From the sequence record PZ179883.1: 64,000 nt of DNA, one strand, 5' to 3'. Source of the stretch: a phage. How positions within the stretch are numbered: position 1 is the first letter of the stretch; each line of letters opens with the position of its first letter. Shown one piece after another: positions 1 through 64,000 of this stretch. Made by a program: the position numbers and the translations under genes. Under the pieces are notes generated by a model, which made no database searches, had not been told where the DNA came from, and was given only the letters and a program-made list of their open reading frames with translations.

Positions 1-417
1 GCGCATGATGTCAGGAATAGCACCTACATCTGGCATTTTCTTATTTCGTTTTTCCGGAGGAAGCTCAGCATTAGTTTGAATTTCGATTATTTTAGACGTA
101 GCATTAAACATCGCCCTTTGCTGAACATATTTTTCTGTTTCTTTTACTAACCAACTGTGGTCTTCTGGAGAATCGGCTAGTTTTGAAATAAGTGTTTTTA
201 CACCAGAATATTCTGTTTCAGTAAATGAACTATTTTCTAATGCAACATTTAACGCATTAATAGATGGAACGCTATGGTACTCATTAACATGAGATTTGAT
301 TAATTTGAATGTATTTTTAGCTGGACCACTTTCAAAATATTCTGAATCCATATATGGCCAAACTTTTGAAAAATAAGCTTGATCAAATATGAGATGAGAA
401 AGAATAATTTCTACCAC
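1..417 (-). CDS. 41: Replicative DNA helicase gp41, N-terminal part; gene runs off the window start; apparent GTG start
   Basis: Minus-strand translation from ~417 reads VVEIILSHLIFDQAYFSKVWPYMDSEYFESGPAKNTF, matching the T4 gp41 N-terminus as I recall it; lies downstream of gene 40 as in T4. Not in the ORF track (partial, non-ATG start). Confidence 0.8.
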   Translation of the reverse strand, partial: MVEIILSHLIFDQAYFSKVWPYMDSEYFESGPAKNTFKLIKSHVNEYHSVPSINALNVALENSSFTETEYSGVKTLISKLADSPEDHSWLVKETEKYVQQRAMFNATSKIIEIQTNAELPPEKRNKKMPDVGAIPDIMR

Positions 418-426
418 ACTTACTCC

Positions 427-789
427 TTAAAAGAATTTAAATTTTTTCTTTGACCTTTTATTAAATGCATCTTGTAGTTGCATTGTAATACATTTTTCTA
501 CATGAGGAGCTAACTCAGCTTTTCTTTCTTGGTCAAGAACAGCAAAGTCCATTACGACTTTTCCATCAACCCAATCTAATTTTGTCACATACACAATGTG
601 TGTAGAACCATCTTCTAGTTTAATGACAATCTCCTGGATAACATTTTCCATGGCAGATTTAATTATCTTAAGAGATTCATTAAAAAGACGTTCTTTTCTT
701 TCTTCTTCCCCCTCCGAAGAGGGGGATTCGTCAATAATTTCTAGATCTAAATCTAAATCATCTTTATTCATTAAATTCTTCCATATCAC
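427..789 (-). CDS. 40: gp40 head vertex assembly chaperone (by synteny)
   Basis: 120 aa ORF between uvsX and 41, the T4 position of gene 40; acidic N-terminus. Confidence 0.6.
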   Translation of the reverse strand: MIWKNLMNKDDLDLDLEIIDESPSSEGEEERKERLFNESLKIIKSAMENVIQEIVIKLEDGSTHIVYVTKLDWVDGKVVMDFAVLDQERKAELAPHVEKCITMQLQDAFNKRSKKKFKFF

Positions 790-1945
790 TTAACTGATCT
801 AGGTCAGTTTCTAAATCAGCAGCTGATTTACTTTTACTTTCTGGGGATTTAAATTTTTCAACCTTTGAGTTAATTAATTCATCAACTTCAGCTTCAACAA
901 TTTCATTACTATCAATAGCGCCTAATTGATAAGCACGTTTAATAGCATCCCGGAATGGTTGATGCTTAAATAAAGGACCCCAAAATGTAGTGCAATTGGT
1001 ATCTTTTGCACGCCAAGATTTTTCTTCGCGAATCATCTCGCCGGTTTCTTCATCAAGAAATTCACGAGCATACCAGCCATTTTTAGGTTTTACTACAAAT
1101 CCTAATTCAAGGGCCATATCTAATAATCCAGAATAAGGATCGATGCCACCATCAAATTTAACATCAATAAAGAATTTACTTTTTTCTTTGACGGTACGAG
1201 ATTTTTCTACATTTAGAACAAATTGATACCCCTGAAGATCAGAACCATCTTTAATCTGACGTTTACCGATAATGAATACAGTATCAGCCGAATACATTAC
1301 GCCTGTACCACCTGTCATCACGGTTTTACTAAACATTTCAATTGTTTCAATTGTATGGTTAACCGCAACACACGGAATGTTTTTAATACTAAAATAAGGA
1401 GTAACAATACGGAATAATGACTTCAGTGATTTAGCACGAGTCATATCTGCCACAGATTTTTCATTCAAGGCATCTTCCGTTTCTTTCTTAGAAGCCATAT
1501 TACCAATTGAGTCGATGAATACAATAACTTTTTCACCGCGCTCAATAGCTTCAAGCTGATTCACCATATCAATTTTCAGCTGTTCAACTGACTGGATTGG
1601 TGTATGAATTACTCGTTCCGGGTCAACTCCCATGGATCGCAAATAAGCTGGAGTGATACCAAATTCGCTATCATAAAATAGACAAACCGCATCAGGATAT
1701 TTGTTCAAATATGCCGCAACCATAGTCAAAGACATATTTGATTTAAAGTGTTTAGAAGGACCTGCGAAAATAGTTAAACCAGACTGCATACCGCCATCAA
1801 TCGCACCGGAAATAGCGATATTAAGCATTGGGATTTTTGTACGGATTACATCCTTTTCATTAAAGAACTTAGATGTAGTCAGTTCAGCAGTCATTTTAGA
1901 AGTGGAAGCTTTAATCAAACGGGATTTTAAATCTGCAATAGACAT
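764..1945 (-). CDS. uvsX: UvsX RecA-like recombinase
   Basis: 393 aa beginning MSIADLKSRLIKASTSKMTAELTTSKFFNEKDV, near-identical to T4 UvsX; RecA fold Walker motifs. Confidence 0.95.
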   Translation of the reverse strand: MSIADLKSRLIKASTSKMTAELTTSKFFNEKDVIRTKIPMLNIAISGAIDGGMQSGLTIFAGPSKHFKSNMSLTMVAAYLNKYPDAVCLFYDSEFGITPAYLRSMGVDPERVIHTPIQSVEQLKIDMVNQLEAIERGEKVIVFIDSIGNMASKKETEDALNEKSVADMTRAKSLKSLFRIVTPYFSIKNIPCVAVNHTIETIEMFSKTVMTGGTGVMYSADTVFIIGKRQIKDGSDLQGYQFVLNVEKSRTVKEKSKFFIDVKFDGGIDPYSGLLDMALELGFVVKPKNGWYAREFLDEETGEMIREEKSWRAKDTNCTTFWGPLFKHQPFRDAIKRAYQLGAIDSNEIVEAEVDELINSKVEKFKSPESKSKSAADLETDLDQLSDMEEFNE

Positions 1946-2022
1946 TCATTTTTTCCATAGGCATCATTATATTTTCCTCACTGGTTAAAGATAGAATAAT
2001 TATAACACAATAAATTTAGGCA

Positions 2023-2865
2023 TTAATCAACTGCTATTGGATGAATAGCATTAAACTTATGAAATGCTTCTGATTTTTCTTTACGCGAAACACACATGCG
2101 AAGAACCTTTAATGGCTCGTCTTCTTCACCCAACGATTTTCGTTTTTCAATATTCGATGTTTTCCAACGAGCTTGCTCTGGAAACTCTCTATTGATTTGC
2201 TCAAGCGCTCTATTATGTTTAGAATTACTACGAATTGAACTACATCCACCGGGAGCGTGTGATTTTCCAGATACAACTAGATATTTGAACAAGGCCAAAT
2301 GCGGATAACCTTGATTAATTAAATTGAGAAATGCATACATATCTTCGCATAAATCAATTTTTCCATACCCAATTTGTTCTGTCGTAAGTTTTCCGAGGTC
2401 ATACCATGTATTCGTGAATCCATATGAGTTTTCACGATAATTACCCCAAGATGAAGTAATTTTAAAAATTGGTAGACGAGCATGACCGTGATAATACCCG
2501 CAATCCATGGCATCTTCAACATATTGAATCAATTCATAGAACTGTTCACGAGTTAATTGATTAATTTTATCTACACGCCGTTTATCGTCTCTCTTTCGTA
2601 TTGAACTCATACGAATAGTAGTATCATCATCAATCATCCAGATTCGTTGACCTGCATACATATCAGTAATTGCTTTACGAGTACCAGCAATTCCATTAAC
2701 ATCATCAGGAATAGTTATAATTTTAGCTCTAGACCCATAAGCGTCATAATAAGCTTTTTCTTCGTGTTTACGTACTACAATATGAGGTTCATAATCAGTT
2801 GGAAACATATCAAGGGCAGAAACTGCCCCTACACGCTGATAACTTGGAATTACGAATTGAATCAT
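2023..2865 (-). CDS. Glycosyltransferase at the beta-gt locus; not T4 beta-gt-like, possibly a T2/T6-type beta-glucosyl-HMC-alpha-glucosyltransferase
   Basis: 280 aa ORF occupying the uvsX-to-42 interval where T4 has beta-gt; sequence does not resemble T4 beta-gt as I recall it. Assignment is by position. Confidence 0.5.
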   Translation of the reverse strand: MIQFVIPSYQRVGAVSALDMFPTDYEPHIVVRKHEEKAYYDAYGSRAKIITIPDDVNGIAGTRKAITDMYAGQRIWMIDDDTTIRMSSIRKRDDKRRVDKINQLTREQFYELIQYVEDAMDCGYYHGHARLPIFKITSSWGNYRENSYGFTNTWYDLGKLTTEQIGYGKIDLCEDMYAFLNLINQGYPHLALFKYLVVSGKSHAPGGCSSIRSNSKHNRALEQINREFPEQARWKTSNIEKRKSLGEEDEPLKVLRMCVSRKEKSEAFHKFNAIHPIAVD

Positions 2866-3503
2866 TTAAGTGCCTTACATTTGTCAAAATGGTATCTTGT
2901 CATATTTGGCCCACGTCCTTTTAGTCCGCAATGCGGACATATTTTTTCTATCAAATTATGAGGTTTTCCTTTACGATTTTTAGACATCGTTTCTTTAATT
3001 ATTTTAGCTTTTTCTACGCCAAAAATTTCTTCATAAGTTTTACCAGAATTTTCCTTGGCTCGATTTATAATTCCATATGCCTGCTCATTTTTACCATACA
3101 TTGGATTACCTTCGCCTTTCATTCTTTTAGAATGATCAGGACGCTTGATTCCACGAAAGGCATTTCCGCACTTATATCTTTCTTCTGGAGATAGTTTTTT
3201 ACCGTACATTCCATTTAATTTGCCTGGAAAACTTCCTCCCCATGCTTCATTCTTTAAATTATATGAATCCGGACAATTAGCAGCATCTAAACAAGTTAAA
3301 ATAATTTCTTCAACCTGTCTAAACATTGGTCCTTCATATAATATTTCTTTATTAAAGGATTTTATTCCATATTTCTTTTTAGCATGTTGCCAAACTACAC
3401 CCGAACCATCATAATTCGGGTTGTGACCATCATGACTTCCTATATACCACTTTTTAGTTTTAGGATGTTTATACTTATAAACATGTGGCACATTTACTTC
3501 CAT
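2862..3503 (-). mobile_element. Free-standing GIY-YIG homing endonuclease with C-terminal zinc-finger region
   Basis: N-terminus VYKYKHPKTKKWYIGS fits the GIY-(10 aa)-YIG motif; repeated NPMYGK-type motifs; CPHC...HFDKC zinc-finger-like C-terminus; 4 nt and 10 nt overlaps with flanking genes. Confidence 0.7.
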
Positions 3504-4234
3504 TTTCCAGTATAATCCTTTTTAGCAATATGAGTCTCACCGGTGTTCCACCAATGGTCAACTAAATAAAACTGATTTTCGTACACATGAAGACTTCCAA
3601 CGTTCCATATAATAGAACCTGCTTTATATTGCCGCGATGGGTCGCCTGCATTCAAATCAGATACTAATTTATCTAGTACGTATTTTTGCCAAGCATAATC
3701 ATTACGATAGCCTGCCCAGCAATCATTGCTTCTCATGCTAACAACCGCATTGACTTTCTTATCACGAATCAGGTACTGTACTGTATTCGTACACATGAAA
3801 TCTGACATACCATCTTTATTGTAGTCAAACTGCATAGATGGACGAGTATAAATCATGATACCACGTCGAGAATCAGGATTTTGACCAAGTTCAGCTAAAC
3901 ACATATCATACTGGGCATAGTTATCTTCTGACCAGATGGCCCAACCATAATTCGAGTTAATTTCGCCTTTAGAAGATGCTACCTGCTGCCAAATCTTTGG
4001 TGTTTCACCTGGAATATCTTTAACAAACAAACTTTGAGACTTATACCATTCAAGTTCACGCTGAATGTATTCATCATTAAGAGCGCCAAAAATAAACGGT
4101 TCATCTGCTACAAATGATGCGCCAATAATTTCAATAGTTTTAACGCCAGTTTTATCAACTACGAAATCTTTTTCTTTTAATGCAAGCCCCAAATGAAGAC
4201 GGATTTCTTCAACTGTCATAGAGTCACTAATCAT
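3494..4234 (-). CDS. 42: dCMP hydroxymethylase gp42
   Basis: 246 aa, same length as T4 gp42; thymidylate-synthase-like fold motifs. Confidence 0.95.
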   Translation of the reverse strand: MISDSMTVEEIRLHLGLALKEKDFVVDKTGVKTIEIIGASFVADEPFIFGALNDEYIQRELEWYKSQSLFVKDIPGETPKIWQQVASSKGEINSNYGWAIWSEDNYAQYDMCLAELGQNPDSRRGIMIYTRPSMQFDYNKDGMSDFMCTNTVQYLIRDKKVNAVVSMRSNDCWAGYRNDYAWQKYVLDKLVSDLNAGDPSRQYKAGSIIWNVGSLHVYENQFYLVDHWWNTGETHIAKKDYTGKWK

Positions 4235-4387
4235 TTAAACCTCAATTGATACATTCATATTTAACTTGTAACAGTAATAAACCCCAACCTAAAATAATAG
4301 TTGGAATCATAAGAGGAACCGTTACACTATAGTATATACTTATTATAATCATCAAGATTAAAAGCAACACTGCTATAATTTTGCTTT

Positions 4388-4639
4388 TCATTCCTTCTCT
4401 CTGATGATAATTACTTGATTTGGCTGTGCAGACTTTTTAGTTTCACCAGCAATTGACCAAATAAATGTAATAAACCAACCAATGATTGACCAGTTAAACA
4501 GTAAAGATGTAAAAAAGATTCCTACTGTCGATTTTGACCCACGCATCAAGGCAATGAACCAAGGAAGCATGTATATAATAATAGCCAACACACCTGAAAC
4601 TAAAACCATAAAAATTGAACCTGCTACTAAAGTTTCCAT
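4388..4639 (-). CDS. imm: Imm superinfection immunity membrane protein
   Basis: 83 aa with two hydrophobic helices; between 42 and 43 as in T4. Confidence 0.7.
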   Translation of the reverse strand: METLVAGSIFMVLVSGVLAIIIYMLPWFIALMRGSKSTVGIFFTSLLFNWSIIGWFITFIWSIAGETKKSAQPNQVIIIREKE

Positions 4640-4646
4640 GTTTTCC

Positions 4647-5027
4647 TCACTTAGTCAAATTTTTTACGCATGAATTATAAGAATTTACTACATACTCAAT
4701 CGGAGCATTTTTACCAGTACGCCATTGATAATTATTAGCCCAATTAGCCCAAAGTTCGGCACAGTAACTTTCAATTTTTTCTTCACGTGTAATCACATCT
4801 GAATTACGATATGCTTGAGCAGATTCATCTGGACGAATAGCTTCGTCAAAATTCGCCTGCATTTGTTCTACTGTCTGTTTTGGAGCTTCTTTATAACACT
4901 TAACATTAGGATTATAAAATTTGCTTGAACAGTTTACAATTTTTCGTACATCAGACTGATTTACTACTGGTCCTTGAGCTACACAGCCAGTAAGACCCAA
5001 TGCAATAACCAAAATAGCGATTTTCAT
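4647..5027 (-). CDS. Predicted lipoprotein (lipobox LTGC)
   Basis: N-terminus MKIAILVIALGLTGC is a classic signal peptide plus lipobox; lies between imm and 43, where I recall no gene in T4. Confidence 0.6.
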   Translation of the reverse strand: MKIAILVIALGLTGCVAQGPVVNQSDVRKIVNCSSKFYNPNVKCYKEAPKQTVEQMQANFDEAIRPDESAQAYRNSDVITREEKIESYCAELWANWANNYQWRTGKNAPIEYVVNSYNSCVKNLTK

Positions 5028-5037
5028 AATAATTTCC

Positions 5038-5274
5038 TCAAATACAAGTAGTAATTACTCCAGTAGTGCTTACACAGGTATTACCTAATTGAACACCCAG
5101 CGTTCCATTAGTATTCATATGAAGATTATCATCAATTTTTGTTGATACTTTACCATTCATGCGAATAACAGTATTAGATTCAATCACATTCTGAGTGTCA
5201 TTTTCAATATCAATAAATGGAACAGCTGCTAATGCAACTAAACACGCTGCTAAACAACCATAAACAATTTTCAT
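5038..5274 (-). CDS. Small secreted protein (about 78 aa) with N-terminal signal peptide
   Basis: Internal start MKIVYGCLAACLVALAAV with GGAG Shine-Dalgarno; the longer ORF-track version (5038..5463) reads through an early promoter and is likely artefactual. Confidence 0.5.
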   Translation of the reverse strand: MKIVYGCLAACLVALAAVPFIDIENDTQNVIESNTVIRMNGKVSTKIDDNLHMNTNGTLGVQLGNTCVSTTGVITTCI

Positions 5275-5304
5275 TTTATTCTCCAAATCCGTATCAGTTG
5301 ATAA

Positions 5305-5360
5305 TTGTATAGTACCACGGAAGAACAGGGATGTAAACCATTTTGTGAAAAAATTTTTAA
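5305..5360 (-). promoter_or_regulatory. T4-type early promoter (TTTACA-N17-TACTAT with A/T-rich UP element)
   Basis: Minus strand -35 at about 5332-5337, -10 at about 5309-5314; upstream of the small secreted-protein gene. Confidence 0.6.
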
Positions 5361-5426
5361 TGAATTCCAGAGGTCCAGAATCATCTATTTTTCCTAAGTA
5401 TAGATTTATATTACTTGTATGAAAAA

Positions 5427-5442
5427 GGGACCCGGAGGTCCC
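5427..5442 (-). terminator. GC-rich tetraloop hairpin followed by a T-run (terminator/RNA stabiliser)
   Basis: gggacc-cgga-ggtccc with T-run on the minus strand; just 3-prime of gene 43. Confidence 0.55.
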
Positions 5443-5455
5443 TAGATTTATTCTA

Positions 5456-8152
5456 TCAGCCAAACAGGAAGTCTAACGAAGCTTTTTCCTCATAGTCCAT
5501 ACCCGCCGATTCACACATACCCGCAAGCGGTTTAACAAACGATTTTTGGAACAAAGTTGAGTAGTCAATCCAAGACAGTACATCAGAACGAATTTCTTTT
5601 GGAAGTTCCGTACCCGATGGCCAAGCAATGCACTTGTCACCAAATGGATTTCCCTCACGTAATGGAAGAACCATTACCTTATTTCCATCCAAAATTGGAG
5701 CTACACCTAAACCGCTAACAGCTCGACGATAAGTTAGCACCCCACGAATGTGGAACGGGCATTTAAATCCTGGCCAACCTTTATCGTCATATTTCGCTAT
5801 ATCGTTCGCAGTTTTTACTTCAGCAATAACTTTATAGTCAAGTTGACGATATTCTTTCTCAAAGTTCTTATAGTATTCTTGGACAGACTCTTCACCTTCC
5901 TGAAGAATGCGACGAATACTTTCTTCGAGAGCTTCTTGTACTGCTTTTGGTGTTGAACTCTGCTGAGTTTCCATACCCATGATTTTTAGATGTGGTTCAG
6001 CAAATCGTTTATCTTCCATATCATAAACGTTCAGAGCATAACGTTTTTTCGCTTTCCAAAATCCACCAACACCCTTTGAACCAAGCGGAGGACAAGAAAT
6101 AGCTTCACGGTCCATATGCATCAGATGCTCGCGGTTATTCATATAATCACATAACTCACGATATGCAACATCAATCATAGGTTCCATCTTTTTCTTACCA
6201 AACTGATTCATGAATTCAACTAAATCATTTTGTTCTTTAAAGCGATCAAGACCTACTTTTTCAATAACTTTATCTACACAAACATATACCGAATCAGTAT
6301 CACCCGCTGCGATGAAATCTTCGCCATTAGTTCCACACACCTTATTCAAGTATTCATTAATTTTACGAGCAATCCACTGAATACCAACTTGACCAAAAAT
6401 TGTGATAGCAGTAGCATTTCGCAAATCATAATAACGGAAATGAATATTACCAAGAGCACCATAAAGACTGTTGATAAGAATTTTACGGTTTAGCTGATTT
6501 GTGTTAGCAAGAGTAGCTGCTTTTTCACATTCTTCAATCAGACTATTAAGAACAGATTCGGTGTAATTCGATAATTCATTTAAGAAATCATCATTGAACT
6601 TAACATATCGTTCAACTTCTGGTTTAGTTGAACAAGACCCTGCACCTTTCATAATAATCTTTTTAATAGCTTCGGCATTCATTTCTTCGGCGAACATTTT
6701 CTTTTTCCAATCTTTACGCTGGAAAAATACTTTAGCGATTTCCTTTGGAATGATACCTTCTTGGTGCTTATCATACATCCATCCATTCGGAGAGCAAGAA
6801 TATTCATCACTTGGCTTAGGAGCTGTTCCTGCGATGTATTCATGAATTGGATGAACTTTGAACTGACCACGAATAGTTTCAGGACTAATGTTAACCTGAC
6901 GAATAATGCTAGGATACAGAGACGTCAAGTCAAAACTCATAATGTATCGACGGGCAATCGCTTTAGGTTCAAACACAAATGCACCTGGAAAACTTTGTTT
7001 AACGTGCGAACCTTGTTGAGGAATAACCTTGTGTTCACCTTTCAATGAGTTAAAAATAATAGCATCCCAAGTTTTAATAGGACTCATTACACCAGAAAAA
7101 GGCATTTTAGCGTAATAAGACATACTTAAAACTAGATCGATAAACCCACGAATTTTATCAATTGCTTGAACTGATTCTACGTCAATGATGTTATAACTAA
7201 TGTATCGTTGATGATTAGTCTCACGAAGTTTATTAATAGGACCGTCGTATGGTAATTTACCTTTTTTGGTTTCATGTTGAGCAACTGATTCCAAAGAGAA
7301 TGATGGCAAATTAGTAAATGCGAATTTTTTGTACAAATCTAAATAATCAAGAATAGATACGCCATCAATAGAATAAATTTCTTTGCTACCGTACATATTT
7401 TGAATTAGTTTAGATTTTACTCGACCGATTGGGGAGAAGCGTTTCATACTGCGTTCGCCCAGAACCATTTTAACGCGATTCATGATATACGGAACGTCAA
7501 ATCCCTCAATATTCCAACCGGTAAAAATAGCAGGTCGTTTCTGTTCCCAGAGATTAATATATTCCATGAGCATATCACGCTCATTATCAAATGGCATATA
7601 AATTACTCGGTCAAGAATTTCTTGAGGAACTTCATCACCACCTTCACAGTCAAGCTTAGCAGCTAACTTTGCATCCCATTTTGATACTGAACCGTACATT
7701 GAATTCAAAAGGTCGAAAACATAAAAACGATCATCAATTGAATCGTAATGAGTGATAGCATCAATTTCATATTCAGCTTTCATTGGGTCAGGAAATTTAT
7801 CACCAGTAACCTCAATGTCACAGTTAGCTACACGAACAAATTTTCGGTCATAAACAATTTCTGAACCATACGTATCACTGATATAAGCGAGTTTAAAATC
7901 GTTCATACCGAGAGCTTCGAGACCGATGTCTTCCATTCGCTTCATCCAATCTCGAGCATCTTTCATTGATGGAAATTTTTGAGGAGCGCAGTTTTTACCG
8001 TAGATGTCTTTGTATTTTGACTCTTCCTTACAATGCCTAAACATAGTTGGAAGATATTCTACTTCACGAGTACGTTCCTTTCCGTTTTCATCAATATAAC
8101 GTTCAACAATATTATTTCCGACTGTTTCGATAGAGATATAAAATTCTTTCAT
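5456..8152 (-). CDS. 43: DNA polymerase gp43 (family B)
   Basis: 898 aa, T4 gp43 length; exonuclease and polymerase motifs (for example DTDS); preceded by the gp43 translational operator hairpin. Confidence 0.97.
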   Translation of the reverse strand: MKEFYISIETVGNNIVERYIDENGKERTREVEYLPTMFRHCKEESKYKDIYGKNCAPQKFPSMKDARDWMKRMEDIGLEALGMNDFKLAYISDTYGSEIVYDRKFVRVANCDIEVTGDKFPDPMKAEYEIDAITHYDSIDDRFYVFDLLNSMYGSVSKWDAKLAAKLDCEGGDEVPQEILDRVIYMPFDNERDMLMEYINLWEQKRPAIFTGWNIEGFDVPYIMNRVKMVLGERSMKRFSPIGRVKSKLIQNMYGSKEIYSIDGVSILDYLDLYKKFAFTNLPSFSLESVAQHETKKGKLPYDGPINKLRETNHQRYISYNIIDVESVQAIDKIRGFIDLVLSMSYYAKMPFSGVMSPIKTWDAIIFNSLKGEHKVIPQQGSHVKQSFPGAFVFEPKAIARRYIMSFDLTSLYPSIIRQVNISPETIRGQFKVHPIHEYIAGTAPKPSDEYSCSPNGWMYDKHQEGIIPKEIAKVFFQRKDWKKKMFAEEMNAEAIKKIIMKGAGSCSTKPEVERYVKFNDDFLNELSNYTESVLNSLIEECEKAATLANTNQLNRKILINSLYGALGNIHFRYYDLRNATAITIFGQVGIQWIARKINEYLNKVCGTNGEDFIAAGDTDSVYVCVDKVIEKVGLDRFKEQNDLVEFMNQFGKKKMEPMIDVAYRELCDYMNNREHLMHMDREAISCPPLGSKGVGGFWKAKKRYALNVYDMEDKRFAEPHLKIMGMETQQSSTPKAVQEALEESIRRILQEGEESVQEYYKNFEKEYRQLDYKVIAEVKTANDIAKYDDKGWPGFKCPFHIRGVLTYRRAVSGLGVAPILDGNKVMVLPLREGNPFGDKCIAWPSGTELPKEIRSDVLSWIDYSTLFQKSFVKPLAGMCESAGMDYEEKASLDFLFG

Positions 8153-8192
8153 AGATATTCCTTAGTTTATAGCCCGAGTTATTAGGCTCTTG
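8153..8192 (-). promoter_or_regulatory. Gene 43 translational operator (autoregulatory gp43-binding hairpin plus Shine-Dalgarno)
   Basis: Minus strand reads GAGCC-UAAUAACU-CGGGCU then AUAAACUAAGGAAUAUCUAUG, the classic T4 gp43 operator hairpin and loop. Confidence 0.85.
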
Positions 8193-8210
8193 ATATATTA
8201 TACTCCAAAT

Positions 8211-8228
8211 AAGGGGCCGAAGCCCCTT
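8211..8228 (-). terminator. C(UUCG)G tetraloop hairpin between regA and 43
   Basis: Minus-strand RNA GGGGC-UUCG-GCCCC. Confidence 0.6.
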
Positions 8229-8230
8229 GC

Positions 8231-8599
8231 TTAATTACCAATCGTATATTTGGGAACGAGTTTCCATTCATGTTTTTGTTTAAAAGAAATAACTCGGAAG
8301 TTATTAGTTAAATCTTTCATAAAAGTTCTTTGACCAGGAACGATTTCAATCAGTCCCCAATCTTCTAACAGCCATGCAATCGAATCACGACGAACTTCAT
8401 CTTCTTCTGTCATTTCAACTTGACGGCCATCCATACGAAGCATTTCTTTAAAATGAACGATATAGTATAGTCCTTTTTTCTGGAGAATATGACAGGATTG
8501 ATACAGAACTTTATCTTTATTATTAGCAATTCCCATGCGAGTCAAGGTTTCTTTAACTTTCAGAAAATCTTCAGGTTTTTTAAGAGTAATTTCAATCAT
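8231..8599 (-). CDS. regA: RegA translational repressor
   Basis: 122 aa, matches T4 RegA length and position upstream of 43. Confidence 0.9.
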   Translation of the reverse strand: MIEITLKKPEDFLKVKETLTRMGIANNKDKVLYQSCHILQKKGLYYIVHFKEMLRMDGRQVEMTEEDEVRRDSIAWLLEDWGLIEIVPGQRTFMKDLTNNFRVISFKQKHEWKLVPKYTIGN

Positions 8600-8600
8600 T

Positions 8601-9164
8601 TTACCATTCCAATGCTAGTTTTTTGAGTTGTTTCTGTTCTTTTACGTTCTTAGTCACTTCTTTCAAAAAATCATCCGTGACTAAACCTTTTAGTTCTTTT
8701 AATACTAAAGGAAGTTTTCCATTTTTAGTAAGAATTGATTTATAGTTAATTGCATCATTTGTATTAACTTGATACCGCTTAGCAAGTAACTTAATAATCA
8801 ATACTTCAGTAGAATCTTCAACCAGTTTTGCCCATTTACCATATCTTTTACCCCGAGGAACAGCAGCCATCAGATAATTAAAATGGGCTTCATCGCTTAA
8901 ACCTGATCCAATTAAATTCATAGCATATACAGCTGGCATGCACTCAGGAAATTGTGATAATGCATTCTCAACCATGTATTTTGAATAATCTTTTTGAGCA
9001 ATAGAGCATTTAGTTTTATTATTGATAGCCCCAATTATTTCAAAAAACTCATTTTCAGCTTTTTCTTTAAAAGAATCAGCAGCAGATTGGACAGCTGTCC
9101 AATCTTTTGAATACCAAGCAACTTGATGCTCGTTTAATTGAATATCATCTTCAAATAAGCTCAT
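8601..9164 (-). CDS. 62: Clamp loader subunit gp62
   Basis: 187 aa, T4 gp62 length; synteny. Confidence 0.9.
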
Positions 9165-9165
9165 A

Positions 9166-10140
9166 TCACTTCCACTGCATTTCGCATGCCAATTGAATGA
9201 AAAGATATGCTAAATGTAATTCAGTATTAGCCGCAATTCCATGATACTGGTTATTTTCACCAACAATTTCATACATACGAATAATACTTTGCGGAGTTAC
9301 GCGTGTATAAATTTCTTCGGCAAGTTTACCTACGAACCACGAATAATCAGCTGCATATTTTGGTGCTAAAGCTCTGAGCTGTTTAACATCTTTATTTTTG
9401 AGAGATTCAAGAACATCATCAATAGCACCACGATCGTTAGTAACCAGTGATAAAATACCAGCATCCAAAACACCTTTAGATGAATAACTATCGAGCTCAC
9501 CAATAGTTTTACGAAAATCAGGAAAATTCTTTTTAACCAAAGCTGCTACAACTTTCATATCAGCTATAGCAATTCCTTCATGCTTACAGATTTCAGTCAA
9601 TCGACGAATCATCTGCTTCATCATTTCAATTTTATCTTCATCGGTCGGTTGACCGAATGTAATAACTCGGCAGCGTGACTGAAGAGGTTTAATAATACCA
9701 TCAATATTGTTAGCAGTAATAATAATACTACAGTTTGAACTATAAGCTTCCATAAAGGAACGAAGATGTCGCTGAGACTCTGCTAGCCCTGAGCGGTCAA
9801 ATTCATCAATAACAATTACTTTTTGACGACCATCAAATGAAGCTGCACTAGCAAAATTAGTCAAAGGACCGCGAACGAAATCAATTTTACAATCTGACCC
9901 ATTCACAAACATCATATCAGCATTTACATCATGACACAATGCTTTCGCTACGGTTGTTTTACCTGTTCCTGGAGAAGGAGAATGAAGAATAATATGTGGA
10001 ATTTTACCTTTACTTGTAATAGATTTAAAGGTTTCTTTATCAAAGGCGGGAAGAATACATTCATCGATAGTAGATGGACGATATTTCTGTTCAAGAATGT
10101 GTTCTTTTTCATTTACAGTAATCATAATTTCCTCATTCAA
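9166..10140 (-). CDS. 44: Clamp loader ATPase gp44
   Basis: 324 aa with Walker [11 protein letters not shown] and Walker B IVIDEFD. Confidence 0.92.
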
Positions 10141-10157
10141 GTTTTAGTGTAAATTAT

Positions 10158-10175
10158 AAAGGGCCGAAGCCCTTT
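10158..10175 (-). terminator. C(UUCG)G tetraloop hairpin between 45 and 44
   Basis: aaagggccgaagcccttt; RNA GGGC-UUCG-GCCC. Confidence 0.6.
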
Positions 10176-10176
10176 A

Positions 10177-10863
10177 TTAAAAGTCGTGGGTAGAATCAGC
10201 TTCAAGAGCTACTACATAATTCGCATGTTCACCTTCAAATTTAGCAGCGCCTTGTTTACCTTTTGCCCAGAGAAGAAGTTTATAATTTCCTGGTTGCATT
10301 TTCATATTTGCCATATTGATAATGAAATTAAATGTATTTTCACCATCATAATCACCAAGAGTCAAAGAATATTTAACACGGGTCAAAGCAGAATCTTCTA
10401 CTTTGTTAAAACCGTTAATTACAATTTTACCTTCTTTTACTGTGATAGCAATTGTATCAATCTGCAGACCGCGAGATACACGCAACAGCTGTTGAAGGTC
10501 TTCAGCTTTAATTTCAGTAACAACAGATGCTACCGGGAATGGAATTGGTTTATTAGGAGCAACTACTGTACTCGGATCGGCTGCTGGCCAAAAAATTGTT
10601 GAACGGGCATCAGCAATTTTAATATTACCATCTTCTGACTGGGAAATTTCTGCATCATCATTAACGAGAGACAGAATACCAAGAAAACCGTTCAAATCGT
10701 AAATCGCTACATCAAAATCAATAGTGTCAGAAATATTTGCTTCCGCATAAGTTGTACCATTAACCGCGCGAGTCATAATAAATTGACCGGATTTAAGCAT
10801 AATACCAGAGTTAATAGTAGCGAAATTTTTAAGCAGAGCAGTAGTATCTTTAGACAGTTTCAT
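10177..10863 (-). CDS. 45: Sliding clamp gp45
   Basis: 228 aa, T4 gp45 length; synteny. Confidence 0.9.
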   Translation of the reverse strand: MKLSKDTTALLKNFATINSGIMLKSGQFIMTRAVNGTTYAEANISDTIDFDVAIYDLNGFLGILSLVNDDAEISQSEDGNIKIADARSTIFWPAADPSTVVAPNKPIPFPVASVVTEIKAEDLQQLLRVSRGLQIDTIAITVKEGKIVINGFNKVEDSALTRVKYSLTLGDYDGENTFNFIINMANMKMQPGNYKLLLWAKGKQGAAKFEGEHANYVVALEADSTHDF

Positions 10864-10919
10864 GTAATTTCCTTCAATTCAAAATGAGATTTAATTTTAT
10901 AACTAATTTAATAAAGCAA

Positions 10920-11309
10920 TTAACGATTAAAATCAGCAGCAATTGTTTCCGCAACAATTTGAGCAGCAACAATTAGACGTTCATCTGCATTACCGCAATA
11001 ATCATCTTCAAGGCGTTCACCGCATGAAGTCATAATAAATTTAGCACCAGCATTTAGAGATTCTGTCGTATGTTTGCGCATTAGTTCAATCCATTTATCA
11101 CTCACTTCACGATCGATAGCTTCATAATACGCATGACGAGCAGGTGCAGATTTAATTTTATTCTGAATAACTTCCATTGCGTTATCAGAAAGAGACAAAA
11201 CCCATGCTCGACGAATTTTATTTTGGTTTTGCGGATTTGATTCAGAACGCACGTGTTTTGGCTGAATATCTTTTACATCAACAGTATAATTCACAGTAAT
11301 TTTAGTCAT
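10920..11309 (-). CDS. rpbA: RNA polymerase binding protein RpbA
   Basis: 129 aa following gene 45 as in T4. Confidence 0.7.
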
Positions 11310-11318
11310 AATACACCT

Positions 11319-11507
11319 TTAGTCATAATAATCAGTAACAGTCCAAGCTTCATTCCTGTTGGACATTATTTTCGTATATTCTGATTTAAATGCATTCTTA
11401 AGCATAGATTCAGTAACTATATGCTCTTCATTAGAAAAATTATTTCTCAGAATATATCGTTTTATTTCAGGAATAGTTAATAAATGCTGTCCAGTTGAAT
11501 ATTCCAT
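11319..11507 (-). CDS. Hypothetical protein (T4 45.2 position)
   Basis: 62 aa ORF between rpbA and 46. Confidence 0.5.
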   Translation of the reverse strand: MEYSTGQHLLTIPEIKRYILRNNFSNEEHIVTESMLKNAFKSEYTKIMSNRNEAWTVTDYYD

Positions 11508-11562
11508 GTTTTTCCTCCATAGAGATTATACTCTAATAAATTAAAGCATAATCTCTTATAAA

Positions 11563-13245
11563 TTAAACCATTACAGTAAATCGACCAACTTTCTTCATTT
11601 GAAGATGCTGACCATATTCTTGCGGGTCATGGTCTTTATGCGAAATTATAAAAACATTAGTGTTTTTCATTGAATTTATAATATTAGCTACACCTTTAAT
11701 ACCTTCGGCATCAAATGACCCATCAAACACTTCATCAAGAATTAATGTACTAATACTAACACCAGATACGATAGAAGCAATATCACGCCAAGTAAATAAA
11801 AGAGCAATATCAATTCGTGCCTTTTCACCTTCACTAAATGAAGCATAACTAAAATCTTCACGACCACGGGATTTAATTGTCTCATTAAATTCTTCATCTA
11901 ATGTAAACACATAATCCGCTTCCATTATTTTAAGATAATGGTTAATCTGCTTATTAAATAATGGAATGTACTTTTTAATAATAGCACCTTTAATACCAGA
12001 ATCTTTGAGCATATCAGTCAAAATTCCTCGGTGGTATTTTTCCATTACTAAATTAGTTTTTGTCTTAACAATTTTATCAAGTTCTTCTTGAAGCAATGCT
12101 ATTTCATCAGCATGGTCAATAAACTCGGATGATGCTTTTTCTATAGCTGCTTTAACTTTTTTAGCTTTATCTACTGTCGTGATTAGAGATTGCTTTTTAT
12201 TGCGAATATCATTTGCCAACGACTGCTGGGTTTTAATATTATCTCGGTATTCATCAACAAGAACTTTTAAATTATCACGATGTGTTGAAAGCTGTTCAAA
12301 CGAATGCGTACATTCAGAAACTTTATCTTTAATTTTAGAAACAACTTTATCACCGGAACTTAATTGTGACAAGCAGGTTGGACATAATCCACCTTCGTGA
12401 TACATATTAATGACTTTATTATACGAGTCAATTTTTGATTTAATTAAAACTGCTTCTTGACCGATTTTATTAAATGCATCAGTCGGGTCTTCATCTAAAA
12501 CAATATTAACTAATCTTTCATTAGCTTCTTCTATTTCCGATTTTAGCGTTCTAGCTTCTTTTGCCAAATCATCATACATATTTTGAAGACGAGTAAGGTT
12601 GTCACCCGTTAATTTTTTCTGGCGTTCAACGTTATCATTATATATTTTAATTTGTTGGATAATACTATCTTTTTTAACGTCAAGCACTTGGTTTTGTGAA
12701 TTTAATTCACGTATTAGTGCTTTATTAAGCTTATCCATTTCAGCTAATGTTCCTACCTCAAGCAGGTCTTCCACAAGCTTTCTTCGCGCAGGGGTCGACA
12801 AACCCATGAAAGGGGTATACCCTGCTGTACCAAGGACAACAATCTGCTTGAAACTGGCATATGACATTCCGATAAGCTGTTCAAATTCTGCTTGGAAATC
12901 TTTACTGCTGGCAGATTCATTAAGACGTGTACCGTTAACGGTGATTTCGAAAACGTTTGGTTTTTGTCCTCTTTTGATATAGTACTTTTTCTCATCATAT
13001 TCCATCCACAGTTCAACTAAAAGTTCTTTCTTATTTGTGCTGTTTATTAATTGGCCTTTCTTTACATCACGAAATGGCTTGCCAAAAAGCCCAAATGTGA
13101 TGGCTTCTAACATAGTAGACTTACCACCGCCATTTCGTCCAGTAATAAGAGTTTTTTGAACCTTATCTAATTGAATGTCAATAGGATTTCCACCTACTGA
13201 CATTATATTTTGATACCTAACTCGGTTTAGTTTAAAATTCTTCAC
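11563..13245 (-). CDS. 46: Recombination endonuclease subunit gp46 (SbcC/Rad50-like ATPase)
   Basis: 560 aa; Walker A GRNGGGKST; long coiled-coil middle; CPTC zinc hook-like motif. Confidence 0.92.
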   Translation of the reverse strand: MKNFKLNRVRYQNIMSVGGNPIDIQLDKVQKTLITGRNGGGKSTMLEAITFGLFGKPFRDVKKGQLINSTNKKELLVELWMEYDEKKYYIKRGQKPNVFEITVNGTRLNESASSKDFQAEFEQLIGMSYASFKQIVVLGTAGYTPFMGLSTPARRKLVEDLLEVGTLAEMDKLNKALIRELNSQNQVLDVKKDSIIQQIKIYNDNVERQKKLTGDNLTRLQNMYDDLAKEARTLKSEIEEANERLVNIVLDEDPTDAFNKIGQEAVLIKSKIDSYNKVINMYHEGGLCPTCLSQLSSGDKVVSKIKDKVSECTHSFEQLSTHRDNLKVLVDEYRDNIKTQQSLANDIRNKKQSLITTVDKAKKVKAAIEKASSEFIDHADEIALLQEELDKIVKTKTNLVMEKYHRGILTDMLKDSGIKGAIIKKYIPLFNKQINHYLKIMEADYVFTLDEEFNETIKSRGREDFSYASFSEGEKARIDIALLFTWRDIASIVSGVSISTLILDEVFDGSFDAEGIKGVANIINSMKNTNVFIISHKDHDPQEYGQHLQMKKVGRFTVMV

Positions 13246-13505
13246 AAAAGATTCCTTTTAATGTATCTTTTAGACCATTCTATCATATCATCATAATCTA
13301 AAAAGTATTCATCAAATTCAGCCATGCAAACAACGCCTTGTGCTGTTTTTGATGTAATATAAATTATTCCAACATATCTAGAATCTTCTTCGGTATAATC
13401 AATGTTTGCTATGAATTCATCATTAATGTCAAATGTCGAAAACTTCACAGTATGCATCCTTAATACAAGATACGGCCATATCTCGCAATGATTTAGGTGT
13501 GTCAT
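13242..13505 (-). CDS. Hypothetical protein (46.1 position); true start probably internal
   Basis: ORF between 46 and 47; overlaps the neighbouring ORF in another frame. Confidence 0.35.
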   Translation of the reverse strand: MTHLNHCEIWPYLVLRMHTVKFSTFDINDEFIANIDYTEEDSRYVGIIYITSKTAQGVVCMAEFDEYFLDYDDMIEWSKRYIKRNLL

Positions 13506-13692
13506 TATCTAAAATGTTGAAGTTAAAAGATACAGCCCAGTCAGTGCAGACCGTAACCTTTTTAATACAATTATCTTCAACCTTTAGCGGTTCAAACCAA
13601 TATTCAATAATTTCTTTATGCCCAATATCATCTTTTACTTCGCATTCAAAATGCTGACTCATCATAACATTTTTAAATTCATCAAAAGTCAT
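13429..13692 (-). CDS. Hypothetical protein (46.2 position)
   Basis: 87 aa ORF; stop overlaps the gene 47 start. Confidence 0.4.
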   Translation of the reverse strand: MTFDEFKNVMMSQHFECEVKDDIGHKEIIEYWFEPLKVEDNCIKKVTVCTDWAVSFNFNILDNDTPKSLRDMAVSCIKDAYCEVFDI

Positions 13693-14708
13693 TGTGTTGC
13701 CTCTACATATAACTGATTTGCATATTGAATAAGTGCTTCGCGATCAGAATCAGTGATGTCTGGAATTGCATTAATGTATTCTTCCATCAACGTCTGAAGA
13801 GATTGAACTTCCACTTCTTCGTTATCATCTGATTCGACAGAGTTATCAATCTTTGACACAACTCGTAATGAATGCACAACTTTTTCTAGTTCAGATTCGA
13901 ACTTCGTTAGATTTTTGTCTACCTCAGTTACTATAACACGTACTGATAGATTTGTAAAATCTTTATAGTCAATTTTTCCCTTAAATGGATATTGAATTCG
14001 ACGATGCCAGGTAGTGTTGTTTGGAATAAATTCCATTCGTTCTGTTTCTGTATCAAACATCCAGAATCCACGAGGGTCATTCTCGTCACCTGCAGTTAGT
14101 GTCCATGGTGTCCCAATATATCTGACGTTAGCAGCCTCAGAGATAGTATGGAAGTGACCAGACCACACCTCTTTATAAGTCTTAAGGAAATCAGGTTCAA
14201 GACCGTGAGATTTCATTCCTTTATAAAAATAAAATCCATTCAGCTCCCAGTGACCGACACAAAAAGAAGCAGATGAAGTTTTGATGTGTTCAAGAATTTC
14301 ACCAGTATTTTCTTCACACATCCAAGGAATTAAATCAATCAAGCATCCGTCAAAATCTACTGTAGTAGGCTTATCATATACTTTAACATTAGGATATTTA
14401 GCCAAAAGCTCAGTAGAAGCATTTGGATGCATTACATTTTTATAGTGGAGATCGTGATTTCCTACAATAGTATGTAATGTGATTCCAACGTCATCAAGCA
14501 TTTGAACTATTTCACGAGCAAACTCCATAGTTTTATGCGTGATTGCTTTTCGCACATCAAAAATATCACCATATTGAATCCATGTAGTAATTCCATTTTT
14601 CTTAGAATATTCTATCGCTTGTTTAATTCCATCAATTTGAATACCGCGAATCCATTCATCATCAGCTTTAACGCCTAAATGCCAATCACCTAAATTTAAA
14701 ATTTTCAT
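13689..14708 (-). CDS. 47: Recombination nuclease subunit gp47 (Mre11-like phosphoesterase)
   Basis: 339 aa; calcineurin-like phosphoesterase motifs (DWH, GNHD). Confidence 0.92.
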   Translation of the reverse strand: MKILNLGDWHLGVKADDEWIRGIQIDGIKQAIEYSKKNGITTWIQYGDIFDVRKAITHKTMEFAREIVQMLDDVGITLHTIVGNHDLHYKNVMHPNASTELLAKYPNVKVYDKPTTVDFDGCLIDLIPWMCEENTGEILEHIKTSSASFCVGHWELNGFYFYKGMKSHGLEPDFLKTYKEVWSGHFHTISEAANVRYIGTPWTLTAGDENDPRGFWMFDTETERMEFIPNNTTWHRRIQYPFKGKIDYKDFTNLSVRVIVTEVDKNLTKFESELEKVVHSLRVVSKIDNSVESDDNEEVEVQSLQTLMEEYINAIPDITDSDREALIQYANQLYVEATQ

Positions 14709-14868
14709 ATATCAAGAACCGTCGTTGAAATGCAAAATAAAATTATTGAAATAAATCCATCTGGAGTACTAAAGAACCCAATCCAACACGCTCTGGTGAA
14801 CAAATAAAACGCTAGAAAAAGTATCACATATCCAAGAAATATCATTATATCAAACTCCGTATAAAGCT

Positions 14869-14887
14869 AAAGGGCCGAAGCCCTTTA
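14869..14887 (-). terminator. C(UUCG)G tetraloop hairpin at the 3-prime end of a-gt
   Basis: Same aaagggccgaagcccttt unit. Confidence 0.6.
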
Positions 14888-16087
14888 TTTTGTAATAATG
14901 TCAAACTGTTCTTTAAAGCAGAAGCTTGAATCTTGGTGCTGATACAAAAATTCATAAGCTTTTTCACGTTCGCGGTCATAAAGAGCTCGGTCAGATGACA
15001 GTTCTTTAATACGTTCAAATGTTGATTCCATGTCATTTTCATCAAACCAAACGATACCGCTATCATGAGAAATTAATGGAGTATTATCAACACGGAATTT
15101 TAAATTTTCGCCCGTAGATTTCCAAAATACCGGAATTGTTCCACATGCACCAAGCTCGAGATGAGTGTATTCTAAAGAACGCTGTAGATATTTTTTGTCC
15201 AACTTACTCAGCTGATAACCAAATCCGGATTTACTCATGCGTTCAAGCATTTCGCTATTTACATAACGGTCAAGAATTTGCGTTGGCAAATTAGGAGCAA
15301 TTTTAATTTGGTCTACTTGATGAAGACGATAATACTCGTATGGAATTCCTTTTTCTTTAATAGGAATGAACGCTGGAGAACGTTCCAGACCTTCCATAAT
15401 AGTACTTAGTCCTGCAGGTTTAAGATGTTTTTCATGAAAATCAAACATCTGATAAAAGCCTTTCCATGTAGTCGTACGACCAATCCAACGGTTGATATTC
15501 ATGTTAATTTCAGAAACATCTTTCCAGTAGGTTGACCGAACCTTCGCAATATCCATAGGAGGCTGAAAGTTATATACGGTCGGCGCTTCTTCAATATCAT
15601 CAAACAGAGAAACTGTTTCTGGATACCATTCTTTCATCAAAACTTTATTAAAGTCACCATTATCAGAATGGCTAAAAATAACATCAGCTCGACGAACAGT
15701 TTCTTCTAATCCCAAATTTCGGCGCAAAGAAAGAGAAGAATGGTCATGTTGATAAACTACAACACGAACCGAAGGTTTAATGTTATCAATAATTTTTTTA
15801 TAGTTATTAATAGTGTCTTCTTCAACCGAAGTAGCAGGAACTGAATTGATAATTAGAATATCACAATCATTTACCAGCTTAAGTGTTTTATCGTATTCTT
15901 TTGCCAATAAAACCGGAATTGAAAATGATTTATAATCATGCGCACAATTACGAGTAAATGATTTATCTTTAGCATAAACCAAAGTTACTTCATGACCATT
16001 TTTAATAAACCAATCACGCTGCTCAAGAGAAAATTTAGTTACACCGCAACCTTCAAGACCTCGAGCCATAAAAATACATACTTTCAT
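14885..16087 (-). CDS. agt: HMC alpha-glucosyltransferase
   Basis: 400 aa beginning M.VCIFMARGLEGCGVTKFSLEQRDWFIKNGHEVTLVYAKDKSF, near-identical to T4 a-gt as I recall it. Confidence 0.95.
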   Translation of the reverse strand: MKVCIFMARGLEGCGVTKFSLEQRDWFIKNGHEVTLVYAKDKSFTRNCAHDYKSFSIPVLLAKEYDKTLKLVNDCDILIINSVPATSVEEDTINNYKKIIDNIKPSVRVVVYQHDHSSLSLRRNLGLEETVRRADVIFSHSDNGDFNKVLMKEWYPETVSLFDDIEEAPTVYNFQPPMDIAKVRSTYWKDVSEINMNINRWIGRTTTWKGFYQMFDFHEKHLKPAGLSTIMEGLERSPAFIPIKEKGIPYEYYRLHQVDQIKIAPNLPTQILDRYVNSEMLERMSKSGFGYQLSKLDKKYLQRSLEYTHLELGACGTIPVFWKSTGENLKFRVDNTPLISHDSGIVWFDENDMESTFERIKELSSDRALYDREREKAYEFLYQHQDSSFCFKEQFDIITK

Positions 16088-16140
16088 TTAATATCCTCTT
16101 TGTTTTGGTTTATTTTACCAAAAATTTATAAAGCAATATA

Positions 16141-16154
16141 GGAGCCGAAGCTCC
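16141..16154 (-). terminator. UUCG tetraloop hairpin upstream of a-gt
   Basis: ggagccgaagctcc. Confidence 0.5.
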
Positions 16155-16330
16155 TATCCACATAATACGCCATACAGAGGCTCGTTAGAACTTTTAAATT
16201 TTATGCGCTTATATTTTATAGTTCCTTCTGCTTTAGCTTTATCATGAGACTCTTTAAAGCGTCTCATCATTTCCTCTTTAGAGGAACGAATTTTATTATA
16301 ATCTATTTCAGAAGTCTGGGTGTTCATCTT

Positions 16331-16537
16331 TCATAGTTGCCACCATTTTTTGACTTGATAGGAATCAACCCACACTTTCATATTAGGGTCTGCTCTTACA
16401 ATAGGAGGATTAACTTCTTTAATTGAACTATCATGGTATTCTTTTTCAGAAATTTTCACACAAAGATGACCATTTAAAGATTCAGTAAATCCTGCATTAA
16501 TTTTAAGACGCTTGAATTTTACGTGTGTAAGCATCAA
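16331..16537 (-). CDS. Hypothetical small protein
   Basis: 68 aa ORF between a-gt and 55. Confidence 0.35.
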   Translation of the reverse strand: MMLTHVKFKRLKINAGFTESLNGHLCVKISEKEYHDSSIKEVNPPIVRADPNMKVWVDSYQVKKWWQL

Positions 16538-16820
16538 TCATATCCTCAATCTGCGATCTAGTAGTCTTCCAAAGAATACTGATGAGTTCATCGTTATATG
16601 GCTGTTTCAGAATATCCCGACTTTTCTTGATAGCATATTCGTATTGAGCAAAATTATTGTTTTCAGCTGCGATCTGAGCGTGCTTATAAAGACGATTCAG
16701 TTCGCGTTTGTTTTTAGACAATAACTTATTTGCTTTTCTTTCTGCTTCAAGACGGTTCTTTTCTTCAATAGAAGAAATAAGCTTTTCCACTTCATCATTA
16801 ATTTCGGGTTTATCAGTCAT
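16503..16820 (-). CDS. Hypothetical coiled-coil protein
   Basis: 105 aa, charged, helical. Confidence 0.4.
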   Translation of the reverse strand: MTDKPEINDEVEKLISSIEEKNRLEAERKANKLLSKNKRELNRLYKHAQIAAENNNFAQYEYAIKKSRDILKQPYNDELISILWKTTRSQIEDMIDAYTRKIQAS

Positions 16821-16821
16821 A

Positions 16822-17040
16822 TTATTTCTCTAATATAAAATAAAAATCATCATCTGTTAAATGATACCGATAGTTTAATTCTACACCATTAGATTTAAAA
16901 GCGGTATCATACGGATTTTCTGGGTCAATATCAATGTCAAGAGCTAAAACTTCCCTGAGATACATTTTAAGTAAATAGGGAATAGCTTCAACTTCAGGTA
17001 TTTCTTCCAAGAATCCGGAGAGGTTAATCGTTAGCCTCAT
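16822..17040 (-). CDS. Hypothetical small acidic protein
   Basis: 72 aa ORF immediately upstream of gene 55. Confidence 0.4.
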
Positions 17041-17587
17041 ATAAAAAATCCAAACTAGGAGAATCGTCTACAACACTTTTCTTTTCAGCCCCCGGTGTTC
17101 TATAGGTTGATTCTTCGTAATGCGTCATTTTATCGTAGATGTCTTGAATAAAAGTTTCATCTACTAACGCAACCATATCGTCGTCACGACTGTCATAGAC
17201 ATTGTGAACGAAGTAACTATATTTCTTTGCAACTTCCTTACGTTCTTTTTTAATACGTTGGACGAATGCATTAAAACAAGCTTGAGTTATATATGCATGC
17301 GGGTTTTTATATTTCGTTTCATCAAAATTATGAAGCCCCTTAATAGAAGCTTCTATACCATCTGCAATCATTTCTTGTTTCCAGGATTGGGTGTATCCTG
17401 AAAAGTTGAAACGTTTAGATAAGCCTTCTGCAATAAGCATAATGGCTAATCCGATGGTATCATTCTGACGAACTACTTTATTTGGGTCTTTATTATTTGC
17501 TAATTCTGTTTTCCAATCAATAATAGCTTGTAAAAGCTCTTTATTGTTTACGTAATTATATTTAGGCTTAGTTTCTGACATTTTCAC
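17024..17587 (-). CDS. 55: Late sigma factor gp55
   Basis: 187 aa, T4 gp55 length and position. Confidence 0.9.
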
Positions 17588-17659
17588 CTCTTAGCTCAAT
17601 TCATAGATCTATTATATCATAATATTTGAAGATCTATCTTAAAGCATAGAGGATATCAG

Positions 17660-17929
17660 TTATCTAAGTAAACAGTATGCTTGGAACACTTTCTCCATCA
17701 TCTTTTTAAATTCATGAATATCTATGTAATGACTAGTTAAATCAGCATGATATAAAAAGTCTAAAAACTTTTCATGTGTGCTAACATATTCACTTTCATT
17801 TAATTCAGAAACATGGCTTTCCCAATATCCAACACCAGTCTTATTTGGGAAAAATGAAATTTTCATATATTGGTCAACATAGAAAATTCCATAATTTTCA
17901 ATAGTAATAGAAATATTAATAAATTTCAT
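17660..17929 (-). CDS. Hypothetical protein (55.x region)
   Basis: 89 aa ORF. Confidence 0.4.
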   Translation of the reverse strand: MKFINISITIENYGIFYVDQYMKISFFPNKTGVGYWESHVSELNESEYVSTHEKFLDFLYHADLTSHYIDIHEFKKMMEKVFQAYCLLR

Positions 17930-18141
17930 ACATTCATCAACTTAGCCGCTTCAAGAGCTGCATCTAGTGAATCAAATTGGTCAACGTATTCAATCAATTC
18001 GCCATAATTAGCGTATAACCACCATTGGCTAAATTCATACTCAAGGATGAATCCATTTCCTTCAATTTGAGTTAAACCAATGCCATTTGTATTTACTTCA
18101 TATCCAGCAAGACGCAAATCGTTAATAAGAGCTTCGTTCAT
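17926..18141 (-). CDS. Hypothetical acidic protein
   Basis: 71 aa ORF, 4 nt overlap with downstream ORF. Confidence 0.4.
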   Translation of the reverse strand: MNEALINDLRLAGYEVNTNGIGLTQIEGNGFILEYEFSQWWLYANYGELIEYVDQFDSLDAALEAAKLMNV

Positions 18142-18143
18142 AA

Positions 18144-18470
18144 TTATACCTTAGTAATTTTCAGGTCTGCAAATTTTTTCTTACGTTGATTTTTCATGCG
18201 ACGAATAGTTTTATCGGAAATTTCATGCTTTTGATAAGCTTTAGATTCTACACCAAAAGCTTTAACATCAAATTCTGACAAGATATATTGAACCAACAAT
18301 TCACGGACAGTATTGCGTCCAATCTTCTGATCATTCTGTTTCATCGTCTGATGAAGCTCTTTTTCCCATTTATCCAAAATTTGAGGAGTTACAATATCGC
18401 CTTTTTCTAGCAAAGAAACTACTTTATCATATGCGTAAGAATTGATGGCGTTTTTAATTTGAATAGTCAT
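18144..18470 (-). CDS. Hypothetical basic protein
   Basis: 108 aa ORF. Confidence 0.4.
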   Translation of the reverse strand: MTIQIKNAINSYAYDKVVSLLEKGDIVTPQILDKWEKELHQTMKQNDQKIGRNTVRELLVQYILSEFDVKAFGVESKAYQKHEISDKTIRRMKNQRKKKFADLKITKV

Positions 18471-18507
18471 ACATTATCCTCAATTACGTTAAAATTTTAT
18501 TATCCAA

Positions 18508-18524
18508 AAAGGGCCGAAGCCCTT
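18508..18524 (-). terminator. C(UUCG)G tetraloop hairpin
   Basis: aaagggccgaagccctt. Confidence 0.55.
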
Positions 18525-18723
18525 AGCTAAACTTTTTGGCACCCTTCCAGCCTTCGTACATCATTGCGACTGACAATGACAAAGCTCCTTCACATGCTGC
18601 ATACTTATTATTCCAGAACCAATTTAGAAAAACTTCATCCTCAATACCATTGTGTTTCATGTTCTGGAAAAATTTGGCGCGTTCTTCAGCAATTCGCTGC
18701 GATAATTTAGATTCAGGATTCAT
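18523..18723 (-). CDS. Hypothetical protein
   Basis: 66 aa ORF downstream of a UUCG hairpin. Confidence 0.35.
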   Translation of the reverse strand: MNPESKLSQRIAEERAKFFQNMKHNGIEDEVFLNWFWNNKYAACEGALSLSVAMMYEGWKGAKKFS

Positions 18724-18939
18724 TTAAATTTCCCAATTACCATTTTCATCAATAAATTTAATCCAGTCATTTACTGACCACTTAGTTGTATCGCCTTTTG
18801 GAGTAGCATTTAAAGTATATAGCCCTTGCTTAAAAAGCATTCGTTTGATATTCATATTTTCCTCAGCTGTAACGATAGCACTCGTTTGATTTACGTTTAG
18901 CAACTCGTTGAGAAATATTATAATCAAAATCATCATCAA
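18724..18939 (-). CDS. Hypothetical protein
   Basis: 71 aa ORF. Confidence 0.35.
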   Translation of the reverse strand: MMMILIIIFLNELLNVNQTSAIVTAEENMNIKRMLFKQGLYTLNATPKGDTTKWSVNDWIKFIDENGNWEI

Positions 18940-19156
18940 TGTAAACTGATTTTTTCAACTTTCTTACTTCACTACGCAATTGACGATTTAGCTCATCTTT
19001 AACTTCTGAATCAATGCCTTTCATTCTACGCCATTTATCTGAGCGAAAAATGTTTTCAACCATATCTTTATGACTTACACCATCAGGAGCTTTACGCTTT
19101 CCGAAATAGTCATAATCACGAACTTTCAAGTCTTTACGACGATACGTTTTACCCAT
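18863..19156 (-). CDS. Hypothetical basic protein (start adjusted to internal Met)
   Basis: ORF-track ORF 18863..19201; internal MGKTYRRKDLK start avoids a long overlap. Confidence 0.35.
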   Translation of the reverse strand: MGKTYRRKDLKVRDYDYFGKRKAPDGVSHKDMVENIFRSDKWRRMKGIDSEVKDELNRQLRSEVRKLKKSVYIDDDFDYNISQRVAKRKSNECYRYS

Positions 19157-19331
19157 GGAGTTTAATTTCCTTAGCAACTGAACTAAATACAGCACGATCA
19201 CAAATCATCTGTTTATGTAACTTGAGTATAAGATAATAAACTTCAAAACCGTTTACATAAGTAACACGAACAACATTACCATTAATAAAATAATATTGTC
19301 CCTTTTTAATCTCTTTATCAACCACAACCAT
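19149..19331 (-). CDS. Hypothetical small protein, first gene after an early promoter
   Basis: 60 aa ORF directly downstream of a TTTACA-N17-TATTAT promoter. Confidence 0.4.
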   Translation of the reverse strand: MVVVDKEIKKGQYYFINGNVVRVTYVNGFEVYYLILKLHKQMICDRAVFSSVAKEIKLHG

Positions 19332-19350
19332 ATCAAATCCTCAAAGGCAA

Positions 19351-19405
19351 TTCATATGTTAATAATACCACAGTTTGAACTTGTTGTAAACAACTTTGTG
19401 AAAAT
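19351..19405 (-). promoter_or_regulatory. T4-type early promoter
   Basis: TTTACA (19378-19383) N17 TATTAT (19355-19360), UP element TTTTCACAAAG. Confidence 0.6.
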
Positions 19406-19488
19406 TATTTTAGGGAATGATAAGAAGTGAATGATAGTTAGAATGGTAATATACAGAATGTGAGAAAGAAAGGCCCAGAGGGCCCATC

Positions 19489-19797
19489 TTAGTCTTCTAT
19501 GATATCTCTATCATATCCAAGTGAAATGAGAGTTTCTTTGAAATGTTTAATGTTCTTTTGTCTAGAATCATTAATGAAAATGACTGGATAACGAATGTTA
19601 AGAGATGTGAATCCAGCGCGTTTAGCAAGAGATACAATCAGTGGACGATCATACTCAATCTTACCGTTATTTGTAAGAACTTTATAGAAAGTAAAAGGAG
19701 CATTGAGCTCCTTTAGAAGTTTTGTAACTGATTGACATCCAGGACAACGACCTACTTCATCTGGAATTCCATAGACTTCAATCTTATTTTGTTTCAC
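19489..19797 (-). CDS. nrdH: Glutaredoxin-like protein NrdH
   Basis: 102 aa with CPGC redox motif; adjacent to nrdG and nrdD. Confidence 0.85.
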   Translation of the reverse strand: MKQNKIEVYGIPDEVGRCPGCQSVTKLLKELNAPFTFYKVLTNNGKIEYDRPLIVSLAKRAGFTSLNIRYPVIFINDSRQKNIKHFKETLISLGYDRDIIED

Positions 19798-19799
19798 AA

Positions 19800-20036
19800 C
19801 TATTCCTTACTGAGAGCAGCATTCAGCTTATTAGTAATTTTATCCAGACGCTCATTGAACTCACTAGAAGATAGTCCTTTTTCTGGAGAAATCAAACTAA
19901 TCACGAAAAATATAGCAATAAAAGGAATAAGGAAAATAGCTCCAACTGCCATAAACAAAAAGAATGTTACGGTTGTAAGAAAATCAGCTAAACCTTTACG
20001 AAATTTATACATATTTACCCTTAATTGATTAACCAA
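19800..20036 (-). CDS. Small membrane protein
   Basis: 78 aa with one long hydrophobic segment. Confidence 0.4.
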   Translation of the reverse strand: MVNQLRVNMYKFRKGLADFLTTVTFFLFMAVGAIFLIPFIAIFFVISLISPEKGLSSSEFNERLDKITNKLNAALSKE

Positions 20037-20126
20037 GCATTGATAAGCACTAAACTATATTGCGAATAAAATTCTGGACCAAAATGAAAAATCATATCAT
20101 TTATAGTGTCCATAATATAATTCAAT

Positions 20127-20597
20127 TTAATCATGTTTCCACACCCCATCGGTATTTGACCAAAGTCGCTGATTATCTGATCCTCGCCACAGCTTTTTGG
20201 TCGGAAGATTTTTCTCATACTTCCCATCAATAATAACATCAACATATTTAAGCATTTCTAGTTGTTTAATATCTTCAAATTTATATCCTGTCCACAACCA
20301 AATGCTTTTATTGGGATAAAGATTTTTTACTGTTTGAACAATGCAATGAACAACATCTCGGTTATCAGGATAGAGAGGGTCTCCTCCAGTTATAGTTAAT
20401 CCTTCTATATAATCATTATTCAAACATTCAATTAATTGTTCTAGTGTTTCACCAGTGAATGGAACGCCATTTCTAGCATTCCATGTTGATTTATTATAAC
20501 AACCTTCGCATTTATGCAAACAACCTGTAACGAAAAGAACGACCCTGCATCCAGGGCCATTCACAAAATCGCAGGGATAAAATCTATCGTAATTCAT
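20127..20597 (-). CDS. nrdG: Anaerobic ribonucleotide reductase activase NrdG (radical SAM)
   Basis: 156 aa; cysteine cluster GCLHKCEGC; overlaps nrdD stop. Confidence 0.9.
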   Translation of the reverse strand: MNYDRFYPCDFVNGPGCRVVLFVTGCLHKCEGCYNKSTWNARNGVPFTGETLEQLIECLNNDYIEGLTITGGDPLYPDNRDVVHCIVQTVKNLYPNKSIWLWTGYKFEDIKQLEMLKYVDVIIDGKYEKNLPTKKLWRGSDNQRLWSNTDGVWKHD

Positions 20598-22411
20598 TGG
20601 TGTTTAACCCTATGCATGATTTCTTTATTTTTGCCAAGATTAAATCCACGTTCATTCGGATTTCCCAAATAACCACAAGTTCTTCTTATTGTGTTCATCT
20701 TTTTAGGATCAGTTTCTCCACAAATAGAACAAACAAATCCGTTTTCAGTAGGAGTCATTTCATGGGTACTTCCACATGTAAAACATTTATCTACTGGCAT
20801 ATTAACACCAAAATAATCTAAATGTTGTGCAGCATAATCCCATACAGCCTCAAGACCCTTTAGGTTATTTTTCATATCAGGAAGTTCAACATAAGAAATG
20901 TGACCACCTGTCGCAATGAAATGATATGGGGCTTCGCGAGAAATCTTTTCAAATGGAGTAATATTTTCTTCTACTGAAACGTGGAAACTGTTAGTATACC
21001 AGCCTTTATCGGTAACATCTTTTACACTTCCATATTTTTCGGTATCAAGTTTACAGAAGCGATAGCACAGGTTTTCAGCAGGAGTAGAATACAAACTAAA
21101 AGCAAATCCAGTTCTTTCAGTCCACTGCTTAAGACGAGCATTCATTTTAGTTAAAATTTCTTGTCCAATATCACGACCGACAAGAATATTCAATTCGTGA
21201 ATACCGATGTATCCTAGGGACACTGAACTTCTACCGTTTTTAAATAACTCAATTATATCGTCATCAGGTTTAAGACGAACCCCGAATGCACCTTCTTGGT
21301 AAAGAATAGGAGCAACAGTCGCTTTAACTCCTTTTAAGGAACTAATTCTACACATCAATGCTTCAAAACATAAATCCATTCGTTCATTGAACAATTCAGT
21401 AAATTTCTGTTCATTGAACTGTGTTCCAATATAAGAATCTAACGCAATACGAGGAAGATTCAGTGTTACAACGCCAAGATTATTACGTCCATCAAGAATT
21501 TCATTACCAGTCGAATCTTTCCATACACTTAAGAAACTGCGGCAACCCATTGGAGAAACAGGAATAGATGAACCTGTGATAGCTTTATTGTTCTTAGCCG
21601 AAATGATGTCAGGATACATTCTTTTACTTGCACACTCTAGAGCAAGCTGCTTAATATCATAGTTCGGATCGTCTTTATAAAGATTAACACCTTCTTCAAC
21701 GAACATAACAAGCTTAGGGAAAATAGGAGTTATCCCATCACGACCAAGACCTTTAATACGATTTTTCAGAATTGCTTTCTGAATCATTCGTTCAGTCCAG
21801 TCAGTTCCCGTACCAAATGTAATTGTTACAAAAGGCGTTTGTCCGTTTGAACTAAAGAGAGTGTTTACTTCATATTCATAAGCTTGAAATGCATCGTATA
21901 CGTCTTTTTCTGTTTTAGATTGAGCATAATTCAACGCATCAGCGATTTGCCATTTTTCTGCATCCTCAATATGTTTTGCATAGGTGCGTTTAACATAAGG
22001 AGAAAGTACTTTATCTACATTCGCAAAAGTCGTTCCGCCGTATTGATGGGAAGCAACCTGTGCAGTAATTTGTGCCATAATTGCAGTAGCAACGCCAATT
22101 GATTTAGGAGTTTCAATCTGTGCATTACCGAGCTTAAACCCGTTCTCAAGCATTCCTTTTAAATCTACTAAACAGCAATTAGTAAATGGAAGAGCAGGGG
22201 AATAATCAATATCATGGAAATGAATAATTCCGCTTTCATGCGCTTTCATAATAAAAGACGGGACCATATTTTTGGCAATGTGTTTAGACACAATACCAGC
22301 CATAAGGTCCCGTTGAGTTGGAAAAACACGAGAATCTTTATTAGCATTCTCGTTTAAAAGGTCTTTATTAGTTTTATGAATCAATCCTTCAATTTCTTTT
22401 TCAATTGTCAT
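20594..22411 (-). CDS. nrdD: Anaerobic ribonucleoside-triphosphate reductase NrdD, uninterrupted
   Basis: 605 aa continuous ORF; C-terminal glycyl radical region and zinc-ribbon cysteines; no intron-like interruption. Confidence 0.95.
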   Translation of the reverse strand: MTIEKEIEGLIHKTNKDLLNENANKDSRVFPTQRDLMAGIVSKHIAKNMVPSFIMKAHESGIIHFHDIDYSPALPFTNCCLVDLKGMLENGFKLGNAQIETPKSIGVATAIMAQITAQVASHQYGGTTFANVDKVLSPYVKRTYAKHIEDAEKWQIADALNYAQSKTEKDVYDAFQAYEYEVNTLFSSNGQTPFVTITFGTGTDWTERMIQKAILKNRIKGLGRDGITPIFPKLVMFVEEGVNLYKDDPNYDIKQLALECASKRMYPDIISAKNNKAITGSSIPVSPMGCRSFLSVWKDSTGNEILDGRNNLGVVTLNLPRIALDSYIGTQFNEQKFTELFNERMDLCFEALMCRISSLKGVKATVAPILYQEGAFGVRLKPDDDIIELFKNGRSSVSLGYIGIHELNILVGRDIGQEILTKMNARLKQWTERTGFAFSLYSTPAENLCYRFCKLDTEKYGSVKDVTDKGWYTNSFHVSVEENITPFEKISREAPYHFIATGGHISYVELPDMKNNLKGLEAVWDYAAQHLDYFGVNMPVDKCFTCGSTHEMTPTENGFVCSICGETDPKKMNTIRRTCGYLGNPNERGFNLGKNKEIMHRVKHQ

Positions 22412-22881
22412 TTTAAACTCTTTCTAAGCTGCTTCTTAAATGAAGCTATTAACTGTGTTTTGGTGTCAGATTCATTATATTCAAATCCTCTTTGAAGCAT
22501 CTCGGCCATCATTTCCTCTTTTCCTAAACGAGAAAATTCCTTTGATTTATCTCCAACAAAGTTAGGGTGAATATTGTTTTGGGTGTAATCGGATTTTAAA
22601 TAAGTAAGTAAATTTTCTAACCATTCAAGATAATCAACACCTTGTCCCTTTAAGCCAGAACGATTAAATTTATGTTTCATTTGACCTTCTGCGGCATTGC
22701 AGAGATTACAAAGCAATCCACGTACCTTTCCTGCTTTTGGTCCATTTAATTCATGGTCATGATCAAGATGATTAGCTTGAACATCAGGATTTAGTTCTCG
22801 TTGGCAAATTAAACATTTACCGTTTTGTGCATCATAAAATTTCTGTTTTTCTTCTTTATATAATTTGCCAGTCAATAACAT
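22408..22881 (-). CDS. 49: Endonuclease VII (Holliday junction resolvase) gp49
   Basis: 157 aa, T4 endo VII length; zinc-binding cysteines and H-N-H-like core. Confidence 0.9.
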   Translation of the reverse strand: MLLTGKLYKEEKQKFYDAQNGKCLICQRELNPDVQANHLDHDHELNGPKAGKVRGLLCNLCNAAEGQMKHKFNRSGLKGQGVDYLEWLENLLTYLKSDYTQNNIHPNFVGDKSKEFSRLGKEEMMAEMLQRGFEYNESDTKTQLIASFKKQLRKSLK

Positions 22882-22921
22882 AATAAAACCCTTACCTTAA
22901 ATAGATAAGGGTATTTATTAT

Positions 22922-22977
22922 TTTTAAGTATTGTAAAACATTCGATGCAATCGTTTATACTGTCGAATCATCTTTTT
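22922..22977. repeat. Direct repeat copy 1 (about 52 bp) encoding a shared C-terminal tail
   Basis: aagtattgtaaaacattcgatgcaatcgtttatactgtcgaatcatc is about 88 percent identical to the copy at 23139-23190. Confidence 0.6.
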
Positions 22978-23100
22978 AGTAGGACGAGAATAGGTTCCTA
23001 CGCAAGTGGTCATATGAGGGTCCGTAGAATGTCCTTTAATAAAAAGTTTCCAAACCTTACCGCCATTTAACTTTTCAGTATAAACCAATTCGGTTTTCAT
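22924..23100 (-). CDS. Small ORF (58 aa) sharing its C-terminal 14 residues with pin
   Basis: Hand-translated as MKTELVYTEKLNGG...MIRQYKRLHRMFYNT; absent from the ORF track (below 60 aa). Confidence 0.3.
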   Translation of the reverse strand: MKTELVYTEKLNGGKVWKLFIKGHSTDPHMTTCVGTYSRPTKKMIRQYKRLHRMFYNT

Positions 23101-23113
23101 TAAAATGTCCTGT

Positions 23114-23218
23114 CAGAAAAAGAATTTTGAGTTTTTTCAAGTATTATAAAACATTTGATGCAATCGCTTATATTGCCGAATCTTTTGGTCAGAAAAAGAA
23201 ATTTGAGTTTCAAGCCAT
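23114..23218. repeat. Direct repeat copy 2 plus partial tandem re-duplication (cagaaaaagaa-tttgagttt motif twice)
   Basis: Second copy covers the pin 3-prime end; the motif cagaaaaagaattttgagttt recurs at about 23114 and 23188. Confidence 0.55.
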
Positions 23219-23640
23219 TCAATGTACTCTGCGGCAGCTTGCATCAGGTTACCTTCATAGCCATCGTTATTTTCTTGCGCAGCTAATTTAGCTAATGCGT
23301 ATGAAATACGTTCACCTTGAAAAGAGGCTTCAGGCTTCTGAACATCTTGGCTAGTTCTCTCTACAACTTCTTCAATTTCGCCATTTTCGACTGATTCAGT
23401 ATTCCACAAGCACCAATACGTAATTGGCTTATCGTAGATGTTAATAATCTTTCCGTCGGAAAGTTCAATTTCAATAATTCCAGTATCAGGTTCTATATCA
23501 TCTTCACATTCTTTTGCAAGTTCACGAACTTTAAAGACAGTACCTGCACTAAGTTCCGGCCAGTAATTACACAGCCCTATATCAACACGATTAATTCTAA
23601 ACCACTTATCTACTGTAATCATGTCCCATCTCCATATCAA
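23137..23640 (-). CDS. pin: Pin-like protein (protease inhibitor position)
   Basis: 167 aa ORF following gene 49 as in T4; assignment by synteny only. Confidence 0.5.
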   Translation of the reverse strand: MIWRWDMITVDKWFRINRVDIGLCNYWPELSAGTVFKVRELAKECEDDIEPDTGIIEIELSDGKIINIYDKPITYWCLWNTESVENGEIEEVVERTSQDVQKPEASFQGERISYALAKLAAQENNDGYEGNLMQAAAEYIEWLETQISFSDQKIRQYKRLHQMFYNT

Positions 23641-23744
23641 TTAAGTCATTTATCGTTGGTTCATTATATACTGTTTCTTCATCAGTGTAAACCGGTTCTT
23701 CCGGCTCTGGCTCTACAGTTTCCCATCTAGCCGCCCACCAAGGT

Positions 23745-23954
23745 TTAACCCCGAAGCTTATTAAGTTCTTCATAATCAATCCAGGATTCTAATCCTGATG
23801 GCAAATCAGATTCAATTTCCCAAAGAAGTTCTTCAATTTTCTGAAGACGATCTAATTCTTCGGCTGGAATAGTAACCATTGACGGAGTTCTTGATACACT
23901 AATATCGTAAATCATATTTACCCCAGTTTGACCATGCAATCGCCATATTTCCAT
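23745..23954 (-). CDS. Hypothetical acidic protein
   Basis: 69 aa ORF. Confidence 0.35.
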   Translation of the reverse strand: MEIWRLHGQTGVNMIYDISVSRTPSMVTIPAEELDRLQKIEELLWEIESDLPSGLESWIDYEELNKLRG

Positions 23955-24133
23955 TTAGAAATAGACTTTTCACCATTAGAATAATAAACTTCGAGTTTAG
24001 CACGATTATTTTTAATTTGAATAACCTTGGCTGTCATCAAAGTTCCATACCCGTAATAAACTGCGACTTCATCACCTACATATACCGCGCTTCCGCGGTA
24101 GTCATGGATATAATCAGTTCCTTCGAGCATCAT
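23918..24133 (-). CDS. Hypothetical protein
   Basis: 71 aa ORF overlapping nrdC stop. Confidence 0.4.
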   Translation of the reverse strand: MMLEGTDYIHDYRGSAVYVGDEVAVYYGYGTLMTAKVIQIKNNRAKLEVYYSNGEKSISKWKYGDCMVKLG

Positions 24134-24393
24134 TTAAAATATTCTCGCAGTTGGTCAAATCCACCAATATGACTTCCATCAGGAGCAAATACCTGGGGCA
24201 TTGTCAAGCCGATTTGAGTATCACGACCTAGTTTAGTCAGAAGCTCAGCAATTTTCTCATCATCAAAAACACCTTTTTCCGGCATAATGTTGATAAATTC
24301 AAACGGCTGTTTCTTCACGGTCAAAAGACGTTTTGCATTATCGCAATACACACATTTATGAATGTTGCTATCATAACCATATACTTTAAACAT
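24130..24393 (-). CDS. nrdC: Thioredoxin/glutaredoxin NrdC
   Basis: 87 aa with CVYC active site, matching T4 NrdC as I recall it. Confidence 0.88.
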   Translation of the reverse strand: MFKVYGYDSNIHKCVYCDNAKRLLTVKKQPFEFINIMPEKGVFDDEKIAELLTKLGRDTQIGLTMPQVFAPDGSHIGGFDQLREYFK

Positions 24394-24394
24394 A

Positions 24395-24685
24395 TTATTC
24401 CTTAATTCCTAGTACTTGTTTAAAAATCTCGTCATAATCAAGACTTTGGCCCGTTTGTTCTTTATGTTTGTATATAATATCACTTACTTCTGATAGCATA
24501 TTTTTATATGAACGAGTTAAAGCAGATTTAAGCACGCTATATCTATCAGGAAATTTACCATGTTCATTATAATAAGCTATTGCTAATTCACGGACTGCCT
24601 TTTCAGCAGTCTCCATATATTCTTTACGCTTGGTCATTTTCTTCTCGGTTAAATCGGTGTTTGCAATGACGACATTTATATTCAA
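24395..24685 (-). CDS. Hypothetical protein
   Basis: 96 aa ORF. Confidence 0.4.
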
Positions 24686-24941
24686 GCTCTGGTTTACGCC
24701 AGTTAATCAATTGGACCTGTTCAGTACCACATTTTGGGCAGTTCGGAACATTCTTAGAAGCCCTTTCGCGGCGTTCAACCATAACCATAATGGCATCCCA
24801 AGCAGGAGGTTTAAAGTCTAGATCGTCACAGCCATGAATCTTTCCACGCATTTCTAAATCGTCTTCTTCACCAGCCATAATAATTTTAATTAGACTGGAA
24901 TTACTTGAAGCTGCAATATCTTCTAATAAGCGCTTTTTCAT
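24624..24941 (-). CDS. Zinc-ribbon protein
   Basis: 105 aa; CPKC...CRHC four-cysteine ribbon. Confidence 0.45.
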
Positions 24942-25867
24942 TTCAATACCTCAATAGCATTACGTAAACCATTTGCTTTGGCGGTTAAAGCCTTAAGAAC
25001 TTTAGTATGCTCTTCAATCTGTTTTTCAACTTCAATTAAGCGTGTATTAAGATATTCGCGTTCTTCACTCAGGTTATCAATCTTTTCTACTTTAGGTTCT
25101 TTTACAACTGGCTTATATGTATTAGGGTTCTTCAGTTTAATTAGAATGCGTGAACTGTACAGCATTGAACCATTATCTTCGGTTTCGTCATACATTTCCA
25201 CTACGTCCATCATCTCCACCATCGTGCAGAGTTTATAAGACAACGAACGAATAGTTTTGTTGTGCTTATTAATTTCTCTAGCTGTCATGGTGCCGAGATT
25301 ACGTGAGTAATAATAAGGAACCTGGATATTAATTAATACTGATGAACCACCTGGCTTGTGTGTTACTTCATCAGCAATAACCCAGTCCTTAACATGAACT
25401 GTATTTGTACGGTCATCGCCCGCGGTAAATAGTTTACGAGCATGCTTAAAAAGCATATTCACTTGGTCATTGAATTGACAAGCGAATTTATCAGCAAATT
25501 TAGTTTCAGGAATGGTAGATAACCAATCAGCCAAATGGGTCTTTTTAACATCGTTAACAATAGTAAATTCAACCAAATCGGTTATAGATGTCGCAGATTT
25601 AATGAAGCTCGGCTTCATAAAGTTTTTAATGTTATCACTAGCTACAGTAGAAGATAACAGACGAGAACGTTTAAACCATTGAAGCAAATTGCCTAACGAA
25701 TGAGAATAAGCGTTTTGAGTATCTTTACAGATATGATTTTCCTGGCTAACATATTGAAGGAAATCACGAAGAATATTATTAATTACTGCTCTGTGCCCGA
25801 TCTGATAATTACGATGTTTAGTAATAAGACTGTCAAAATAATCAATATAATGTTTACGAGTTTTCAT
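24938..25867 (-). CDS. Coiled-coil-tailed paralog A (unknown function)
   Basis: 309 aa; C-terminal 45 residues are a heptad coiled coil. Confidence 0.5.
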   Translation of the reverse strand: MKTRKHYIDYFDSLITKHRNYQIGHRAVINNILRDFLQYVSQENHICKDTQNAYSHSLGNLLQWFKRSRLLSSTVASDNIKNFMKPSFIKSATSITDLVEFTIVNDVKKTHLADWLSTIPETKFADKFACQFNDQVNMLFKHARKLFTAGDDRTNTVHVKDWVIADEVTHKPGGSSVLINIQVPYYYSRNLGTMTAREINKHNKTIRSLSYKLCTMVEMMDVVEMYDETEDNGSMLYSSRILIKLKNPNTYKPVVKEPKVEKIDNLSEEREYLNTRLIEVEKQIEEHTKVLKALTAKANGLRNAIEVLK

Positions 25868-25919
25868 GTTCTTCTCACTTAGTTAATGATTTATACTCCG
25901 AGCCATCCTTGGCTTTAAA

Positions 25920-26921
25920 TTACTTAATTAACTGTAAAGCTTGTTCAAGACGATCCAGGCGATTAACAGATTCTTCCCAAATCCTTTTAGCCTGTTCATA
26001 TTCTTTCTGCGCTTTATTAGAAATTTCTAGAGCTTCTTTATAAGCTTTTTCTAATGCAATAACTTCTGGACGAATTTCTACCGATTCAGGTGAATCATCA
26101 AGATTATCCATTAGTTCCTCAAGGGTAGTTTCTTCTTTAGGAGTATTCACAATTTCTTCGCATTTTTGTTGGTAAATTTCTTTATCAGTAGGTGAGTACG
26201 CACACTTTACTTCACGAAGACTAACTACAATTTTGTATCCTTCCCAACCGCACACATTCTTAAAAGGATAAGTATGAATATTTTCGACTGTTTCCATACA
26301 AAGTAGTGCAGTCTCTAATTGACGAGTTATATCACTAGCAATTGAGAAAAATTTATTAATGTTCTTTTGATTAGCTTCTGGTGTAAAAAATTCATAATTC
26401 ACAAAAATAGCTGCTTTATTTTTATCAAGCTCATATTCTTTTATGATAATCATATCAGAAGCCCAAGGATGAATTTGACGATAATCACCATAGCATAATT
26501 TAGAAGCTGATTTTAGAATTTGCTTTTTGAAAAGTCTGAAATTACTAATCCAACGACGAGTAAAAATATTCTCAGGGTCTTCTTTATTATTAAGATGATA
26601 AGAATTAACATCACCGAACCAATTATATCCTACTACATCTTTGGTTCGTTTAATTTCTTTCCCAAAATTACCAAGAATATCCTGATTAACTAAATATGAA
26701 AGAAGACGAGAACCTTTAAAGGTTTCCTTAATATCACCTTTATCTTCGCGACTAGAAATTTTATGAACTTCATGAATAAATTTGCTGGAAGAAACAATGC
26801 TTACATCAATATTATTGAGCCATTGATTGATAATGGAAATCACGCTATTCTGACTAGACACAGGTTTAACTTTATCATCAATAACGCTGTTGAATGATTT
26901 GATATATTCATTACGAGTCAT
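25920..26921 (-). CDS. Coiled-coil-tailed paralog B
   Basis: 333 aa; shares an FRxxxKQILKSASKL-type segment with paralog C; coiled-coil tail; own early promoter. Confidence 0.5.
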   Translation of the reverse strand: MTRNEYIKSFNSVIDDKVKPVSSQNSVISIINQWLNNIDVSIVSSSKFIHEVHKISSREDKGDIKETFKGSRLLSYLVNQDILGNFGKEIKRTKDVVGYNWFGDVNSYHLNNKEDPENIFTRRWISNFRLFKKQILKSASKLCYGDYRQIHPWASDMIIIKEYELDKNKAAIFVNYEFFTPEANQKNINKFFSIASDITRQLETALLCMETVENIHTYPFKNVCGWEGYKIVVSLREVKCAYSPTDKEIYQQKCEEIVNTPKEETTLEELMDNLDDSPESVEIRPEVIALEKAYKEALEISNKAQKEYEQAKRIWEESVNRLDRLEQALQLIK

Positions 26922-26944
26922 ATTAATCTCCTCAGTAGAAAGTA

Positions 26945-26985
26945 AGAATATTATACCACATCCCTGTGGTAAAGTAAACTAGTTC
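26945..26985 (-). promoter_or_regulatory. Early promoter upstream of paralog B
   Basis: TTTACT N17 TATAAT on the minus strand. Confidence 0.5.
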
Positions 26986-28001
26986 AGTGCATTTAGTGCA
27001 TTGTTCAGTTTAGAACGTTGCTTCGTGAGATTTTTGACTTTTTCTTGAGCTTTTTCTAGCATCTTTTCAGCTTCTAGCACTTCATTAGTTGCTTTAACGA
27101 GTTCATCATCTACTGCCTTGATAGACTTCTCAATCGCATCTGCATGCCATTTTTCAACAGGTTTAAGACTCGGATTTTCAATAGGAAGAAAATTCACTTT
27201 ATTGAATTTCCATGCATCTTTATTACCTGAACTATACATCCAAAATTTAGGATCGTTTGATGAGTAATTGGATAAATTTAAGTTATCTTGCACTTCCTGC
27301 TTTTTCTCTTGTGTGACTTCGTCCTTTCTCAAAAAATCGTATTTAAATGAAACGATCATATCAAGTTCATATGTTGTTGTATGTTCCCAATTTCGCTCAA
27401 AACGAGGTAAAATCTTAGATTGAACAGCAGCAACAACATCCATATACTTAAATGCTTCTGTTAACTGCGATTTAAGGCATTCACAAATTGAAAGAGAATT
27501 TTTTGTATTAGGTTTAAAGCTAATTCGTGCAGTTCTATTATTTTCTTTTAATGGTCTTACTTCCATCTGAAGAGTATAACCATCAAATTTCAGATTCTTT
27601 AAGTTAATATCAGAACCTTTTAATCGACTAGCCGTCGACAAAATTTGCTTTAATTGTCTACGGAACAGAGCAATAAATCTCCATTCAATACGATAATGAT
27701 TTGGATTGAAAAATCCAGATGATAAATCGACCTTACTTTGACCAACGCCTTGAACAAATAGAGGATTTTTATAATCAATAGTTTTACAGAAATCGGTGAG
27801 CTGTTCACGAGCAGTCATTTGTGTAATATACCCTGCTTTACTAAAATTACGCACCCATTCACTGCTATTCGTATACTTAAAGTGATGAATAACACGATTA
27901 ACTTTATCAGGGTCTAAATTATTTTCACACAAAAATGTCATAACATCACGAGTATAGCTGGCATTACGAACCATATCTTCAATTTGAGAACGAGTTTTCA
28001 T
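26979..28001 (-). CDS. Coiled-coil-tailed paralog C
   Basis: 340 aa; similar architecture; coiled-coil tail. Confidence 0.5.
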   Translation of the reverse strand: MKTRSQIEDMVRNASYTRDVMTFLCENNLDPDKVNRVIHHFKYTNSSEWVRNFSKAGYITQMTAREQLTDFCKTIDYKNPLFVQGVGQSKVDLSSGFFNPNHYRIEWRFIALFRRQLKQILSTASRLKGSDINLKNLKFDGYTLQMEVRPLKENNRTARISFKPNTKNSLSICECLKSQLTEAFKYMDVVAAVQSKILPRFERNWEHTTTYELDMIVSFKYDFLRKDEVTQEKKQEVQDNLNLSNYSSNDPKFWMYSSGNKDAWKFNKVNFLPIENPSLKPVEKWHADAIEKSIKAVDDELVKATNEVLEAEKMLEKAQEKVKNLTKQRSKLNNALNALN

Positions 28002-28009
28002 GGTGTTCC

Positions 28010-28897
28010 TTAAGATTTAAGTAAATCAACGATTTTAATTAATTTTTCACGCTCAGATTTAGCTTTACTACTCAATCCAGATAGTCTGAAAATTTCATCA
28101 TCATATTGCTGAATAGAAATATTTAGCTCTTCAATCTGCTTATTAAAATAAGCAATTTGTTCAGAATGTTTTTCATTACTGCGAACTGGTACAGGTTTTG
28201 TAGGTAATTTAGTTGAACTGGATTCATCTGGGCGATAAATTAAAATACAACTTGAACCGATAGGGCATTTTGCACCAGATGAATATTCTAATGTTCCAGC
28301 TTCTTTTAAAACTTCAAAAGCTAAACAGAGATGATGCCCCATATTAACATAATCTGTAGAGCGAGCTCTGATGTAATAATCATCTCCACGAGTACTAAAT
28401 TTAAAGCATTTAAGGTCTTCTGTATTATTGGTCTTAAAAATCATTTGTTTATCTAGACCTTTAGCTAATCGAGCGCCTAATGCTAATAATCGTCGTTGAT
28501 TTTCCCACAAATCCGCTATCATTTGGTCAAATGATAATTTCGGCATTAGTCGACCATAAAGGTCATATCCTTTATTATAATTGCGAAGGATTTCACTCGC
28601 ATTAATACGAGACAACGCTCCAATTTTATTAAGGGCTTTCATGATGCGATTAGATAAACCCATTCCAGATCCGTTTGTTCGTTGCAAATGTTTATCTAAT
28701 CCAAACCCAATATCAACTTTAAATTTATCTAAAATTTCAGCATGAACATCTCTGTCAATAACATTCAAATCCAAAGTTGGGTTAAATCTATGAAAAAATT
28801 TATCTGGCTCTCCACGACGAAGTACAGTCCATTCATTTAATTTTTTATTAACTAAAGATTTAATTACTGCATTGACATTATTAATTACTACTGACAT
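28010..28897 (-). CDS. Coiled-coil-tailed paralog D
   Basis: 295 aa; RRLLALGARLAKG segment parallels B/C; coiled-coil tail. Confidence 0.5.
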   Translation of the reverse strand: MSVVINNVNAVIKSLVNKKLNEWTVLRRGEPDKFFHRFNPTLDLNVIDRDVHAEILDKFKVDIGFGLDKHLQRTNGSGMGLSNRIMKALNKIGALSRINASEILRNYNKGYDLYGRLMPKLSFDQMIADLWENQRRLLALGARLAKGLDKQMIFKTNNTEDLKCFKFSTRGDDYYIRARSTDYVNMGHHLCLAFEVLKEAGTLEYSSGAKCPIGSSCILIYRPDESSSTKLPTKPVPVRSNEKHSEQIAYFNKQIEELNISIQQYDDEIFRLSGLSSKAKSEREKLIKIVDLLKS

Positions 28898-28908
28898 ATT
28901 TTTCTCAC

Positions 28909-29313
28909 TTAATTTTCAATTTTACTAAATACACAGAATATGATGGAAAAGACTATATAAGCACCGCATACAGATTGAACTAATACCATTCCAAAGAACC
29001 AAACAATATTATCAAACAATGTCTGTTTTACGTCGAAAGGACGTAAACTTACAGTAATATTATCACCTTTTTCTATTGAAGAATACATCTCTGGGGAAAT
29101 ATATTCACTAAATCTATAACCGTCTTTGAGTTCATATACAGCAATAAACGATAAACTAGACCCCTTTCCTTGAGTTCCTGTAATAGTATTAACTACAGTA
29201 ACATCATAATCTTTATAATGCATATAATCATTAATAGCATAATAACCATATGCAACTACTACACATAAACAACATATCAATAAATTCAATCTTTTAATTA
29301 TCAACTGTTTCAT
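28909..29313 (-). CDS. Membrane protein (two transmembrane helices)
   Basis: 134 aa with hydrophobic N- and C-terminal segments. Confidence 0.45.
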   Translation of the reverse strand: MKQLIIKRLNLLICCLCVVVAYGYYAINDYMHYKDYDVTVVNTITGTQGKGSSLSFIAVYELKDGYRFSEYISPEMYSSIEKGDNITVSLRPFDVKQTLFDNIVWFFGMVLVQSVCGAYIVFSIIFCVFSKIEN

Positions 29314-29368
29314 AATAATCTCAATTAAAAGGGCTTAGAACCATTATACCATCCTTGGTATAAAGCGG

Positions 29369-29896
29369 TTATGCGAGTACCGTCTTTAACCGTTCTTCAA
29401 ACTTCCGAAGAGTATTTTGGCGTTCAGCTCTTTGCTTTTTGTAAGTTTCAATACGCTCTGAAATGAGAGAGTATCGTTCATTTACTGATTCTTTCATAAA
29501 ATCAGGAATTTCACGAGAAGCTTTAATCTCGTCAAATTTATCAATAACAGCTTGCTCTTCAGCAATTAAGTTATCATACATTAAAATATCTTTCTTGATG
29601 AACTCAATATCTTCTTGAGTTACACGAGACATTTTAGATGCTTTATCCTTTTTGTACTGTTCGTTAGTATCACGAGACCAGTGTAATGTACGATTTTTAT
29701 TCGTATTCTTGTAAATTTCTACAATACCGATCTCATCAATAATAACGATCCAATTCCAACGGGATTTGTAAATTTGTCCTCCATCAACAGTGATTTCACC
29801 TCCGATTGAGATGTCGTTAAAGAACTTGCTTTGCGCTTCAGATTTAAATTTGCCATCGTTGTAATTTACCAAGTTGAAAATATCTTTAGCGTTCAT
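29369..29896 (-). CDS. Hypothetical protein with C-terminal coiled coil
   Basis: 175 aa; first ORF after an early promoter. Confidence 0.45.
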   Translation of the reverse strand: MNAKDIFNLVNYNDGKFKSEAQSKFFNDISIGGEITVDGGQIYKSRWNWIVIIDEIGIVEIYKNTNKNRTLHWSRDTNEQYKKDKASKMSRVTQEDIEFIKKDILMYDNLIAEEQAVIDKFDEIKASREIPDFMKESVNERYSLISERIETYKKQRAERQNTLRKFEERLKTVLA

Positions 29897-29920
29897 TTTC
29901 TGTTCCTCCGTAGTTGATAG

Positions 29921-29960
29921 TTGTATAGTACCACAGAGGAACAGTCTTGTAAACCACTAA
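29921..29960 (-). promoter_or_regulatory. T4-type early promoter
   Basis: TTTACA N17 TACTAT; same core as the 5305 copy. Confidence 0.6.
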
Positions 29961-30271
29961 AAGAAACTTCTTTCACAATTTTTTCCACTGAACCATGCGC
30001 TTACTGCTTTCTTAGTCTCAGGAGCAGTGTTATCCATAAACCATTCAAAGGCAGCCTTTTTATGATTCTGGAGGGCTTCTCGGGCTTTAATCTGCTCACG
30101 GTCTATTAACACTAACATATGAGCCTTTCTTGTCACCATGGGCTTCTTATGATTTTTTGAATACTCCCAGTCATTTGTCCATCGCATTGTCGTTGCGAAT
30201 TGAAATACAGCTTCTTTAATCTTAGTTTCGTAAATTTCACGAGCCTTTGAGTATAACATCATTACCTCCAT
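29957..30271 (-). CDS. Hypothetical basic protein
   Basis: 104 aa ORF. Confidence 0.35.
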   Translation of the reverse strand: MEVMMLYSKAREIYETKIKEAVFQFATTMRWTNDWEYSKNHKKPMVTRKAHMLVLIDREQIKAREALQNHKKAAFEWFMDNTAPETKKAVSAWFSGKNCERSFF

Positions 30272-30361
30272 TCACCAGTTTAATTCTAGTCATCTTTTTG
30301 ATGGCAGTCCATATAATCTATTTCTGAACTGCCTTTTTGTCTTAGAAGGCCTCTTATGAAT

Positions 30362-31348
30362 TTATTTCAGAAGAGTAACCTCAGCGATTTCTTGCCAACC
30401 GTTTTTGTCGGTCATAATAAAGTCAGCAAGATAAAGAGCAGTACGCAGTGAAACATTGCGTAAACGATTAACATTGACTTTCATCCATGATAATGCTTTA
30501 TAAGTTTCTTCATCAGAAAGACCGCGCTTTTGCATCATGTCAGTTGAAAGAATAACATCTTCAACCCTGACCATAATTTCTTCATTAGTGTGAACACCCA
30601 AATCCAAATAAACTGAGCGGGACACCAATGCTTGTAAGTGTGGGGCAAGTTTAGTACCACGGTCTAATTCGCGGTCAATGTCAACGTTTGTGATAAAAAC
30701 AATCGTTCCTTTAAATTCAAACTCACGGTCAATGCCTTTTTCTTCTAAGTAAGAAGATGCAGTGCTCCAGCAGACTTTACGGGTCTCTCCAGTGTCCAGA
30801 GCAGCTTTTAGAAGATTAAGAATGTCCATATCAGAGAAAACATCCACATCATCAATCAAAAGGACGGAATTCTCTTCACGATTATTCCAAAGCTGTTCAT
30901 AAAGACCAATACCAGAGATTTTACCATTAATGCTTTTATATTCAATGTATCCATTATCATTTGCTTTATTTAAAGCTTTATCTAAAGAATACGTTTTACC
31001 AATACCTGCTGCGCCAGAGATAATTAATGAACGAATATTTCCATTAATAATACCGTTCGTCATCATTCCCATAACATTAAATCTTTTATTAATGCGGGTT
31101 TTCATATCTTCATATGATTCTTTAACTTCTTCAACTTTTACACCATCATATGAAATATCTGATTTGTAAACCCAAACACCGCGACGTTTACCGTCAATTT
31201 CAACAAAAACTTTACCATCTCCTTGTGCATCTACCGGAGCATTATCTGGGAACCATTCACCTAAGAGCTCAAAAGTTCCAGAGATTTCTTTACCGAAGTA
31301 GATACCCTTATTGATAGTTACAGTTTTCATTTTATTCTCCAATTTCAC
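30362..31348 (-). CDS. AAA+ family ATPase with about 110 aa N-terminal extension
   Basis: Walker A GAAGIGKT, Walker B LLIDDVD, sensor-1-like ITNV; own early promoter. Confidence 0.6.
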   Translation of the reverse strand: MKLENKMKTVTINKGIYFGKEISGTFELLGEWFPDNAPVDAQGDGKVFVEIDGKRRGVWVYKSDISYDGVKVEEVKESYEDMKTRINKRFNVMGMMTNGIINGNIRSLIISGAAGIGKTYSLDKALNKANDNGYIEYKSINGKISGIGLYEQLWNNREENSVLLIDDVDVFSDMDILNLLKAALDTGETRKVCWSTASSYLEEKGIDREFEFKGTIVFITNVDIDRELDRGTKLAPHLQALVSRSVYLDLGVHTNEEIMVRVEDVILSTDMMQKRGLSDEETYKALSWMKVNVNRLRNVSLRTALYLADFIMTDKNGWQEIAEVTLLK

Positions 31349-31362
31349 ATTTGTTTTGATAG

Positions 31363-31400
31363 GGTAATAGTATCACACTACTACCCTGCTGTAAACAATT
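31363..31400 (-). promoter_or_regulatory. T4-type early promoter upstream of the AAA+ ATPase
   Basis: TTTACA N17 TACTAT; core gatagggtaatagtatcac shared with the copies near 51030 and 51330. Confidence 0.6.
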
Positions 31401-31663
31401 TATTTTAATGTTTGCCAAATTTTTACTGCTTCGCGACGAGATACTTCTACAGCTCCAAGTTCTACAGCTTTTTGGCGTCGCCGAGCGTGTAAGTCATAAT
31501 GTTTAATGCGTTTATCTTGAAACCAAGAACGTTTCATTCCTATTGCTTCTGCCATTTCGTGAAGCTCTTCAATATCTCCATCAGTGAACATATGACAATT
31601 TTTAGTTGGATGACCGCGAAGTTTCCATCCATGATTCATTAAAACATCTACGTAAACTGTCAT
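31400..31663 (-). CDS. Hypothetical protein
   Basis: 87 aa ORF with conserved-looking HMFTDG and HYDL segments. Confidence 0.4.
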   Translation of the reverse strand: MTVYVDVLMNHGWKLRGHPTKNCHMFTDGDIEELHEMAEAIGMKRSWFQDKRIKHYDLHARRRQKAVELGAVEVSRREAVKIWQTLK

Positions 31664-31809
31664 TGATTCTTCTCCAAATAAGTTTCGATAATTTTCTGAG
31701 CGAGATAAACTGCATTATCTTCAGTTGCATCTTCTAAGAAACTTTCAAAACACTCTGAAATTTCTTCTGTGTCAATCAACTTTTTTACTTCAATTGGTGT
31801 AATTTTCAT
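31660..31809 (-). CDS. Small hypothetical protein (start adjusted)
   Basis: ORF-track version 31660..31878 reads through an early promoter; internal MKITPIEVKK start gives about 49 aa. Confidence 0.3.
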   Translation of the reverse strand: MKITPIEVKKLIDTEEISECFESFLEDATEDNAVYLAQKIIETYLEKNQ

Positions 31810-31842
31810 TTTGTTTTTCCGTTTAAGTGTTTGTTTTGATAG

Positions 31843-31900
31843 TTGTATAGTACCATAAAGCTTTATGCTTGTAAACAATTTTGTGAAAAATTTTTGAAAT
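31843..31900 (-). promoter_or_regulatory. T4-type early promoter preceded by a UUCG terminator hairpin
   Basis: TTTACA N17 TACTAT with TTTTTCACAAAA UP element; hairpin at 31907-31924. Confidence 0.6.
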
Positions 31901-31906
31901 AAAAAA

Positions 31907-31924
31907 GGGAGCCCGAAGGCTCCC
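31907..31924 (-). terminator. UUCG hairpin terminator directly downstream of the nucleotidyltransferase gene
   Basis: gggagcc-cgaa-ggctccc with A-run (T-run on minus strand). Confidence 0.6.
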
Positions 31925-31926
31925 TA

Positions 31927-32940
31927 TCATTTATAATAACTTCGGTGGTTTTCAAGATAAACCCTCTCAAGGAAGTCATCCCAAAAACCCATGTCTACTT
32001 TTTGCTGCATACCGTTCTTAGAAGCTTCAGTAGATGCTGCTTCTACTTGATCGACCACATCTTCCAAAAACTCTTGAACCGTTTTAAATGGATGTTTACC
32101 CAACTTCACGTCGAGAATAAATGGAGCATCTTGGAGTGGATAAACCAAGTCACCAGTTTTGTAAATTTCCAATAGTTGAAGTCCACCACGACAAGCATGG
32201 CTCAGAGCTTTCCAGTCAATGCCTTCGTTGGCTTCGGCCTTACGAGCACGTTCACCGTATTCAGCATCTAATTTGTTCAGTGACTGCTTAAGCTCAATAA
32301 GAGAAAGAGTTGTCTGATATTTACGACCCAACACAGTGTAGAACGTTTGTGGGCCTGTTTTCTCATGATTATGGAACACCCATTCACAGAATTCGTTTTC
32401 TGGAAGACGATGCTTAATATCTTCAACTTTAGTACGACGCTGCTTAATGGAACCGTCTTCTTGGTAATCAACCCATTGCTCAGGGATTTGATTAACTACT
32501 TTCAATACATCACGTAATGCTGCCAAACGAGAACCCTTGACACCGTATTTAGAAGCTTGCTTACGGACATATCCTAAATATGATTTCATGTTAGTCGTAT
32601 AAAAACGAGAACGGTTGTCTTGAATAAACTTCCACACATCAGGCAAATCAGATTTAACCACTAACTCAGGTGGAGTGTGAAGCATATCTAACGCTACAGT
32701 TTCACCATCTGCTGCTAATTTAAAGAAATATTTAAGACTATACAATTCGTGGTCAATATCATCTTTAGTGTTTTTAGATGATGTGTTGTTAGTGTTTTTA
32801 CTCATATGCTCTTTAACATTTCCGATAAGAATATCACGAGCAGGAGGAACAAAGATTTCTTTAAAATCTACATCAGATTCTGGGGTAGAAGTTCCATAAA
32901 GATGACTACCAAAATAGCTTTTCATTACTGTTTTCATCAT
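31927..32940 (-). CDS. Pol-beta superfamily nucleotidyltransferase with helical C-terminal domain
   Basis: N-terminal GSHLYGTSTPESDVDFK fits the GS-x(9-13)-D-x-D nucleotidyltransferase motif; 337 aa; start overlaps upstream membrane-protein stop by 4 nt. Confidence 0.6.
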   Translation of the reverse strand: MMKTVMKSYFGSHLYGTSTPESDVDFKEIFVPPARDILIGNVKEHMSKNTNNTSSKNTKDDIDHELYSLKYFFKLAADGETVALDMLHTPPELVVKSDLPDVWKFIQDNRSRFYTTNMKSYLGYVRKQASKYGVKGSRLAALRDVLKVVNQIPEQWVDYQEDGSIKQRRTKVEDIKHRLPENEFCEWVFHNHEKTGPQTFYTVLGRKYQTTLSLIELKQSLNKLDAEYGERARKAEANEGIDWKALSHACRGGLQLLEIYKTGDLVYPLQDAPFILDVKLGKHPFKTVQEFLEDVVDQVEAASTEASKNGMQQKVDMGFWDDFLERVYLENHRSYYK

Positions 32941-33398
32941 TCAGCCTTATATTCAATAACAGGACATACTTTAGCTTTACGAGCTTTTAAAAATTCAACG
33001 ATAATCGATTTCTTGGGTTGAATAGGAGGTAAACCTTTATACGCCCTATCAATATTTTCTACGTGTAAAGCATAATCCTTTTTCCATTTATAATCTTTAT
33101 ATTTTTCACGCAGTTGTGCAGGAATAACAAATGAACCGATAATAAGTAAAACAAGCAAAATGGCAAGTATAAATGCTGATGGAATAAGAGTCCATAAACT
33201 ACCAAAAATAAGCCATTTCTGTATGATTTCTGCGCAGATGATAGTTAGACCTACGAGTATAGTACATCCGAAAAAAGAAACGAAAAATGTAGGGATAACA
33301 ATAGACCAAAAGTATGCGCACAGCGTCTTAGGTCGTTGCCATTCATCGTTAAACAATTTGAATAATTTATAGTGCCAAGAGTTTTCATTAATAATCAT
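32937..33398 (-). CDS. Polytopic membrane protein (3-4 transmembrane helices)
   Basis: 153 aa; long hydrophobic stretches; basic C-terminal tail. Confidence 0.5.
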   Translation of the reverse strand: MIINENSWHYKLFKLFNDEWQRPKTLCAYFWSIVIPTFFVSFFGCTILVGLTIICAEIIQKWLIFGSLWTLIPSAFILAILLVLLIIGSFVIPAQLREKYKDYKWKKDYALHVENIDRAYKGLPPIQPKKSIIVEFLKARKAKVCPVIEYKAE

Positions 33399-33400
33399 AA

Positions 33401-33922
33401 TTATCCTTTCATTGAAGGTGTAACAGTTGTTAAATACTTAATCATAGCTTCAGCTTCTGATTTTGATAATGAAATTTCTTCATTGTTTTGACGAATAGAA
33501 ATAAAATCCGGATGACGGTCACCACCGGCTTTTAAAACACACATATAAGTATCAGTTTCATCTTCAATATTTGAAATGATTGAAGCAGTTCCACACGAAT
33601 GTGGTTTTTGATAAATCAATACAGCTTTTCTTCCACCATTTGACTGTTCATAAACTTTTAATACATCAAACAAATCACTTCTTTTATCAATAGCTAAAAT
33701 GTTGTTTTCATCTTCAATGTTAAATCCTTCGGATACTTCATAAAGTGTCACCCATAAATCACCTATATCGATAGTAGCATTTTCCTTTCCATGACTTTCA
33801 AGAGCATGACAAATTTTCTTGATTTCGTCATAACTCATTTTAATAATATCATCTCCTTGACTAAGAAAGATGTCATTTTTAAATTCAACACGAATTAAAC
33901 CGCTTCCACTTGAAATAAACAT
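33401..33922 (-). CDS. Hypothetical protein, paralog 2 of a tandem pair
   Basis: 173 aa; C-terminus EAEAMIKYLTTVTPSMKG resembles the tail of the upstream ORF. Confidence 0.45.
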   Translation of the reverse strand: MFISSGSGLIRVEFKNDIFLSQGDDIIKMSYDEIKKICHALESHGKENATIDIGDLWVTLYEVSEGFNIEDENNILAIDKRSDLFDVLKVYEQSNGGRKAVLIYQKPHSCGTASIISNIEDETDTYMCVLKAGGDRHPDFISIRQNNEEISLSKSEAEAMIKYLTTVTPSMKG

Positions 33923-33928
33923 ATTTCC

Positions 33929-34486
33929 TCACTTTGAAATCATAGTTGGAATGACAGAATCAAGATAAGTCTTTAACGCAATAGCTTCGTCTTTGGTAAA
34001 TGTGACAATATGTGATCGAAAATCGTCAATTTGGCGAATAGTTAAGACATCTCCCTCTTCATAACATTTTGATACATTTAAAAGAGTTTCATCATTCTGA
34101 TTGCAAGCGTTAGTAATAATAGCATTGCAATTTTTGAGCCATTTTAAACTATGTTTTCTTTCATTAGAATAATAAAAATATTTAATCTTATCTATAAAAC
34201 TATCCCAATGGATAACTGATAAACACATTGACTCACTTTTAATATTAAATCCTGGGCATGAAGAATAAAAATGAATTTTGTGCTCATCATTGATGCTTAC
34301 TATTTTATCAGTATAAGGATATTCAATTTGGGTTAAATGAATGATTTCACTAGGCGTAAAATATAGCATATCGTCTTCTTGTGTCAAACGATACATATTA
34401 TTTACTTTTTCTATAGCTAATTCACCAAAAAGCGGACTAACTTCTAATACTAATCGTTTCATATTGATTCTCTTCGACTCACCCAC
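33929..34486 (-). CDS. Hypothetical protein, paralog 1 of a tandem pair
   Basis: 185 aa; C-terminus EAIALKTYLDSVIPTMISK. Confidence 0.45.
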   Translation of the reverse strand: MGESKRINMKRLVLEVSPLFGELAIEKVNNMYRLTQEDDMLYFTPSEIIHLTQIEYPYTDKIVSINDEHKIHFYSSCPGFNIKSESMCLSVIHWDSFIDKIKYFYYSNERKHSLKWLKNCNAIITNACNQNDETLLNVSKCYEEGDVLTIRQIDDFRSHIVTFTKDEAIALKTYLDSVIPTMISK

Positions 34487-34488
34487 AA

Positions 34489-34593
34489 TTACATACTCCT
34501 TTGAATAATATCAATAATGTTGTTCACCAGATTATAAGTAAACATTGGATAATTATATTGAATCATCACATACACAACAAACAAAACTTTCAT
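34489..34593 (-). CDS. Tiny hydrophobic peptide ORF (34 aa) at the head of the operon
   Basis: Hand-called: AAGGAG Shine-Dalgarno 7 nt upstream of ATG; MKVLFVVYVMIQYNYPMF...; not in ORF track. Confidence 0.25.
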   Translation of the reverse strand: MKVLFVVYVMIQYNYPMFTYNLVNNIIDIIQRSM

Positions 34594-34610
34594 TCTCTTC
34601 TCCTTGGCAG

Positions 34611-34642
34611 TTGACAAGATTACTATATCATAATCTTGTCAA
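34611..34642. promoter_or_regulatory. Perfect 12 bp inverted repeat with 8 nt spacer (candidate operator or structured element)
   Basis: ttgacaagatta-ctatatca-taatcttgtcaa; each arm contains TTGACA; lies directly upstream of the tiny-peptide ORF. Confidence 0.45.
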
Positions 34643-34816
34643 CTTGTAAACCATTAAATGACGTTTTCAATAAAATTCTGAAGCTTTGTGTGAGCATCAA
34701 CCATAATTTTCATTTCTTCCTTTGCGAAAGCTGTACCTCTTTCCCGAGCAGAATACTCATAGTCAGAAACTGCATTAGCATATTCTTCAATTAGCTTCAT
34801 TAAAAACATTTGCTTT

Positions 34817-35047
34817 TCAGTTTTCATTATTCCACCTAATCATTTCAAGATATTGAACTAACTTAGCTTTGGATTTATCCAAATCCTTTTTAGCTGCTTC
34901 TATACCGTCGTATGAATATCCTTCACAGTGCTCAACTGCCAATTGATATGAATCTATTTCAATATCACGTGCTAATTTAATGATTTTTTCAAACTGTTCA
35001 CGTGTTAGCATACTAAACTCTCGTATTATGATCAATAATTTCATCAA
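34817..35047 (-). CDS. Hypothetical protein
   Basis: 76 aa ORF. Confidence 0.35.
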   Translation of the reverse strand: MMKLLIIIREFSMLTREQFEKIIKLARDIEIDSYQLAVEHCEGYSYDGIEAAKKDLDKSKAKLVQYLEMIRWNNEN

Positions 35048-35231
35048 GAAACATATCTAACGCTTCTACAGCATTATCAACTTTAGCTTCAAATTCTTCA
35101 ATACCTGATAAGGCAAAGTTAATGCGTTCCTCATCTGCTTTGCGAATTAAAGCTATCAATTCCTTAATTTTATCCGCTTGTTCAATGCTAGTCATTATTC
35201 CACCACATATGAAAGAGAGAATATTGCACAC
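35013..35231 (-). CDS. Hypothetical acidic protein
   Basis: 72 aa ORF. Confidence 0.35.
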
Positions 35232-35383
35232 GCCATATGAGTTGCAACTTCATCACACATATCATAACGTTTCTTAAGAAGTTCTACAAGTTCTTCACTA
35301 GTGACTTCATCCATGTCGACGAAAAAATCACCATTAATGATGACGTAGATATTTCCTTCTTGATTGAGTGCTTCAATTTTCAT
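35195..35383 (-). CDS. Hypothetical acidic protein (start adjusted to internal Met with GGAG)
   Basis: ORF-track 35195..35428 extends towards an early promoter; [10 protein letters not shown] start has a Shine-Dalgarno. Confidence 0.35.
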
Positions 35384-35407
35384 GATGTTCTCCTCTTTAT
35401 CCGATAG

Positions 35408-35460
35408 TTGTATAGTATCACAGCTCAAATGGAAAGTAAACCGGTAAAATGAAAAAAGTC
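35408..35460 (-). promoter_or_regulatory. T4-type early promoter
   Basis: TTTACT N17 TACTAT; UUCG hairpin immediately upstream. Confidence 0.55.
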
Positions 35461-35473
35461 TCCCGAAGGAGAC
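35458..35473 (-). terminator. UUCG hairpin terminator
   Basis: gtctcc-cgaa-ggagac with flanking A-run. Confidence 0.55.
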
Positions 35474-35478
35474 TAATG

Positions 35479-35865
35479 TTATTCGAGGGAAAGAAGATAC
35501 TTACTTTGGTAAAACATTCCAGTAATATCATCTATCGTGCTTTGAATGGCTGGAGGCATTTCTTTGTAAATGCTGTTAGATTGGTCTAGTATACGATCAA
35601 TCATTTTAATTGTGTCGGTAGGAAGTTTACTGGCATCTGGAATAGAAGGCGTGTATTTTCTACCAGAATACCCCAAATATTGCTCACCAAATTTATCAAT
35701 CAAATCTGGCAACTCAGAGAAAATAAAATCGTATGCTTTGTGTCTAGCATAACTTTTAGTTTCAAAATGCGCAGAATGAAAATAAGCTTGTGCAGCCATT
35801 AATAAACCTAAGTATTCATCTGCCTTTGAAGGTTTTCCACTTTGTGAAAAGTCGCTGAATTTCAT
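35479..35865 (-). CDS. Hypothetical protein (T4 rI.-1 position)
   Basis: 128 aa ORF immediately upstream of rI. Confidence 0.45.
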
Positions 35866-36155
35866 TCAGTCTCCAATTTAATGTTCATAATTCTAGCGTA
35901 TGATTGTGCCATCTCCGCGCCTCGCTCTATACATTCAAAATCGGAAGAGCACGGGTCATTTTTATAAGTCGTTCGCATAAAACTATAGAACTGTTCAGAT
36001 GATTCTACGCTTTTATTTTCAAAAAGCATATAAACGTGTCTAATACCAGATTCCATAAATTTATCAAAATGAGGATCGACATTCGCTTCAATTGGTGGAG
36101 ATAAAGCAAACGCTAATCCTAGCATGGCAAATAGTGCCGTTGCTTTTAAGGCCAT
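35862..36155 (-). CDS. rI: Lysis inhibition regulator RI
   Basis: 97 aa with N-terminal signal-anchor, matching T4 RI as I recall it. Confidence 0.85.
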   Translation of the reverse strand: MALKATALFAMLGLAFALSPPIEANVDPHFDKFMESGIRHVYMLFENKSVESSEQFYSFMRTTYKNDPCSSDFECIERGAEMAQSYARIMNIKLETE

Positions 36156-36167
36156 AAAGGCCTCCTA

Positions 36168-36380
36168 TCATTTTTGTCCTGTATTTACTTTATGCCGATG
36201 CACGGCCTTAACTTTATCAAGGTATTTTTCAAAATTTCGCAATCTAGTATAGTCTGCCGGAGATTGGTTGAGTGATACTTCTCGACGCAAAGCTGAAATG
36301 ATATTTCCAACTTCCCTACGAATTTCATCTAATTGAAGAACAGTAAGATTGCGAAGTTGCTTTTCAGTTAATTGTAGCAT
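36168..36380 (-). CDS. Hypothetical protein (rI.1 position)
   Basis: 70 aa ORF between rI and tk. Confidence 0.45.
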
Positions 36381-36422
36381 ATATACCCCTTTAGTTAGAT
36401 AAACCTATTTATAACTTTTGCA

Positions 36423-37004
36423 CTAACCGAGCTTTTTAGTTAATTCGTTCCAATGTTTTCTACACAAAGAAACATAAATTTCATCACCAATACAGATTTG
36501 ATTACCTTCTTTAACTGGTGTTCCATCTTCCATTAATCGAGCTGTCATAATAGCTTTTTTACCACAATGACAAACTGCCTTTAGTTCAATAAGTTTATCT
36601 GCAATCGCCAAAAGTTCTTTAGAACCTTCAAATAATTTTCCAGCGAAATCAGTCCTTAGCCCATAAGCCATAACAGGAACATTATATGTATCAACAATTC
36701 GACTTAATTGATGCACCTGTTCAGTTTTTAAAAACTGAGCTTCATCTACAAATACACAATGAATATCTTTTTGTGCTTCAGCCCATTTATAGAACTCAAA
36801 AATATCCATATCATCCGTAATAATATTCGCTTCCTGCTTAATTCCAATGCGAGAAACGACTTCACAGACAGAATCGCGAGTATCAATAGCAGGCTTAAGA
36901 ACTAATACACCCATTCCGCGTTCTTTATAATTATGTGCAGCAGTCAAAAGAGAAGCAGATTTTCCAGCATTCATTGCTGCGTAAGTAAAAATTAAACTCG
37001 CCAT
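36423..37004 (-). CDS. tk: Thymidine kinase
   Basis: 193 aa; P-loop AAMNAGKS and zinc-binding cysteines. Confidence 0.95.
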   Translation of the reverse strand: MASLIFTYAAMNAGKSASLLTAAHNYKERGMGVLVLKPAIDTRDSVCEVVSRIGIKQEANIITDDMDIFEFYKWAEAQKDIHCVFVDEAQFLKTEQVHQLSRIVDTYNVPVMAYGLRTDFAGKLFEGSKELLAIADKLIELKAVCHCGKKAIMTARLMEDGTPVKEGNQICIGDEIYVSLCRKHWNELTKKLG

Positions 37005-37013
37005 ATCACCTTC

Positions 37014-37199
37014 TTAAAGCATATTCACATAAGCTATTAATTCGTTTTCTTTCTTATCAAACCGATCAGCAAATTCTTCTTGCTGTTCGGGAGATAGCGG
37101 GCCGTATTCATCATAAAAGGTGTTTGCTTCTGTATGCTCATCTAGAAGTTCATGGATAAGCTCAAACAATTTATCTTTTTGTTCTTTACTCAGACTCAT
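37014..37199 (-). CDS. Hypothetical acidic protein (tk.1 position)
   Basis: 61 aa ORF. Confidence 0.4.
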   Translation of the reverse strand: MSLSKEQKDKLFELIHELLDEHTEANTFYDEYGPLSPEQQEEFADRFDKKENELIAYVNML

Positions 37200-37365
37200 A
37201 TATTAATTTCCAGGAGTTTTAAAATAATTCGCTTTTGCTTAAATATTTCCATAGTTAAATGACCAGTATCTTTTTGACCGATTCCAATGGCAAAACCTTT
37301 ATTGACAGCGAGTTCAATTAAATTATCAAGCTCACGTAACACTTCATACTGTAACTCAAAACTAT

Positions 37366-37578
37366 TCATTTCGGTTTACCTTCTTTAACGAAATCTGGAT
37401 AAGGATAAAATCCCGAATAAAATCCTTCACCTTTATGATTGATGCATCCTTTATTAGAACAATAGCACCAATAATCGAAATCACAAGCCATTTCATCGTT
37501 GCATAAAGCAAAAACAACTGGCCATTTACACTTTTCACAATGGGCATTTTTAAGAATACTAGTTTGGCTCATAACCAT
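37366..37578 (-). CDS. Small cysteine-rich protein (likely zinc binding)
   Basis: 70 aa with 9 cysteines. Confidence 0.4.
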   Translation of the reverse strand: MVMSQTSILKNAHCEKCKWPVVFALCNDEMACDFDYWCYCSNKGCINHKGEGFYSGFYPYPDFVKEGKPK

Positions 37579-37796
37579 GTAACCTTTAAGCAGTATTCTT
37601 CTACATGCTGTTTACGACCTTTCTTATCAATAAAGGTATATTCAACGAATGTTCCAATGTAGTCTTTATCTACATCATGCGGACTATTAATTGGACATTT
37701 AGTACGGCAAATGCGTTCCCATTGACGAATAATTACTGCCTTATTCTTTGGGTCATATGGATGTGGATAATGTATATTCATAATAACGGTTCCCAA
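37569..37796 (-). CDS. Hypothetical protein
   Basis: 75 aa ORF. Confidence 0.4.
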   Translation of the reverse strand: MGTVIMNIHYPHPYDPKNKAVIIRQWERICRTKCPINSPHDVDKDYIGTFVEYTFIDKKGRKQHVEEYCLKVTWL

Positions 37797-38245
37797 TCAA
37801 CAATCACAATTTCTAATTTAGAGGAATATGTATCTAAAATCCCCTCAATAATATCCCAGTTCCCTTTACCTATGCCTGCACCAATCCTAGGCATATAGAT
37901 TGTAGGTTTAATCAGTTTATTTTCACCAAACTCATTTAATTCTAACATACAATTCATTAAAGCGGAATACTCAAAATTTGGCCCTGGTTGAAATTGAGTA
38001 TAAAGGTTGAAGCAATACGCTTTATGAGTCCTAAAGTATTTTTCATAGACTGAGTAAGAACCGAGTTTAGTTACATCACCCCATTCAGTCTGTAATTTAT
38101 CAGCTTCCAAAATTTTAGGGAAAGCTTTGGTTAATTGACCCGCTACGCCTGAACCCATAGTATGAAAACAATTGCATCCATGCGCAATATTTTTACCTTC
38201 AGCGAAAAGGGCGACAATATCGCCCTTGATATATTTTACAATCAT
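37778..38245 (-). CDS. Macro domain protein (ADP-ribose binding/processing)
   Basis: 155 aa; HGCNCFHTMGSGVAGQL is the macro-domain glycine-rich loop; family call is from motif recall. Confidence 0.6.
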   Translation of the reverse strand: MIVKYIKGDIVALFAEGKNIAHGCNCFHTMGSGVAGQLTKAFPKILEADKLQTEWGDVTKLGSYSVYEKYFRTHKAYCFNLYTQFQPGPNFEYSALMNCMLELNEFGENKLIKPTIYMPRIGAGIGKGNWDIIEGILDTYSSKLEIVIVDWEPLL

Positions 38246-38589
38246 CTAGTACTCAATCCTCGATTATAAGAATCTACCAAACGGTCAACCATTGAATGAC
38301 AAGCGGCTTTATCTTTCTCCTCCGCAACTGAACATTCTAAGGTATTCCACTTTTTAGCATATCGTTTTAATAATGTATCGTTTTTGTATCTGCTTGATTT
38401 ATCTCTTTCTCCGTCTTTATATGCATATATTAATTTCTGCGCAAATTCAGCTTGGCATGCTTTATTTTTCCCACAATAATCTGCCGCAGTGCGATTTACA
38501 TATTCTCTAATTTCAGTATATGATGTATCTGCTGACGCAGAAGCAGAAAATGAAATTAATCCTATACATAAAACCAAAATTTTAGTCAT
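38242..38589 (-). CDS. vs: Secreted protein at the vs position
   Basis: 115 aa with signal peptide; synteny only. Confidence 0.45.
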   Translation of the reverse strand: MTKILVLCIGLISFSASASADTSYTEIREYVNRTAADYCGKNKACQAEFAQKLIYAYKDGERDKSSRYKNDTLLKRYAKKWNTLECSVAEEKDKAACHSMVDRLVDSYNRGLSTR

Positions 38590-39127
38590 TTACTATTTCC
38601 AAAAGTTTATTATTTTTAAGGTAATTAGCCTTTTCTAGGACTTCAGAAGCATATTTAGAACCAGCTTTAACATTCCATCCCGAATTATAAGAGGATATTG
38701 CTTTTCTTATATCGCCCTTATGTATATTTAACCAATAAGAAAGTTCAATGTACGCCCAGGAAGCTGAATTGGATCGTTTATTCAACATTCTTTTTATTTC
38801 AGCATCGGTCATATTATAACCAAGTTCCTTAACTCTTGCTCGCATAGTAGGCAAATAATTTTGGAACATTCCATAAGCGTGATGCTTTGGTTTAGATTTT
38901 AAATTAACTCCGCCAGAGCTTTCTTGCCATAAAATAGCAGCCATTATATGACCTAATCCGCTCTTGTGGATATTTTTGTGTGTTTTATATTTTCCATCCT
39001 TAGAAAATTGTTCCCCGAATTGATACGCGTAACGCATGTTATCGAGTTGGACATTACTGAAAGTATGCTCGGAGCTATGTGCCATCATTGAAATGGCCAA
39101 TAGACCAGCGAGTAGTGCTTTTCTCAT
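38582..39127 (-). CDS. Secreted lytic-transglycosylase-like protein (vs.1 position)
   Basis: 181 aa; signal peptide; QESSGG motif typical of SLT-type catalytic glutamate. Confidence 0.55.
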   Translation of the reverse strand: MRKALLAGLLAISMMAHSSEHTFSNVQLDNMRYAYQFGEQFSKDGKYKTHKNIHKSGLGHIMAAILWQESSGGVNLKSKPKHHAYGMFQNYLPTMRARVKELGYNMTDAEIKRMLNKRSNSASWAYIELSYWLNIHKGDIRKAISSYNSGWNVKAGSKYASEVLEKANYLKNNKLLEIVND

Positions 39128-39134
39128 GCTTACC

Positions 39135-39596
39135 TCATTGAGTTTTAATTACTGCTTTAGAAGCCTTTCCTGGTAAACGACGACTGTTGATAATTGCCAT
39201 CCTACATTGAAGTGACGGGTCTTTGAACTTCGCGTTAGGTTTACAAACTGTAAATCCAAGCCAAAGATTTCCATCTGTGATTTCTAAACGTCCAGGACGA
39301 TATTCAACCCCATCAATAAAATCCTCGTCAATGTCAGGACGCGGAGGCATACTCAGGAATTCATTAACTTCTAAAACATGGTCTTTTATTTTATGGAATA
39401 ATTCAAAAACATATGTCTCATCAATCTCCCGTTGAATTGCACGATCAAGAAGATGCTGAGAATATTTTAGATGAAACGATGAGACCCCTGCTGCTTTTGA
39501 TGCCTCACGAATCTCATTGTTAATTTGACGAAACTCCGACTCAAAGTGACGACGAAGCTTATTTCGACGGATAAAAACTTCTGTATTGATAGTCAT
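39135..39596 (-). CDS. regB: RegB site-specific endoribonuclease
   Basis: 153 aa, T4 RegB length and position. Confidence 0.88.
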   Translation of the reverse strand: MTINTEVFIRRNKLRRHFESEFRQINNEIREASKAAGVSSFHLKYSQHLLDRAIQREIDETYVFELFHKIKDHVLEVNEFLSMPPRPDIDEDFIDGVEYRPGRLEITDGNLWLGFTVCKPNAKFKDPSLQCRMAIINSRRLPGKASKAVIKTQ

Positions 39597-39619
39597 GTTA
39601 TTCTCCTCTTAACTGATAG

Positions 39620-39656
39620 AAAAATTATACCACAGTCAAGAGGAAAAGTAAACAGT
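39620..39656 (-). promoter_or_regulatory. Early promoter upstream of regB
   Basis: TTTACT N17 TATAAT on the minus strand. Confidence 0.5.
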
Positions 39657-39934
39657 TATTCTTTAAATCTAATCAATTTATTCATAGACTTTGAAACTTC
39701 TGCACGAACCTCATGTAGATTTTTGAGCTGTTCAAGACGCTGCTCATAGTAAGCAATTTCATCTTCTTCGAGACAGTCCTGTGAATCTTCTTTAAGATAA
39801 CGTGCATAGTCCTGGAAAGCGTTACGAACTACTTCCTGGAAGTCATCAAGACTTTGAATTTTCTTAGGAGCAACAGATACACGACGAGGGGCAGTATAAT
39901 ACTCATAACCAAACCCTGCGCTTAATTGAGCCAT
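39656..39934 (-). CDS. Small protein at the vs.3 position (start adjusted, TAATG coupling)
   Basis: 92 aa from [13 protein letters not shown]; upstream gene stop overlaps this start. Confidence 0.45.
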
Positions 39935-40200
39935 TAGTATTTTTCCTCTGGTTGGAACACTGCGCGACAAGCCCACATACTGGCTTCTTTGAGTTTCATT
40001 TTAGCAATAGTTAACTGATCGAGGCTTTCGGCGTAATTCTTCGCGAGTTCATCATCTTCACAGCTATCAAATGCTTCCCAGAATTCATCATATAAAGCAT
40101 CAAAGATAAGCCCTAAACGAACTTCAGCATCTTTGATAGCATTCACTTTACTGATTTTATCGTCAGTATGTGGTTTATAACCTTTAATGTCTTCAATCAT
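39934..40200 (-). CDS. Small acidic protein at the vs.4 position (T4 Vs.4 is the anti-CBASS sponge Acb2); orthology unverified
   Basis: 88 aa; second of six ORFs between regB and denV, matching the T4 vs.3-vs.8 count. Confidence 0.35.
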
Positions 40201-40414
40201 ATTTTACTTCCTCACCTGTTCCCAAATCATATTCAACTAAACGAATAGGTTCATGAATGCCATATCCTTGAACAGAAATTTCTGTCGTAGGATAAATTCC
40301 ATTAATATCACCCATGTTCCACGCTTCATTAAATTGCTGTTCGCCTGAATTACTAAACCACTCGGCGAAAGCATTTAGCACATCTTCAGAACCTTCAATA
40401 ATTATCTTTGCCAT
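40193..40414 (-). CDS. Hypothetical protein (vs.5 position)
   Basis: 73 aa ORF. Confidence 0.4.
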   Translation of the reverse strand: MAKIIIEGSEDVLNAFAEWFSNSGEQQFNEAWNMGDINGIYPTTEISVQGYGIHEPIRLVEYDLGTGEEVKYD

Positions 40415-40788
40415 TACAAACTCTCAGTAAAGGTACGAGCGATAACGTCGCGCTGCTGTTCCGGAGTCAGAGAGTTAAAGCGAACTGCATAACCGGATAC
40501 ACGGATGGTCAGCTGCGGATATTTTTCCGGATGCTTAACTGCATCTTCCAGAGTTTCGCGACGCAGAACGTTAACGTTCAGGTGTTGACCACCTTCAATT
40601 TTAACTGTAGGTTGTGTTTCAATTTCAATTTCACGGGCATGCAAACCATAGAAAATTTCTGGGTCTACAAAAGAGTCCTCTTTAAAAGTTTTAGAGACAA
40701 TAATTCGTGCTTGAATACCATCTTCAAAATAAATAGTACCTTTATGCGTGCCTTCAAGAATTTGATATGCTTTCATATAACCTCTCAA
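40414..40788 (-). CDS. Autonomous glycyl radical cofactor (GrcA/YfiD-like)
   Basis: 124 aa ending [25 protein letters not shown], the glycyl-radical signature; T4 is known to encode a YfiD homologue. Confidence 0.75.
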
Positions 40789-41114
40789 TTAGAAAATAAA
40801 TTTATCCAAGATTGCTCTTTAATTAAAAATGGCTCAGAATCATATGCCATTAAACTTTGGGTGATTAGTCCTTTAAAAGGTCCATCAATAAATTCCATGG
40901 CAAAATATGGAATTTTATTCATTAATCTTGCATTAGGAGCAGTGCACAAAACTCTGCATCCTTTGAATACGCCTTTTTGTAATTTGTATTGCTTAGGATA
41001 AAATTCGCTCAAGGCGTTGTTATTTGCCAAAATTTCAAAATGATTCACCAATTTATTTTTAATAGTTTTTGGCGAAAAATAAAGATATTCGAAAAGTTGC
41101 GTGTCTGTCATCAT
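40785..41114 (-). CDS. Hypothetical protein (vs.7 position; start adjusted to ATGA overlap)
   Basis: Internal [10 protein letters not shown] start overlaps the upstream gene stop. Confidence 0.4.
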
Positions 41115-41698
41115 TGCATTCCGATTATGAAAAACTGTGGACGAGTAATACCACCAATGCAGCATTTACTATTGCAACAGTGGTGCACAGTTTCAATATG
41201 AATATCGTAAATTTTATCCATATCAGGAGATTTAACAGGCTCATCGATTATATACAAAATCCGCGAAAGCGATAAACCTCTGAACTTGCTTCCTTTATTA
41301 CCGATAAAACTACGGATAGAATCGGTAAATAAGCGGAATCGAATATCATCGCTAGAATAACGAGAAAACTCTTTTTTAATGTGGCCCGCAGAAATTTTAG
41401 CGTAAGCTGAAGTATTAGAAAGAACAATAACTGTTCCACCATCATACAGCCAATTAGCAGCGAAGTTAGTCACAGCAGTTGATTTACCAGATTGACGCCC
41501 ACCATCTAGTCGAAGTGTACAATACTGTTTAAGTAAGTCTTCAAATGGCGGGATATATTCGTTTTTACAAATTTCTTCTACTCTAGCATCAGAATGGTGT
41601 GTAAAAGCATTCATCAGGGATAGATAAGGACCAGTTAAAAATGTTCTCATTTTATTCTCTCTAAATTTGGGCCATTCCATGGCGCATGAATTGTCCAT
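41111..41698 (-). CDS. Small P-loop NTPase (vs.8 position)
   Basis: Walker A GGRQSGKST and Walker B ILYIIDEP; 195 aa. Confidence 0.5.
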   Translation of the reverse strand: MDNSCAMEWPKFRENKMRTFLTGPYLSLMNAFTHHSDARVEEICKNEYIPPFEDLLKQYCTLRLDGGRQSGKSTAVTNFAANWLYDGGTVIVLSNTSAYAKISAGHIKKEFSRYSSDDIRFRLFTDSIRSFIGNKGSKFRGLSLSRILYIIDEPVKSPDMDKIYDIHIETVHHCCNSKCCIGGITRPQFFIIGMQ

Positions 41699-41795
41699 TT
41701 CTGTATTTACCCATTACCGCACTTGGGCTCGACCTTATTACAGGTTGGCGGGAATCCCTCACAGAATCATGAGGTCCAGGTTATTCCCATGTTAT

Positions 41796-42212
41796 TTAAA
41801 TGTAAATATTTTTGCCGTAATACTTATACCAGTGTGGCTTCATTAAAATTTTTTCATCGAGTCGTTGTTGACTCAACTTAATAGCTGATTTGCATGGATT
41901 ATAATCATTTTTCCATTCTACTGGAATATCGCTGATGTCAGGAACTTCAGTATCTTTTATACTGAACCCGCGTTTTAAGCATTCCGTTATAATGTCCGAT
42001 TGACGCTTTCGCAAAAATTCTAACTTATCGTAAAAGAAAGTAACATGACCAGAACCTAAAATAAATTTAGAAGATATTTTAAAATCTTTAACGCGCTTAC
42101 CATTTGCCACATGTTTACGAACTATACCAAAAACACGTGGCAATTCACGATACTCAGCCATAAGATGTTGGTCGGTCAGTTCAGAAACAAGTGTTAAATT
42201 GATACGAGTCAT
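41796..42212 (-). CDS. denV: Endonuclease V (pyrimidine dimer DNA glycosylase)
   Basis: [12 protein letters not shown]...YRELPRVFG matches T4 endo V; start set at the T4-equivalent Met (ORF track gives 42224). Confidence 0.92.
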
Positions 42213-42235
42213 AATTTCCTCCAAGTAGTTGATGA

Positions 42236-42270
42236 ATGTATAGTATCAAAGTCCTTGGAGGAAGTAAACA

Positions 42271-42272
<2 letters not shown>
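42236..42272 (-). promoter_or_regulatory. Early promoter upstream of denV
   Basis: TTTACT N18 TACTAT; its position supports the denV start at MTRINL. Confidence 0.5.
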
Positions 42273-43073
<801 letters not shown>

Positions 43074-43529
43074 TTAAAAGAGGCTGTTCATTATTCGGTA
43101 AAGTGAAGGGCCCATCACATATTGCCACTGAGTACGAGGAATAAGGGCAAAAGCATCCATCTCTGGAATCATAACACCATCTTTATTTTCAAAATAAGAC
43201 TCGCAATGGCAATTTCTAAACATCTCATGCTCTACTGGAATCGTATAATAAAATAACTGTAAGTCTTTATTACTAGAATATTTAAATACACCTAGGTCTT
43301 CTAGAAGGTCTGGATTATAATTGCTAAAACCAGTCTCTTCTAAACATTCTCTTCGTGCTGCATCTAGTGCGTTTAAATCAGAATTTTCTACACGGCCTTT
43401 TGGAATATCCCAGCGATGTGCCATCATTCCAGGCTTACGAGAACCAGTAACCCGTCCCATGAATAAATCTTTATCTTCTGTCATAAAGATAATACCAGCT
43501 GATAATGTTTTCATTTTAATTTCCTGCAT
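43074..43529 (-). CDS. nudE: Nudix hydrolase NudE
   Basis: 151 aa; Nudix box GRVENSDLNALDAARRECLEETG; position after e. Confidence 0.85.
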   Translation of the reverse strand: MQEIKMKTLSAGIIFMTEDKDLFMGRVTGSRKPGMMAHRWDIPKGRVENSDLNALDAARRECLEETGFSNYNPDLLEDLGVFKYSSNKDLQLFYYTIPVEHEMFRNCHCESYFENKDGVMIPEMDAFALIPRTQWQYVMGPSLYRIMNSLF

Positions 43530-43999
43530 TCAATGATAAAGTTATTTAAATTTTGAGTATATTTCTTTTCATCAAAAATCTTTTGTTGTCTGCGTAGCCG
43601 CCATGGCATTTCGATGAACACACACCATATTCCTGATAGTATTGCTGCTGTCAAAATATTAACAAGTATGATTAAAAGAATCCAATCTCCCGTTCTGCCT
43701 ACTGGACTTTCTCCAAAGAAGCAAAATACAAATGATGTCACAGGAAAACTAATAATGTACCACAGAATCATAATTTTATCTGTGAACCAATCAGCGTTCG
43801 TTAATTTAGCGCGACCATTATGAATACATACGAATTTATCATCTGTTGCAGTAGATGGCTTAACTGGTTGATATCCCATTCTAAACTCCCTAATCAGCAA
43901 ATTTTTCATATCTTCGGAACAGCCATTCCAGTCAACTCTATCAACTGGAATGCCATCATCCCCATCATCTAAATCATACCAGCGAGTTTTTAAAATCAT
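43511..43999 (-). CDS. Membrane protein, member of a 3-gene tandem family
   Basis: 162 aa; transmembrane segments; C-terminus FIIECRKLK. Confidence 0.4.
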   Translation of the reverse strand: MILKTRWYDLDDGDDGIPVDRVDWNGCSEDMKNLLIREFRMGYQPVKPSTATDDKFVCIHNGRAKLTNADWFTDKIMILWYIISFPVTSFVFCFFGESPVGRTGDWILLIILVNILTAAILSGIWCVFIEMPWRLRRQQKIFDEKKYTQNLNNFIIECRKLK

Positions 44000-44358
44000 C
44001 TGATTTTCCTACAATCACTCACAAACTCTTTCATTGATTCATTTTCAATATAAGACATGTAGCTATTATATTCTTTTAATTGTATTTTGTAATCCTTTTT
44101 TCTTTGCCAATTTATTTTAAAATTATCATAATGAAAATATAGAATGATACAAAAGAATGAAAATAATGAAATAATTTTAGTATAGCGAAGTTCACTCCAA
44201 ACTTCTATTATATTTACTGTGCCATCGATGTTTAAAATAAGACAGTCAATTAACAATCCAAAAAGACTACCCGCAAGAGCTGCAGCCAACGCCACAGCAA
44301 AAATTAAAAATGACTCAGGAAGCGAATATTTGACTTTATTTAGTTTTGGCTTTTGCAT
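43996..44358 (-). CDS. Membrane protein, tandem family member
   Basis: 120 aa; C-terminus EFVSDCRKIR. Confidence 0.4.
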   Translation of the reverse strand: MQKPKLNKVKYSLPESFLIFAVALAAALAGSLFGLLIDCLILNIDGTVNIIEVWSELRYTKIISLFSFFCIILYFHYDNFKINWQRKKDYKIQLKEYNSYMSYIENESMKEFVSDCRKIR

Positions 44359-44753
44359 CGTGATTCCTTAACAAATTTCATAATTTCATCAAATTCATAC
44401 GCAGCAAGTTTAAGCTGATATTCCTTTTTAATCTTTTTACACTGTGCTTTCCAATCACGTACACGTTTACGATAATGTCTTCCTTGATACCAGTATCCTA
44501 CCCAATTTACAGGTACTAATAAAAGTGGAACTATTAATGGAAGAATTAGCATTAACACAAGTATTTCGCCAGAATCAATATCAGTCATAACATCTAAAAC
44601 ACCTCCAATAATCAATAGAATTACAAATGATATGAGTATAACAGGACCTATTAACACATCAGTAGAAATTATCTGACGCTTTGGTTCATACTTCACAGGT
44701 TTACTTGGAAGGTATAGTGATGGTTTTGACATATTCTCTACATTCCTTAACAA
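44340..44753 (-). CDS. Membrane protein, tandem family member
   Basis: 137 aa; C-terminus MKFVKESRCKSQN. Confidence 0.4.
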   Translation of the reverse strand: MLRNVENMSKPSLYLPSKPVKYEPKRQIISTDVLIGPVILISFVILLIIGGVLDVMTDIDSGEILVLMLILPLIVPLLLVPVNWVGYWYQGRHYRKRVRDWKAQCKKIKKEYQLKLAAYEFDEIMKFVKESRCKSQN

Positions 44754-45309
44754 ATTTTTCTAGTAATAAATCACTTTCAAAATTGGGATTTTCTACAAAT
44801 TTATCAAAAAGATCATCAACAATAGTTAAGATATTCTTTTTACTAAGAATACGTTTATTTTCATGCTTCGTTTCAGAATCAACTATAAGAGTAAAGAAAT
44901 ATTTCTTGCCCTGAAATTTTACAGTAGTATCAATATAAAATAAATTTGACTTTTGTAAATTACGTTTAAACCATGCGTCACTTAAACTATAAATGCCAAG
45001 ATAATCATAATCGTCGTTTAAATAACAAACTGTCCATTCAGGAGAAATGAAATCAGTAAATTCAACATCAAAATCACATGTCAATGAATGAATTGATTCA
45101 ATACTGTTAATAAGTATTCCAGGACGTATTAAGGACTTTTTACCTCTATAAAATCTTCCAGAAAGACTTTCGTCAGTTTCATACGAAGACCCCCAATAGT
45201 AATTACGCCCTTCTGCCATACGTTTAAGAGCATTTAGTAATTGGTCTGGAACATCAACATGTCTTTGGAACTCTTCAAACATTGAATTGAAATCATTTTG
45301 CATTCTCAT
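44701..45309 (-). CDS. Hypothetical protein
   Basis: 202 aa ORF. Confidence 0.4.
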   Translation of the reverse strand: MRMQNDFNSMFEEFQRHVDVPDQLLNALKRMAEGRNYYWGSSYETDESLSGRFYRGKKSLIRPGILINSIESIHSLTCDFDVEFTDFISPEWTVCYLNDDYDYLGIYSLSDAWFKRNLQKSNLFYIDTTVKFQGKKYFFTLIVDSETKHENKRILSKKNILTIVDDLFDKFVENPNFESDLLLEKFVKECREYVKTITIPSK

Positions 45310-45328
45310 TCCTATTTACTCCAAGTAT

Positions 45329-45346
45329 AAGGGGCCGAAGCCCCTT
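45329..45346 (-). terminator. C(UUCG)G tetraloop hairpin
   Basis: aaggggccgaagcccctt. Confidence 0.55.
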
Positions 45347-45350
45347 ATCA

Positions 45351-45944
45351 TTATTTCAGAGAATTAATGTATTCCTGAACATCAGCAGAGGTAGTTTCAA
45401 CCCCAGAAATATTACCGTTAAAGGTTTCAACTCGAGCAAGGGTATCTTCAATATCAACCTTAGTCAGTGCTGCAATTTCAACTACATCATCGGCAGTACT
45501 AATTCCAAGGGCATTTGCTGCACGAGTTTCACGGATATATTCCAATTTAACCGCAAGTTCTTGACGAGCATCATCTAACTCAACTACTTTCTTGGCGATT
45601 TCAATTCGCATTTCAGCATAACCGTCAGCCTTAGTAGTCAACTGCTCAGCTGTTCGACGATATAGTAAACCGAGTTTAGCATGCATTGTTACATCTTGGC
45701 CTTCGGAAAGAAGTTTACGAATTTCACGCTCTTTTGATTCGGCCTGTCGATTCTTTTCGATAACAAGTTCACGAATACGTTTTTCTTCGTTAATAGATTT
45801 AACAGAAGCAGTTTTTAGATCTTTAATTTTATCAAGTAGTTTTGCTGCTGCAGCAGTATACTGTTCTTCGACAGATAGATTTTTAGCCATAGCAGAACCA
45901 AGTTTAGTGCGAATAAACTCAACAATTTTCTTCAGTGTGTTCAT
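45351..45944 (-). CDS. Coiled-coil protein, possibly PspA/IM30-like
   Basis: 197 aa, almost entirely helical heptads; general resemblance to PspA; weak. Confidence 0.3.
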
Positions 45945-46045
45945 AGTATTTCCTTAGGTTAATTGAGATTTAAAATCCGTAGGAGTATAATACTCTATCG
46001 TCAAATTATAGGCTCATAATATCTCAATCATGAGCCTGCGTAAAC

Positions 46046-46309
46046 TTATTTCATATTATTGAAATATTCTTCTGCGATTTCGTCGTTATCATGGTAAACT
46101 TTAGAAGACAGTTTAACATAACCTTCTGCTGTGAACATATTAATCACAACTTTTACAGTATACCACTGACCGTCTTCATTACCCATTACTGCGTAAGTTT
46201 CAAACATCGGATGGTCAGGACCGATGACTTTAATATCATTCACTGTACGACCGAAATCTTCTGAAACGCATTTCATAAAGAAGTTGAACAGTTCGCCGTA
46301 ATTATCCAT
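46046..46309 (-). CDS. Hypothetical protein (start adjusted; ORF-track N-terminus overlaps an early promoter)
   Basis: Internal MDNYGELFNFF start with GGAG; about 87 aa. Confidence 0.4.
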   Translation of the reverse strand: MDNYGELFNFFMKCVSEDFGRTVNDIKVIGPDHPMFETYAVMGNEDGQWYTVKVVINMFTAEGYVKLSSKVYHDNDEIAEEYFNNMK

Positions 46310-46348
46310 TTCATTCTCCAAGTTGTTTTCTGTATCAGTAGTTGATAG

Positions 46349-46405
46349 TTGTATAGTACCATGGAAGAACAGAGATGTAAACAGTTTTGTGAAAAAATTT
46401 TTAGG
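46349..46405 (-). promoter_or_regulatory. T4-type early promoter
   Basis: TTTACA N17 TACTAT; near-identical to the 5305 copy including the UP element. Confidence 0.6.
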
Positions 46406-46538
46406 GAATTCTAGGGCAGGGATGGGCAATTAAAGGATAGGATAATATATTATAAAGGGTATAAACTAAATGATGCCTAGAGAGGTCCAGAAAGGCCTAG
46501 ATACCAAAAAGCCCTATCATTTAGATAGGGATTTAAAA

Positions 46539-47102
46539 TTATTTACCTAGTTTACTTATTATAGCTTCTGCAGCAGCTTTTAGCTTAGATGCAGTGTTAA
46601 TACGATTTTTAATTTCAGTATACGCATCGCCAAGAACATCAAGGCTATCAGAATAAACACTTACACTATTGCGTTCGCTATTTGAAATAGAACCTTTAGT
46701 TTTGCGGTCAAAATCGGTGTACACGTCTTGAAGATCGCGGGCTGCCTTCTTTGCATCATCCAATGCATCAAGAGCTTTATTCAAAGCATTAACGTATTTT
46801 TTAGTGTCGAACATATTCTTAGAAATTTTAACAGGTGCGCGTTCAGGAGTAGCTAACACAGATTTAGGAACCTGAGCGCCAGATGCCAATTTCTTAGAAA
46901 TTTTGAAAAATGCTTTATTGAATTTATTTTCTTGACTCATTGTAAAAGAACTATTATCGATGTTGTACATTTCAATAGCTTTAGCTTTCCACTTAAGAAA
47001 ATCGCCGCGGTCTTTTGGGTCCAATTGGAAGAATACTTTAGTAAGATCTGCTTCAGATGGTAATTTTGCTGCTTCGGTTAAAAATTCGGCATAGGTTTTC
47101 AT
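46539..47102 (-). CDS. Internal protein with capsid-targeting leader (possibly IPIII-like)
   Basis: Begins MKTYAEFLTEA; 187 aa, close to T4 IPIII size. Confidence 0.55.
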   Translation of the reverse strand: MKTYAEFLTEAAKLPSEADLTKVFFQLDPKDRGDFLKWKAKAIEMYNIDNSSFTMSQENKFNKAFFKISKKLASGAQVPKSVLATPERAPVKISKNMFDTKKYVNALNKALDALDDAKKAARDLQDVYTDFDRKTKGSISNSERNSVSVYSDSLDVLGDAYTEIKNRINTASKLKAAAEAIISKLGK

Positions 47103-47191
47103 TTAAAATCCTTGAAATAATTTATCGGTTGGTTATTAATTATTTATTACTTTGTTACTATCCGTAACAGCGTTATCCGAGTGATTCAAAC

Positions 47192-47222
47192 TAAAAAGCC
47201 CCAACCTTTCGGTCGGGGCTAA
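47192..47222 (-). terminator. Rho-independent terminator with GNRA loop, copy 1
   Basis: Minus strand AGCCCCGACC-GAAA-GGTTGGGGCTTTTT downstream of the internal-protein gene. Confidence 0.7.
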
Positions 47223-47227
47223 GAATG

Positions 47228-47701
47228 TCATTTGATTTGTTTAGCAGACCAAATGCGGTCTTTAATAATTTTTTGGATGTCTTCAACATACTCAAGAGAG
47301 TGAACATGTGGATTATCTTTGAAACTATAAGCACGGGCTAACTTTTGGCCTTCGGTTTTGATTACTAAAAGCTCTTTAAGGATAGCTTCATATTTAGCGA
47401 TAATTCCTTTAACGATATTTTTTTCTTGTGCCGCTTTAGGATCTGCTTTAGGAGCAGGTTTACCCGAAGCCTTTGCAAAAGCAGCGCCAGTAGCAACTAA
47501 ACTTTTCCAGGCCATACTAACTGCATTTCCCGTAAATCCTTCCGCTTTCATGTCGCGTGCAAACTGGAATCGCGATTCATCAGAAGCATCTTTATAGGAA
47601 TATTTACCCGCGGCAATGGCAGCTTTTGCAACAGCTTGAATTTCGGTGCTAGATGCTTCATTTAACACCGCTTCATTTAAAAATTGAGTATATGATTTCA
47701 T
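47228..47701 (-). CDS. Internal protein with capsid-targeting leader (start adjusted)
   Basis: Internal start MKSYTQFLNEA; ORF-track N-terminal extension reads through a terminator hairpin; late promoter TATAAATA upstream. Confidence 0.5.
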   Translation of the reverse strand: MKSYTQFLNEAVLNEASSTEIQAVAKAAIAAGKYSYKDASDESRFQFARDMKAEGFTGNAVSMAWKSLVATGAAFAKASGKPAPKADPKAAQEKNIVKGIIAKYEAILKELLVIKTEGQKLARAYSFKDNPHVHSLEYVEDIQKIIKDRIWSAKQIK

Positions 47702-47739
47702 CTTATTTCCTGTTTTAATTTGTAGATTTAATATACTAA

Positions 47740-47747
47740 TATTTATA
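47740..47747 (-). promoter_or_regulatory. Late promoter (TATAAATA) upstream of an internal-protein gene
   Basis: Plus-strand tatttata about 35 nt upstream of the MKSYTQFLNEA start. Confidence 0.55.
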
Positions 47748-47750
47748 CCA

Positions 47751-47781
47751 AAAAGCCCCAACCTTTCGGTCGGGGCTAAGC
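47751..47781 (-). terminator. Rho-independent terminator, identical copy 2
   Basis: Same 31 bp sequence, downstream of the stable RNA/tRNA region. Confidence 0.7.
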
Positions 47782-47825
47782 CTTGCGGCAACCTTGTCGG
47801 GGTTCCACCTGCTAAGGCAAGTGTT

Positions 47826-48083
47826 TGTACGAAACGCCGGGATTCGAACCCGGTTATTAAGTAGTTGACGCTACTCAATATTTTTAAAAGGCCATATCTC
47901 GACCATATCCGAACGTTCCGTCAAAAACGCTACTCGGCTTACGGCAAAGATATTTCCTCGAATCGATAATTCGGTGCGCCGTTTCTGCTGTGATAGTAAA
48001 GAGCCAGAACACAGTAAAACTGTGGGAGGAAACTATACTCCAGGGAACATCAGTCCGACGACTTACCGGTAGCGACCCGGTTT
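47826..48083 (-). ncRNA. Putative stable small RNA region with a tRNA-like 3-prime module
   Basis: Minus strand has a canonical T-arm (CCGGG-TTCGAAT-CCCGG) and a 5 bp stem/7 nt loop, but no matching 5-prime acceptor strand; boundaries uncertain. Confidence 0.3.
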
Positions 48084-48084
48084 C

Positions 48085-48435
48085 TTAATATTCTTTTAAA
48101 GAATCAATATATTCACGGCGTTTACGCCACAAATCAATTGCTTCATACGCGGATTCAGCATTTCGAATTAGCCGGCATTTATGTAAAGACTTATGATTTT
48201 GATATTGTGTAGATAACGGAATTGTATCTAAAAGGTCTTTACGATCAAAATATTCGTAACCATCTAAACCAAATGAACGATTTTTGAGAAATTGCCAATG
48301 ACCATATTCGTTTTCGACATAAACATAATCTGCATGCTGATAAAGCAAATTAATTACACGTTCAGAAATAACAGTATCATTATGATTAAAATAGAATGTT
48401 AAATCATGAACTACTAAATAAACATTACCTTTCAT
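48085..48435 (-). CDS. Hypothetical protein embedded in the tRNA/stable RNA region
   Basis: 116 aa ORF between the tRNA-Arg gene and the stable RNA region. Confidence 0.4.
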   Translation of the reverse strand: MKGNVYLVVHDLTFYFNHNDTVISERVINLLYQHADYVYVENEYGHWQFLKNRSFGLDGYEYFDRKDLLDTIPLSTQYQNHKSLHKCRLIRNAESAYEAIDLWRKRREYIDSLKEY

Positions 48436-48451
48436 ATTTTCCTCACTTAAT

Positions 48452-48527
48452 TGGTCGAGGCAGTAGGGATCGAACCTACGACCTAGGACTTAGAAGGTCC
48501 TTGCTCTTCCTTCTGAGCTATGCCCCG
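48452..48527 (-). tRNA. tRNA-Arg (anticodon UCU), CCA encoded
   Basis: Hand-folded cloverleaf: acceptor CGGGGCA, anticodon loop CUUCUAA, T-arm GTAGG-TTCGATC-CCTAC. Confidence 0.8.
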
Positions 48528-48530
48528 TAA

Positions 48531-48612
48531 TTGGGGTGACCGATGGGAGTCGAACCCATGACTACGAGAATCACAATCACAATCTCGAGTTCTACCAACT
48601 GAACTACGGCCA
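48531..48612 (-). tRNA. Atypical tRNA-like gene: His-type (GUG) with a 6 nt tandem duplication giving a 13 nt anticodon loop; possible pseudogene
   Basis: Canonical acceptor, D- and T-arms and C73 discriminator; anticodon stem CGAGA/TCTCG encloses TTGTGATTGTGAT instead of 7 nt. Confidence 0.5.
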
Positions 48613-48727
48613 CATTAATACCTACTCCAACAATCAAGATGTCTTCACACGAAATTAAGAGAAGAGTGATCAGTTCAACCCCTATAATCGCGTCAAGTAG
48701 ATATTAATGTGACAGTTGTCACAAATT

Positions 48728-48802
48728 TGGCGGACGTGATAGGATTCGAACCTATAACCAATCGCTTAACAGGCGATCGCTCTGCCATTGAGCTACACAT
48801 CC
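48728..48802 (-). tRNA. tRNA-Asn (anticodon GUU), CCA encoded
   Basis: Hand-folded: anticodon stem ATCGC/GCGAT, loop CUGUUAA, T-arm ATAGG-TTCGAAT-CCTAT. Confidence 0.75.
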
Positions 48803-48806
48803 AAAT

Positions 48807-48894
48807 TGGTGGGGAGTGGTGGAGTCGAACCACCCGAGTCGCAATGACAATGGATTTACAGTCCACACCGCTACCTCTACGGGATAACTCCCCA
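48807..48894 (-). tRNA. tRNA-Tyr (anticodon GUA), class II with long variable arm
   Basis: 88 nt; anticodon loop CUGUAAA; T-arm GGTGG-TTCGACT-CCACC. Confidence 0.75.
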
Positions 48895-48902
48895 AATTAA
48901 TT

Positions 48903-48977
48903 TGGTGGCCCTGGGTGGAATTGAACCACCATCTGGCGATTATGAGTCGCTTGCTTGAACCTTCCAGCTACAGGGCC
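48903..48977 (-). tRNA. tRNA with CAU anticodon (Ile2/lysidine-type or elongator Met)
   Basis: Anticodon loop CUCAUAA; T-arm GGTGG-TTCAATT-CCACC; T4 tRNA-Ile equivalent by position. Confidence 0.7.
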
Positions 48978-48978
48978 T

Positions 48979-49054
48979 TGGTGCTGATTGACGGAATCGA
49001 ACCGCCGACCTTCTCATTACAAGTGAGTTGCTCTACCTACTGAGCTAAATCAGC
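48979..49054 (-). tRNA. tRNA-Thr (anticodon UGU)
   Basis: Anticodon loop CUUGUAA; acceptor GCTGATT/AATCAGC; CCA encoded. Confidence 0.8.
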
Positions 49055-49059
49055 AAAAC

Positions 49060-49149
49060 TGGCGGAGGCGATAGGATTTGAACCTATGAGTCGCCGGAGC
49101 GACTGCCGGTTTTCAAGACCGGTGCATTAAACCACTCTGCCACGCCTCC
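49060..49149 (-). tRNA. tRNA-Ser (anticodon UGA), class II
   Basis: 90 nt; anticodon stem CCGGT/ACCGG, loop CUUGAAA; long variable arm. Confidence 0.8.
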
Positions 49150-49151
49150 AG

Positions 49152-49225
49152 TCTCCGTGGCAGGATTTGAACCTACGACATTCTGCTCCCAAAGCAGACG
49201 CTCTACCAAACTGAGCTACACGGAG
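49152..49225 (-). tRNA. tRNA-Pro (anticodon UGG), 3-prime CCA not encoded
   Basis: Anticodon loop UUUGGGA; abuts tRNA-Ser, like the T4 Pro-Ser dimeric precursor. Confidence 0.8.
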
Positions 49226-49235
49226 TAAATTAAAT

Positions 49236-49309
<74 letters not shown>

Positions 49310-49314
49310 AAATT

Positions 49315-49401
49315 TGGTGCGAGAAGTGGGACTCGAACCCACAAGGAAATCATTCCGCAGCATTTTAAGTGCTGTGCCTTTACCAATTTGACCATTCTCG
49401 C
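49315..49401 (-). tRNA. tRNA-Leu (anticodon UAA), class II
   Basis: 87 nt; anticodon loop CUUAAAA; T-arm GTGGG-TTCGAGT-CCCAC; CCA encoded. Confidence 0.8.
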
Positions 49402-49407
49402 TCTATA

Positions 49408-50040
49408 TTATTTATTACGTGAAAAAGATTGTTCTATCAATTCTGGACACTTTCGTTCTATCCATTTTCTAGCTTTTTGTGGGCTTATACCTATTATTTT
49501 AGCAGCTTTACTAACCCATCCAAATTTAGAATAATCGATTTTAACTAATTCTTCGTAAATTTCATCAGTTAAAATCTTTTCATTAATATTTACCAGTAAA
49601 TGATATAATTTATTATCATTAGCAATTTTAATGAATCTTTTATAGTTTCCGCCTTTACTTAAACCTAATGAAGTAATTGCAGATGATATAGTAGCCGAAT
49701 TTAATAATGCGTTTAAAATTTCTTCATCACTAACATTATAACGCTTTTTATTATTTTTAATATTTTTACCAGCAAAAGTATCAGTTTGCGAATGGCAATT
49801 TGGACATAATAATCTTAAATTTGATTTAAGATGATTTTTGTTATTTCCATCAATATGGTCTAATTGCAGAACAATATGCTTATTTTGCCATTTTGAAATT
49901 TTACAAATTGCACACTCATATGGAAAAATATTTTCTTTTATTATTTTGTCTTTCAGCTTTCCTGTACTAAAATTTGGATGTTTTCCTTCAAAAATTTCAG
50001 CTAATTTAGTATCCATAATATAATTCCCAATTATTAACAA
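49408..50040 (-). mobile_element. HNH homing endonuclease
   Basis: 210 aa; LQLDHIDGNNKNHLKSNLRLLCPNCHSQTD is an HNH motif with zinc-binding cysteines; helix-turn-helix-like C-terminus; ends 6 nt from tRNA-Leu. Confidence 0.7.
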
Positions 50041-50126
50041 AGGCTCTCTAACAAGAACCCTTGATGATAGAGGGTATTAATCAGTGCGATATGAGTTAAT
50101 AATAACAAATAATTCTTAAAGCATAT

Positions 50127-50414
50127 TTACCATTTATAATAATACATATTTACGATGCATTCAAGACCCAAAGGATTCTTGAAAATATCATATTCAAGAG
50201 GACCTTTTTCTGTTTCAATAAAGAAATCAAAATTTACTGTATTAAATTTACGTTCTTCCTTCACTAATTTAACTTGAGAAGATGAACGGTCAATGTAAAC
50301 CTTTTCAACTTCAAAACATGTTAAAATGCCATAATCATCAATCAAAGCTTTAGCCGCGTCTTGATCATATTTATATCCATTTTCAATGGATGATACTTTC
50401 GCATAAAGAATCAT
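50127..50414 (-). CDS. Hypothetical protein
   Basis: 95 aa ORF. Confidence 0.4.
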   Translation of the reverse strand: MILYAKVSSIENGYKYDQDAAKALIDDYGILTCFEVEKVYIDRSSSQVKLVKEERKFNTVNFDFFIETEKGPLEYDIFKNPLGLECIVNMYYYKW

Positions 50415-50416
50415 TA

Positions 50417-50815
50417 TCAGCCTTCATCAACAATAGTGTGAGTATTAGCATTTACGATTTGCCACCAATCAAAGCGATTAGAATCCATCGGTTTGTTTTC
50501 ATTTTCTTTGATAATGTCACGGAGTTCATCTTCAGAGAATGCTTTAGCAATTAAATCGGTATACCCACCACGGGGATAATAATTATCACCTGCAAACAAA
50601 AGGAAATTTACCTTCCCGGAAGCAACATATGCTTCCTTAGGATACTTGTTTCCTGCGTGGTCAACCACTTCAATATAACGGTAAGGAATATCGGTTCTTT
50701 CAACCCATTGCCATGCCGCCGCAGGGGAATCGAAAGCATCTACACCTAAACGATTATCTTCATCTTTAGACGGATTATTTTCGTAATCCGCATATACATA
50801 ATATTCAACGTTCAT
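50417..50815 (-). CDS. Hypothetical acidic protein
   Basis: 132 aa ORF. Confidence 0.4.
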   Translation of the reverse strand: MNVEYYVYADYENNPSKDEDNRLGVDAFDSPAAAWQWVERTDIPYRYIEVVDHAGNKYPKEAYVASGKVNFLLFAGDNYYPRGGYTDLIAKAFSEDELRDIIKENENKPMDSNRFDWWQIVNANTHTIVDEG

Positions 50816-51000
50816 TATTCACCTTTAGAAATTTTATCCATAACAATAGCAATTAAACCAATTAAAAATGCTACTACAAGTGAAAACACATTTTCTGCTG
50901 TAGTCAATAATCCACATATAAATCCAACAAACATTGAAAAACTAAAAGCGGAAGCAGAAATTGCAATAGCAACATTTCGAATTAATTCACAACGTTTCAT
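50815..51000 (-). CDS. Small membrane protein
   Basis: 61 aa with two hydrophobic helices; own early promoter upstream. Confidence 0.4.
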   Translation of the reverse strand: MKRCELIRNVAIAISASAFSFSMFVGFICGLLTTAENVFSLVVAFLIGLIAIVMDKISKGE

Positions 51001-51024
51001 TTTATTCTCCTCAGTAGTAGATAG

Positions 51025-51060
51025 GGTAATAGTATCACTACCCTATCTAAAAGTAAACTT
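51025..51060 (-). promoter_or_regulatory. T4-type early promoter
   Basis: TTTACT N17 TACTAT; upstream of the small membrane protein. Confidence 0.55.
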
Positions 51061-51292
51061 ATTTTTTACGAAAAATTGATTTATTTTCTGCTGCCCATTT
51101 TTCAATAACTGCAGCAGGACCAGTAACAACAATTTTATCACCGTAATCTTCTGCGGCGAGTTGACCGAAATTATCTAATGCATCACGAAGAACTCCATGA
51201 GGCATTTCACCCATTTTATCTTTCTTGCCAGTGTAAATAAACTCAACTTTTACATCAGCAGTTTCAGCAATAAATTCTTGGTAAGTTTTCAT
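51059..51292 (-). CDS. Internal protein at the IPI locus, divergent from T4 IPI
   Basis: Internal start MKTYQEFIAE (exact T4 leader) followed by sequence unlike T4 IPI as I recall it; adjacent to 57B as ipI is in T4. Confidence 0.6.
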   Translation of the reverse strand: MKTYQEFIAETADVKVEFIYTGKKDKMGEMPHGVLRDALDNFGQLAAEDYGDKIVVTGPAAVIEKWAAENKSIFRKK

Positions 51293-51322
51293 TTTGATTT
51301 CCATTTGGTTTTGTTTTGATAG

Positions 51323-51368
51323 GGTAATAGTATCACAACTAAAACCCTATGTAAACAACTTTGTGAAA

Positions 51369-51370
<2 letters not shown>
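51323..51370 (-). promoter_or_regulatory. T4-type early promoter upstream of the IPI-locus gene
   Basis: TTTACA N17 TACTAT. Confidence 0.6.
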
Positions 51371-52053
<683 letters not shown>

Positions 52054-52054
<1 letters not shown>

Positions 52055-52779
52055 TATAGTACCTTTAGTGTATTTTTAATTTTAGAAAAAAGTTCTTCAA
52101 GAGAACCATCGTTTGTAATTACTAAATCGCCATCACGAATTGGCAATCCAGCTTCTGTAATATGTGTATCATTGGATTTTTGACCAGGACGAACTACATG
52201 AATTACTGTAGCACCCATCGCCCTAGCCGCATCCATTTCATGATCTTGACGGGTATCAGGAACGATATAATAATCATAACCTGAGTTAAATTTATCAAGA
52301 TAATCTAAAGCAAATAATTTTACCCAATACATGCGGTCGAAGTTATTAACAATCAAATCCGTACCTAGGGCTTGCATCAGACGACGGACTGACCATTGAT
52401 CTTCAATATTATTTATAACGTCAATAATCTTGTTACATGCTACGGAATCAACTGATTCTTGTCCTTCGTCCTCAAAAACAAACACATCTTTAATTGGGCT
52501 TTTACCATTAAGATAGCAAAATGCTTGTTCCATAATCGTGATTACTTCTAATTTAGTCAGATTTAAATTAGTCTCACGATCATAGTCAATTCCTTCAAAC
52601 TCTTTACGAGTTAAGCAAGGATAGTCGGTGTTTGCTGCAAATACACCCCATGCATAAGCCAATGCATCCTTAATAGGACCAGCAAGTTGATATTTAACTG
52701 CAGAATAATTATTCATGATAAAATCTGCAGTAGTATCTTTTCCACTACGCTTTACACCACTTAAAAAGATTAGTTTCAT
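52054..52779 (-). CDS. 1: dNMP kinase gp1
   Basis: 241 aa; P-loop GVKRSGKDT; T4 gp1 length. Confidence 0.93.
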
Positions 52780-52828
52780 ATGTTTCTCCTCAAATTTAGT
52801 TAAGATTATAACACATGAAACTGAAGCA

Positions 52829-53359
52829 TTAAACTTCTGCTATAATTTTGCCATCTTTTTCTACTTGAAAATACGTATAAGGAATCGTTGCTGTACATAC
52901 TAAAGCTGGGTCTGAATCTTCCGTGTAGCTAAATTCTACTTCAGACAGGTCAGAAACCCAAGGCTTATAAAAATTTATTGACATCACGATTTCAGTTTTA
53001 CTATTATCTAAAATGTAAAGCGTAATGTACTCAGGACCTGTTTTTTGGGCAGTATTTTCGCCTGTAAGATAGTTACTAGTTCCTAGCATCCATTCATACA
53101 TTCCTATCCACGACTTAAGCTCTTCATCAACTATAAATCTCACGATGAGTGGATCGTACTCAAATGTAACACCTGGACGTTGTGCTCGGCCTAGTCCAAA
53201 CGGCCCAGTCACGGTATCAGTAACAGGTATTCTAATTCCTGGAATAGGAACTGACTGAGCATTTAAAGTAAAAGCAGATGTAGTATTACTATGTGGTATT
53301 GATACTACAAAGTTAGTTGTATTTGCTTGGTTAAAAATTTGTTGCAGAGCTTGCGACAT
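52829..53359 (-). CDS. 3: Tail completion / sheath stabiliser gp3 (start adjusted)
   Basis: Internal Met gives 176 aa (T4 gp3 length); ORF track gives 52829..53440. Confidence 0.8.
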   Translation of the reverse strand: MSQALQQIFNQANTTNFVVSIPHSNTTSAFTLNAQSVPIPGIRIPVTDTVTGPFGLGRAQRPGVTFEYDPLIVRFIVDEELKSWIGMYEWMLGTSNYLTGENTAQKTGPEYITLYILDNSKTEIVMSINFYKPWVSDLSEVEFSYTEDSDPALVCTATIPYTYFQVEKDGKIIAEV

Positions 53360-53465
53360 ATATTCCTCATAATGCTTTATAACTGTTGGTGGTATAATGG
53401 GTCTAAGTCCCTTCCATTCAATTCCATTTAGAACAAACAACAGAAAAGAATGGAAGATAATAGAA

Positions 53466-54290
53466 TTAAATATTTGACCAGACTTTGTTTGCAGAGAAAC
53501 GTTTTCCTTTTGAAACGAACTGCTGAAGTGGCATCAATACAACGTTCGCCCAGTCTTTCGGGGCGATTTCAACAAGGCTACCCATAATATTACCAGGTAT
53601 ATATGCCTTAATCATTTGGTCTGCACCCCTAAATCCTTTCACTTGACTCCAATCAATTTTTAATTTCGTTTTATTAGTAATAGTAGGTGTATTTGAATAT
53701 TGCTTTAAAAGCTCTTCTAGAAACTGTTGACGAGCTTTAGGTGGAATATAGTGCAAGTTCAATCCGTACATTAAATTATGCTTACCTAAACCAAGGTAAA
53801 TTATCAAAGGAAATTTATCCCAGTAAGGAAGAGTTTCCTTGTGTTTAGCATCATAAGCAAAAGCATATATTCGTCCCGGCTGCGGGCGAACAACCTTATG
53901 TCCTTTTACTTGCTTAATAGTTTCAGCAAACCACTTTCTGGTTTTATTATTAATTGCTGCGCCTTCATTACGAATTTTATCGCGCAATGTTTGTCTGAAT
54001 GAATTTATCATAAGCAGTTGTCTTTCTTGCTTATTGAGTTTATTCATTGGTTTTGATTCAAGCTTTTGAATCTTTTCAGCCGTTTTAATTCCTGAAGCAT
54101 ATTTTGACATTGCTGAAGTAAACGTAGAGTATTTGATTCCTCTTTCTTCAGCAAATTGCTTTCCTGTCATTCCTTTTGCTTTGGCCTTTTTGTATTCAAG
54201 ACCTATCTGAATCCATTTCTTTTCGTTTAATGATTGCTTAACCTTTGGAACTTGGGGAATGCTTTCATTAATTATTTGAAAAATAGCCAT
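53466..54290 (-). CDS. 2: DNA end protector gp2
   Basis: 274 aa, T4 gp2 length and position. Confidence 0.88.
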
Positions 54291-54742
54291 TATGCCCCCT
54301 TAAAGCCAAGAGCTCGTAATCCATCTTCTGTTAGAATTCTAAATTTTATTCCACGCTTTTCAGCTAAAGATTGTGCTGCTTTCCATTTGTCGGTATTAAC
54401 AGAATATGTATAAATTTCATTCATAAATCTTTTCTTCGCTGCGGTTGTTAGATGTGCTGGTTTAACTGGTGGTTGTGTTTCTTTTTTAGGTTTTATTTCA
54501 ATAAAAAATTCTTGTCCAGAAGAATCTTTCATCCAAATATCCATGAAGTATCTACGTTTTTTCCCTTCTGCATTACAAAAATAAGGAATTACTGCTGTTT
54601 CACTACCCCATGCAATAATTTCTGGATTTTTATCTAACCATTCAAAAAAGAATTTTTCCCAATTTGATCTATACGTAATTTTTTTAGGGTCACCTCTATA
54701 CTTTGATATATTTTTAGGAACCCATTTTCCAGAATATGCCAT
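54290..54742 (-). CDS. 4: Head completion protein gp4
   Basis: 150 aa, T4 gp4 length; divergent from gene 53. Confidence 0.88.
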
Positions 54743-54753
54743 TGGATTCTCCT

Positions 54754-54761
54754 TATAAATA
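54754..54761 (+). promoter_or_regulatory. Late promoter (TATAAATA) for gene 53
   Basis: tataaata about 30 nt upstream of the gene 53 ATG, followed by GGAGGG. Confidence 0.7.
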
Positions 54762-54768
54762 GATAATA

Positions 54769-54776
54769 TATTTATA
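54769..54776 (-). promoter_or_regulatory. Late promoter (TATAAATA) for genes 4-2-3, divergent from the gene 53 promoter
   Basis: Minus-strand TATAAATA about 20 nt upstream of the gene 4 ATG with AGGAG Shine-Dalgarno. Confidence 0.6.
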
Positions 54777-54789
54777 AACAGGAGGGCCC

Positions 54790-55380
54790 ATGCTCTTTAC
54801 ATTTTTTGATCCGATTGAATATGCGGCCAAAACGGTGAATAAAAACGCGCCGACTATTCCTATGACAGATATTTTTAGAAACTATAAAGACTATTTTAAA
54901 CGCGCTCTTGCGGGATACCGCTTACGTACTTATTATATCAAAGGTTCACCACGCCCGGAAGAATTAGCAAATACTATATATGGAAATCCACAGTTGTATT
55001 GGGTTTTATTGATGTGTAATGATAATTATGACCCGTATTATGGATGGATTACTTCACAAGAAGCAGCTTATCAAGCATCTATACAAAAATACAAAAATGT
55101 AGGTGGAGACCAAATAGTATATCATGTGAATGAGAACGGTGAAAAATTTTATAATTTAATATCATACGATGATAATCCATATGTTTGGTATGATAAAGGT
55201 GATAAAGCTAGAAAATATCCTCAATATGAAGGAGCACTTGCTGCTGTTAATACGTATGAAGATGCTGTTATTGAAAATGAAAAACTTCGTCAAATAAAAA
55301 TAATAGCAAAATCAGACATCAATTCATTTATGAACGACCTTATACGTATAATGGAGAAATCTTATGGAAATGATAAGTAA
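54790..55380 (+). CDS. 53: Baseplate wedge protein gp53
   Basis: 196 aa; late promoter TATAAATA about 30 nt upstream. Confidence 0.9.
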   Translation: MLFTFFDPIEYAAKTVNKNAPTIPMTDIFRNYKDYFKRALAGYRLRTYYIKGSPRPEELANTIYGNPQLYWVLLMCNDNYDPYYGWITSQEAAYQASIQKYKNVGGDQIVYHVNENGEKFYNLISYDDNPYVWYDKGDKARKYPQYEGALAAVNTYEDAVIENEKLRQIKIIAKSDINSFMNDLIRIMEKSYGNDK

Positions 55381-57091
55381 TAACCTTAATTGGTTTGTTG
55401 GTGTTGTTGAAGATAGAATGGACCCATTAAAATTAGGTCGTGTTCGTGTTCGTGTAGTTGGTCTGCATCCACCTCAAAGAGCACAAGGCGATGTAATGGG
55501 TATTCCAACTGAAAAATTACCATGGATGTCAGTTATTCAACCTATAACTTCTGCAGCAATGTCTGGAATTGGAGGTTCTGTTACTGGACCGGTAGAAGGA
55601 ACTAGAGTTTATGGTCATTTTTTAGACAAATGGAAAACTAACGGAATTGTCCTTGGCACGTATGGTGGAATAGTTCGCGAAAAACCGAATAGACTTGAAG
55701 GATTTTCTGACCCAACTGGGCAATATCCTAGACGTTTAGGAAATGATACTAACGTATTAAACCAAGGCGGAGAAGTAGGATATGATTCCTCTTCTAACGT
55801 TATTCAAGATAGTAACTTAGACACTGCAATAAATCCCGATGATAGACCACTATCAGAGATTCCAACCGATGATAATCCAAATATGTCAATGGCTGAAATG
55901 CTTCGCCGTGATGAAGGATTAAGACTAAAAGTTTATTGGGATACCGAAGGATATCCGACAATTGGTATTGGTCATCTTATCATGAAGCAACCAGTTCGTG
56001 ATATGGCTCAAATTAATAAAGTTTTATCAAAACAAGTTGGTCGTGAAATTACTGGAAACCCAGGTTCTATTACAATGGAAGAAGCGGTAGCTTTATTTGA
56101 ACGTGATTTGGCTGATATGCAACGTGACATTAAATCACATTCTAAAGTTGGCCCAGTTTGGAAAGCAGTTAATCGTTCTCGTCAAATGGCATTAGAAAAT
56201 ATGGCATTTCAGATGGGTGTCGGCGGTGTAGCTAAATTTAACACAATGTTAACTGCTATGTTAGCCGGAGATTGGGAAAAAGCATATAAAGCTGGTCGTG
56301 ATTCATTGTGGTATCAACAAACAAAAGGCCGTGCATCCCGTGTTACCATGATTATTCTTACAGGTAATTTGGAATCATACGGTATTGAAGTGAAAACACC
56401 GGCTAGGTCTTTGTCAGCAATGGCTGCTGCTGTAACAAAGTCTTCTGATCCAGCTGACCCTCCTATTCCGAATGATTCGAGAATTTTATTTAAAGAACCT
56501 GTTTCTTCATATAAAGGTGAATATCCGTATGTTCACACAATGGAAACTGAAAGCGGTCATATTCAGGAATTTGACGATACCCCGGGACAAGAACGATACA
56601 GATTAGTCCATCCGACTGGAACATATGAGGAAGTATCACCGTCAGGAAGAAGAACAAGAAAAACTGTTGATAATTTGTATGATATAACAAATGCTGATGG
56701 TAATTTTTTGGTAGCTGGCGATAAAAAGACTAATGTCGGTGGATCAGAAATTTATTACAACATGGATAATCGTCTTCACCAAATAGATGGAAGCAATACG
56801 ATATTTGTGCGTGGCGATGAAACTAAGACAGTTGAAGGTAATGGAACTATCCTAGTCAAAGGTAATGTTACTATTGTAGTTGAAGGTAATGCTGACATTA
56901 CAGTTAAAGGAGATGCTACTACTTTAGTTGAAGGAAATCAGACTAATACAGTAAATGGAAATCTTTCTTGGAAAGTTGCTGGGACAGTTGATTGGGACGT
57001 TGGTGGTGATTGGACAGAAAAAATGGCATCTATGAGTTCTATTTCATCTGGTCAATACACAATTGATGGATCGAGGATTGACATTGGCTAA
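55364..57091 (+). CDS. 5: Baseplate hub / tail lysozyme gp5
   Basis: 575 aa beginning MEMISNNLNWFVGVVED; internal lysozyme domain resembling gene e; C-terminal VxGxxxxx beta-helix repeats. Confidence 0.96.
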   Translation: MEMISNNLNWFVGVVEDRMDPLKLGRVRVRVVGLHPPQRAQGDVMGIPTEKLPWMSVIQPITSAAMSGIGGSVTGPVEGTRVYGHFLDKWKTNGIVLGTYGGIVREKPNRLEGFSDPTGQYPRRLGNDTNVLNQGGEVGYDSSSNVIQDSNLDTAINPDDRPLSEIPTDDNPNMSMAEMLRRDEGLRLKVYWDTEGYPTIGIGHLIMKQPVRDMAQINKVLSKQVGREITGNPGSITMEEAVALFERDLADMQRDIKSHSKVGPVWKAVNRSRQMALENMAFQMGVGGVAKFNTMLTAMLAGDWEKAYKAGRDSLWYQQTKGRASRVTMIILTGNLESYGIEVKTPARSLSAMAAAVTKSSDPADPPIPNDSRILFKEPVSSYKGEYPYVHTMETESGHIQEFDDTPGQERYRLVHPTGTYEEVSPSGRRTRKTVDNLYDITNADGNFLVAGDKKTNVGGSEIYYNMDNRLHQIDGSNTIFVRGDETKTVEGNGTILVKGNVTIVVEGNADITVKGDATTLVEGNQTNTVNGNLSWKVAGTVDWDVGGDWTEKMASMSSISSGQYTIDGSRIDIG

Positions 57092-57620
57092 TATACTTCC
57101 AATGAGCGCTGATTTAGGAGAATCCATGGAAGGTTCTTCTATCGACGTCACCTTTACCGCTCAATTAGAAACAGGTGAAACGTTAGTATCTATAAATATA
57201 ACTAGTTACGAAGAAACTCCTGGGGTTTTAGTAGAAGAAAATCGTTTATATGGAACGTATGAATCTGTATTTGGATTTGGAAATGATGCGTTGAAATATC
57301 GTTTAGATAATGAATTTAAAACCGCTGCTTCATGGGAAGACCTTCCAACTGATTCTAATACTCAGTTATATTTATGGAAAGCTCCTCAAAACCTTCAGAA
57401 GACATTCACTTACGAAGTAACATTAATATATGACTACCAAGAACAAGGTGAATCTGGAGGTTCTGGCAGTAATTCTAGGTCATCTTCTGATACTACTGAA
57501 CCAACGAATCCTCCAGCTCCAATAAGAAAAACTCTTGTTAAAAATTACACAAAAACTATAGTTGGAAATTGGAGTCGTTGGGCTAATAAATTGAGAAGCT
57601 ATGTGTATGAGAGGCCATAA
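57063..57620 (+). CDS. Hypothetical protein (5.1 position)
   Basis: 185 aa ORF between 5 and 5.4; start may be internal. Confidence 0.5.
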
Positions 57621-57914
57621 ATGTCAGGATTAAGTTATGATAAGTGTGTTACTGCCGGCCATGAAGCATGGCCTCCAACGGTTGTGAATGCTACACAAAG
57701 TAAAGTATTCACCGGAGGAATTGCTGTTCTTGTAGCAGGCGATCCAATTACAGAACATACAGAAATTAAAAAGCCATATGAAACACATGGCGGAGTGACA
57801 CAACCTAGAACTTCTAAGGTATATGTCACTGGAAAGAAAGCTGTTCAAATGGCTGATCCAATATCATGCGGTGATACTGTGGCTCAGGCATCATCTAAAG
57901 TATTCATTAAATAG
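57621..57914 (+). CDS. 5.4: gp5.4 PAAR-type spike tip protein
   Basis: 97 aa, T4 gp5.4 length. Confidence 0.8.
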
Positions 57915-57922
57915 GATTTAAA

Positions 57923-59905
57923 ATGGCAAATACCCCTGTAAATTATCAATTAACAAGAACAGCAAATGCTATTCCCGAGATATTCGTCGGGGGTACGTTT
58001 GCTGAAATAAAACAAAACCTCATTGAATGGCTTAATGGCCAAAATGAATTTTTGGATTATGATTTTGAAGGCTCAAGATTAAACGTTCTGTGTGACCTTT
58101 TGGCTTATAATACGCTGTACATTCAGCAGTTTGGTAATGCTGCTGTGTATGAAAGCTTTATGCGTACTGCTAACTTACGTAGTTCAGTAGTTCAAGCGGC
58201 ACAAGATAATGGATATTTACCTACTTCAAAATCAGCTGCTCAAACTGAAATTATGCTAACTTGTACAGACGCATTGAATAGAAATTACATTACTATTCCT
58301 CGTGGTACTCGCTTTTTAGCATATGCAAAAGATACTTCAGTTAATCCTTACAACTTTGTATCTACTGAAGATGTTATTGCTATTCGTGATAAAAATAACC
58401 AATATTTTCCACGTTTAAAATTGGCCCAGGGACGTATAGTAAGAACTGAAATCATTTATGATAAATTAACACCTATTATCATTTATGACAAAAATATTGA
58501 TAGAAACCAGGTTAAACTATATGTTGATGGAGCAGAATGGATTAACTGGACAAGAAAGTCAATGGTTCATGCTGGTTCTACATCAACAATTTACTACATG
58601 CGTGAAACTATTGATGGAAATACTGAGTTTTATTTTGGTGAAGGCGAGATTTCTGTTAATGCGGCAGAAGGAGCATTGACTGCTAATTATATTGGAGGTC
58701 TTAAACCTACCCAGAACTCTACGATTGTTATTGAGTACATCAGTACTAACGGTGCAGATGCGAATGGTGCAGTCGGATTTTCATACGCAGATACATTAAC
58801 AAATATAACTGTCATCAATATTAATGAAAACCCAAACGATGACCCAGATTTTGTTGGGGCAGATGGCGGCGGCGATCCAGAAGATATTGAACGTATTCGC
58901 GAATTGGGTACTATTAAACGCGAAACCCAGCAACGCTGCGTAACTGCGACTGACTATGATACATTCGTTTCAGAGAGATTTGGTTCTATTATTCAAGCCG
59001 TTCAGACTTTCACTGATTCTACTAAACCTGGTTATGCATTTATTGCTGCTAAACCTAAATCAGGATTGTATTTAACTACTGTGCAGCGTGAAGATATTAA
59101 AAATTATCTCAAAGATTATAATTTAGCTCCTATTACGCCATCAATTATTTCTCCTAATTATCTTTTTGTTAAGACTAATTTAAAAGTCACATATGCTTTA
59201 AATAAGCTGCAAGAATCAGAACAGTGGCTAGAAGGTCAAATAATTGATAAAATTGATCGTTATTATACCGAAGATGTAGAAATTTTTAACTCATCTTTCG
59301 CTAAATCTAAGATGTTGACATATGTAGATGATGCAGATCATTCTATCATTGGCTCATCCGCGACAATTCAAATGGTACGTGAAGTACAAAACTTCTATAA
59401 AACGCCTGAAGCGGGTATTAAATACAATAATCAAATAAAAGATCGTTCTATGGAATCTAATACGTTTTCATTTAATTCTGGACGAAAAGTTGTAAATCCT
59501 GATACTGGTTTAGAAGAAGATGTATTATATGACGTTCGTATAGTATCAACAGACCGAGATTCTAAAGGAATTGGCAAAGTTATTATTGGTCCATTTGCTT
59601 CTGGCGATGTTACAGAAAATAAAAACATTCGTCCATACACGGGCAACGATTTTAATAAATTAGCAAATTCTAGTGGACGCGACAAATACTATGTTATCGG
59701 TGAAATAAATTATCCAGCTGATATGATTTATTGGAATATCGCTAAAATTAATTTAACATCCGATAAATTTGAGGTTCAGACTATTGAACTATATTCTGAC
59801 CCAATAGACGATGTTATTTTCACACGTGATGGTTCACTGATTGTATTTGAAAATGATTTACGCCCGCAATACTTAACTATCGATTTGGAGCCTATATCAC
59901 AATGA
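57923..59905 (+). CDS. 6: Baseplate wedge protein gp6
   Basis: 660 aa, T4 gp6 length. Confidence 0.93.
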   Translation: MANTPVNYQLTRTANAIPEIFVGGTFAEIKQNLIEWLNGQNEFLDYDFEGSRLNVLCDLLAYNTLYIQQFGNAAVYESFMRTANLRSSVVQAAQDNGYLPTSKSAAQTEIMLTCTDALNRNYITIPRGTRFLAYAKDTSVNPYNFVSTEDVIAIRDKNNQYFPRLKLAQGRIVRTEIIYDKLTPIIIYDKNIDRNQVKLYVDGAEWINWTRKSMVHAGSTSTIYYMRETIDGNTEFYFGEGEISVNAAEGALTANYIGGLKPTQNSTIVIEYISTNGADANGAVGFSYADTLTNITVININENPNDDPDFVGADGGGDPEDIERIRELGTIKRETQQRCVTATDYDTFVSERFGSIIQAVQTFTDSTKPGYAFIAAKPKSGLYLTTVQREDIKNYLKDYNLAPITPSIISPNYLFVKTNLKVTYALNKLQESEQWLEGQIIDKIDRYYTEDVEIFNSSFAKSKMLTYVDDADHSIIGSSATIQMVREVQNFYKTPEAGIKYNNQIKDRSMESNTFSFNSGRKVVNPDTGLEEDVLYDVRIVSTDRDSKGIGKVIIGPFASGDVTENKNIRPYTGNDFNKLANSSGRDKYYVIGEINYPADMIYWNIAKINLTSDKFEVQTIELYSDPIDDVIFTRDGSLIVFENDLRPQYLTIDLEPISQ

Positions 59906-62900
59906 CAGTAAAAGCACCTTCAGTCACTAGTCTCAGAATTTCCAAGTTATCCGCAAATCAGGTGCAAGTACGCTGGGATGACGTTGGTGCTAATTTCTAC
60001 TATTTTGTAGAAATCGCTGAGACAAAAACAAACTCGGGGGAAAATCTCCCGAGCAATCAATACCGATGGATTAACTTAGGATATACTGCAAATAACAGCT
60101 TCTTTTTTGATAATGCTAATCCATTGACATCGTACATTATTAGAGTAGCTACAGCTGCACAGGATTTTGAGCAGTCTGATTGGATTTATACCGAAGAGTT
60201 TGAAACTTTTGCTACAAACGCTTATACATTTCAAAACATGATTGAAATGCAATTAGCTAATAAATTCATTCAGGAAAAATTTACTCTTAATAATTCTGAC
60301 TATGTTAATTTTAATAATGATACTATAATGGCTGCATTGATGAATGAATCATTCCAATTCAGCCCATCATATGCTGATGTTTCATCAATAAGTAATTTTA
60401 TTATTGGTGAAAATGAGTATCATGAAATACAGGGTTCTATTCAGCAAGTATGTAAGGATATTAACCGAGTTTATTTGATGGAATCAGAAGGGATTCTATA
60501 CCTTTTTGAGCGTTATCAACCTGTAGTTAAAGTATCCAATGATAAAGGACAAACTTGGAAAGCTGTAAAGCTCTTCAATGACCGCGTAGGATATCCTTTG
60601 TCTAAGACAGTATATTACCAATCTGCGAACACAACATACGTTCTAGGATACGACAAGATTTTCTATGGCCGCAAATCGACTGATGTTAGATGGTCAGCTG
60701 ACGATGTCAGATTTAGTTCTCAGGATATAACATTTGCTAAACTTGGAGATCAACTTCATTTGGGATTTGATGTTGAAATATTTGGTACTTATGCTACATT
60801 ACCAGCGAATGTATACCGCATTGCAGAAGCTATTACTTGCACCGATGATTACATTTATGTTGCCGCCAGAGACAAAGTTAGATACATAAAAACAAGCAAT
60901 GCACCCATAGATTCTGATCCATTATCTCCAACATATTCGGAAAGGCTTTTTGAACCTGATACAATGACTATAACCGGAAATCCTAAAGCAGTATGCTATA
61001 AAATGGATTCTATCGGTGATAAAGTTTTTGCTCTTATTATTGGTGAAGTTGAAACATTAAATGCTAATCCTAGAACATCAAAAATAATTGATTCTGCTGA
61101 TAAAGGAATATATGTTTTAAATCATGACACAAAAACATGGAAAAGAGTTTTTGGCAACACTGAAGAAGAAAGAAGACGTATTCAACCAGGGTATGCGAAT
61201 ATGTCAACTGATGGTAAATTAGTTTCTCTATCATCGAGCAATTTTAAATTTTTAAGTGATAATGTTGTTAATGACCCTGAAACTGCAGTAAAATATCAGT
61301 TAATCGGTGCTGTTAAATATGAATTTCCTCGTGAATGGTTAGCTGATAAGCATTATCATATGATGGCATTTATAGCAGATGAAAAGTCTGATTGGGAAAC
61401 TTTTACTCCTCAGCCGATGAAATACTATGCAGAACCATTCTTTAACTGGTCTAAAAAATCTAACACACGTTGTTGGATAAACAACTCTAATAGGGCTGTG
61501 GTAGTTTATGCAGATTTAAAATATACTAAAGTTATTGAAAATTTTCCAGAAACATCGCCAGATAGATTAGTTCATGAATACTGGGATGACGGCGATTGCA
61601 CTATAGTAATGCCAAACGTTAAATTCACGGGATTTAAAAAATATGCGTCTGGGATGCTTTTTTATAAATCCTCTGGTGAAATAATTTCTTATTATGATTT
61701 TAACTATCGAGTGAGAGACACGGTTGAAATAATTTGGAAGCCAACTGGAATATTTTTAAAAGCATTTTTACAAAACCAAGAGCATGAAACCCCTTGGTCG
61801 CCTGAAGAAGAGCGTGGATTAGCTGACCCTGATTTAAGACCATTGATTGGCACAATGATGCCTGATTCTTATTTGTTACAGGATTCGAATTTTGAGGCAT
61901 TTTGCGAAGCATATATTCAGTATCTTTCTGATGGATATGGAACCCAGTATAATAATTTACGAAATTTAATTCGTAACAAATATCCACGAGAAGAGCATGC
62001 ATGGGAATATTTGTGGTCAGAGATATATAAAAGAAACATTTATTTAAATGCTGACAAACGTGATGCTGTTGCAAGATTTTTTGAATCACGTAGCTATGAT
62101 TTTTATTCTACTAAAGGAATTGAAGCATCATACAAATTTCTTTTTAAAGTTCTTTATAATGAAGAAGTTGAAATTGAAATTGAATCTGGTGCTGGTACTG
62201 AATACGATATAATCGTTCAATCTGATTCTTTAACTGAAGATTTGGTAGGACAAACGATTTATACAGCCACAGGAAGATGTAATGTTACTTATATAGAAAG
62301 AAGTTATTCTAATGGTAAATTGCAATGGACCGTAACTATTCATAATCTTTTGGGAAGATTAATTGCTGGTCAAGAAGTTAAAGCAGAAAGACTTCCGAGT
62401 TTTGAAGGCGAAATTATTCGTGGTGTTAAAGGAAAGGATTTGCTTCAAAATAATATAGACTATATTAATAGAAGCCGATCATATTATGTAATGAAAATTA
62501 AATCCAATTTACCTTCTTCTCGCTGGAAATCTGACGTTATTCGTTTTGTTCATCCAGTAGGATTTGGATTTATAGCAATTACCCTTTTAACGATGTTTAT
62601 TAATGTTGGTTTAACTCTTAAACACACAGAGACTATAATTAATAAATACAAAAACTACAAATGGGATTCTGGATTGCCTACTGAATATGCTGATAGAGTA
62701 GCTAAATTAACTCCAACTGGCGAAATTGAACATGATTCAGTGACAGGAGAAGCAATTTATGAACCTGGCCCAATGGCTGGTGTAAAATATCCTCTTCCTG
62801 ATGACTATAATGCTGAAAATAGTAATTCAATATTTCAAGGTCAATTGCCTTCTGAACGACGCAAGTTAATGAGTCCTCTATTTGACGCATCTGGAACAAC

Positions 62901-63000
62901 ATTTGCACAGTTTAGGGATTTAGTTAATAAACGTCTAAAAGATAATATAGGAAATCCAAGAGACCCTGAAAATCCAACACAGGTTAAAATAGATGAATGA
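59902..63000 (+). CDS. 7: Baseplate wedge protein gp7
   Basis: 1032 aa, T4 gp7 length. Confidence 0.93.
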   Translation: MTVKAPSVTSLRISKLSANQVQVRWDDVGANFYYFVEIAETKTNSGENLPSNQYRWINLGYTANNSFFFDNANPLTSYIIRVATAAQDFEQSDWIYTEEFETFATNAYTFQNMIEMQLANKFIQEKFTLNNSDYVNFNNDTIMAALMNESFQFSPSYADVSSISNFIIGENEYHEIQGSIQQVCKDINRVYLMESEGILYLFERYQPVVKVSNDKGQTWKAVKLFNDRVGYPLSKTVYYQSANTTYVLGYDKIFYGRKSTDVRWSADDVRFSSQDITFAKLGDQLHLGFDVEIFGTYATLPANVYRIAEAITCTDDYIYVAARDKVRYIKTSNAPIDSDPLSPTYSERLFEPDTMTITGNPKAVCYKMDSIGDKVFALIIGEVETLNANPRTSKIIDSADKGIYVLNHDTKTWKRVFGNTEEERRRIQPGYANMSTDGKLVSLSSSNFKFLSDNVVNDPETAVKYQLIGAVKYEFPREWLADKHYHMMAFIADEKSDWETFTPQPMKYYAEPFFNWSKKSNTRCWINNSNRAVVVYADLKYTKVIENFPETSPDRLVHEYWDDGDCTIVMPNVKFTGFKKYASGMLFYKSSGEIISYYDFNYRVRDTVEIIWKPTGIFLKAFLQNQEHETPWSPEEERGLADPDLRPLIGTMMPDSYLLQDSNFEAFCEAYIQYLSDGYGTQYNNLRNLIRNKYPREEHAWEYLWSEIYKRNIYLNADKRDAVARFFESRSYDFYSTKGIEASYKFLFKVLYNEEVEIEIESGAGTEYDIIVQSDSLTEDLVGQTIYTATGRCNVTYIERSYSNGKLQWTVTIHNLLGRLIAGQEVKAERLPSFEGEIIRGVKGKDLLQNNIDYINRSRSYYVMKIKSNLPSSRWKSDVIRFVHPVGFGFIAITLLTMFINVGLTLKHTETIINKYKNYKWDSGLPTEYADRVAKLTPTGEIEHDSVTGEAIYEPGPMAGVKYPLPDDYNAENSNSIFQGQLPSERRKLMSPLFDASGTTFAQFRDLVNKRLKDNIGNPRDPENPTQVKIDE

Positions 63001-63997
63001 TTCAAGTGTTATCTATCGTGCGATAGTTACTTCAAAATTTAGAACAGAAAAAATGTTGAATTTTTATAATTCAATTGGGAGTGGTCCGGATAAAAACACT
63101 ATCTTTATCACATTTGGAAGATCAGAACCGTGGTCATCAAATGAAAATGAGGTGGGCTTTGCTCCACCTTATCCAACTGATTCTGTATTGGGTGTAACTG
63201 ACATGTGGACTCATATGATGGGAACCGTAAAGGTTCTTCCATCTATGCTTGATGCGGTTATTCCTCGTAGAGATTGGGGAGATACTAGATATCCGGATCC
63301 ATACACATTTAGAATTAACGATATTGTAGTATGTAACTCAGCTCCTTACAATGCTACTGAATCAGGCGCAGGATGGCTAGTATATCGTTGTTTAGATGTT
63401 CCTGACACAGGAACATGCTCAATAACATCTTTGACTGACAAGGATGAATGTATTAAGTTAGGTGGAAAATGGACTCCTTCTGTTAGGTCAATGACTCCTC
63501 CTGAAGGTCGAGGAGACGCGGAAGGAACAATCGAACCTGGAGACGGATATGTTTGGGAATATCTTTTTGAGATTCCGCCTGATGTATCTATAAATAGATG
63601 CACAAATGAATATATCGTAGTTCCTTGGCCTGAGGAATTAAAAGAAGACCCAACTAGATGGGGGTATGAAGATAATCTCACTTGGCAACAAGATGATTTT
63701 GGATTAATTTACCGTGTTAAGGCAAATACTATCCGTTTTAAAGCATATTTAGATTCAGTTTATTTTCCTGATGCTGCATTGCCAGGAAATAAAGGATTTA
63801 GACAAATATCGATAATCACGAATCCTCTTGAAGCTAAAGTTCATCCAAATGACCCAAACGTTAAAGCTGAAAAGGATTACTATGATCCGGAAGATTTAAT
63901 GAGGCATTCGGGCGAAATGATTTATATGGAAAATAGGCCACCTATTATCATGGCAATGGATCAAACAGAAGAAATCAATATTCTGTTTACATTTTAA
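62993..63997 (+). CDS. 8: Baseplate wedge protein gp8
   Basis: 334 aa, T4 gp8 length. Confidence 0.9.
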   Translation: MNDSSVIYRAIVTSKFRTEKMLNFYNSIGSGPDKNTIFITFGRSEPWSSNENEVGFAPPYPTDSVLGVTDMWTHMMGTVKVLPSMLDAVIPRRDWGDTRYPDPYTFRINDIVVCNSAPYNATESGAGWLVYRCLDVPDTGTCSITSLTDKDECIKLGGKWTPSVRSMTPPEGRGDAEGTIEPGDGYVWEYLFEIPPDVSINRCTNEYIVVPWPEELKEDPTRWGYEDNLTWQQDDFGLIYRVKANTIRFKAYLDSVYFPDAALPGNKGFRQISIITNPLEAKVHPNDPNVKAEKDYYDPEDLMRHSGEMIYMENRPPIIMAMDQTEEINILFTF

Positions 63998-64000
63998 ATT

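What the first reader, a model, noticed from the sequence alone, without database searches (positions are those of the whole stretch)
45351..45944. Long coiled-coil protein with loose PspA/IM30-like character
The 197 aa ORF is almost entirely heptad-patterned helix with an amphipathic N-terminus, in the lysis-adjacent e.x region. A membrane-remodelling PspA/Vipp1/ESCRT-III-like protein could stabilise the inner membrane during lysis inhibition or against membrane-disrupting abortive-infection effectors. The resemblance is weak.
Basis: inference. Interest (0 to 1): 0.4.

Follow-up and report, generated by a model that had tools for sequence, protein, structure and literature searches.

The report
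Phage T4 e.6: divergent PspA-like protein
This conserved, early-expressed T4-type phage gene of unknown function (e.6) appears to be a very diverged relative of the bacterial membrane-protecting protein PspA/Vipp1, so the phage may carry its own "phage shock protein"; what it actually does has not been tested.

Summary
The ORF is real: 45351-45944, minus strand, 197 aa, 98% identical to T4 e.6. T4 omics data class e.6 as early RNA / middle protein. AlphaFold predicts an N-terminal cationic amphipathic helix, a long helical hairpin (residues 25-80 and 86-145) and short conserved C-terminal helices. This is the PspA/Vipp1/ESCRT-III layout.

The T4 protein and its close clade give no significant direct hit to PspA. 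Homology shows only through intermediates:
- T4 clade to an Ackermannviridae-containing clade: hhalign 99.8%.
- That clade to PspA/Vipp1: 90%, against 0.3% for a reversed control.
- Two of its members pass Pfam's PspA_IM30 cut-off, and one GenBank record already names its copy "PspA/IM30 family protein".
- The whole-family profile ranks Vipp1 first in the PDB (E=1.9e-4) and beats 2000 heptad-shuffled decoys.

The likeliest function, inferred only, is inner-membrane binding and stabilisation during infection. I class it as a new, divergent member of a known kind, of moderate interest.

The parts
45351..45944 (-). e.6 coding sequence (197 aa plus stop codon), a divergent PspA/IM30-like protein
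   Evidence: ORF list. 98% identical to T4 e.6. phrog_1203, unknown function, E=1.6e-87. Homology chain to PspA/IM30.
45879..45938 (-). Residues 3-22: N-terminal cationic amphipathic helix, the alpha0 equivalent and putative membrane-binding element
   Evidence: Helix in both AF2 models, at low positional confidence. muH 0.45 and net charge +3. Cationic in 39 of 40 members. Aligns with PspA/Vipp1 alpha0 from residue 1.
45705..45872 (-). Residues 25-80: helix alpha1, first arm of the hairpin
   Evidence: AF2 pLDDT about 90. Aligned to PspA/Vipp1 alpha1.
45690..45704 (-). Residues 81-85: hairpin tip (E-G-Q-D-V)
   Evidence: Break between the helices in both models. G82 aligns with the Gly at the Vipp1 hairpin tip.
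45510..45689 (-). Residues 86-145: helix alpha2/alpha3, second arm of the hairpin
   Evidence: AF2 pLDDT about 90. Aligned to Vipp1 residues up to about 147.
45420..45509 (-). Residues 146-175: elbow with G147 (98% conserved) and short alpha4-like helices ending in the conserved R-V-E-T-F motif
   Evidence: Conservation analysis. The global hhalign pairs RVETF with PspA/Vipp1 alpha4 'RFE(S/R)(F/M)E', but this region is not significant on its own.
45354..45389 (-). Residues 186-197: conserved C-terminal helix (Y192, L196), possibly the alpha5C equivalent
   Evidence: AF2 helix 186-196. Y192 is 95% and L196 88% conserved. Pairs with Vipp1 'ELAALKA' in the global alignment, not significant alone.
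45951..45955 (-). Shine-Dalgarno sequence AAGGA, 6 nt upstream of the ATG
   Evidence: Read directly from the sequence. Identical in T4.
46016..46045 (-). Early-type sigma-70 promoter match, (G)TTTACG-N17-TATTAT, directly after the e.7 stop codon
   Evidence: Consensus scan. GTTTAC...TATTAT is also present upstream of T4 e.6. T4 e.6 RNA is classed as early. This is a consensus match only; the transcription start was not mapped here.
45327..45348 (-). GC-rich stem-loop (UUCG loop on the mRNA strand) between the e.6 stop codon and the e.5 start codon
   Evidence: The inverted repeat was picked up by the terminator scan (listed on the + strand). On the coding strand no T-run follows it, so it is more likely an RNA-stability or processing element than a terminator (inference).

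Best explanation
The ORF encodes the T4 e.6 protein. It is a compact (197 aa), highly diverged phage branch of the PspA/IM30(Vipp1) family within the ESCRT-III superfamily. What is shown: it is a real, conserved, early-expressed protein; its predicted architecture is alpha0, an alpha1/alpha2-3 hairpin and short C-terminal helices; and it is linked to PspA/Vipp1 by sequence profiles through intermediate phage sequences. What is inferred: soon after infection e.6 binds the anionic inner membrane through its cationic amphipathic alpha0. The hairpins pack side by side, and the conserved C-terminal helix contacts a neighbour's hairpin tip, as in Vipp1 Interface 1. The resulting carpets or rods would seal a stressed membrane and preserve proton-motive force. 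The rationale rests on my own knowledge of T4 biology. T4 shuts off host transcription, so the sigma54-dependent host psp response cannot be induced. Yet the phage needs an energised, intact membrane after its own DNA injection, during superinfection, and to avoid premature holin triggering. A phage-encoded PspA would fill that gap. My confidence in the homology is about 0.85, and in the membrane-stabilising function about 0.4-0.5.
For: Reality and expression. Architecture: AF2 hairpin at residues 25-145 with pLDDT about 90, matching the PspA hairpin at aa 24-142 that Liu et al. 2021 call the family hallmark (PMC8281802). Alpha0 is amphipathic and cationic. Sequence evidence: (i) six of 40 family members hit Pfam PF04012 collinearly from the N-terminus, and P0066 (39.0 bits) and P0065 (35.1 bits) exceed the 33.9-bit gathering score. 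Both were retrieved over their full length by the T4-clade profile at E about 1e-21 to 1e-20. (ii) hhalign gives T4 clade vs Ackermannviridae-containing clade 99.8% (P=1.4e-28); that clade vs PspA/Vipp1 90.1% (P=1.6e-6, 137 columns; reversed control 0.3%); and whole family vs PspA/Vipp1 88-91% (reversed 1.9-2.9%). (iii) The family profile ranks Vipp1 first among 177,635 PDB sequences, E=1.9e-4, aligned 1-146 to 1-147. (iv) It scores Synechocystis Vipp1 at 25.0 bits, against a mean of -3.8, sd 2.6 and maximum 7.9 for 2000 heptad-block shuffles, and -4.6 for the reversed sequence. (v) Foldseek's top nine PDB hits are all Vipp1, followed by CdvB2 and PspA. In the viral library, Snf7-family and PspA/IM30-family proteins come directly after e.6's own relatives. 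(vi) GenBank QMV34086.1, the Kuttervirus homolog, is annotated 'PspA/IM30 family protein'. Plain tblastn with P0066 reaches genes named e.6 (RB43 2e-15, phiAS4 1e-10). The elbow and C-terminal helices are the most conserved segments, consistent with a conserved assembly interface.
Confidence: 0.55

Rival explanations
1. e.6 is a PspA mimic that acts on the host Psp machinery instead of on the membrane. It would bind PspF, PspB/C or host PspA polymers as a decoy or dominant-negative. That would silence or hijack the host envelope-stress response, or remodel the envelope, for example for superinfection exclusion.
For: It shares the hairpin with PspA; from my own knowledge, that is the region of E. 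coli PspA that contacts PspF. The phage encodes no psp partners of its own. A truncated gain-of-function host PspA was reported to alter envelope composition and phage adsorption in Klebsiella (PMC12234005).
Against: E. coli PspA is among the weakest matches to the e.6 family profile (5.6 bits, against 25.0 for cyanobacterial Vipp1). That is not what mimicry of the host protein predicts. From my own knowledge, T4 already shuts off host transcription, which makes repression of PspF largely redundant. The family is also present in phages of Aeromonas, Klebsiella and Salmonella, with very divergent sequences.
Confidence: 0.13
2. e.6 is an anti-defence protein. It would neutralise membrane-targeting abortive-infection effectors by patching the lesions they make. 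Alternatively, it would act as a decoy substrate or sponge for defence components that use host PspA, such as the CBASS Cap2-mediated conjugation of the cyclase to PspA.
For: It is early-expressed, conserved yet fast-evolving, and has no conserved neighbours, a pattern typical of accessory host-takeover genes. In a Bacillus CBASS system the cyclase is conjugated specifically to PspA and released on infection (PMC11153139).
Against: There are no hits to PADLOC defence-related models. No known anti-defence family matched. The CBASS-PspA link was shown in Bacillus, not in T4's hosts. There is no experimental hint for e.6.
Confidence: 0.12
3. e.6 is a generic helical-hairpin or coiled-coil protein whose similarity to PspA/Vipp1 is convergent (an amphipathic N-terminal helix plus heptad repeats). 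Its role would be unrelated to membranes, for example as a scaffold or regulator of a replication or transcription complex.
Against: Heptad-block-shuffled and reversed decoys never approach the real score. The alignments are collinear from residue 1 over 137-168 columns. Two members pass a curated Pfam threshold. Foldseek's 3Di+AA ranking puts Vipp1 in the first nine places.
Confidence: 0.12
4. e.6 is a 'host specificity protein', meaning a virion or tail component, as many GenBank and UniRef records label it.
For: Only the label itself, carried by numerous records. One BFVD relative is labelled 'tail completion protein'.
Against: PHROGs lists the family as unknown function. e.6 is an early gene. 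The predicted all-helical hairpin has no similarity to tail-fibre or host-specificity proteins. No evidence supports the label, which looks like propagated misannotation.
Confidence: 0.02

Closest known systems
Vipp1/IM30 (Synechocystis sll0617, Nostoc Vipp1; PDB 7O3W, 6ZVR, 8QFV)
   Same: Best sequence-profile and Foldseek match. Same order of elements: amphipathic alpha0, alpha1/alpha2-3 hairpin at the same residue numbers, a Gly at the hairpin tip, and an elbow followed by short C-terminal helices.
   Different: About 17% identity. e.6 is 197 aa, against about 260-270 aa for Vipp1. It lacks alpha6 and has a much shorter alpha4/alpha5 region. It is phage-encoded and early-expressed. Polymerisation and membrane binding have not been shown.
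E. coli PspA (PF04012; PDB 4WHE)
   Same: Same family and architecture. The alpha0 motif is similar, most clearly in the Ackermannviridae-type members ('KRIFR(I/V)xEANVN' against PspA 'SRFADIVNANIN'). The linker motif (S/T)-P-E-(D/E) in many e.6 relatives sits at the position of PspA 'D-P-Q-K'.
   Different: The host protein matches the e.6 profile only weakly (5.6 bits), so this is not a recent capture from the host. There are no pspF/B/C-type partners, and no evidence that e.6 regulates transcription.
Kuttervirus (Ackermannviridae) 'PspA/IM30 family protein', e.g. QMV34086.1 of Salmonella phage vB_SentM_sal1; P0065/P0066
   Same: Clear homologs of e.6 over the full length (hhalign 99.8%; tblastn). 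Same size of about 200 aa and the same C-terminal motifs (VDxxxxxxETF, YLxSL).
   Different: Only about 24% identical to the window protein. These copies still pass Pfam's PspA_IM30 threshold, whereas T4 e.6 does not. They are followed by a membrane protein (phrog_11433) rather than by e.5.
Eukaryotic/archaeal ESCRT-III (Snf7, CHMP1B, CdvB2)
   Different: No detectable sequence similarity. The phage has no Vps4-type ATPase or MIM motif. e.6 has the bacterial-type alpha0.

Membership tests
PspA/IM30 (Pfam PF04012) as currently delimited | The protein itself scores above the Pfam gathering threshold (33.9 bits) | tested here: not met
   The window protein has no PF04012 hit even at E<=10, and none of the 30 T4-clade orthologs does. 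This is an operational threshold, not a biological feature. Two distant homologs pass it (39.0 and 35.1 bits) and four more hit below it.
PspA/IM30-ESCRT-III superfamily | Statistically supported sequence homology to PspA/Vipp1, direct or through intermediates | tested here: met
   The chain is T4 clade to Ackermannviridae-containing clade at 99.8%, then to PspA/Vipp1 at 90.1% (reversed controls 0.4% and 0.3%). Whole family vs PspA/Vipp1 is 88-91%. Vipp1 is the top PDB hit at E=1.9e-4. Decoy test: 0 of 2000. Caveats: detection is transitive only, and the PspA profile was shallow.
PspA/IM30-ESCRT-III superfamily | Hairpin motif formed by helix alpha1 and the conjoined alpha2/alpha3 (PspA aa 24-142), the family hallmark per Liu et al. 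2021 | tested here: met
   AF2 gives helices 25-80 and 86-145 packed as a hairpin, pLDDT about 90, in two independent runs. This is a prediction, not an experimental structure.
PspA/IM30 (bacterial branch) | N-terminal amphipathic helix alpha0 that mediates membrane binding | tested here: met
   Helix 3-22 is predicted. muH is 0.45, against 0.42 for PspA and 0.57 for Vipp1, with net charge +3. It is cationic in 39 of 40 members, mean muH 0.41. Membrane binding itself was not tested.
PspA/IM30-ESCRT-III superfamily | Elbow, alpha4 and alpha5, with alpha5C binding a neighbour's hairpin tip (Interface 1, essential for polymerisation) | tested here: inconclusive
   Short helices at 151-159, 166-170 and 186-196 follow near-invariant G147 and are the most conserved parts of the protein. 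A global alignment pairs RVETF and Y(L/I)xSLK with the alpha4 and alpha5C motifs, but the region is not significant alone (P=0.016, against 0.042 reversed).
PspA/IM30-ESCRT-III superfamily | Structural similarity that is specific to the family | tested here: inconclusive
PspA/IM30-ESCRT-III superfamily | Homo-polymerisation into rings, rods or carpets, and membrane remodelling or protection | not testable with these tools
   This needs purified protein (EM, liposome assays) or at least multimer modelling. Only monomer prediction was available.
E. coli-type Psp stress-response system | Genetic and functional coupling to PspF (a sigma54 activator) and the membrane partners PspB/PspC | tested here: not met
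   No such genes occur nearby. Neighbours are T4 e.x ORFs of unknown function with no Pfam psp domains. The gene downstream of e.6 belongs to three different PHROGs in three phage groups. e.6 is therefore a stand-alone PspA-like gene and not part of a Psp system.

The most novel reading that the evidence does not exclude
T4-like and Vi-like phages carry their own ESCRT-III-type membrane-repair polymer. It would be expressed within minutes of infection and replace the host phage-shock response that the phage itself has made uninducible. It would keep the inner membrane sealed and energised after DNA injection, under superinfection (resistance to lysis from without) and through prolonged lysis inhibition. 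It might also blunt membrane-puncturing abortive-infection effectors. This would be the first functional ESCRT-III-superfamily protein described in a bacteriophage.
Probability: 0.35. Interest if true: 0.75.

Novelty: new member of a known kind. Interest (0 to 1): 0.55.

Why it matters
T4 is the best-studied virulent phage, yet about half of its genes, including the whole e.1-e.8 block, have no function. Placing e.6 in the PspA/Vipp1/ESCRT-III superfamily turns a 'conserved hypothetical' gene into a directly testable hypothesis about how a lytic phage manages the host inner membrane and proton-motive force. The gene is present in more than 1000 sequenced Straboviridae and Ackermannviridae genomes. 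From my own knowledge, several classical T4 observations lack identified effectors: membrane resealing after injection, resistance to lysis from without, and the stability of lysis-inhibited cells. The finding also extends the ESCRT-III superfamily into bacteriophages. A compact 197-aa version could be a useful minimal model for polymer assembly. On the practical side, it corrects a widely propagated 'host specificity protein' misannotation.

Tried and rejected
- **Single-sequence searches.** The window protein against Pfam, NCBIfam and PDB sequences gave only sub-threshold coiled-coil noise or nothing. The T4-clade alignment alone was also insufficient.
- **Building a deep PspA profile.** Both search for homologous proteins and the search for related loci, seeded with E. 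coli PspA plus Vipp1, listed only near-identical enterobacterial PspAs. I made do with a shallow profile (13 Enterobacterales PspAs plus Synechocystis Vipp1, read from PDB alignments).
- **hhalign against a single PspA sequence.** It gave only 32% probability, covering just alpha0 and the start of alpha1.
- **AFDB50 fold search.** The library was unavailable.
- **Conserved partners.** I looked for a conserved partner, a PspB/C analogue or a link to lysis genes, and found none. The e.5-GAP161_245 similarity (E=0.008) was not confirmed by PHROG assignment.
- **PADLOC.** There were no meaningful hits.
- **Literature.** Searches by gene name, accession, locus tag, UniProt id and 'phage PspA/ESCRT' terms found no study of e.6 or of any phage-encoded PspA. 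The Miller et al. 2003 T4 genome review is not held.
- **Rejected readings.** The 'host specificity protein' label has no supporting evidence. The 'lysis-adjacent' reasoning fails because e.6 is early and its synteny with e is not conserved.

Full report
**1. Observation**

It has a strong ribosome-binding site. The window is a Tequatrovirus genome segment. The order along the minus strand is denV, e (lysozyme), nudE, e.2-e.5, this ORF, e.7/e.8-like ORFs and a tRNA cluster.

The protein is 98% identical to T4 e.6 (NP_049742.1, 'conserved hypothetical'). It belongs to phrog_1203, unknown function. tblastn finds it in 1100 phage records.

It is a real, expressed protein. The supplementary tables of a time-resolved T4 transcriptome/proteome study class e.6 as 'early RNA / middle protein' (PMC9697503). 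In agreement, an early-type promoter match (GTTTAC-N17/18-TATTAT) follows the e.7 stop codon in both this phage and T4.

**2. Shape**

Two AlphaFold2 runs were made, with 30- and 58-sequence alignments (mean pLDDT 74.8 and 81.2). Both give the same architecture:
- an N-terminal helix (3-22) whose position is uncertain;
- a long antiparallel hairpin (25-80 and 86-145) at pLDDT about 90;
- short helices after a near-invariant Gly147, ending in a C-terminal helix (186-196).

The 'long coiled coil' is therefore an intramolecular hairpin.

The N-terminal helix is amphipathic (muH 0.45; PspA 0.42 and Vipp1 0.57 on the same scale) and cationic (+3). It is cationic in 39 of 40 relatives. The elbow and C-terminal helices are more conserved than the hairpin itself.

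**3. Is it PspA-like? Direct tests fail**

The window protein alone hits nothing significant in Pfam, NCBIfam or PDB sequences. The 30 T4-clade orthologs give only scattered coiled-coil noise. A T4-clade profile against a PspA/Vipp1 profile is no better than a reversed control (4.9% against 12%). An exhaustive profile search of 1.84 billion representatives finds just 45 relatives. The full-length ones are all about 200 aa, the rest are fragments, and none is a bacterial PspA.

**4. Indirect tests succeed**

The distant relatives recovered bridge the gap.
- Six of 40 family members hit Pfam PspA_IM30 collinearly from the N-terminus. Two (P0066, 39.0 bits; P0065, 35.1 bits) exceed the curated 33.9-bit cut-off.
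- P0066 is encoded on T4-like/Vi-like phage contigs next to UvsX and a DnaB-type helicase.
- Its close relatives are in Kuttervirus and other Ackermannviridae. One GenBank record (Salmonella phage vB_SentM_sal1, QMV34086.1) already calls the gene 'PspA/IM30 family protein'. Plain tblastn with P0066 reaches genes named e.6 in RB43 (2e-15) and phiAS4 (1e-10).
- hhalign scores each link: T4 clade to this clade 99.8% (P=1.4e-28, 198 columns); this clade to PspA/Vipp1 90.1% (P=1.6e-6, 137 columns, residues 5-146 to 2-144); whole family to PspA/Vipp1 88-91% over about 168 columns. Reversed-profile controls give 0.3-2.9%.
- The family profile puts Vipp1 first among 177,635 PDB sequences (E=1.9e-4, 1-146 aligned to 1-147). 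An unrelated prefoldin coiled coil at 7e-4 shows that the noise floor is close.
- To control for coiled-coil bias, I scored the family HMM against decoys. Real Synechocystis Vipp1 scores 25.0 bits. The 2000 heptad-block shuffles give a mean of -3.8, sd 2.6 and maximum 7.9, and the reversed sequence gives -4.6.

**5. Structure comparison is only partly helpful**

Foldseek's top nine PDB hits are all Vipp1, followed by archaeal CdvB2 and PspA, but the best E-value is 1.3e-3. In the viral library, a Megaviridae Snf7-family protein and an Acinetobacter-phage PspA/IM30 protein follow directly after e.6's own relatives.

**6. Comparison with the family definition**

Liu et al. 2021 (PMC8281802) name the alpha1 + alpha2/3 hairpin (PspA aa 24-142) as the hallmark. 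It is followed by an elbow, alpha4 and alpha5, and alpha5C binds a neighbour's hairpin tip (Interface 1). That contact is essential for polymerisation.

e.6 has the hairpin at the same residue numbers, and it has alpha0. Its C-terminal part is shorter. A global alignment pairs the conserved 'RVETF' with alpha4 'RFE(S/R)(F/M)E', and 'Y(L/I)xSLK' with alpha5C '(E/Q)LAALKA'. That region is not significant on its own, so the assembly interface remains an inference.

There is no Psp-system context. Neighbours are not conserved: the downstream genes fall in three unrelated PHROGs. There are no psp domains and no PADLOC hits.

**7.

'Lysis-adjacent' does not hold as an argument. e.6 is early, while (from my own knowledge) lysozyme e is late. 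In RB43/GAP161 the gene lies near nrdD/nrdG, and in Kuttervirus among replication genes.

**8. Mechanism**

Shown:
- a conserved, early-made phage protein;
- a PspA-type predicted architecture;
- profile-level homology through intermediates.

Inferred:
- membrane binding via alpha0;
- ESCRT-III-like polymerisation;
- protection of the inner membrane and proton-motive force during infection.

The rationale rests on my own knowledge of T4 and Psp biology. The host psp operon needs new sigma54-dependent transcription, which T4 abolishes. Meanwhile T4 needs an energised membrane, and its holin fires prematurely on depolarisation.

The rivals are a PspF/PspBC decoy, an anti-defence role (including interference with CBASS cyclase-PspA conjugation; PMC11153139), and a convergent coiled coil. 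None of these is excluded. The 'host specificity protein' label is unsupported.

**9. Novelty**

No paper in the searchable library mentions e.6 or a phage-encoded PspA. Database auto-annotation already recognises the Ackermannviridae homolog and an Acinetobacter-phage protein as PspA/IM30.

So this is a new, highly divergent member of a known family. It is newly linked to a classic T4 gene and is not a new kind of system. Interest is moderate (0.55): the homology is well supported, while the biology is wholly untested but readily testable.

Noticed in passing
window 46539-47102 (-), 47228-47878 (-, internal Met60), 42271-42567 (-): Three ORFs begin, or have an internal Met followed by, MK(T/S)Y(A/S/T)(E/Q)FL(T/S/N)E. 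This resembles the capsid-targeting sequence of T4 internal proteins (MKTYQEFIAE, recalled from memory). The first two are paralogs (both phrog_2280) in the position of T4 e.8. The third replaces ipII/ipIII between denV and e. They may be packaged internal proteins, possibly anti-restriction cargo.
   Followed up: no
window 43511-45309 (-): e.2, e.3, e.4, e.5: e.2, e.3 and e.4 each have two predicted transmembrane segments. Together with soluble e.5 they end in a shared C-terminal motif, F(V/I)x(E/D)(C/S)R(K/C). Their reading frames overlap, which suggests translational coupling. This looks like a small paralogous membrane-protein family just downstream of the PspA-like gene. No conserved linkage to e.6 was found in distant phages.
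   Followed up: partly
window 45327-45348: A GC-rich 9-bp stem with a UUCG tetraloop (on the mRNA strand) sits between the e.6 stop codon and the e.5 start codon, with no T-run after it on the coding strand. It is probably an RNA stability or processing hairpin rather than a terminator.
   Followed up: no
window 48452-49401 (-) and 49408-50040 (-): A cluster of 10 tRNA genes, against 8 in T4. It includes Asn, Tyr and Met, plus one aberrant ARAGORN call ('tRNA-???' with a two-base anticodon, 48532-48613). An HNH-type endonuclease-like ORF follows directly (motif HIDGNNKNH...CPNCH).
   Followed up: no
GenBank/UniRef records of e.6 orthologs (e.g. hits H17, H20, H23, H38; P0003, P0034, P0037): Many e.6 orthologs are labelled 'host specificity protein', and one BFVD relative is labelled 'tail completion protein'. 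Nothing in the sequence, fold or expression timing supports these labels, so they look like propagated misannotation.
   Followed up: partly
L086 3567-4139 (Kuttervirus); L003 7391-7951: In Ackermannviridae the PspA/IM30-like gene is followed immediately by a predicted membrane protein (phrog_11433, 'membrane protein'). Whether it is a functional partner, analogous to PspB/C, is unknown.
   Followed up: no
window 46046-46429 (-) compared with T4 e.7; intergenic 45945-46045: The e.7-e.6 spacer is about 40 nt longer here than in T4 and contains an extra inverted repeat (GGCTCAT...ATGAGCC) that overlaps the promoter-like site. The listed e.7-like ORF starts at a TTG and is 127 aa, but only residues 41-127 match phrog_2678. 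The true start is probably further downstream.
   Followed up: no

Follow-up and report, generated by a model that had tools for sequence, protein, structure and literature searches.

Probable Orthologs of the T4 Small Stable RNAs rnaC and rnaD in a Tequatrovirus tRNA Locus and a Predicted tRNA-Shaped Fold for rnaC

Introduction

The question raised by this locus is what is encoded between the tRNA cluster of a T4-like phage and the terminator that closes the same transcription unit. The DNA analyzed is a stretch of 64,000 nucleotides from a phage (PZ179883.1), referred to here as the window. The phage is a Tequatrovirus (T4-like); a 421-nt query around the region of interest matches 810 phage records, almost all of them Tequatrovirus, and is 100% identical to Escherichia phages YUEEL01, C2-3, MLP2, and others. 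A sequence-only reading had described the region as stable-RNA-like, with a tRNA-like module at its 3' end, and had noted that T4 encodes two small stable RNAs at the corresponding position. The roles of these T4 RNAs, rnaC and rnaD, are still listed as unknown (PMC3014915, PMC9697503, PMC12685909). The genome feature itself is ordinary: it is annotated in T4, near-identical copies are present in hundreds of T4-like phages, and finding it here is a rediscovery of annotated T4 genes. The comparative model described below, which comprises an acceptor stem, a junction, a pairing between loops, a U-N-C-A end, and placement in tRNA slots, makes the function of these RNAs experimentally approachable.

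Organization of the Locus

A cluster of ten tRNA genes (48452-49401, minus strand; identified with ARAGORN and Rfam) lies upstream of the rnaD and rnaC sequences. The sequence-only reading had placed the region between this cluster and a pair of terminators. The cluster is indeed upstream, but it does not abut the region, as a 116-aa ORF (48085-48435, from the ORF list) separates the two RNAs from tRNA-Arg. Phage T2L carries tRNA-Met, -Tyr, -Asn, and -Arg together with two ORFs (SegB paper, PMC2330249), and the primer used there for the T2L 'trna.2' ORF closely fits the beginning of the window ORF (48435), differing at one nucleotide. The local gene order is that of T2L and not that of T4, with the 116-aa ORF being of the T2L trna.2 type. 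The stop codon of this ORF overlaps the conserved AAGAA leader of rnaD.

The two RNAs follow on the minus strand. The rnaD sequence (~116 nt, 47973..48088) was delimited by alignment to T4 rnaD (L001 2554-2672), BLAST, and a covariance model (R2), and the rnaC sequence (47826..47965) runs from the acceptor nucleotide C1 to the conserved ..U-ACA, with 47828-47966 as the equivalent of the T4 annotation. Between them lies the spacer GAAUUAU (47966..47972, minus strand), which was placed by its position relative to the acceptor stem and is a putative rnaC leader removed by RNase P. Directly 3' of rnaC, folding reveals the hairpin CACUUGC-CUUA-GCAGGUG (47806..47823, minus strand), which is kept in T4 and in Dhakavirus IME08. 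An intrinsic terminator, AGCCCCGACC-GAAA-GGUUGGGGCU (47754..47777, minus strand), ends the tRNA/rnaD/rnaC transcription unit. A second, identical copy of this GAAA-loop terminator is found at 47220..47197. The identity of the two copies and their GNRA (GAAA) loops (47777..47754 and 47220..47197) are as the sequence-only reading had described them, but the copies are not adjacent, since the second lies 3' of the next gene, which is located between them.

Relationship to the T4 Species 1 and Species 2 RNAs

The T4 record NC_000866 annotates rnaC ('small, stable RNA; species 1 RNA') and rnaD ('species 2 RNA') directly after tRNA-Arg. Positions 48100..47740 of the window (minus strand) align collinearly with the T4 rnaD-rnaC stretch, up to and including the shared hairpins and terminator. 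The order of features is likewise that of T4: rnaD is located directly 5' of rnaC within the tRNA transcription unit, and rnaC shares the strand of rnaD and the tRNA cluster, coming after both and before the hairpin and terminator.

The agreement is closest for rnaC. T4 rnaC (NC_000866 70908-71046) has the same neighbors, with rnaD upstream and a hairpin and GAAA-loop terminator downstream, and it is one substitution apart from the window sequence (1/~139; T4 records match over 141 nt at 99.3% identity, E = 1e-64), such that the fold and loop-loop pairing described below hold equally for T4 itself. BLAST with rnaC returns 751 phage records (E = 3e-66), and hundreds of Tequatrovirus genomes carry copies that are at least 95% identical. 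For rnaD, BLAST returns 747 phage records. The T4 sequence aligns to 96% of this query with ~79% identity; it departs from the window rnaD in the central arm, while the 5' 46 nt and the 3' 26 nt agree almost completely. T4 rnaD (NC_000866 71053-71171) and the window rnaD are identical in the 5' leader, in the 5' hairpin, in the closing helix, and in the motifs of the internal loop. The differences are that T4 rnaD abuts tRNA-Arg, whereas the window rnaD comes after the trna.2-type ORF, and that the 3' end of rnaD reads ACCG in the window versus ACCA in T4.

The sequence-only reading had suggested an alignment with the T4 species 1 and 2 RNA genes as a check on its placement of the region, and this alignment (99.3% identity for rnaC, ~79% for rnaD) runs collinearly along 48088..47826 through rnaD, then rnaC, and on through the same downstream hairpins and terminator. 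The match is with annotated T4 genes, and therefore that interpretation was correct. It is highly likely that 48088..47826 of the minus strand carries orthologs of T4 rnaD and rnaC, with transcription, processing, and structures as set out in the following sections.

Comparative Structure of rnaC

The fold of rnaC was derived by comparison of homologs from Tequatrovirus, Gaprivervirus, Kanagawavirus, Karamvirus, Winklervirus, Tegunavirus, Gelderlandvirus, Marfavirus, Mosugukvirus, a Moon-like contig, and Erwinia and Citrobacter phages. RNAalifold, applied to a plain MAFFT alignment of 20 distinct rnaC sequences, returns a four-way junction. Its helices are an acceptor stem, a long arm beginning with AGG/CCU, a hairpin of 10 bp, and a T-arm. 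The consensus pairs are formed in 93.8% of the cells of this alignment, compared to 36-51% when the partners are slid, and compensatory changes occur in 23 of the 45 pairs. The observed values are attained in 0 of 500 shuffles, a significance that is overstated because the homologs are related to one another. A covariance model (R1) built from the 20-sequence alignment finds one copy in the window, with a score of 167.6 bits. When 27 distinct homologs, which represent at least 10 phage genera, are aligned to R1, 93.8% of cells are paired and 27/45 pairs show compensatory changes; this alignment is fitted to R1 and therefore favors the R1 structure. Among the alignments used, A6 and A7 were fitted to the models and hence favor the structures, and only A3 is independent. 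The minimum free energy of the window rnaC has a z-score of -3.93 relative to shuffled sequences. Furthermore, genuine tRNAs match R1 weakly (12-23 bits) but along their full length, which points to a frame shared by rnaC and tRNA.

The acceptor stem is formed by the two ends of the molecule. The sequence-only reading had seen no 5' acceptor strand; such a strand does exist, as CGAUUCG (47959..47965, minus strand; 47965..47959 in the direction of transcription) pairs with CGUUUCG at 47836..47830, its partner ~125 nt downstream. The alignment places this 3' strand, the discriminator U (47829), and the terminal ACA at 47826..47836 (minus strand). In the window the stem pairs are C-G, G-C, A-U, U.U, U.U, C-G, and G-C (5/7 paired). 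The stem is 7/7 paired in Tegunavirus (CGGUCCG/CGGACUG, with U-A and C-G at positions 4 and 5) and in Pectobacterium phage PM2, a Mosugukvirus (AGGUUCG/CGAAUCU, with U-A at both of these positions). Position 3:70 is A-U in the window and G-C in other genera, a compensatory difference. The acceptor stem is followed by U-N-C-A in 27/27 homologs, where N is A in the T4-type phages (UACA), U in Tegunavirus, and C in Marfavirus and PM2; the last two therefore have an encoded U73-CCA end.

The place of the D-arm is taken by a long arm, P2, of ~60-70 nt (47889..47958, minus strand), which starts with AGG/CCU and contains 19 nested pairs, of which the majority show compensatory changes. In Gelderlandvirus, Marfavirus, and some Kanagawavirus the stem sequence of P2 is another one and the fold is the same, and in PM2 a compensatory UGG/CCA replaces AGG/CCU at the base. 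The next hairpin, P3 (47855..47880, minus strand), has 10 bp and a 6-nt loop, and compensatory changes occur in 8/10 of its stem pairs. The T-arm, CCGGG-UUCGAAU-CCCGG (47837..47853, minus strand), can be read directly from the sequence, and its stem covaries from G-C to U-A. The earlier report of a canonical T-arm on the minus strand (47853..47837) is thus supported by the alignments. In Kanagawavirus and Winklervirus the T-loop has the non-canonical sequence UGCAUGC, and for this reason the tRNA-like elbow may be dispensable for rnaC.

Taken as a whole, the comparison predicts that rnaC is a complete tRNA-shaped RNA with a cloverleaf-like four-way junction closed by the acceptor stem. The description of a tRNA-like 3' module was accordingly right as to the T-arm but understated the case, because the whole of rnaC appears tRNA-shaped and is closed by an acceptor stem from its 5' and 3' ends. 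The same data bear on the idea that rnaC and rnaD are decaying tRNA-derived relics, that is, pseudogenes without selected function. The tRNA-like pieces, their location inside tRNA clusters, and the loss of rnaC from some phages such as IME08 would fit a relic, as would the 50 years that have passed without a function being found. Relics are nevertheless very improbable, as the sequence is at least 95% identical over hundreds of Tequatrovirus genomes, 27/45 pairs are kept by compensatory changes across at least 10 genera, and the loops are invariant or covary with each other.

Pairing between the Loops of rnaC

The apical loop of P2, UUGACG (47919..47924, minus strand), is the exact reverse complement of 47870..47865, which forms the loop of P3, CGUCAA (47865..47870, minus strand). 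The complementarity is bounded on both sides by the hairpin stems. The P3 loop is invariant except in two lineages, and in both the loops change together: Tegunavirus has the pair UUGAUG/CAUCAA, and Marfavirus has UUGGCG/CGCCAA. Each lineage has changed both partners independently, and at a different loop position from the other; overall, the kissing helix is 99-100% paired. Homologs of the Gelderlandvirus and KLB31 types have an entirely different long-arm stem and the same UUGACG loop, and PM2 retains 4/6 of the loop-loop pairs. Results from this comparison indicate a 6-bp kissing interaction between the two rnaC loops that would close the anticodon side of the molecule. The complementarity could equally mean dimerization between two molecules, as the covariation fits this arrangement equally well. 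TTGACG was also considered as a -35 promoter hexamer and was rejected because there is no -10 partner and because the changes in the two loops are paired, which argues for RNA pairing. The pairing is not mentioned in the literature that was searched, a search that did not extend to the T4 papers of the 1970s-80s, and newness is not claimed.

Comparative Structure of rnaD

RNAalifold on nine rnaD sequences from Tequatrovirus, Gaprivervirus, and Dhakavirus yields a 5' hairpin, an invariant G+C-rich closing helix, an internal loop, and an apical arm. Covariance model R2, built from these nine sequences, scores the window rnaD at 118.9 bits and weaker relatives at 29-37 bits (Marfavirus), 35 bits (the Moon-like contig), and 25-29 bits (Karamvirus-type loci); the match in Kanagawavirus is marginal (16 bits, E about 0.2). 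In an alignment of 18 rnaD sequences, 91.8% of cells are paired and 17/30 pairs show compensatory changes. The structure of rnaD is taken from this comparison, as the single-sequence fold of the window rnaD is no more stable than those of shuffled sequences (z = -0.14).

The 5' hairpin, ACCGG-GUCGCUA-CCGGU (48065..48081, minus strand), has 5 bp and a 7-nt loop, follows the conserved leader AAGAA, and is supported by covariation. All 5/5 of its pairs covary across genera, with versions such as GCCGG/CCGGC, UCAGAA/UUCUGA, UCCAUGA/UCAUGGA, and GCGAG..CUCGC. The 5 bp stem and 7 nt loop that the sequence-only reading had listed together with the T-arm is this element (48081..48065), which is separate from the T-arm and located inside rnaD. 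The closing helix, identified with RNAalifold, is formed by GU-CGUCG (48056..48062, minus strand) and its partner CGGCGCAC (CGGCG-C-AC; 47974..47981, minus strand), and it is invariant in 17/18 sequences, with CGUCC/GGGCG in L043 as the sole, compensatory exception. The conserved internal loop includes the motif GUUCCCUG (48041..48048, minus strand), which has the form (G/A)(U/A)UCCCUG from Tequatrovirus to Marfavirus and Karamvirus, and the sequence UCACAGC. Consensus pairing of GUUCCCUG is limited to GUU-AGC (columns 91-93/186-188) and UG-CA (97-98/183-184), and its CCC is unpaired. The apical arm is hypervariable in sequence between phages, with pairing kept. A tRNA-like fold with acceptor and T-arm was looked for in rnaD and none was found. 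Marfavirus and Kanagawavirus rnaD contain a D-arm-like string, UAGCCCAGAUGGAUGCGCA, inside the 5' hairpin, and no cloverleaf could be folded from it.

Both RNAs have covariation-supported folds across their homologs, and for rnaC the signal is well above what chance would give (E = 3e-66, 167.6 bits, z -3.93).

Distribution, Placement, and Annotation

In several other groups rnaC is located between two tRNA genes, at ordinary tRNA spacing. This is the case in Karamvirus, Winklervirus, Tegunavirus, Gelderlandvirus, Kanagawavirus, Mosugukvirus, and Erwinia phages. At one such locus (L092) tRNA-Trp ends at 322, the R1 match spans 329-475, and tRNA-Gly starts at 477. The occupation of tRNA slots at tRNA spacing suggests that rnaC is handled as one more tRNA of the cluster. 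In Dhakavirus IME08 rnaD is present, the rnaC cassette is precisely absent (an indel), and the CACUUGC-CUUA-GCAGGUG hairpin comes directly after rnaD. The precision of this absence indicates that rnaC is a separable module.

This variation in placement informs an alternative in which the two RNAs are a cis-acting tail of the tRNA operon, providing signals for processing, stability, and termination (entry sites for RNase P, RNase E, and RNase III, or protection from 3' exonucleases), with the RNAs themselves as by-products that have no function in trans. The T4-type location suits this idea, since there the RNAs come last in the transcription unit, just ahead of the conserved hairpins and terminator; so do the processing of the RNAs from a tRNA precursor and the dispensability of the region in the laboratory (PMC2330249). 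Other genera, however, carry rnaC in the middle of the cluster and not at its end, the loops, loop-loop pairing, and long arm are conserved well past the needs of a processing site, and both RNAs accumulate stably in T4 (PMC9697503). Consequently, a purely cis-acting role is considered unlikely.

An Infernal/Rfam scan had been named in the sequence-only reading as a way to recognize these RNAs, and no recognition came from it: with Rfam 15, neither rnaC nor rnaD matches a family in 47826-48088 (47826-48088 at the gathering threshold, and likewise at permissive thresholds). The only permissive match is to tRNA-Sec, at 17 bits and E = 3.1 versus a gathering score of 47, which is at chance level. 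Rfam searches with the rnaC homologs of five other phages gave no match even at E <= 1, and ARAGORN calls neither a tRNA nor a tmRNA in the rnaD/rnaC region. A pattern for the 3' half of rnaC had no occurrence in 185,579 bacterial and archaeal species genomes, and in IMG/VR it occurred in T4-like contigs only. A first pattern scan of viral contigs gave 76 loci, of which only about 15 are real, and a metagenome scan gave 1 real copy (L110, of the Marfavirus type) among 80 readable loci. As judged from these searches, rnaC and rnaD appear to be restricted to enterobacterial T4-like phages.

In many GenBank records a 'hypothetical protein' CDS covers these RNAs, or the 3' half of rnaC is labelled tRNA-Lys or tRNA-Phe. 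The possibility that small proteins are encoded, as such records imply, draws on short ORFs of 32-42 aa that overlap the region and on the CDS annotations in several records. However, these ORFs lack conservation and have GTG or TTG as start codons, and homologs contain indels of 1-2 nt; substitutions are paired across helices and do not follow codon position, and the T4 products are known RNAs. Coding is the most improbable of the explanations considered here. The locus thus represents an annotation gap, with two RNAs that have no Rfam family, are missed by tRNA finders, and are mislabelled in GenBank.

Resemblance to tRNA and tRNA Mimics

In several respects rnaC resembles tRNA (RF00005). 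Its ends come together in an acceptor stem, although only 5/7 positions pair in the window, compared to 7/7 in Tegunavirus and PM2; its T-stem of 5 bp carries the loop UUCGAAU; NCA follows the discriminator; four helices meet in one junction; and the gene occupies tRNA slots. The T-arm has the tRNA dimensions, with 5 bp and a 7-nt loop of the UUCRANY type. The other two arms depart from tRNA. Where tRNA has a D-arm with 3-4 bp and a loop of 7-11 nt, rnaC has the ~60-70-nt arm at 47958..47889. Where tRNA presents its anticodon on an arm of 5 bp with a 7-nt loop, rnaC has P3, with a stem of 10 bp and a 6-nt loop whose complement is the other loop of the molecule. The linkers are also reversed relative to tRNA, with ~8-10 nt separating arms 2 and 3 and a single nucleotide preceding the T-arm. 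Unlike tRNA, rnaC escapes ARAGORN and the RF00005 gathering score.

The tRNA-like domain of tmRNA is similarly assembled from an acceptor stem and T-arm contributed by two ends, with the remainder occupied by other structure with tertiary pairings. In contrast to tmRNA, rnaC has no conserved G3.U70, no tag reading frame, a length of ~140 versus ~360 nt, and no ARAGORN or Rfam match. Position 3:70, where tmRNA carries its alanine identity, is G.U only in PM2 and is A-U in the window.

The likeness to tmRNA raises the possibility that rnaC is a chargeable adaptor, which would be trimmed, provided with CCA, and aminoacylated for a non-decoding delivery, either as in tmRNA or as a transferase substrate. 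A complete acceptor/T-arm minihelix, an invariant discriminator U, and a conserved ..CA are what such an adaptor would need, CCA is encoded in Marfavirus and PM2, and the G3.U70 of PM2 is the alanine identity pair. This pair is confined to the one lineage, however, with G-C or A-U at 3:70 elsewhere, and most acceptor stems contain two U.U mismatches. The combination of C1-G72 with U73 is not known to fit any E. coli identity set, which also counts against charging. Furthermore, a tag-like ORF is absent, and ARAGORN calls no tmRNA. A chargeable adaptor is therefore regarded as improbable, to a greater degree than the cis-acting tail.

Other RNAs combine part of a tRNA shape with a non-decoding role. 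Enzymes of tRNA metabolism act on YrlA (bacterial, Y RNA-like), mascRNA, and the tRNA-like structures of plant viruses. YrlA carries its tRNA-like part internally and uses its ends for a Ro-binding stem, whereas the ends of rnaC make up the acceptor stem. The relation of rnaC to YrlA and the tRNA mimics is one of functional analogy only, and there is no significant Rfam match.

Processing and Possible Function

In T4, RNase P cleaves a dimeric precursor, p2Sp1, to yield the species 1 and species 2 RNAs, and the sequence 3' of species 1 contains an RNase III site. The T4 primary transcript of ~1.75 kb begins 5' of the tRNA cluster and terminates beyond species I, and the T4 tRNA/species region is non-essential (PMC2330249). 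T4 RNAC and RNAD are discrete, stable RNAs of the late class that have been validated by Northern blot (PMC9697503). By analogy, rnaD and rnaC of the window would be transcribed as the tail of the tRNA-cluster transcript, which would stop at the terminator at 47777..47754, and both RNAs would be cut out by the tRNA-processing machinery of the host. RNase P would be expected to release the 5' end of rnaC, as is known from T4, because the stack of acceptor stem and T-arm is tRNA-like. The 3' end would be trimmed to, or rebuilt as, NCA/CCA.

The mature rnaC would then consist of a 7-position acceptor stem stacked on the T-arm and followed by the discriminator U and (A/C/U)CA, with the kissing loops locking the anticodon side, such that only the top half of a tRNA is presented. 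If UUGACG and CGUCAA are paired, the anticodon side is closed and rnaC therefore could not decode. The rnaD RNA would be a separate module, with its 5' hairpin and a closing helix around the conserved internal loop and hypervariable apical arm.

Tentatively, it is proposed that rnaC is a mimic of the tRNA top half that binds or titrates a factor recognizing the acceptor and T-arm (RNase P, the CCA-adding enzyme, or a tRNA-directed defense toxin), and that rnaC and rnaD may be accessory RNAs for host range or counter-defense. This reading is consistent with the dispensability of the region, with its presence/absence polymorphism, with the hypervariable arm of rnaD, and with the report that a single convergent SNP in rnaD accompanied the adaptation of a T4-like phage to a semi-permissive host (BW-1; PMC12685909). 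A more specific and slightly more doubtful version is that rnaC with its locked anticodon side might be a decoy or sponge engaging a host factor involved in sensing or attacking the ends of tRNA, such as a defense toxin directed at the acceptor end or the RNase P/CCA-adding machinery, with rnaC and rnaD again as possible counter-defense or host-range RNAs. If the decoy reading is true, it would provide a function for two RNAs that have been without one since the 1970s, and it would define a second class of tRNA-island cargo besides replacement tRNAs. The decoy idea is based on shape and genomic context; the acceptor stem in the window has two U.U pairs, and the 3' end is ACA and not CCA. The convergent rnaD SNP seen in host adaptation hints at an effect of the locus on host range (PMC12685909).

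Distribution and Annotation of rnaC and rnaD

Among the GenBank records matched by BLAST, the genes for rnaC and rnaD, the T4 species 1 and species 2 RNAs and their orthologs, are annotated as such only in T4 and some of the RB phages, and in many T4-like genomes both are overlaid by a "hypothetical protein" CDS. The 3′ half of rnaC has also been mislabelled, as tRNA-Lys in phage G4507 and as tRNA-Phe in KKP_3262. Both RNAs are present in Gaprivervirus VR7 and in a VR25-like contig. Dhakavirus IME08 precisely lacks a 148-nt rnaC cassette (UUAUCG...GUACAAA), and the hairpin and terminator that follow rnaC elsewhere stand immediately 3′ of rnaD (L007, the IME08 locus, 1495-1700).

The rnaD-like RNA of Marfavirus carries an insertion of approximately 45 nt in its 5′ hairpin (loci L084-L086, about 990-1040), within which lies the D-arm-like string UAGCCCAGAUGGAUGCGCA. 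The same string is found upstream of the rnaD core in Kanagawavirus (L002 1150-1180), and its occurrence in both genera hints at a tRNA-derived origin. Unannotated tRNA-like sequences are also present in the tRNA clusters of Kanagawavirus IME523, where a T-arm stretch (GUAGG-UUCGAGC-CCUAU) accompanied by a long insertion follows rnaC (L002 1650-1790), and of a Moon-like contig, where 120 nt on the minus strand (L043 1071-1190) match the rnaC covariance model weakly (27.7 bits).

The tRNA Cluster and Its Borders

All features described below lie on the minus strand. Between tRNA-Arg and rnaD, the window encodes a 116-aa ORF (48085-48435; phrog_3355) that gives no match in Pfam and whose UAA stop codon shares nucleotides with the conserved leader (AAGAA) of rnaD. 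T4 has nothing at this junction, whereas the "trna.2" ORF of T2L is the counterpart of the window ORF. At the head of the cluster, an HNH homing-endonuclease ORF (49408-50040; phrog_14736, E = 6e-124) is located immediately upstream of tRNA-Leu, while T4 carries the GIY-YIG endonuclease SegB within its cluster.

Within the cluster, a tRNA-His (GUG) left unnamed by ARAGORN (48532-48613) contains a 6-nt tandem duplication (UUGUGA-UUGUGA-U) that enlarges its anticodon loop to 13 nt; the gene in related phages is 6 nt shorter and is annotated as tRNA-His. Just a single entry of the phage collection reaches 99% identity, so the duplication is either a private change, probably inactivating, or a sequencing variant. 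The 114-nt spacer between this variant and tRNA-Asn (48614-48727) contains no tRNA, Rfam match or convincing ORF; a "trna.1" ORF has been reported in the equivalent interval of T2L (PMC2330249).

Genes and Signals Downstream of rnaC

Two tandem paralogous genes, both assigned to phrog_2280, are located downstream of rnaC (47228-47701 and 46539-47102). Identical 24-nt GAAA-loop terminators stand ahead of the first gene (47754-47777) and between the two (47197-47220), and a T4 late-promoter box, TATAAATA (47740-47747), lies right behind the first terminator.

Follow-up and report, generated by a model that had tools for sequence, protein, structure and literature searches.

A six-nucleotide tandem duplication enlarges the anticodon loop of a Tequatrovirus tRNA-His gene and most likely disables the tRNA

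The 64,000-nt stretch of phage DNA analysed here (record PZ179883.1; hereafter the window) carries a gene with the parts of a tRNA and an anticodon loop of 13 nt. The question raised by this locus is whether the gene is a damaged tRNA, an RNA that has acquired another function, or an error of the assembled sequence. The explanation that we consider rather likely is that it is the tRNA-His(GUG) of Tequatrovirus with a private and recent 6-bp tandem duplication, which is tolerated by the phage and has most likely left the allele null or severely weakened.

The RNA as read is GUGGCCG-UA-GUUC-AGUUGGUA-GAAC-U-CGAGA-UUGUGAUUGUGAU-UCUCG-UAGUC-AUGGG-UUCGACU-CCCAU-CGGUCAC-C-CCA; its parts, and those of the surrounding region, are listed in Table 1. 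An earlier note on this DNA, made without database searches, had described an acceptor stem, a D arm, a T arm with a TTCGACT loop, C73 and an encoded CCA, all of which were found in the sequence. It had also described an enlarged loop of 13 nt closed by a CGAGA/TCTCG stem, and this was borne out by direct reading and by alignment with relatives. Its coordinates (48531-48612) were shifted by one base from the position given by ARAGORN. Within these 13 nt the normal UUGUGAU loop occurs twice, the copies overlapping. The discriminator base is C73, as seen in the 3′ end CGGTCAC-C-CCA when aligned with E. coli hisR.

Table 1. Features of the tRNA-His locus and its surroundings, in positions of the window.
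Feature	Position	Strand	Basis or remark
tRNA-His-derived gene, 82 nt	48532-48613	minus	G1 = 48613; A76 of encoded CCA = 48532
Acceptor stem GTGGCCG/CGGTCAC		minus	direct reading
D arm GTTC-AGTTGGTA-GAAC		minus	direct reading
Anticodon stem, 5′ strand CGAGA (positions 27-31)	48583-48587	minus	same as wild type
Anticodon stem, 3′ strand TCTCG (positions 39-43)	48565-48569	minus	same as wild type
Anticodon loop, 13 nt, TTGTGATTGTGAT (RNA UUGUGAUUGUGAU)	48570-48582	minus	direct reading and scripted parse
Variable region TAGTC; T arm ATGGG-TTCGACT-CCCAT; C73; encoded CCA		minus	direct reading
Tandem hexamer tract GATTGTGATTGTGATT, 2.7 copies (wild type GATTGTGATT, 1.7 copies)	48569-48584	minus	Tandem Repeats Finder
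Position -1 = T, no G-1 opposite C73	48614	minus	alignment with E. coli hisR (G there)
Cluster of ten tRNA genes (Leu, Gly, Pro, Ser, Thr, Met, Tyr, Asn, His (the 82-nt gene), Arg)	48452-49401	minus	ARAGORN and Rfam
Structured element, unannotated in the records sampled	48614-48708, within the 114-nt Asn-His spacer 48614-48727	minus	folding and covariation
HNH homing-type endonuclease gene, 210 aa	49408-50040	minus	phrog_14736, E = 6e-124; Pfam HNH below threshold
116-aa ORF directly downstream of tRNA-Arg	48085-48435	minus	phrog_3355 (unknown function), E = 8e-53

The gene belongs to the tRNA family, with all four stems of the cloverleaf legible and a score of 56.6 bits over the full Rfam model RF00005 (1-71), above the curated gathering score of 29. 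The covariance-model alignment requires an 8-nt insertion in the anticodon loop, at a place where the consensus has two unaligned positions. The anticodon loop of 13 nt departs from the 7 nt of a tRNA, and GUG is not found at positions 34-36 of a 7-nt loop: two GUG triplets lie in the enlarged loop, neither of them in the canonical context. ARAGORN labels the 82-nt gene 'tRNA-???', with no anticodon assignable.

The window is that of a Tequatrovirus (T4-like, Straboviridae), and the region matches hundreds of Tequatrovirus genomes. The nearest records are about 98% identical to the window over 10 kb, and phage UTI-E4 is 96-97% identical over the approximately 39 kb that can be aligned. In the best records a 381-nt query across the gene aligns over no more than 375-377 nt, and the annotation given to the gene there is tRNA-His. 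In comparison with the tRNA-His of ADUt, Pinarejo, UTI-E4 and a further relative (L005), all 76 of the wild-type positions are identical and 6 nt are inserted. The alignment with related phages that the earlier note had called for shows, against ADUt and Pinarejo, a single 6-nt gap in the anticodon arm and no other difference over 100 nt. Deleting one ATTGTG/GATTGT unit, as the note had done in principle, gives the tRNA-His(GUG) of at least 170 relatives, base for base. For the wild-type gene of ADUt, ARAGORN returns tRNA-His(gtg), and RF00005 gives 65.1 bits without an insertion.

Orthology with the Tevenvirinae tRNA-His gene is supported by the position between the Asn-His spacer and tRNA-Arg, with flanks that are 100% identical. 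The gene occupies the same slot, between tRNA-Asn and tRNA-Arg, as the tRNA-His(GUG) of ADUt, UTI-E4, Pinarejo, RB18 and AR1, and has in common with the Tevenvirinae genes a T at position -1, C73, an encoded CCA and a G4.U69 wobble pair. It differs from them in the extra hexamer, in a loop of 13 nt instead of 7 nt, and in the loss of the anticodon assigned by ARAGORN. The wild-type arm, GA-GATTGTGATT-CTC, already contains a 4-nt direct repeat, GATT-GT-GATT, with a period of 6 (G30-U33 and G36-U39), and Tandem Repeats Finder reports the tract in the window with a period of 6 and 100% matches.

The duplication was found in no other sequence. With the 82-nt variant as query, none of the 590 matching phage records carries it; the best identity is 92.7%, which corresponds to 76/82, and no record reaches 95%. 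When the 76-nt wild type is searched instead, 170 phage records are at least 99% identical and a further 133 lie between 95 and 99%; of the matches listed, those that cover the full wild-type query are all 76 nt in length, never more. A 25-mer across the enlarged loop is matched exactly nowhere in IMG/VR, the JGI metagenomes or the GTDB species genomes, while the corresponding wild-type 25-mer, used as a positive control, is present in eight IMG/VR contigs and eight JGI metagenome contigs. A search of IMG/VR for the doubled His loop ATTGTGATTGTGATT, independent of the stem, gave at least 120 matches; these were discarded as chance occurrences, ARAGORN finding a tRNA at none of those listed.

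A survey of the tRNA-His family gave the same picture, with a 7-nt loop in all 22 other members and the window as the sole exception. It comprised 21 scripted parses (six Straboviridae genera, a mycobacteriophage group and uncultivated viral contigs) together with T5, which was read separately, and some phages are counted twice, as a GenBank copy and an IMG/VR copy. The hisR gene of E. coli has the identical GATTGTGATT motif, and the duplication is seen in none of 5,430 copies from 5,426 complete genomes; all of these copies match at 60-80% identity, the band expected for the 76-nt form, and none falls in the higher band to be expected of a shared duplication. Because the allele is absent from all other sequences searched, the duplication appears to be recent, in agreement with the earlier note.

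The duplication is probably explained by slipped-strand mispairing at the GATTgtGATT motif in replication. A slip of this kind would add one hexamer and turn the 7-nt loop into a 13-nt loop, leaving the acceptor stem, the D arm, the T arm, C73 and the CCA untouched. With the cloverleaf imposed, the wild type has a calculated energy of -23.0 kcal/mol and the variant one of -22.2 kcal/mol, a loss of about 0.8 kcal/mol, and that of the isolated anticodon arm changes from -4.5 to -3.7 kcal/mol. (Unconstrained minimum-energy folding was set aside in favour of the imposed cloverleaf, as it gives the same non-cloverleaf fold for wild type and variant and does not discriminate between them.) Since the cloverleaf energy is nearly kept, the body of the variant tRNA should form about as well as that of the wild type. 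In sequence, the variant is identical to the wild type at the CCA end, in the T and D arms and in the elements that RNase P uses. Given an untouched body and the small loss of stability, the 82-nt RNA would probably still be transcribed and end-processed with the rest of the cluster.

Decoding is a different matter. A loop of 13 nt is unable to take the canonical 7-nt anticodon-loop geometry that is needed for triplet decoding, and as a reader of CAY codons the allele is therefore most likely null, or else severely weakened; on general knowledge of tRNAs, the 82-nt RNA is probably inactive. We infer that the gene is a disabled allele, or a nascent tRNA-His pseudogene, of a known gene. It carries what marks a pseudogene, a structural lesion absent from its orthologues, here a private 6-nt insertion compared with hundreds of them. 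Loss of function is judged here against a wild-type gene that itself has no encoded G-1 (see below). The phage would tolerate the lesion because tRNA-His is supplied by the host and tRNA clusters of the T4 type are dispensable. The T4 tRNA gene region has been described as non-essential for phage development (PMC2330249). A reading of the insert as a mini-intron was rejected, as it is 6 nt long and repeats the neighbouring bases exactly in tandem; it has the features of neither a group I intron of hundreds of nucleotides nor an archaeal bulge-helix-bulge, and Rfam reports no intron match in the window.

The rest of the tRNA cluster appears healthy. ARAGORN assigns anticodons to nine of its genes (Leu, Gly, Pro, Ser, Thr, Met, Tyr, Asn and Arg), and the identity of these nine tRNAs, as of the 114-nt Asn-His spacer, to their counterparts in the four closest relatives (L001, L002, L005 and L131) is 98.7-100%. 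The hexamer is the only lesion in the cluster relative to these four, and the identity of the neighbours indicates that the cluster is otherwise under constraint in the lineage. Compared with the T4 set (Gln, Leu, Gly, Pro, Ser, Thr, Ile and Arg), Met, Tyr, Asn and His are present in the lineage of the window.

The allele, whether fixed or a minority variant, is known from one assembly, is a singleton across all collections searched, and lies in a short tandem repeat, all of which would be expected if the true gene had 76 nt and the extra hexamer had arisen in sequencing or consensus building. We nevertheless regard such an artefact as unlikely. Along the approximately 39 kb aligned with UTI-E4, the other indels inside coding sequences keep the frame, either because their length is a multiple of three or through compensation a few bases away, and the unpaired ones sit at gene ends or between genes; this pattern points to real divergence filtered by selection rather than to random consensus error, and makes an artefact less likely. 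The GATTGTGATT motif has moreover been sequenced in about 590 phage copies and in the 5,430 hisR copies without ever producing the error, and a clean 6-nt tandem duplication is atypical of short-read or homopolymer-type errors.

If the allele is real, the intact tRNA body raises the possibility that the RNA has been put to use. It might be kept because its two UGU/GUG motifs act as a decoy or sponge and draw off an enzyme directed at the anticodon loop of tRNA-His; candidate targets would be a colicin-E5-type anticodon nuclease (acting on GUN/Q34 tRNAs), Tgt or HisRS. The modelled cloverleaf is almost as stable as that of the wild type, and the lineage adds to the T4 set Tyr, Asn and His, three of the four GUN/queuosine tRNA families cleaved by colicin E5. 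Phage tRNAs have also been proposed or shown to counter tRNA-targeting defences through changes in the anticodon loop (PMC10264068; PMC11555353, PMC11464382). The precedents resemble the window gene in that a tRNA gene of a virulent phage has an altered anticodon loop (van den Berg et al. 2023, PMC10264068; T5 tRNA-Lys and PARIS; T5 tRNA-Tyr and retron Eco7). However, the evasion alleles in PMC10264068 are described as anticodon-loop mutations, proposed to leave the tRNA usable, whereas here the 7-nt loop is destroyed, and in one genome only; the words insertion, expanded and loop size are absent from that paper, which mentions neither tRNA-His nor decoys. The change is, furthermore, exactly what slippage predicts at the GATTgtGATT motif. 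An evolved function would predict conservation or recurrence, but the allele is a singleton in the collections searched, with no accompanying substitutions, so that the altered function, with an anticodon-nuclease decoy as its example, that the earlier note had entertained is not supported. We therefore consider a decoy very improbable. The more specific scheme, in which a stable, processed 82-nt RNA is sacrificed, its doubled UUGUGAU loop being bound or cut by a host enzyme directed at the tRNA-His anticodon loop (Tgt, or an anticodon nuclease of the colicin-E5 or another type) and host tRNA-His thereby spared, is a shade less probable again; if true, it would be the first phage anticodon-loop decoy born of simple slippage. 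Least credible of all, in our judgement, is that the 82-nt tRNA still decodes, as a frameshift or extended-codon reader or by using one of its two GUG triplets. A tRNA that is normal apart from extra nucleotides in its anticodon loop can indeed act as a frameshift suppressor or quadruplet reader, and in this respect the gene resembles the SufB2/sufD type, the engineered UAGN decoders and the yeast mitochondrial tRNA-Thr1 with its 8-nt loop. In the literature found, however, the loops are enlarged by one nucleotide, to 8 nt, and are selected for a decoding phenotype, whereas the window gene has gained six nucleotides as an exact tandem copy of the adjoining sequence, with no sign of a selected sequence. 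Engineered anticodon loops reach about 10 nt (an enlargement by up to about 3 nt), and the loop of 13 nt thus lies outside the size range of these suppressors; no conserved partner signal and no recurrence of the allele were found.

The duplication is thus most likely a recent copying slip that disables a tRNA rather than a new kind of RNA. In the literature searched, no description of a 13-nt anticodon loop was found. The gene may be compared with other non-canonical tRNA-related genes within the tRNA clusters of virulent coliphages, namely T5 tRNA-Gln2 (flagged as a pseudogene), T5 RNA1, RNA2 and RNA3, and T4 rnaC and rnaD. The T5 RNAs and rnaC/rnaD are annotated small stable RNAs in reference records, whereas the window gene is a lesion of one genome, the gene of its lineage being intact. 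As it stands the allele is one more natural lesion in a dispensable phage tRNA gene, and of limited importance; what it draws attention to is the slippage-prone GATTgtGATT repeat within the anticodon arm of tRNA-His. For annotation, the 82-nt gene is better labelled a tRNA-His pseudogene or variant than an unknown tRNA. Should the allele be stable and expressed, it would offer a natural test of the effect of a grossly enlarged loop on processing, Q-modification, charging and nuclease recognition.

A second 6-nt tandem difference from UTI-E4 was observed in the window, TTCTGC TTCTGC at about 38543-38554 (near 38548), in frame in the minus-strand gene vs, a valyl-tRNA synthetase modifier. This hexamer difference is a true polymorphism; the stretch is matched at 99% or more by 83 phage records, RB3 and RB5 among them. 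We therefore rejected the suggestion that the assembly is prone to private hexamer duplications: apart from the one in the anticodon loop, this is the sole indel of its kind, and it is widely shared.

The earlier note had taken C73 as the mark of His identity. C73 is indeed present, but the argument is incomplete. The identity set of bacterial tRNA-His consists of G-1, C73 and G34 U35 G36, with G-1 as a major determinant (PMC9976931), and G-1 is not encoded here. A G-1 paired with C73 is encoded neither in the window gene nor in the phage homologues examined, and T occupies position -1 in every phage tRNA-His examined, across six Straboviridae genera, mycobacteriophages, uncultivated contigs and T5 (among them the copies from L001, L002, L131, L133-L139, L141-L145 and L148). 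Judged from these alignments, the missing G-1 is a property of the wild-type gene of the phage lineage and not an effect of the duplication. The record of T5 notes that an anticodon-swapped tRNA-His gene is an effective amber suppressor, which suggests that phage tRNA-His without an encoded G-1 are functional. The same record annotates the tRNA-His as 78 nt, with the T at -1 included. No paper on enterobacterial phage tRNA-His without G-1 was found in the literature searched. That tRNA-His genes from three phage families lack an encoded G-1, on which E. coli HisRS reportedly depends, is perhaps of wider interest than the duplication.

Two further features of the phage copies were observed. The G4.U69 wobble pair is common to the Straboviridae and mycobacteriophage copies and is absent from host hisR and from T5. 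In one uncultivated viral genome (L144; IMGVR_UViG_2706796299_000001, minus strand), the tRNA-His is changed at several conserved sites, with a TTGTGGT loop (A37 to G), a C27.A43 mismatch in the anticodon stem and a TTAGAAT T-loop. This copy is still called tRNA-His by ARAGORN; from its sequence, it may be starting to decay.

The spacer between tRNA-Asn and tRNA-His contains a structured element. It folds far better than shuffled controls (MFE z = -4.4) and is closed by a 14-bp helix, in which 48708-48695 pairs with 48627-48614, so that the helix ends exactly at position -1 of tRNA-His. Among eight Tevenvirinae sequences all 98 of 98 cells of the helix are paired, with compensatory double changes at five pairs, while the interior of the spacer is variable. 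The covariation score was reached by none of 500 shuffles, and registers slid along the sequence pair at only 38-53%. The element has no Rfam match, and its identification with T4 rnaC or rnaD was rejected for want of meaningful similarity. That the spacer is a degenerate tRNA-Gln, as a label under the match in Klebsiella phage records might suggest, was likewise rejected, since the label reflects just a 3-nt overlap with the upstream gene. The element may be liberated by RNase P as a stable RNA, or may serve as a leader or in processing. A covarying leader helix that stops exactly at the RNase P site of tRNA-His may also be of wider interest.

At the other end of the cluster, the HNH gene sits at the position of tRNA-Gln in ADUt, Pinarejo and T4, with approximately the first 9 nt of tRNA-Gln left. 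UTI-E4 has the identical arrangement, and a mobile endonuclease has apparently replaced the tRNA-Gln gene in part of the lineage. Downstream of tRNA-Arg, where the window has the 116-aa ORF, the counterpart position in T4 is that of the stable RNAs rnaD and rnaC.

Follow-up and report, generated by a model that had tools for sequence, protein, structure and literature searches.

An HNH endonuclease gene in the place of tRNA-Gln at the head of a Tequatrovirus tRNA operon

The tRNA operon of phage T4 runs Gln-Leu-Gly-Pro-Ser-Thr-Ile-segB-Arg-rnaD-rnaC, with tRNA-Gln at its head and the endonuclease gene segB in the cluster, as the original prediction for this locus had it. The phage DNA studied here has an open reading frame (ORF) for an HNH protein at the operon head, which raises two questions: (i) what became of tRNA-Gln and (ii) whether the endonuclease itself brought the change about. 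The window (the whole 64-kb stretch of DNA that was analysed, from record PZ179883.1) belongs to Tequatrovirus (T4-like), and the 3.5 kb around the HNH ORF are 97-99% identical to many coliphages, including DCP2, L14, UTI-E4, and ACG-C40. Read along the minus strand, homologs of trna.4, trna.3, and trna.2 are followed by the HNH ORF and then by ten tRNA genes. The features of the operon head are, in that order:

50127..50414, minus strand: homolog of T4 trna.2, the upstream neighbour that anchors synteny (ORF comparison with T4 and ACG-C40)
50017..50040, minus strand: eight extra codons of the TTG-initiated ORF, comprising leader, a tRNA-Gln stub, and the 4-nt linker TATT
49408..50016, minus strand: putative HNH homing endonuclease gene, 202 aa plus stop (ATG at 50016..50014, homolog N-termini, phrog_14736, AlphaFold model, dN/dS)
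49402..49407, minus strand: 6-nt spacer TATAGA between stop codon and tRNA-Leu (sequence, junction alignment)
49315..49401, minus strand: tRNA-Leu(UAA), intact and now the first tRNA of the operon (tRNA searches)
48452..49309, minus strand: the remaining tRNA cluster (Gly, Pro, Ser, Thr, Met(CAU), Tyr, Asn, His, Arg), with no segB

tRNA-Leu thus heads a same-strand series of Leu, Gly, Pro, Ser, Thr, Met(CAU), Tyr, Asn, His, and Arg. The tRNA-His is aberrant, with a 6-nt duplication in the anticodon loop, and listing of the ORFs and tRNA genes revealed no segB in the window.

An ORF of 210 codons with a TTG start does exist at 49408..50040 on the minus strand. Its stop codon (TAA, 49410..49408) lies 6 nt from the first nucleotide of tRNA-Leu (49401), so the predicted position at the operon head holds, but the predicted length of 210 aa probably does not. 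In alignments, residue 1 of all full-length homologs (MDTKLAEI, MKVELAEI, or MDLKTEEI) falls on the ATG at 50016, and RefSeq places the start of the ACG-C40 copy there too; because this ATG fits both, we consider it probable that the protein begins there and has 202 aa. The TTG at 50040, a mechanical start call, falls within the 3' arm of a leader hairpin. Phages without the HNH gene have the same or almost the same sequence at 50021..50040, and the TATT linker (50017..50020) is part of the cassette. The eight extra codons are probably not translated.

Addressing the first question, we aligned the junctions of six HNH carriers (the window, ACG-C40, PBM-1, teqhad, a51, and EC.W15-4) with those of five carriers of tRNA-Gln (Elenatom, T4, and three IMG/VR contigs, L004-L006). 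The flanks of Elenatom match the window at 99.5%, yet Elenatom lacks about 560 nt and, like T4, has tRNA-Gln in that place. Measured from a constant position 100 nt before the TTG at 50040 through the last nucleotide of tRNA-Gly, the stretch is 905 nt long in every HNH carrier and 351 nt long in every Gln carrier. At the left junction the HNH carriers read TAATAAT-TGGGAAT(T/C)A and then TATT-ATG, and the Gln carriers read TAATAAT-TGGGAATTA and then GCCAAGTTGG. At the right junction TAA-TATA(G/A)(A/C) precedes GCGAGAATGG, the start of tRNA-Leu, in HNH carriers, and TTCCCAG-C precedes the same GCGAGAATGG in Gln carriers. The alignment with T4 and Elenatom is that of a clean swap and bears out the original prediction that a cassette replacement removed tRNA-Gln. 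It also places the insertion boundary and identifies a 9-nt remnant of the lost gene:

50021..50029, minus strand: 5' remnant of tRNA-Gln, TGGGAATTA, tRNA positions 1-9 (alignment with Elenatom, T4, and L004-L006)

tRNA-Gln has been replaced by the HNH ORF from about position 10 to about position 70, an exchange in which about 62 nt of tRNA gave way to about 616 nt that hold little besides the ORF. The last three nucleotides of the spacer are AGA in the window, AGC in PBM-1 and a51, and AAC in ACG-C40; judging from the CCCAG-C found in Gln carriers, the spacer may end in the last 2-3 nt of tRNA-Gln together with the Gln-Leu spacer. Remnant nucleotides vary among carriers (T/C at tRNA position 8, G/A, A/C), which suggests relaxed constraint, as would be expected of sequence that no longer has a function. 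The 166-nt Leu-Gly stretch downstream, on the other side of the cassette, is identical or has one mismatch in 9 of 10 relatives, and L005 has two differences.

No tRNA-Gln was detected in the 64-kb window by ARAGORN or by Rfam covariance models at the gathering threshold, and pattern searches of the window found neither half of the gene at up to 3 mismatches. Relocation of tRNA-Gln was considered as a separate possibility and is ruled out: the window has none, and ACG-C40, which carries the same ORF, has 10 tRNAs genome-wide, all in the same cluster and none of them Gln.

The replacing gene encodes a protein with two recognizable parts:

49792..49914, minus strand: catalytic core from C35 to H75, CxxC...DH...N...CxxCH, a beta-beta-alpha-metal motif with zinc knuckle (invariant columns, weak Pfam HNH match)
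49432..49524, minus strand: C-terminal helix-turn-helix (HTH) module, about residues 165-195, GWVSKAAKIIGISPQKARKWIER (weak Pfam matches, conserved motif, structure model)

The Pfam HNH match is sub-threshold (17.2 versus 21.4 bits) and covers residues 53-85 of the 210-aa ORF, or 45-77 of the 202-aa protein. The 202-position profile of phrog_14736 ("HNH endonuclease") matches end to end (E=5e-124). In alignments of 7 and 30 homologs the residues C35, C38, W43, H54, G57, N66, L67, C71, P72, N73, C74, H75, and T78 are invariant and D53 nearly so; the HNH catalytic residues on which the original assignment depended are thus conserved. The core has the catalytic His, structural Asn, metal-binding His/Asn, and beta-beta-alpha fold of the His-Me finger group, and zinc-binding CxxC pairs (C35, C38, C71, C74) flank the motif as in the McrA-like subgroup. 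The GIY-YIG catalytic motif is absent, and the protein matches HNH families only. In an AlphaFold model from the 30-sequence alignment (mean pLDDT 89), two helical bundles follow the beta-beta-alpha core, and the linkers that connect these parts are of low confidence. HNH fold matches were obtained for the model; Foldseek with the whole chain returned no significant match. At the C terminus there are weak Pfam matches to HTH_29, P22_Cro, and HTH_17, a conserved GWV...PQK motif, and modelled helices at residues 167-175 and 179-189, a module that is likely a sequence-specific DNA-binding domain. As modelled, the protein is an N-terminal zinc-finger HNH domain with two helical, HTH-like modules predicted to bind DNA. 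Values of dN/dS are 0.00-0.03 among Tequatrovirus copies and 0.12-0.28 against homologs of other genera, and the protein is therefore under purifying selection.

Two features upstream of the gene may bear on its expression:

50099..50123, minus strand: candidate T4 middle promoter, TGCTTTA (50123..50117), 12-nt spacer, TATTAT (50104..50099) (sequence)
50038..50063, minus strand: leader hairpin CAAGGGTTCTT-GTTA-GAGAGCCTTTG, downstream of the promoter-like site and ahead of the HNH start

The promoter-like sequence is kept in all relatives compared, and its TGCTTTA may match the MotA-box consensus. A scan for sigma-70 promoters and terminators gave nothing specific. The HNH gene and the tRNA operon would be transcribed from this conserved upstream promoter region. 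The hairpin also occurs in HNH-free phages, and its loop and stem vary among otherwise identical phages. The GGG of the tRNA-Gln remnant can pair with an upstream CCC, but the leader fold is not better than that of shuffled sequences (z=-1.1), so we make no claim that the ribosome-binding site is sequestered. GGGA in the same remnant, 8 nt before the ATG, may serve the HNH gene as a Shine-Dalgarno sequence. At the other end, cleavage by RNase P at the 5' end of tRNA-Leu would give the HNH mRNA a 3' end 6 nt past its stop codon.

To gauge how the gene is distributed, we turned to 50,697 phage records. The HNH protein occurs at 95% identity or more in 64 of them (tblastn), full length in every case, and a query across the left junction and one across the right junction each find exactly 64 records at a coverage of at least 80%. 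This agreement indicates one ancestral integration. For tRNA-Gln with short flanks, the same coverage threshold gives 464 records, among which tRNA-Gln has two alleles with compensatory changes in the anticodon stem. The HNH gene is present in about 12% of records and, being in the minority (64 versus 464), is not obviously sweeping. It differs among carriers at 1-15 of 609 nt (0.2-2.5%), while the flank types differ by 12-20%. In most 150-nt blocks to either side of the cassette the Gln carriers Elenatom and L004 do not differ from the window at all, whereas the HNH carriers teqhad and PBM-1 have 18-32 differences per 150 nt in trna.3/trna.4 and 0-3 inside the HNH gene. Thus the gene is polymorphic for presence at one fixed site between near-identical genomes, its phylogeny is discordant with that of its flanks, and the HNH allele and the tRNA-Gln allele each occur on both flank types. 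Judged from these sequences, such discordance is what one expects of a mobile element that recombination has carried between backgrounds. Whether or not the HNH gene is present, haplotypes switch close to the cassette, within about 25 nt on its upstream side and about 200 nt on its downstream side. No co-conversion tract or flanking haplotype linked to the HNH gene was visible in 11 loci, where the tRNA-Leu and tRNA-Gly flanks are near-invariant and therefore uninformative.

The same locus is used in other T4-like lineages. Three closer full-length homologs in a large protein database (68%, 58%, and 58% identity) lie on T4-like contigs after gp2, gp3, gp1, 57A, 57B, and homologs of trna.4 to trna.2, which is the head of the tRNA cluster. 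On a Marfavirus-like contig the 68% homolog starts 14 nt after an intact tRNA-Gln. By comparison with the HNH-free Klebsiella phage VAC36 (Marfavirus), with which it has the right-hand sequence GAAGCGAGACC in common, this cassette replaces an 84-nt class-II-like tRNA, annotated as Asn(GUU), next to tRNA-Gln; 3 nt after the HNH stop comes GCGAGACC, a Leu-like 5' end. The contig also shows an AATTA microhomology. The 58% homologs, in contigs related to Erwinia phage Cronus (Roskildevirus), sit where Cronus has tRNA-Gln and a tRNA-like stretch, and the last 24 nt or so of the ORF are also found in HNH-free Cronus. Within Tequatrovirus, PBM-1 also has a 202-aa GIY-YIG gene (phrog_314) in place of tRNA-Pro, with a degenerate 5' stub left behind. 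From the Marfavirus-like, Cronus-related, and PBM-1 cases it follows that replacement of single tRNAs by endonuclease genes is recurrent in these clusters.

Addressing the second question, we consider it likely that the ORF is a free-standing HNH homing endonuclease gene that entered the head of the Tequatrovirus tRNA operon once, replacing tRNA-Gln. The swap, its single origin, the unrelated flank types around the cassette, the intact and selected ORF, and the occupation of the same locus in other genera all belong to what we observe. The integration spared only nucleotides 1-9 of tRNA-Gln and perhaps the final 2-3 nt. When two phages infect one cell, the enzyme, by analogy with SegB, would nick or cut the tRNA-Gln allele of a related phage in or beside tRNA-Gln; with the HNH-bearing genome as repair template, the cassette would then be copied in and tRNA-Gln lost. 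A carrier genome is proposed to be immune, as it no longer has the target. The analogy also supplies three elements of this account, namely cleavage activity, target position, and biased inheritance, and from the population patterns and the SegB precedent we infer that the endonuclease itself drove the replacement or its spread. The intact tRNA-Gln beside the Marfavirus-like homolog implies that the target of that enzyme is not wholly inside tRNA-Gln. This point weighs against the homing reading as proposed, as do the lack of a clear co-conversion tract and the minority status of the gene.

Remoter relatives bear in part on where the target lies. A protein search of IMG/VR with the single HNH sequence retrieved no relative, and one via the trna.2 neighbour returned just 6 loci. 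The family was extended with an annotated phage collection and with an alignment-based scan of IMG/VR, which used two peptide patterns. The scan yielded 80 loci, with a tRNA within 2 kb in 71 and within 700 nt in 67. After de-duplication at 80% identity there were 64 clusters, 59 of which have a tRNA within 2 kb and 22 of which have a same-strand tRNA starting between -15 and +30 nt from the HNH stop. Of the 22 abutting tRNAs, tRNA-Leu accounts for 13 and tRNA-Tyr for 4, whereas the two together make up 54 of the 306 other tRNAs in these loci (Fisher p=1e-8), an effect size that is provisional as the loci come from two peptide patterns and are not a random sample. The two short relatives that we examined, L034 and L092, have the domains in the order HTH then HNH. 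The family's habit of lying near tRNA genes, which T5 F-TflIV shares, also counts in favour of the homing reading.

These counts bear on the main rival for the target step, which is that the homing beacon is the 5' boundary of a downstream class II tRNA (here tRNA-Leu) and that tRNA-Gln was a collateral loss. Besides the Leu and Tyr enrichment, it would account for an ORF that ends 6 nt before tRNA-Leu in the window and for the Marfavirus-like contig, where the HNH stop is 3 nt before the Leu-like 5' end and tRNA-Gln is untouched. However, recognition in tRNA-Leu alone would leave a site in the carrier genome, the Cronus-related homologs do not abut a tRNA, and abutment could equally reflect mRNA 3'-end processing or the tight packing of tRNA arrays; the enrichment, moreover, carries the sampling bias of the two patterns. 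On balance we regard this account as possible, though rather unlikely. A related and broader idea, to which we give slightly more credence but hold only tentatively, is that the HNH lineage is a phage tRNA-array specialist that swaps itself for individual tRNA genes and docks flush at the 5' ends of class II tRNAs (Leu, Tyr). The conserved tRNA gene may then act as recognition beacon and the RNase P cut as the signal for the mRNA 3' end.

It is improbable, in our view, that the gene has ceased to be, or has never been, a homing element in these phages and encodes an HNH/HTH protein that is inactive or has been domesticated, perhaps as a regulator or as a nuclease directed at hosts or competitors, with a patchy distribution that reflects ordinary homologous recombination among co-infecting T-even phages. 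T-even genomes are mosaic, haplotypes switch near the cassette regardless of the HNH gene, purifying selection is stronger than a purely selfish low-frequency gene needs, and the gene is in only about 12% of records, all of which would fit. Yet the catalytic residues and zinc ligands are intact in every lineage, and a nuclease with a modular HTH and exact presence or absence at one site are hallmarks of a free-standing homing endonuclease. The nearest characterised relative, F-TflIV of T5, is moreover cited as a site-specific endonuclease in PMC2330249.

Still less credible is an ancestral HNH arrangement into which tRNA-Gln was inserted later in other Tequatrovirus lineages. Homologs at the same locus in other genera could be read that way, but the carriers preserve exactly nucleotides 1-9 of tRNA-Gln, where drift has set in (T/C at position 8); tRNA-Gln itself has two diverged alleles across its 464 records and is present in Marfavirus and Roskildevirus as well; and the 64 HNH copies have a single junction pair and are no more than 2.5% apart. 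T4 and bacterial tRNA genes are known to harbour group I introns that carry homing endonuclease genes, and the first 9 nt of tRNA-Gln do precede the ORF, but an intron or other insertion in a still functional, split tRNA-Gln has a negligible chance of being correct given that only 6 nt and no 3' part of tRNA-Gln separate the ORF from tRNA-Leu, that neither half matches anywhere in the window at up to 3 mismatches, and that Rfam found no intron or further tRNA there. An intron-borne ORF in tRNA-Gln, which calls for both exons and a group I or II intron, is refuted by the sequence.

The likely homing endonuclease gene has parallels among known systems. Its closest named relative is F-TflIV (hegA) of phage T5, with 34.7% identity over residues 16-184 (E=5e-15, tblastn; 84% of the protein). 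F-TflIV is also of the HNH class (His-Me finger group 1, PF01844; PMC5714182), and its gene starts 24 nt after tRNA-Ile2, inside the T5 tRNA region, so that homology over nearly the full length and location among tRNA genes are both features of our ORF. T5, however, is a Demerecviridae phage, its annotated ORF is longer (684 nt), and F-TflIV is not known to replace a tRNA gene. The description of F-TflIV as a site-specific endonuclease goes back to Akulenko et al. 2004, as cited in PMC2330249; because the identity is low, its target specificity cannot be transferred to the HNH ORF.

T4 SegB is likewise a free-standing homing endonuclease in the same tRNA cluster that changes the tRNA repertoire by homing. 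It prefers to cut the tRNA-Asn gene of T2L, which is absent from T4, and converts the T2L tRNA region (PMC2330249); its preferred target is thus a tRNA gene that its own genome lacks. SegB differs in being a GIY-YIG enzyme, unrelated to the HNH fold, and in sitting between tRNA-Ile and tRNA-Arg. MobA-MobE of T4, as described in the literature, are free-standing homing endonucleases of the HNH class, intergenic or gene-adjacent, and polymorphic for presence in T-even phages (PMC2790892, PMC5714182), but they occupy other loci, such as those of the nrd genes. HNH homing endonuclease genes are conserved next to or inside mycobacteriophage and cyanobacterial tRNA arrays and have been suggested to spread these arrays (PMC6409571, PMC8421152). 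By description those genes (for example Anabaena all8564) share the linkage to tRNA arrays, but the reports include neither replacement of single tRNAs nor flush siting at the 5' ends of tRNA-Leu and tRNA-Tyr.

GenBank already labels the ORF "HNH endonuclease" or "F-TflIV", and it forms its own PHROG; our literature searches found no published mention of the tRNA-Gln replacement. The locus is one more example of mobile nuclease genes reshaping phage tRNA clusters, and extends current concepts while changing none. Phage tRNA genes are now viewed as countermeasures against host defences that cleave tRNAs (anticodon nucleases), and recent work has shown that, under pressure from Septu, SegB amplifies the tRNA locus of T6 (PMC13096335). 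Here a second, unrelated nuclease family appears to edit the T-even tRNA cluster, with tRNA-Gln deleted in about 12% of sequenced relatives. The natural, near-isogenic HNH and tRNA-Gln pairs, which differ in this swap alone, are ideal for measuring the cost of tRNA loss and the strength of homing drive. The more interesting lead is the position-specific association of the HNH family with tRNA genes. Flush siting in arrays at tRNA-Leu or tRNA-Tyr might account for some of the rapid turnover that phage tRNA sets undergo, and if the lineage is indeed a specialist of tRNA arrays, such elements would be a main engine of gain and loss in phage tRNA repertoires.

The tRNA cluster of phage PBM-1 (L010) holds, in addition to its HNH gene, a second endonuclease gene:
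L010 2751..3359, minus strand: 202-aa GIY-YIG gene (Seg-like, phrog_314) in the tRNA-Pro position.
This gene is flanked by tRNA-Gly and tRNA-Ser, where tRNA-Pro belongs, and all that remains of tRNA-Pro is ~20 nt of degenerate 5' end. The replacement of tRNA-Pro by the GIY-YIG gene is a second, independent exchange of a tRNA for an endonuclease in the same cluster.

Homologs of the HNH protein occupy tRNA positions in other phages as well. In a Marfavirus-like contig (L014 3911..4620), compared with the HNH-free Klebsiella phage VAC36 (L098 1612..1800), a 68% homolog lies in place of an 84-nt tRNA that, as seen in VAC36, has a long variable arm and is annotated Asn(GUU). The swap site is directly 3' of an intact tRNA-Gln. 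The motif AATTA occurs within the spacer 3' of tRNA-Gln in this contig, and the Tequatrovirus tRNA-Gln stub ends at the same 5 nt, which hints at a deletion via microhomology. Beyond the HNH gene of this contig is a further interval:
L014 4604..5010: ORF-free, G+C-rich stretch of ~400 nt between the HNH gene and tRNA-Met.
It opens with a tRNA-like GCGAG...CTCGC pairing, and neither Rfam nor ARAGORN returned a match within it. This stretch may encode a stable RNA resembling a tRNA, of the sort that T4 has in rnaC and rnaD.

Contigs related to Erwinia phage Cronus (L015 and L016, 3900..4850) encode 58% homologs at the position where HNH-free Cronus (L099 1395..1950) has tRNA-Gln and a tRNA-like stretch. 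Cronus itself has the last ~24 nt of the HNH ORF, stop included. In the same comparison, the presence or absence of tRNA-His follows the boundaries of that gene exactly.

More broadly, among 80 IMG/VR loci with remoter HNH relatives (L018-L097, retrieved with two peptide patterns), the HNH ORF often stops a few nt short of a tRNA-Leu or tRNA-Tyr on the same strand, or overlaps its 5' end by up to 9 nt. After de-duplication to 64 clusters, these two types account for 17 of the 22 abutting tRNAs, versus 18% of the other tRNAs in these loci (p=1e-8). The domain order is swapped, HTH then HNH, in two short relatives that were examined (L034 and L092).

Variation was also identified upstream of the tRNA-Gln or HNH gene:
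Window 50038..50063, minus strand: leader hairpin preceding whichever of the two genes, tRNA-Gln or HNH, is present.
L011 3357..3872 and L012 3713..4228, also in L006: extra 171-aa ORF (phrog_2290, function unknown) that separates trna.2 from the promoter region.
The hairpin is hypervariable in loop (GTTA, GCTT, TCCT, or GTTT) and stem (G-U and compensatory changes) among phages otherwise identical over hundreds of nt, independently of HNH presence. The 171-aa ORF, found in some relatives that carry HNH as well as some that carry tRNA-Gln, adds a further presence/absence cassette to this hotspot.

At the downstream end of the window's cluster, where the stretch from 48051 to 48950 has almost no similarity to T4, two features were noted:
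Window 48532..48613, minus strand: tRNA-His gene whose anticodon loop contains a 6-nt tandem duplication (GATTGT-GATTGT).
Window 48085..48435, minus strand: 116-aa ORF (phrog_3355, function unknown) downstream of tRNA-Arg, at the site that rnaD and rnaC, two stable RNAs, occupy in T4.
Because of the duplication, ARAGORN could not name the tRNA-His. The duplication is absent from four close relatives and from all records in the phage collection (best full-length match, 72/78). The gene could encode a real loop-expanded tRNA or an inactivated one, or the duplication could be a sequencing error.

Tequatrovirus tRNA-Gln itself exists as two alleles (L002 3000..3072 versus L003 4459..4531), one found in ~290 records and the other in ~152. 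They share 91.7% identity across a 96-nt query (the tRNA plus short flanks), with several compensatory differences in the anticodon stem. Evasion of an endonuclease, or of an anticodon nuclease, could account for their divergence.
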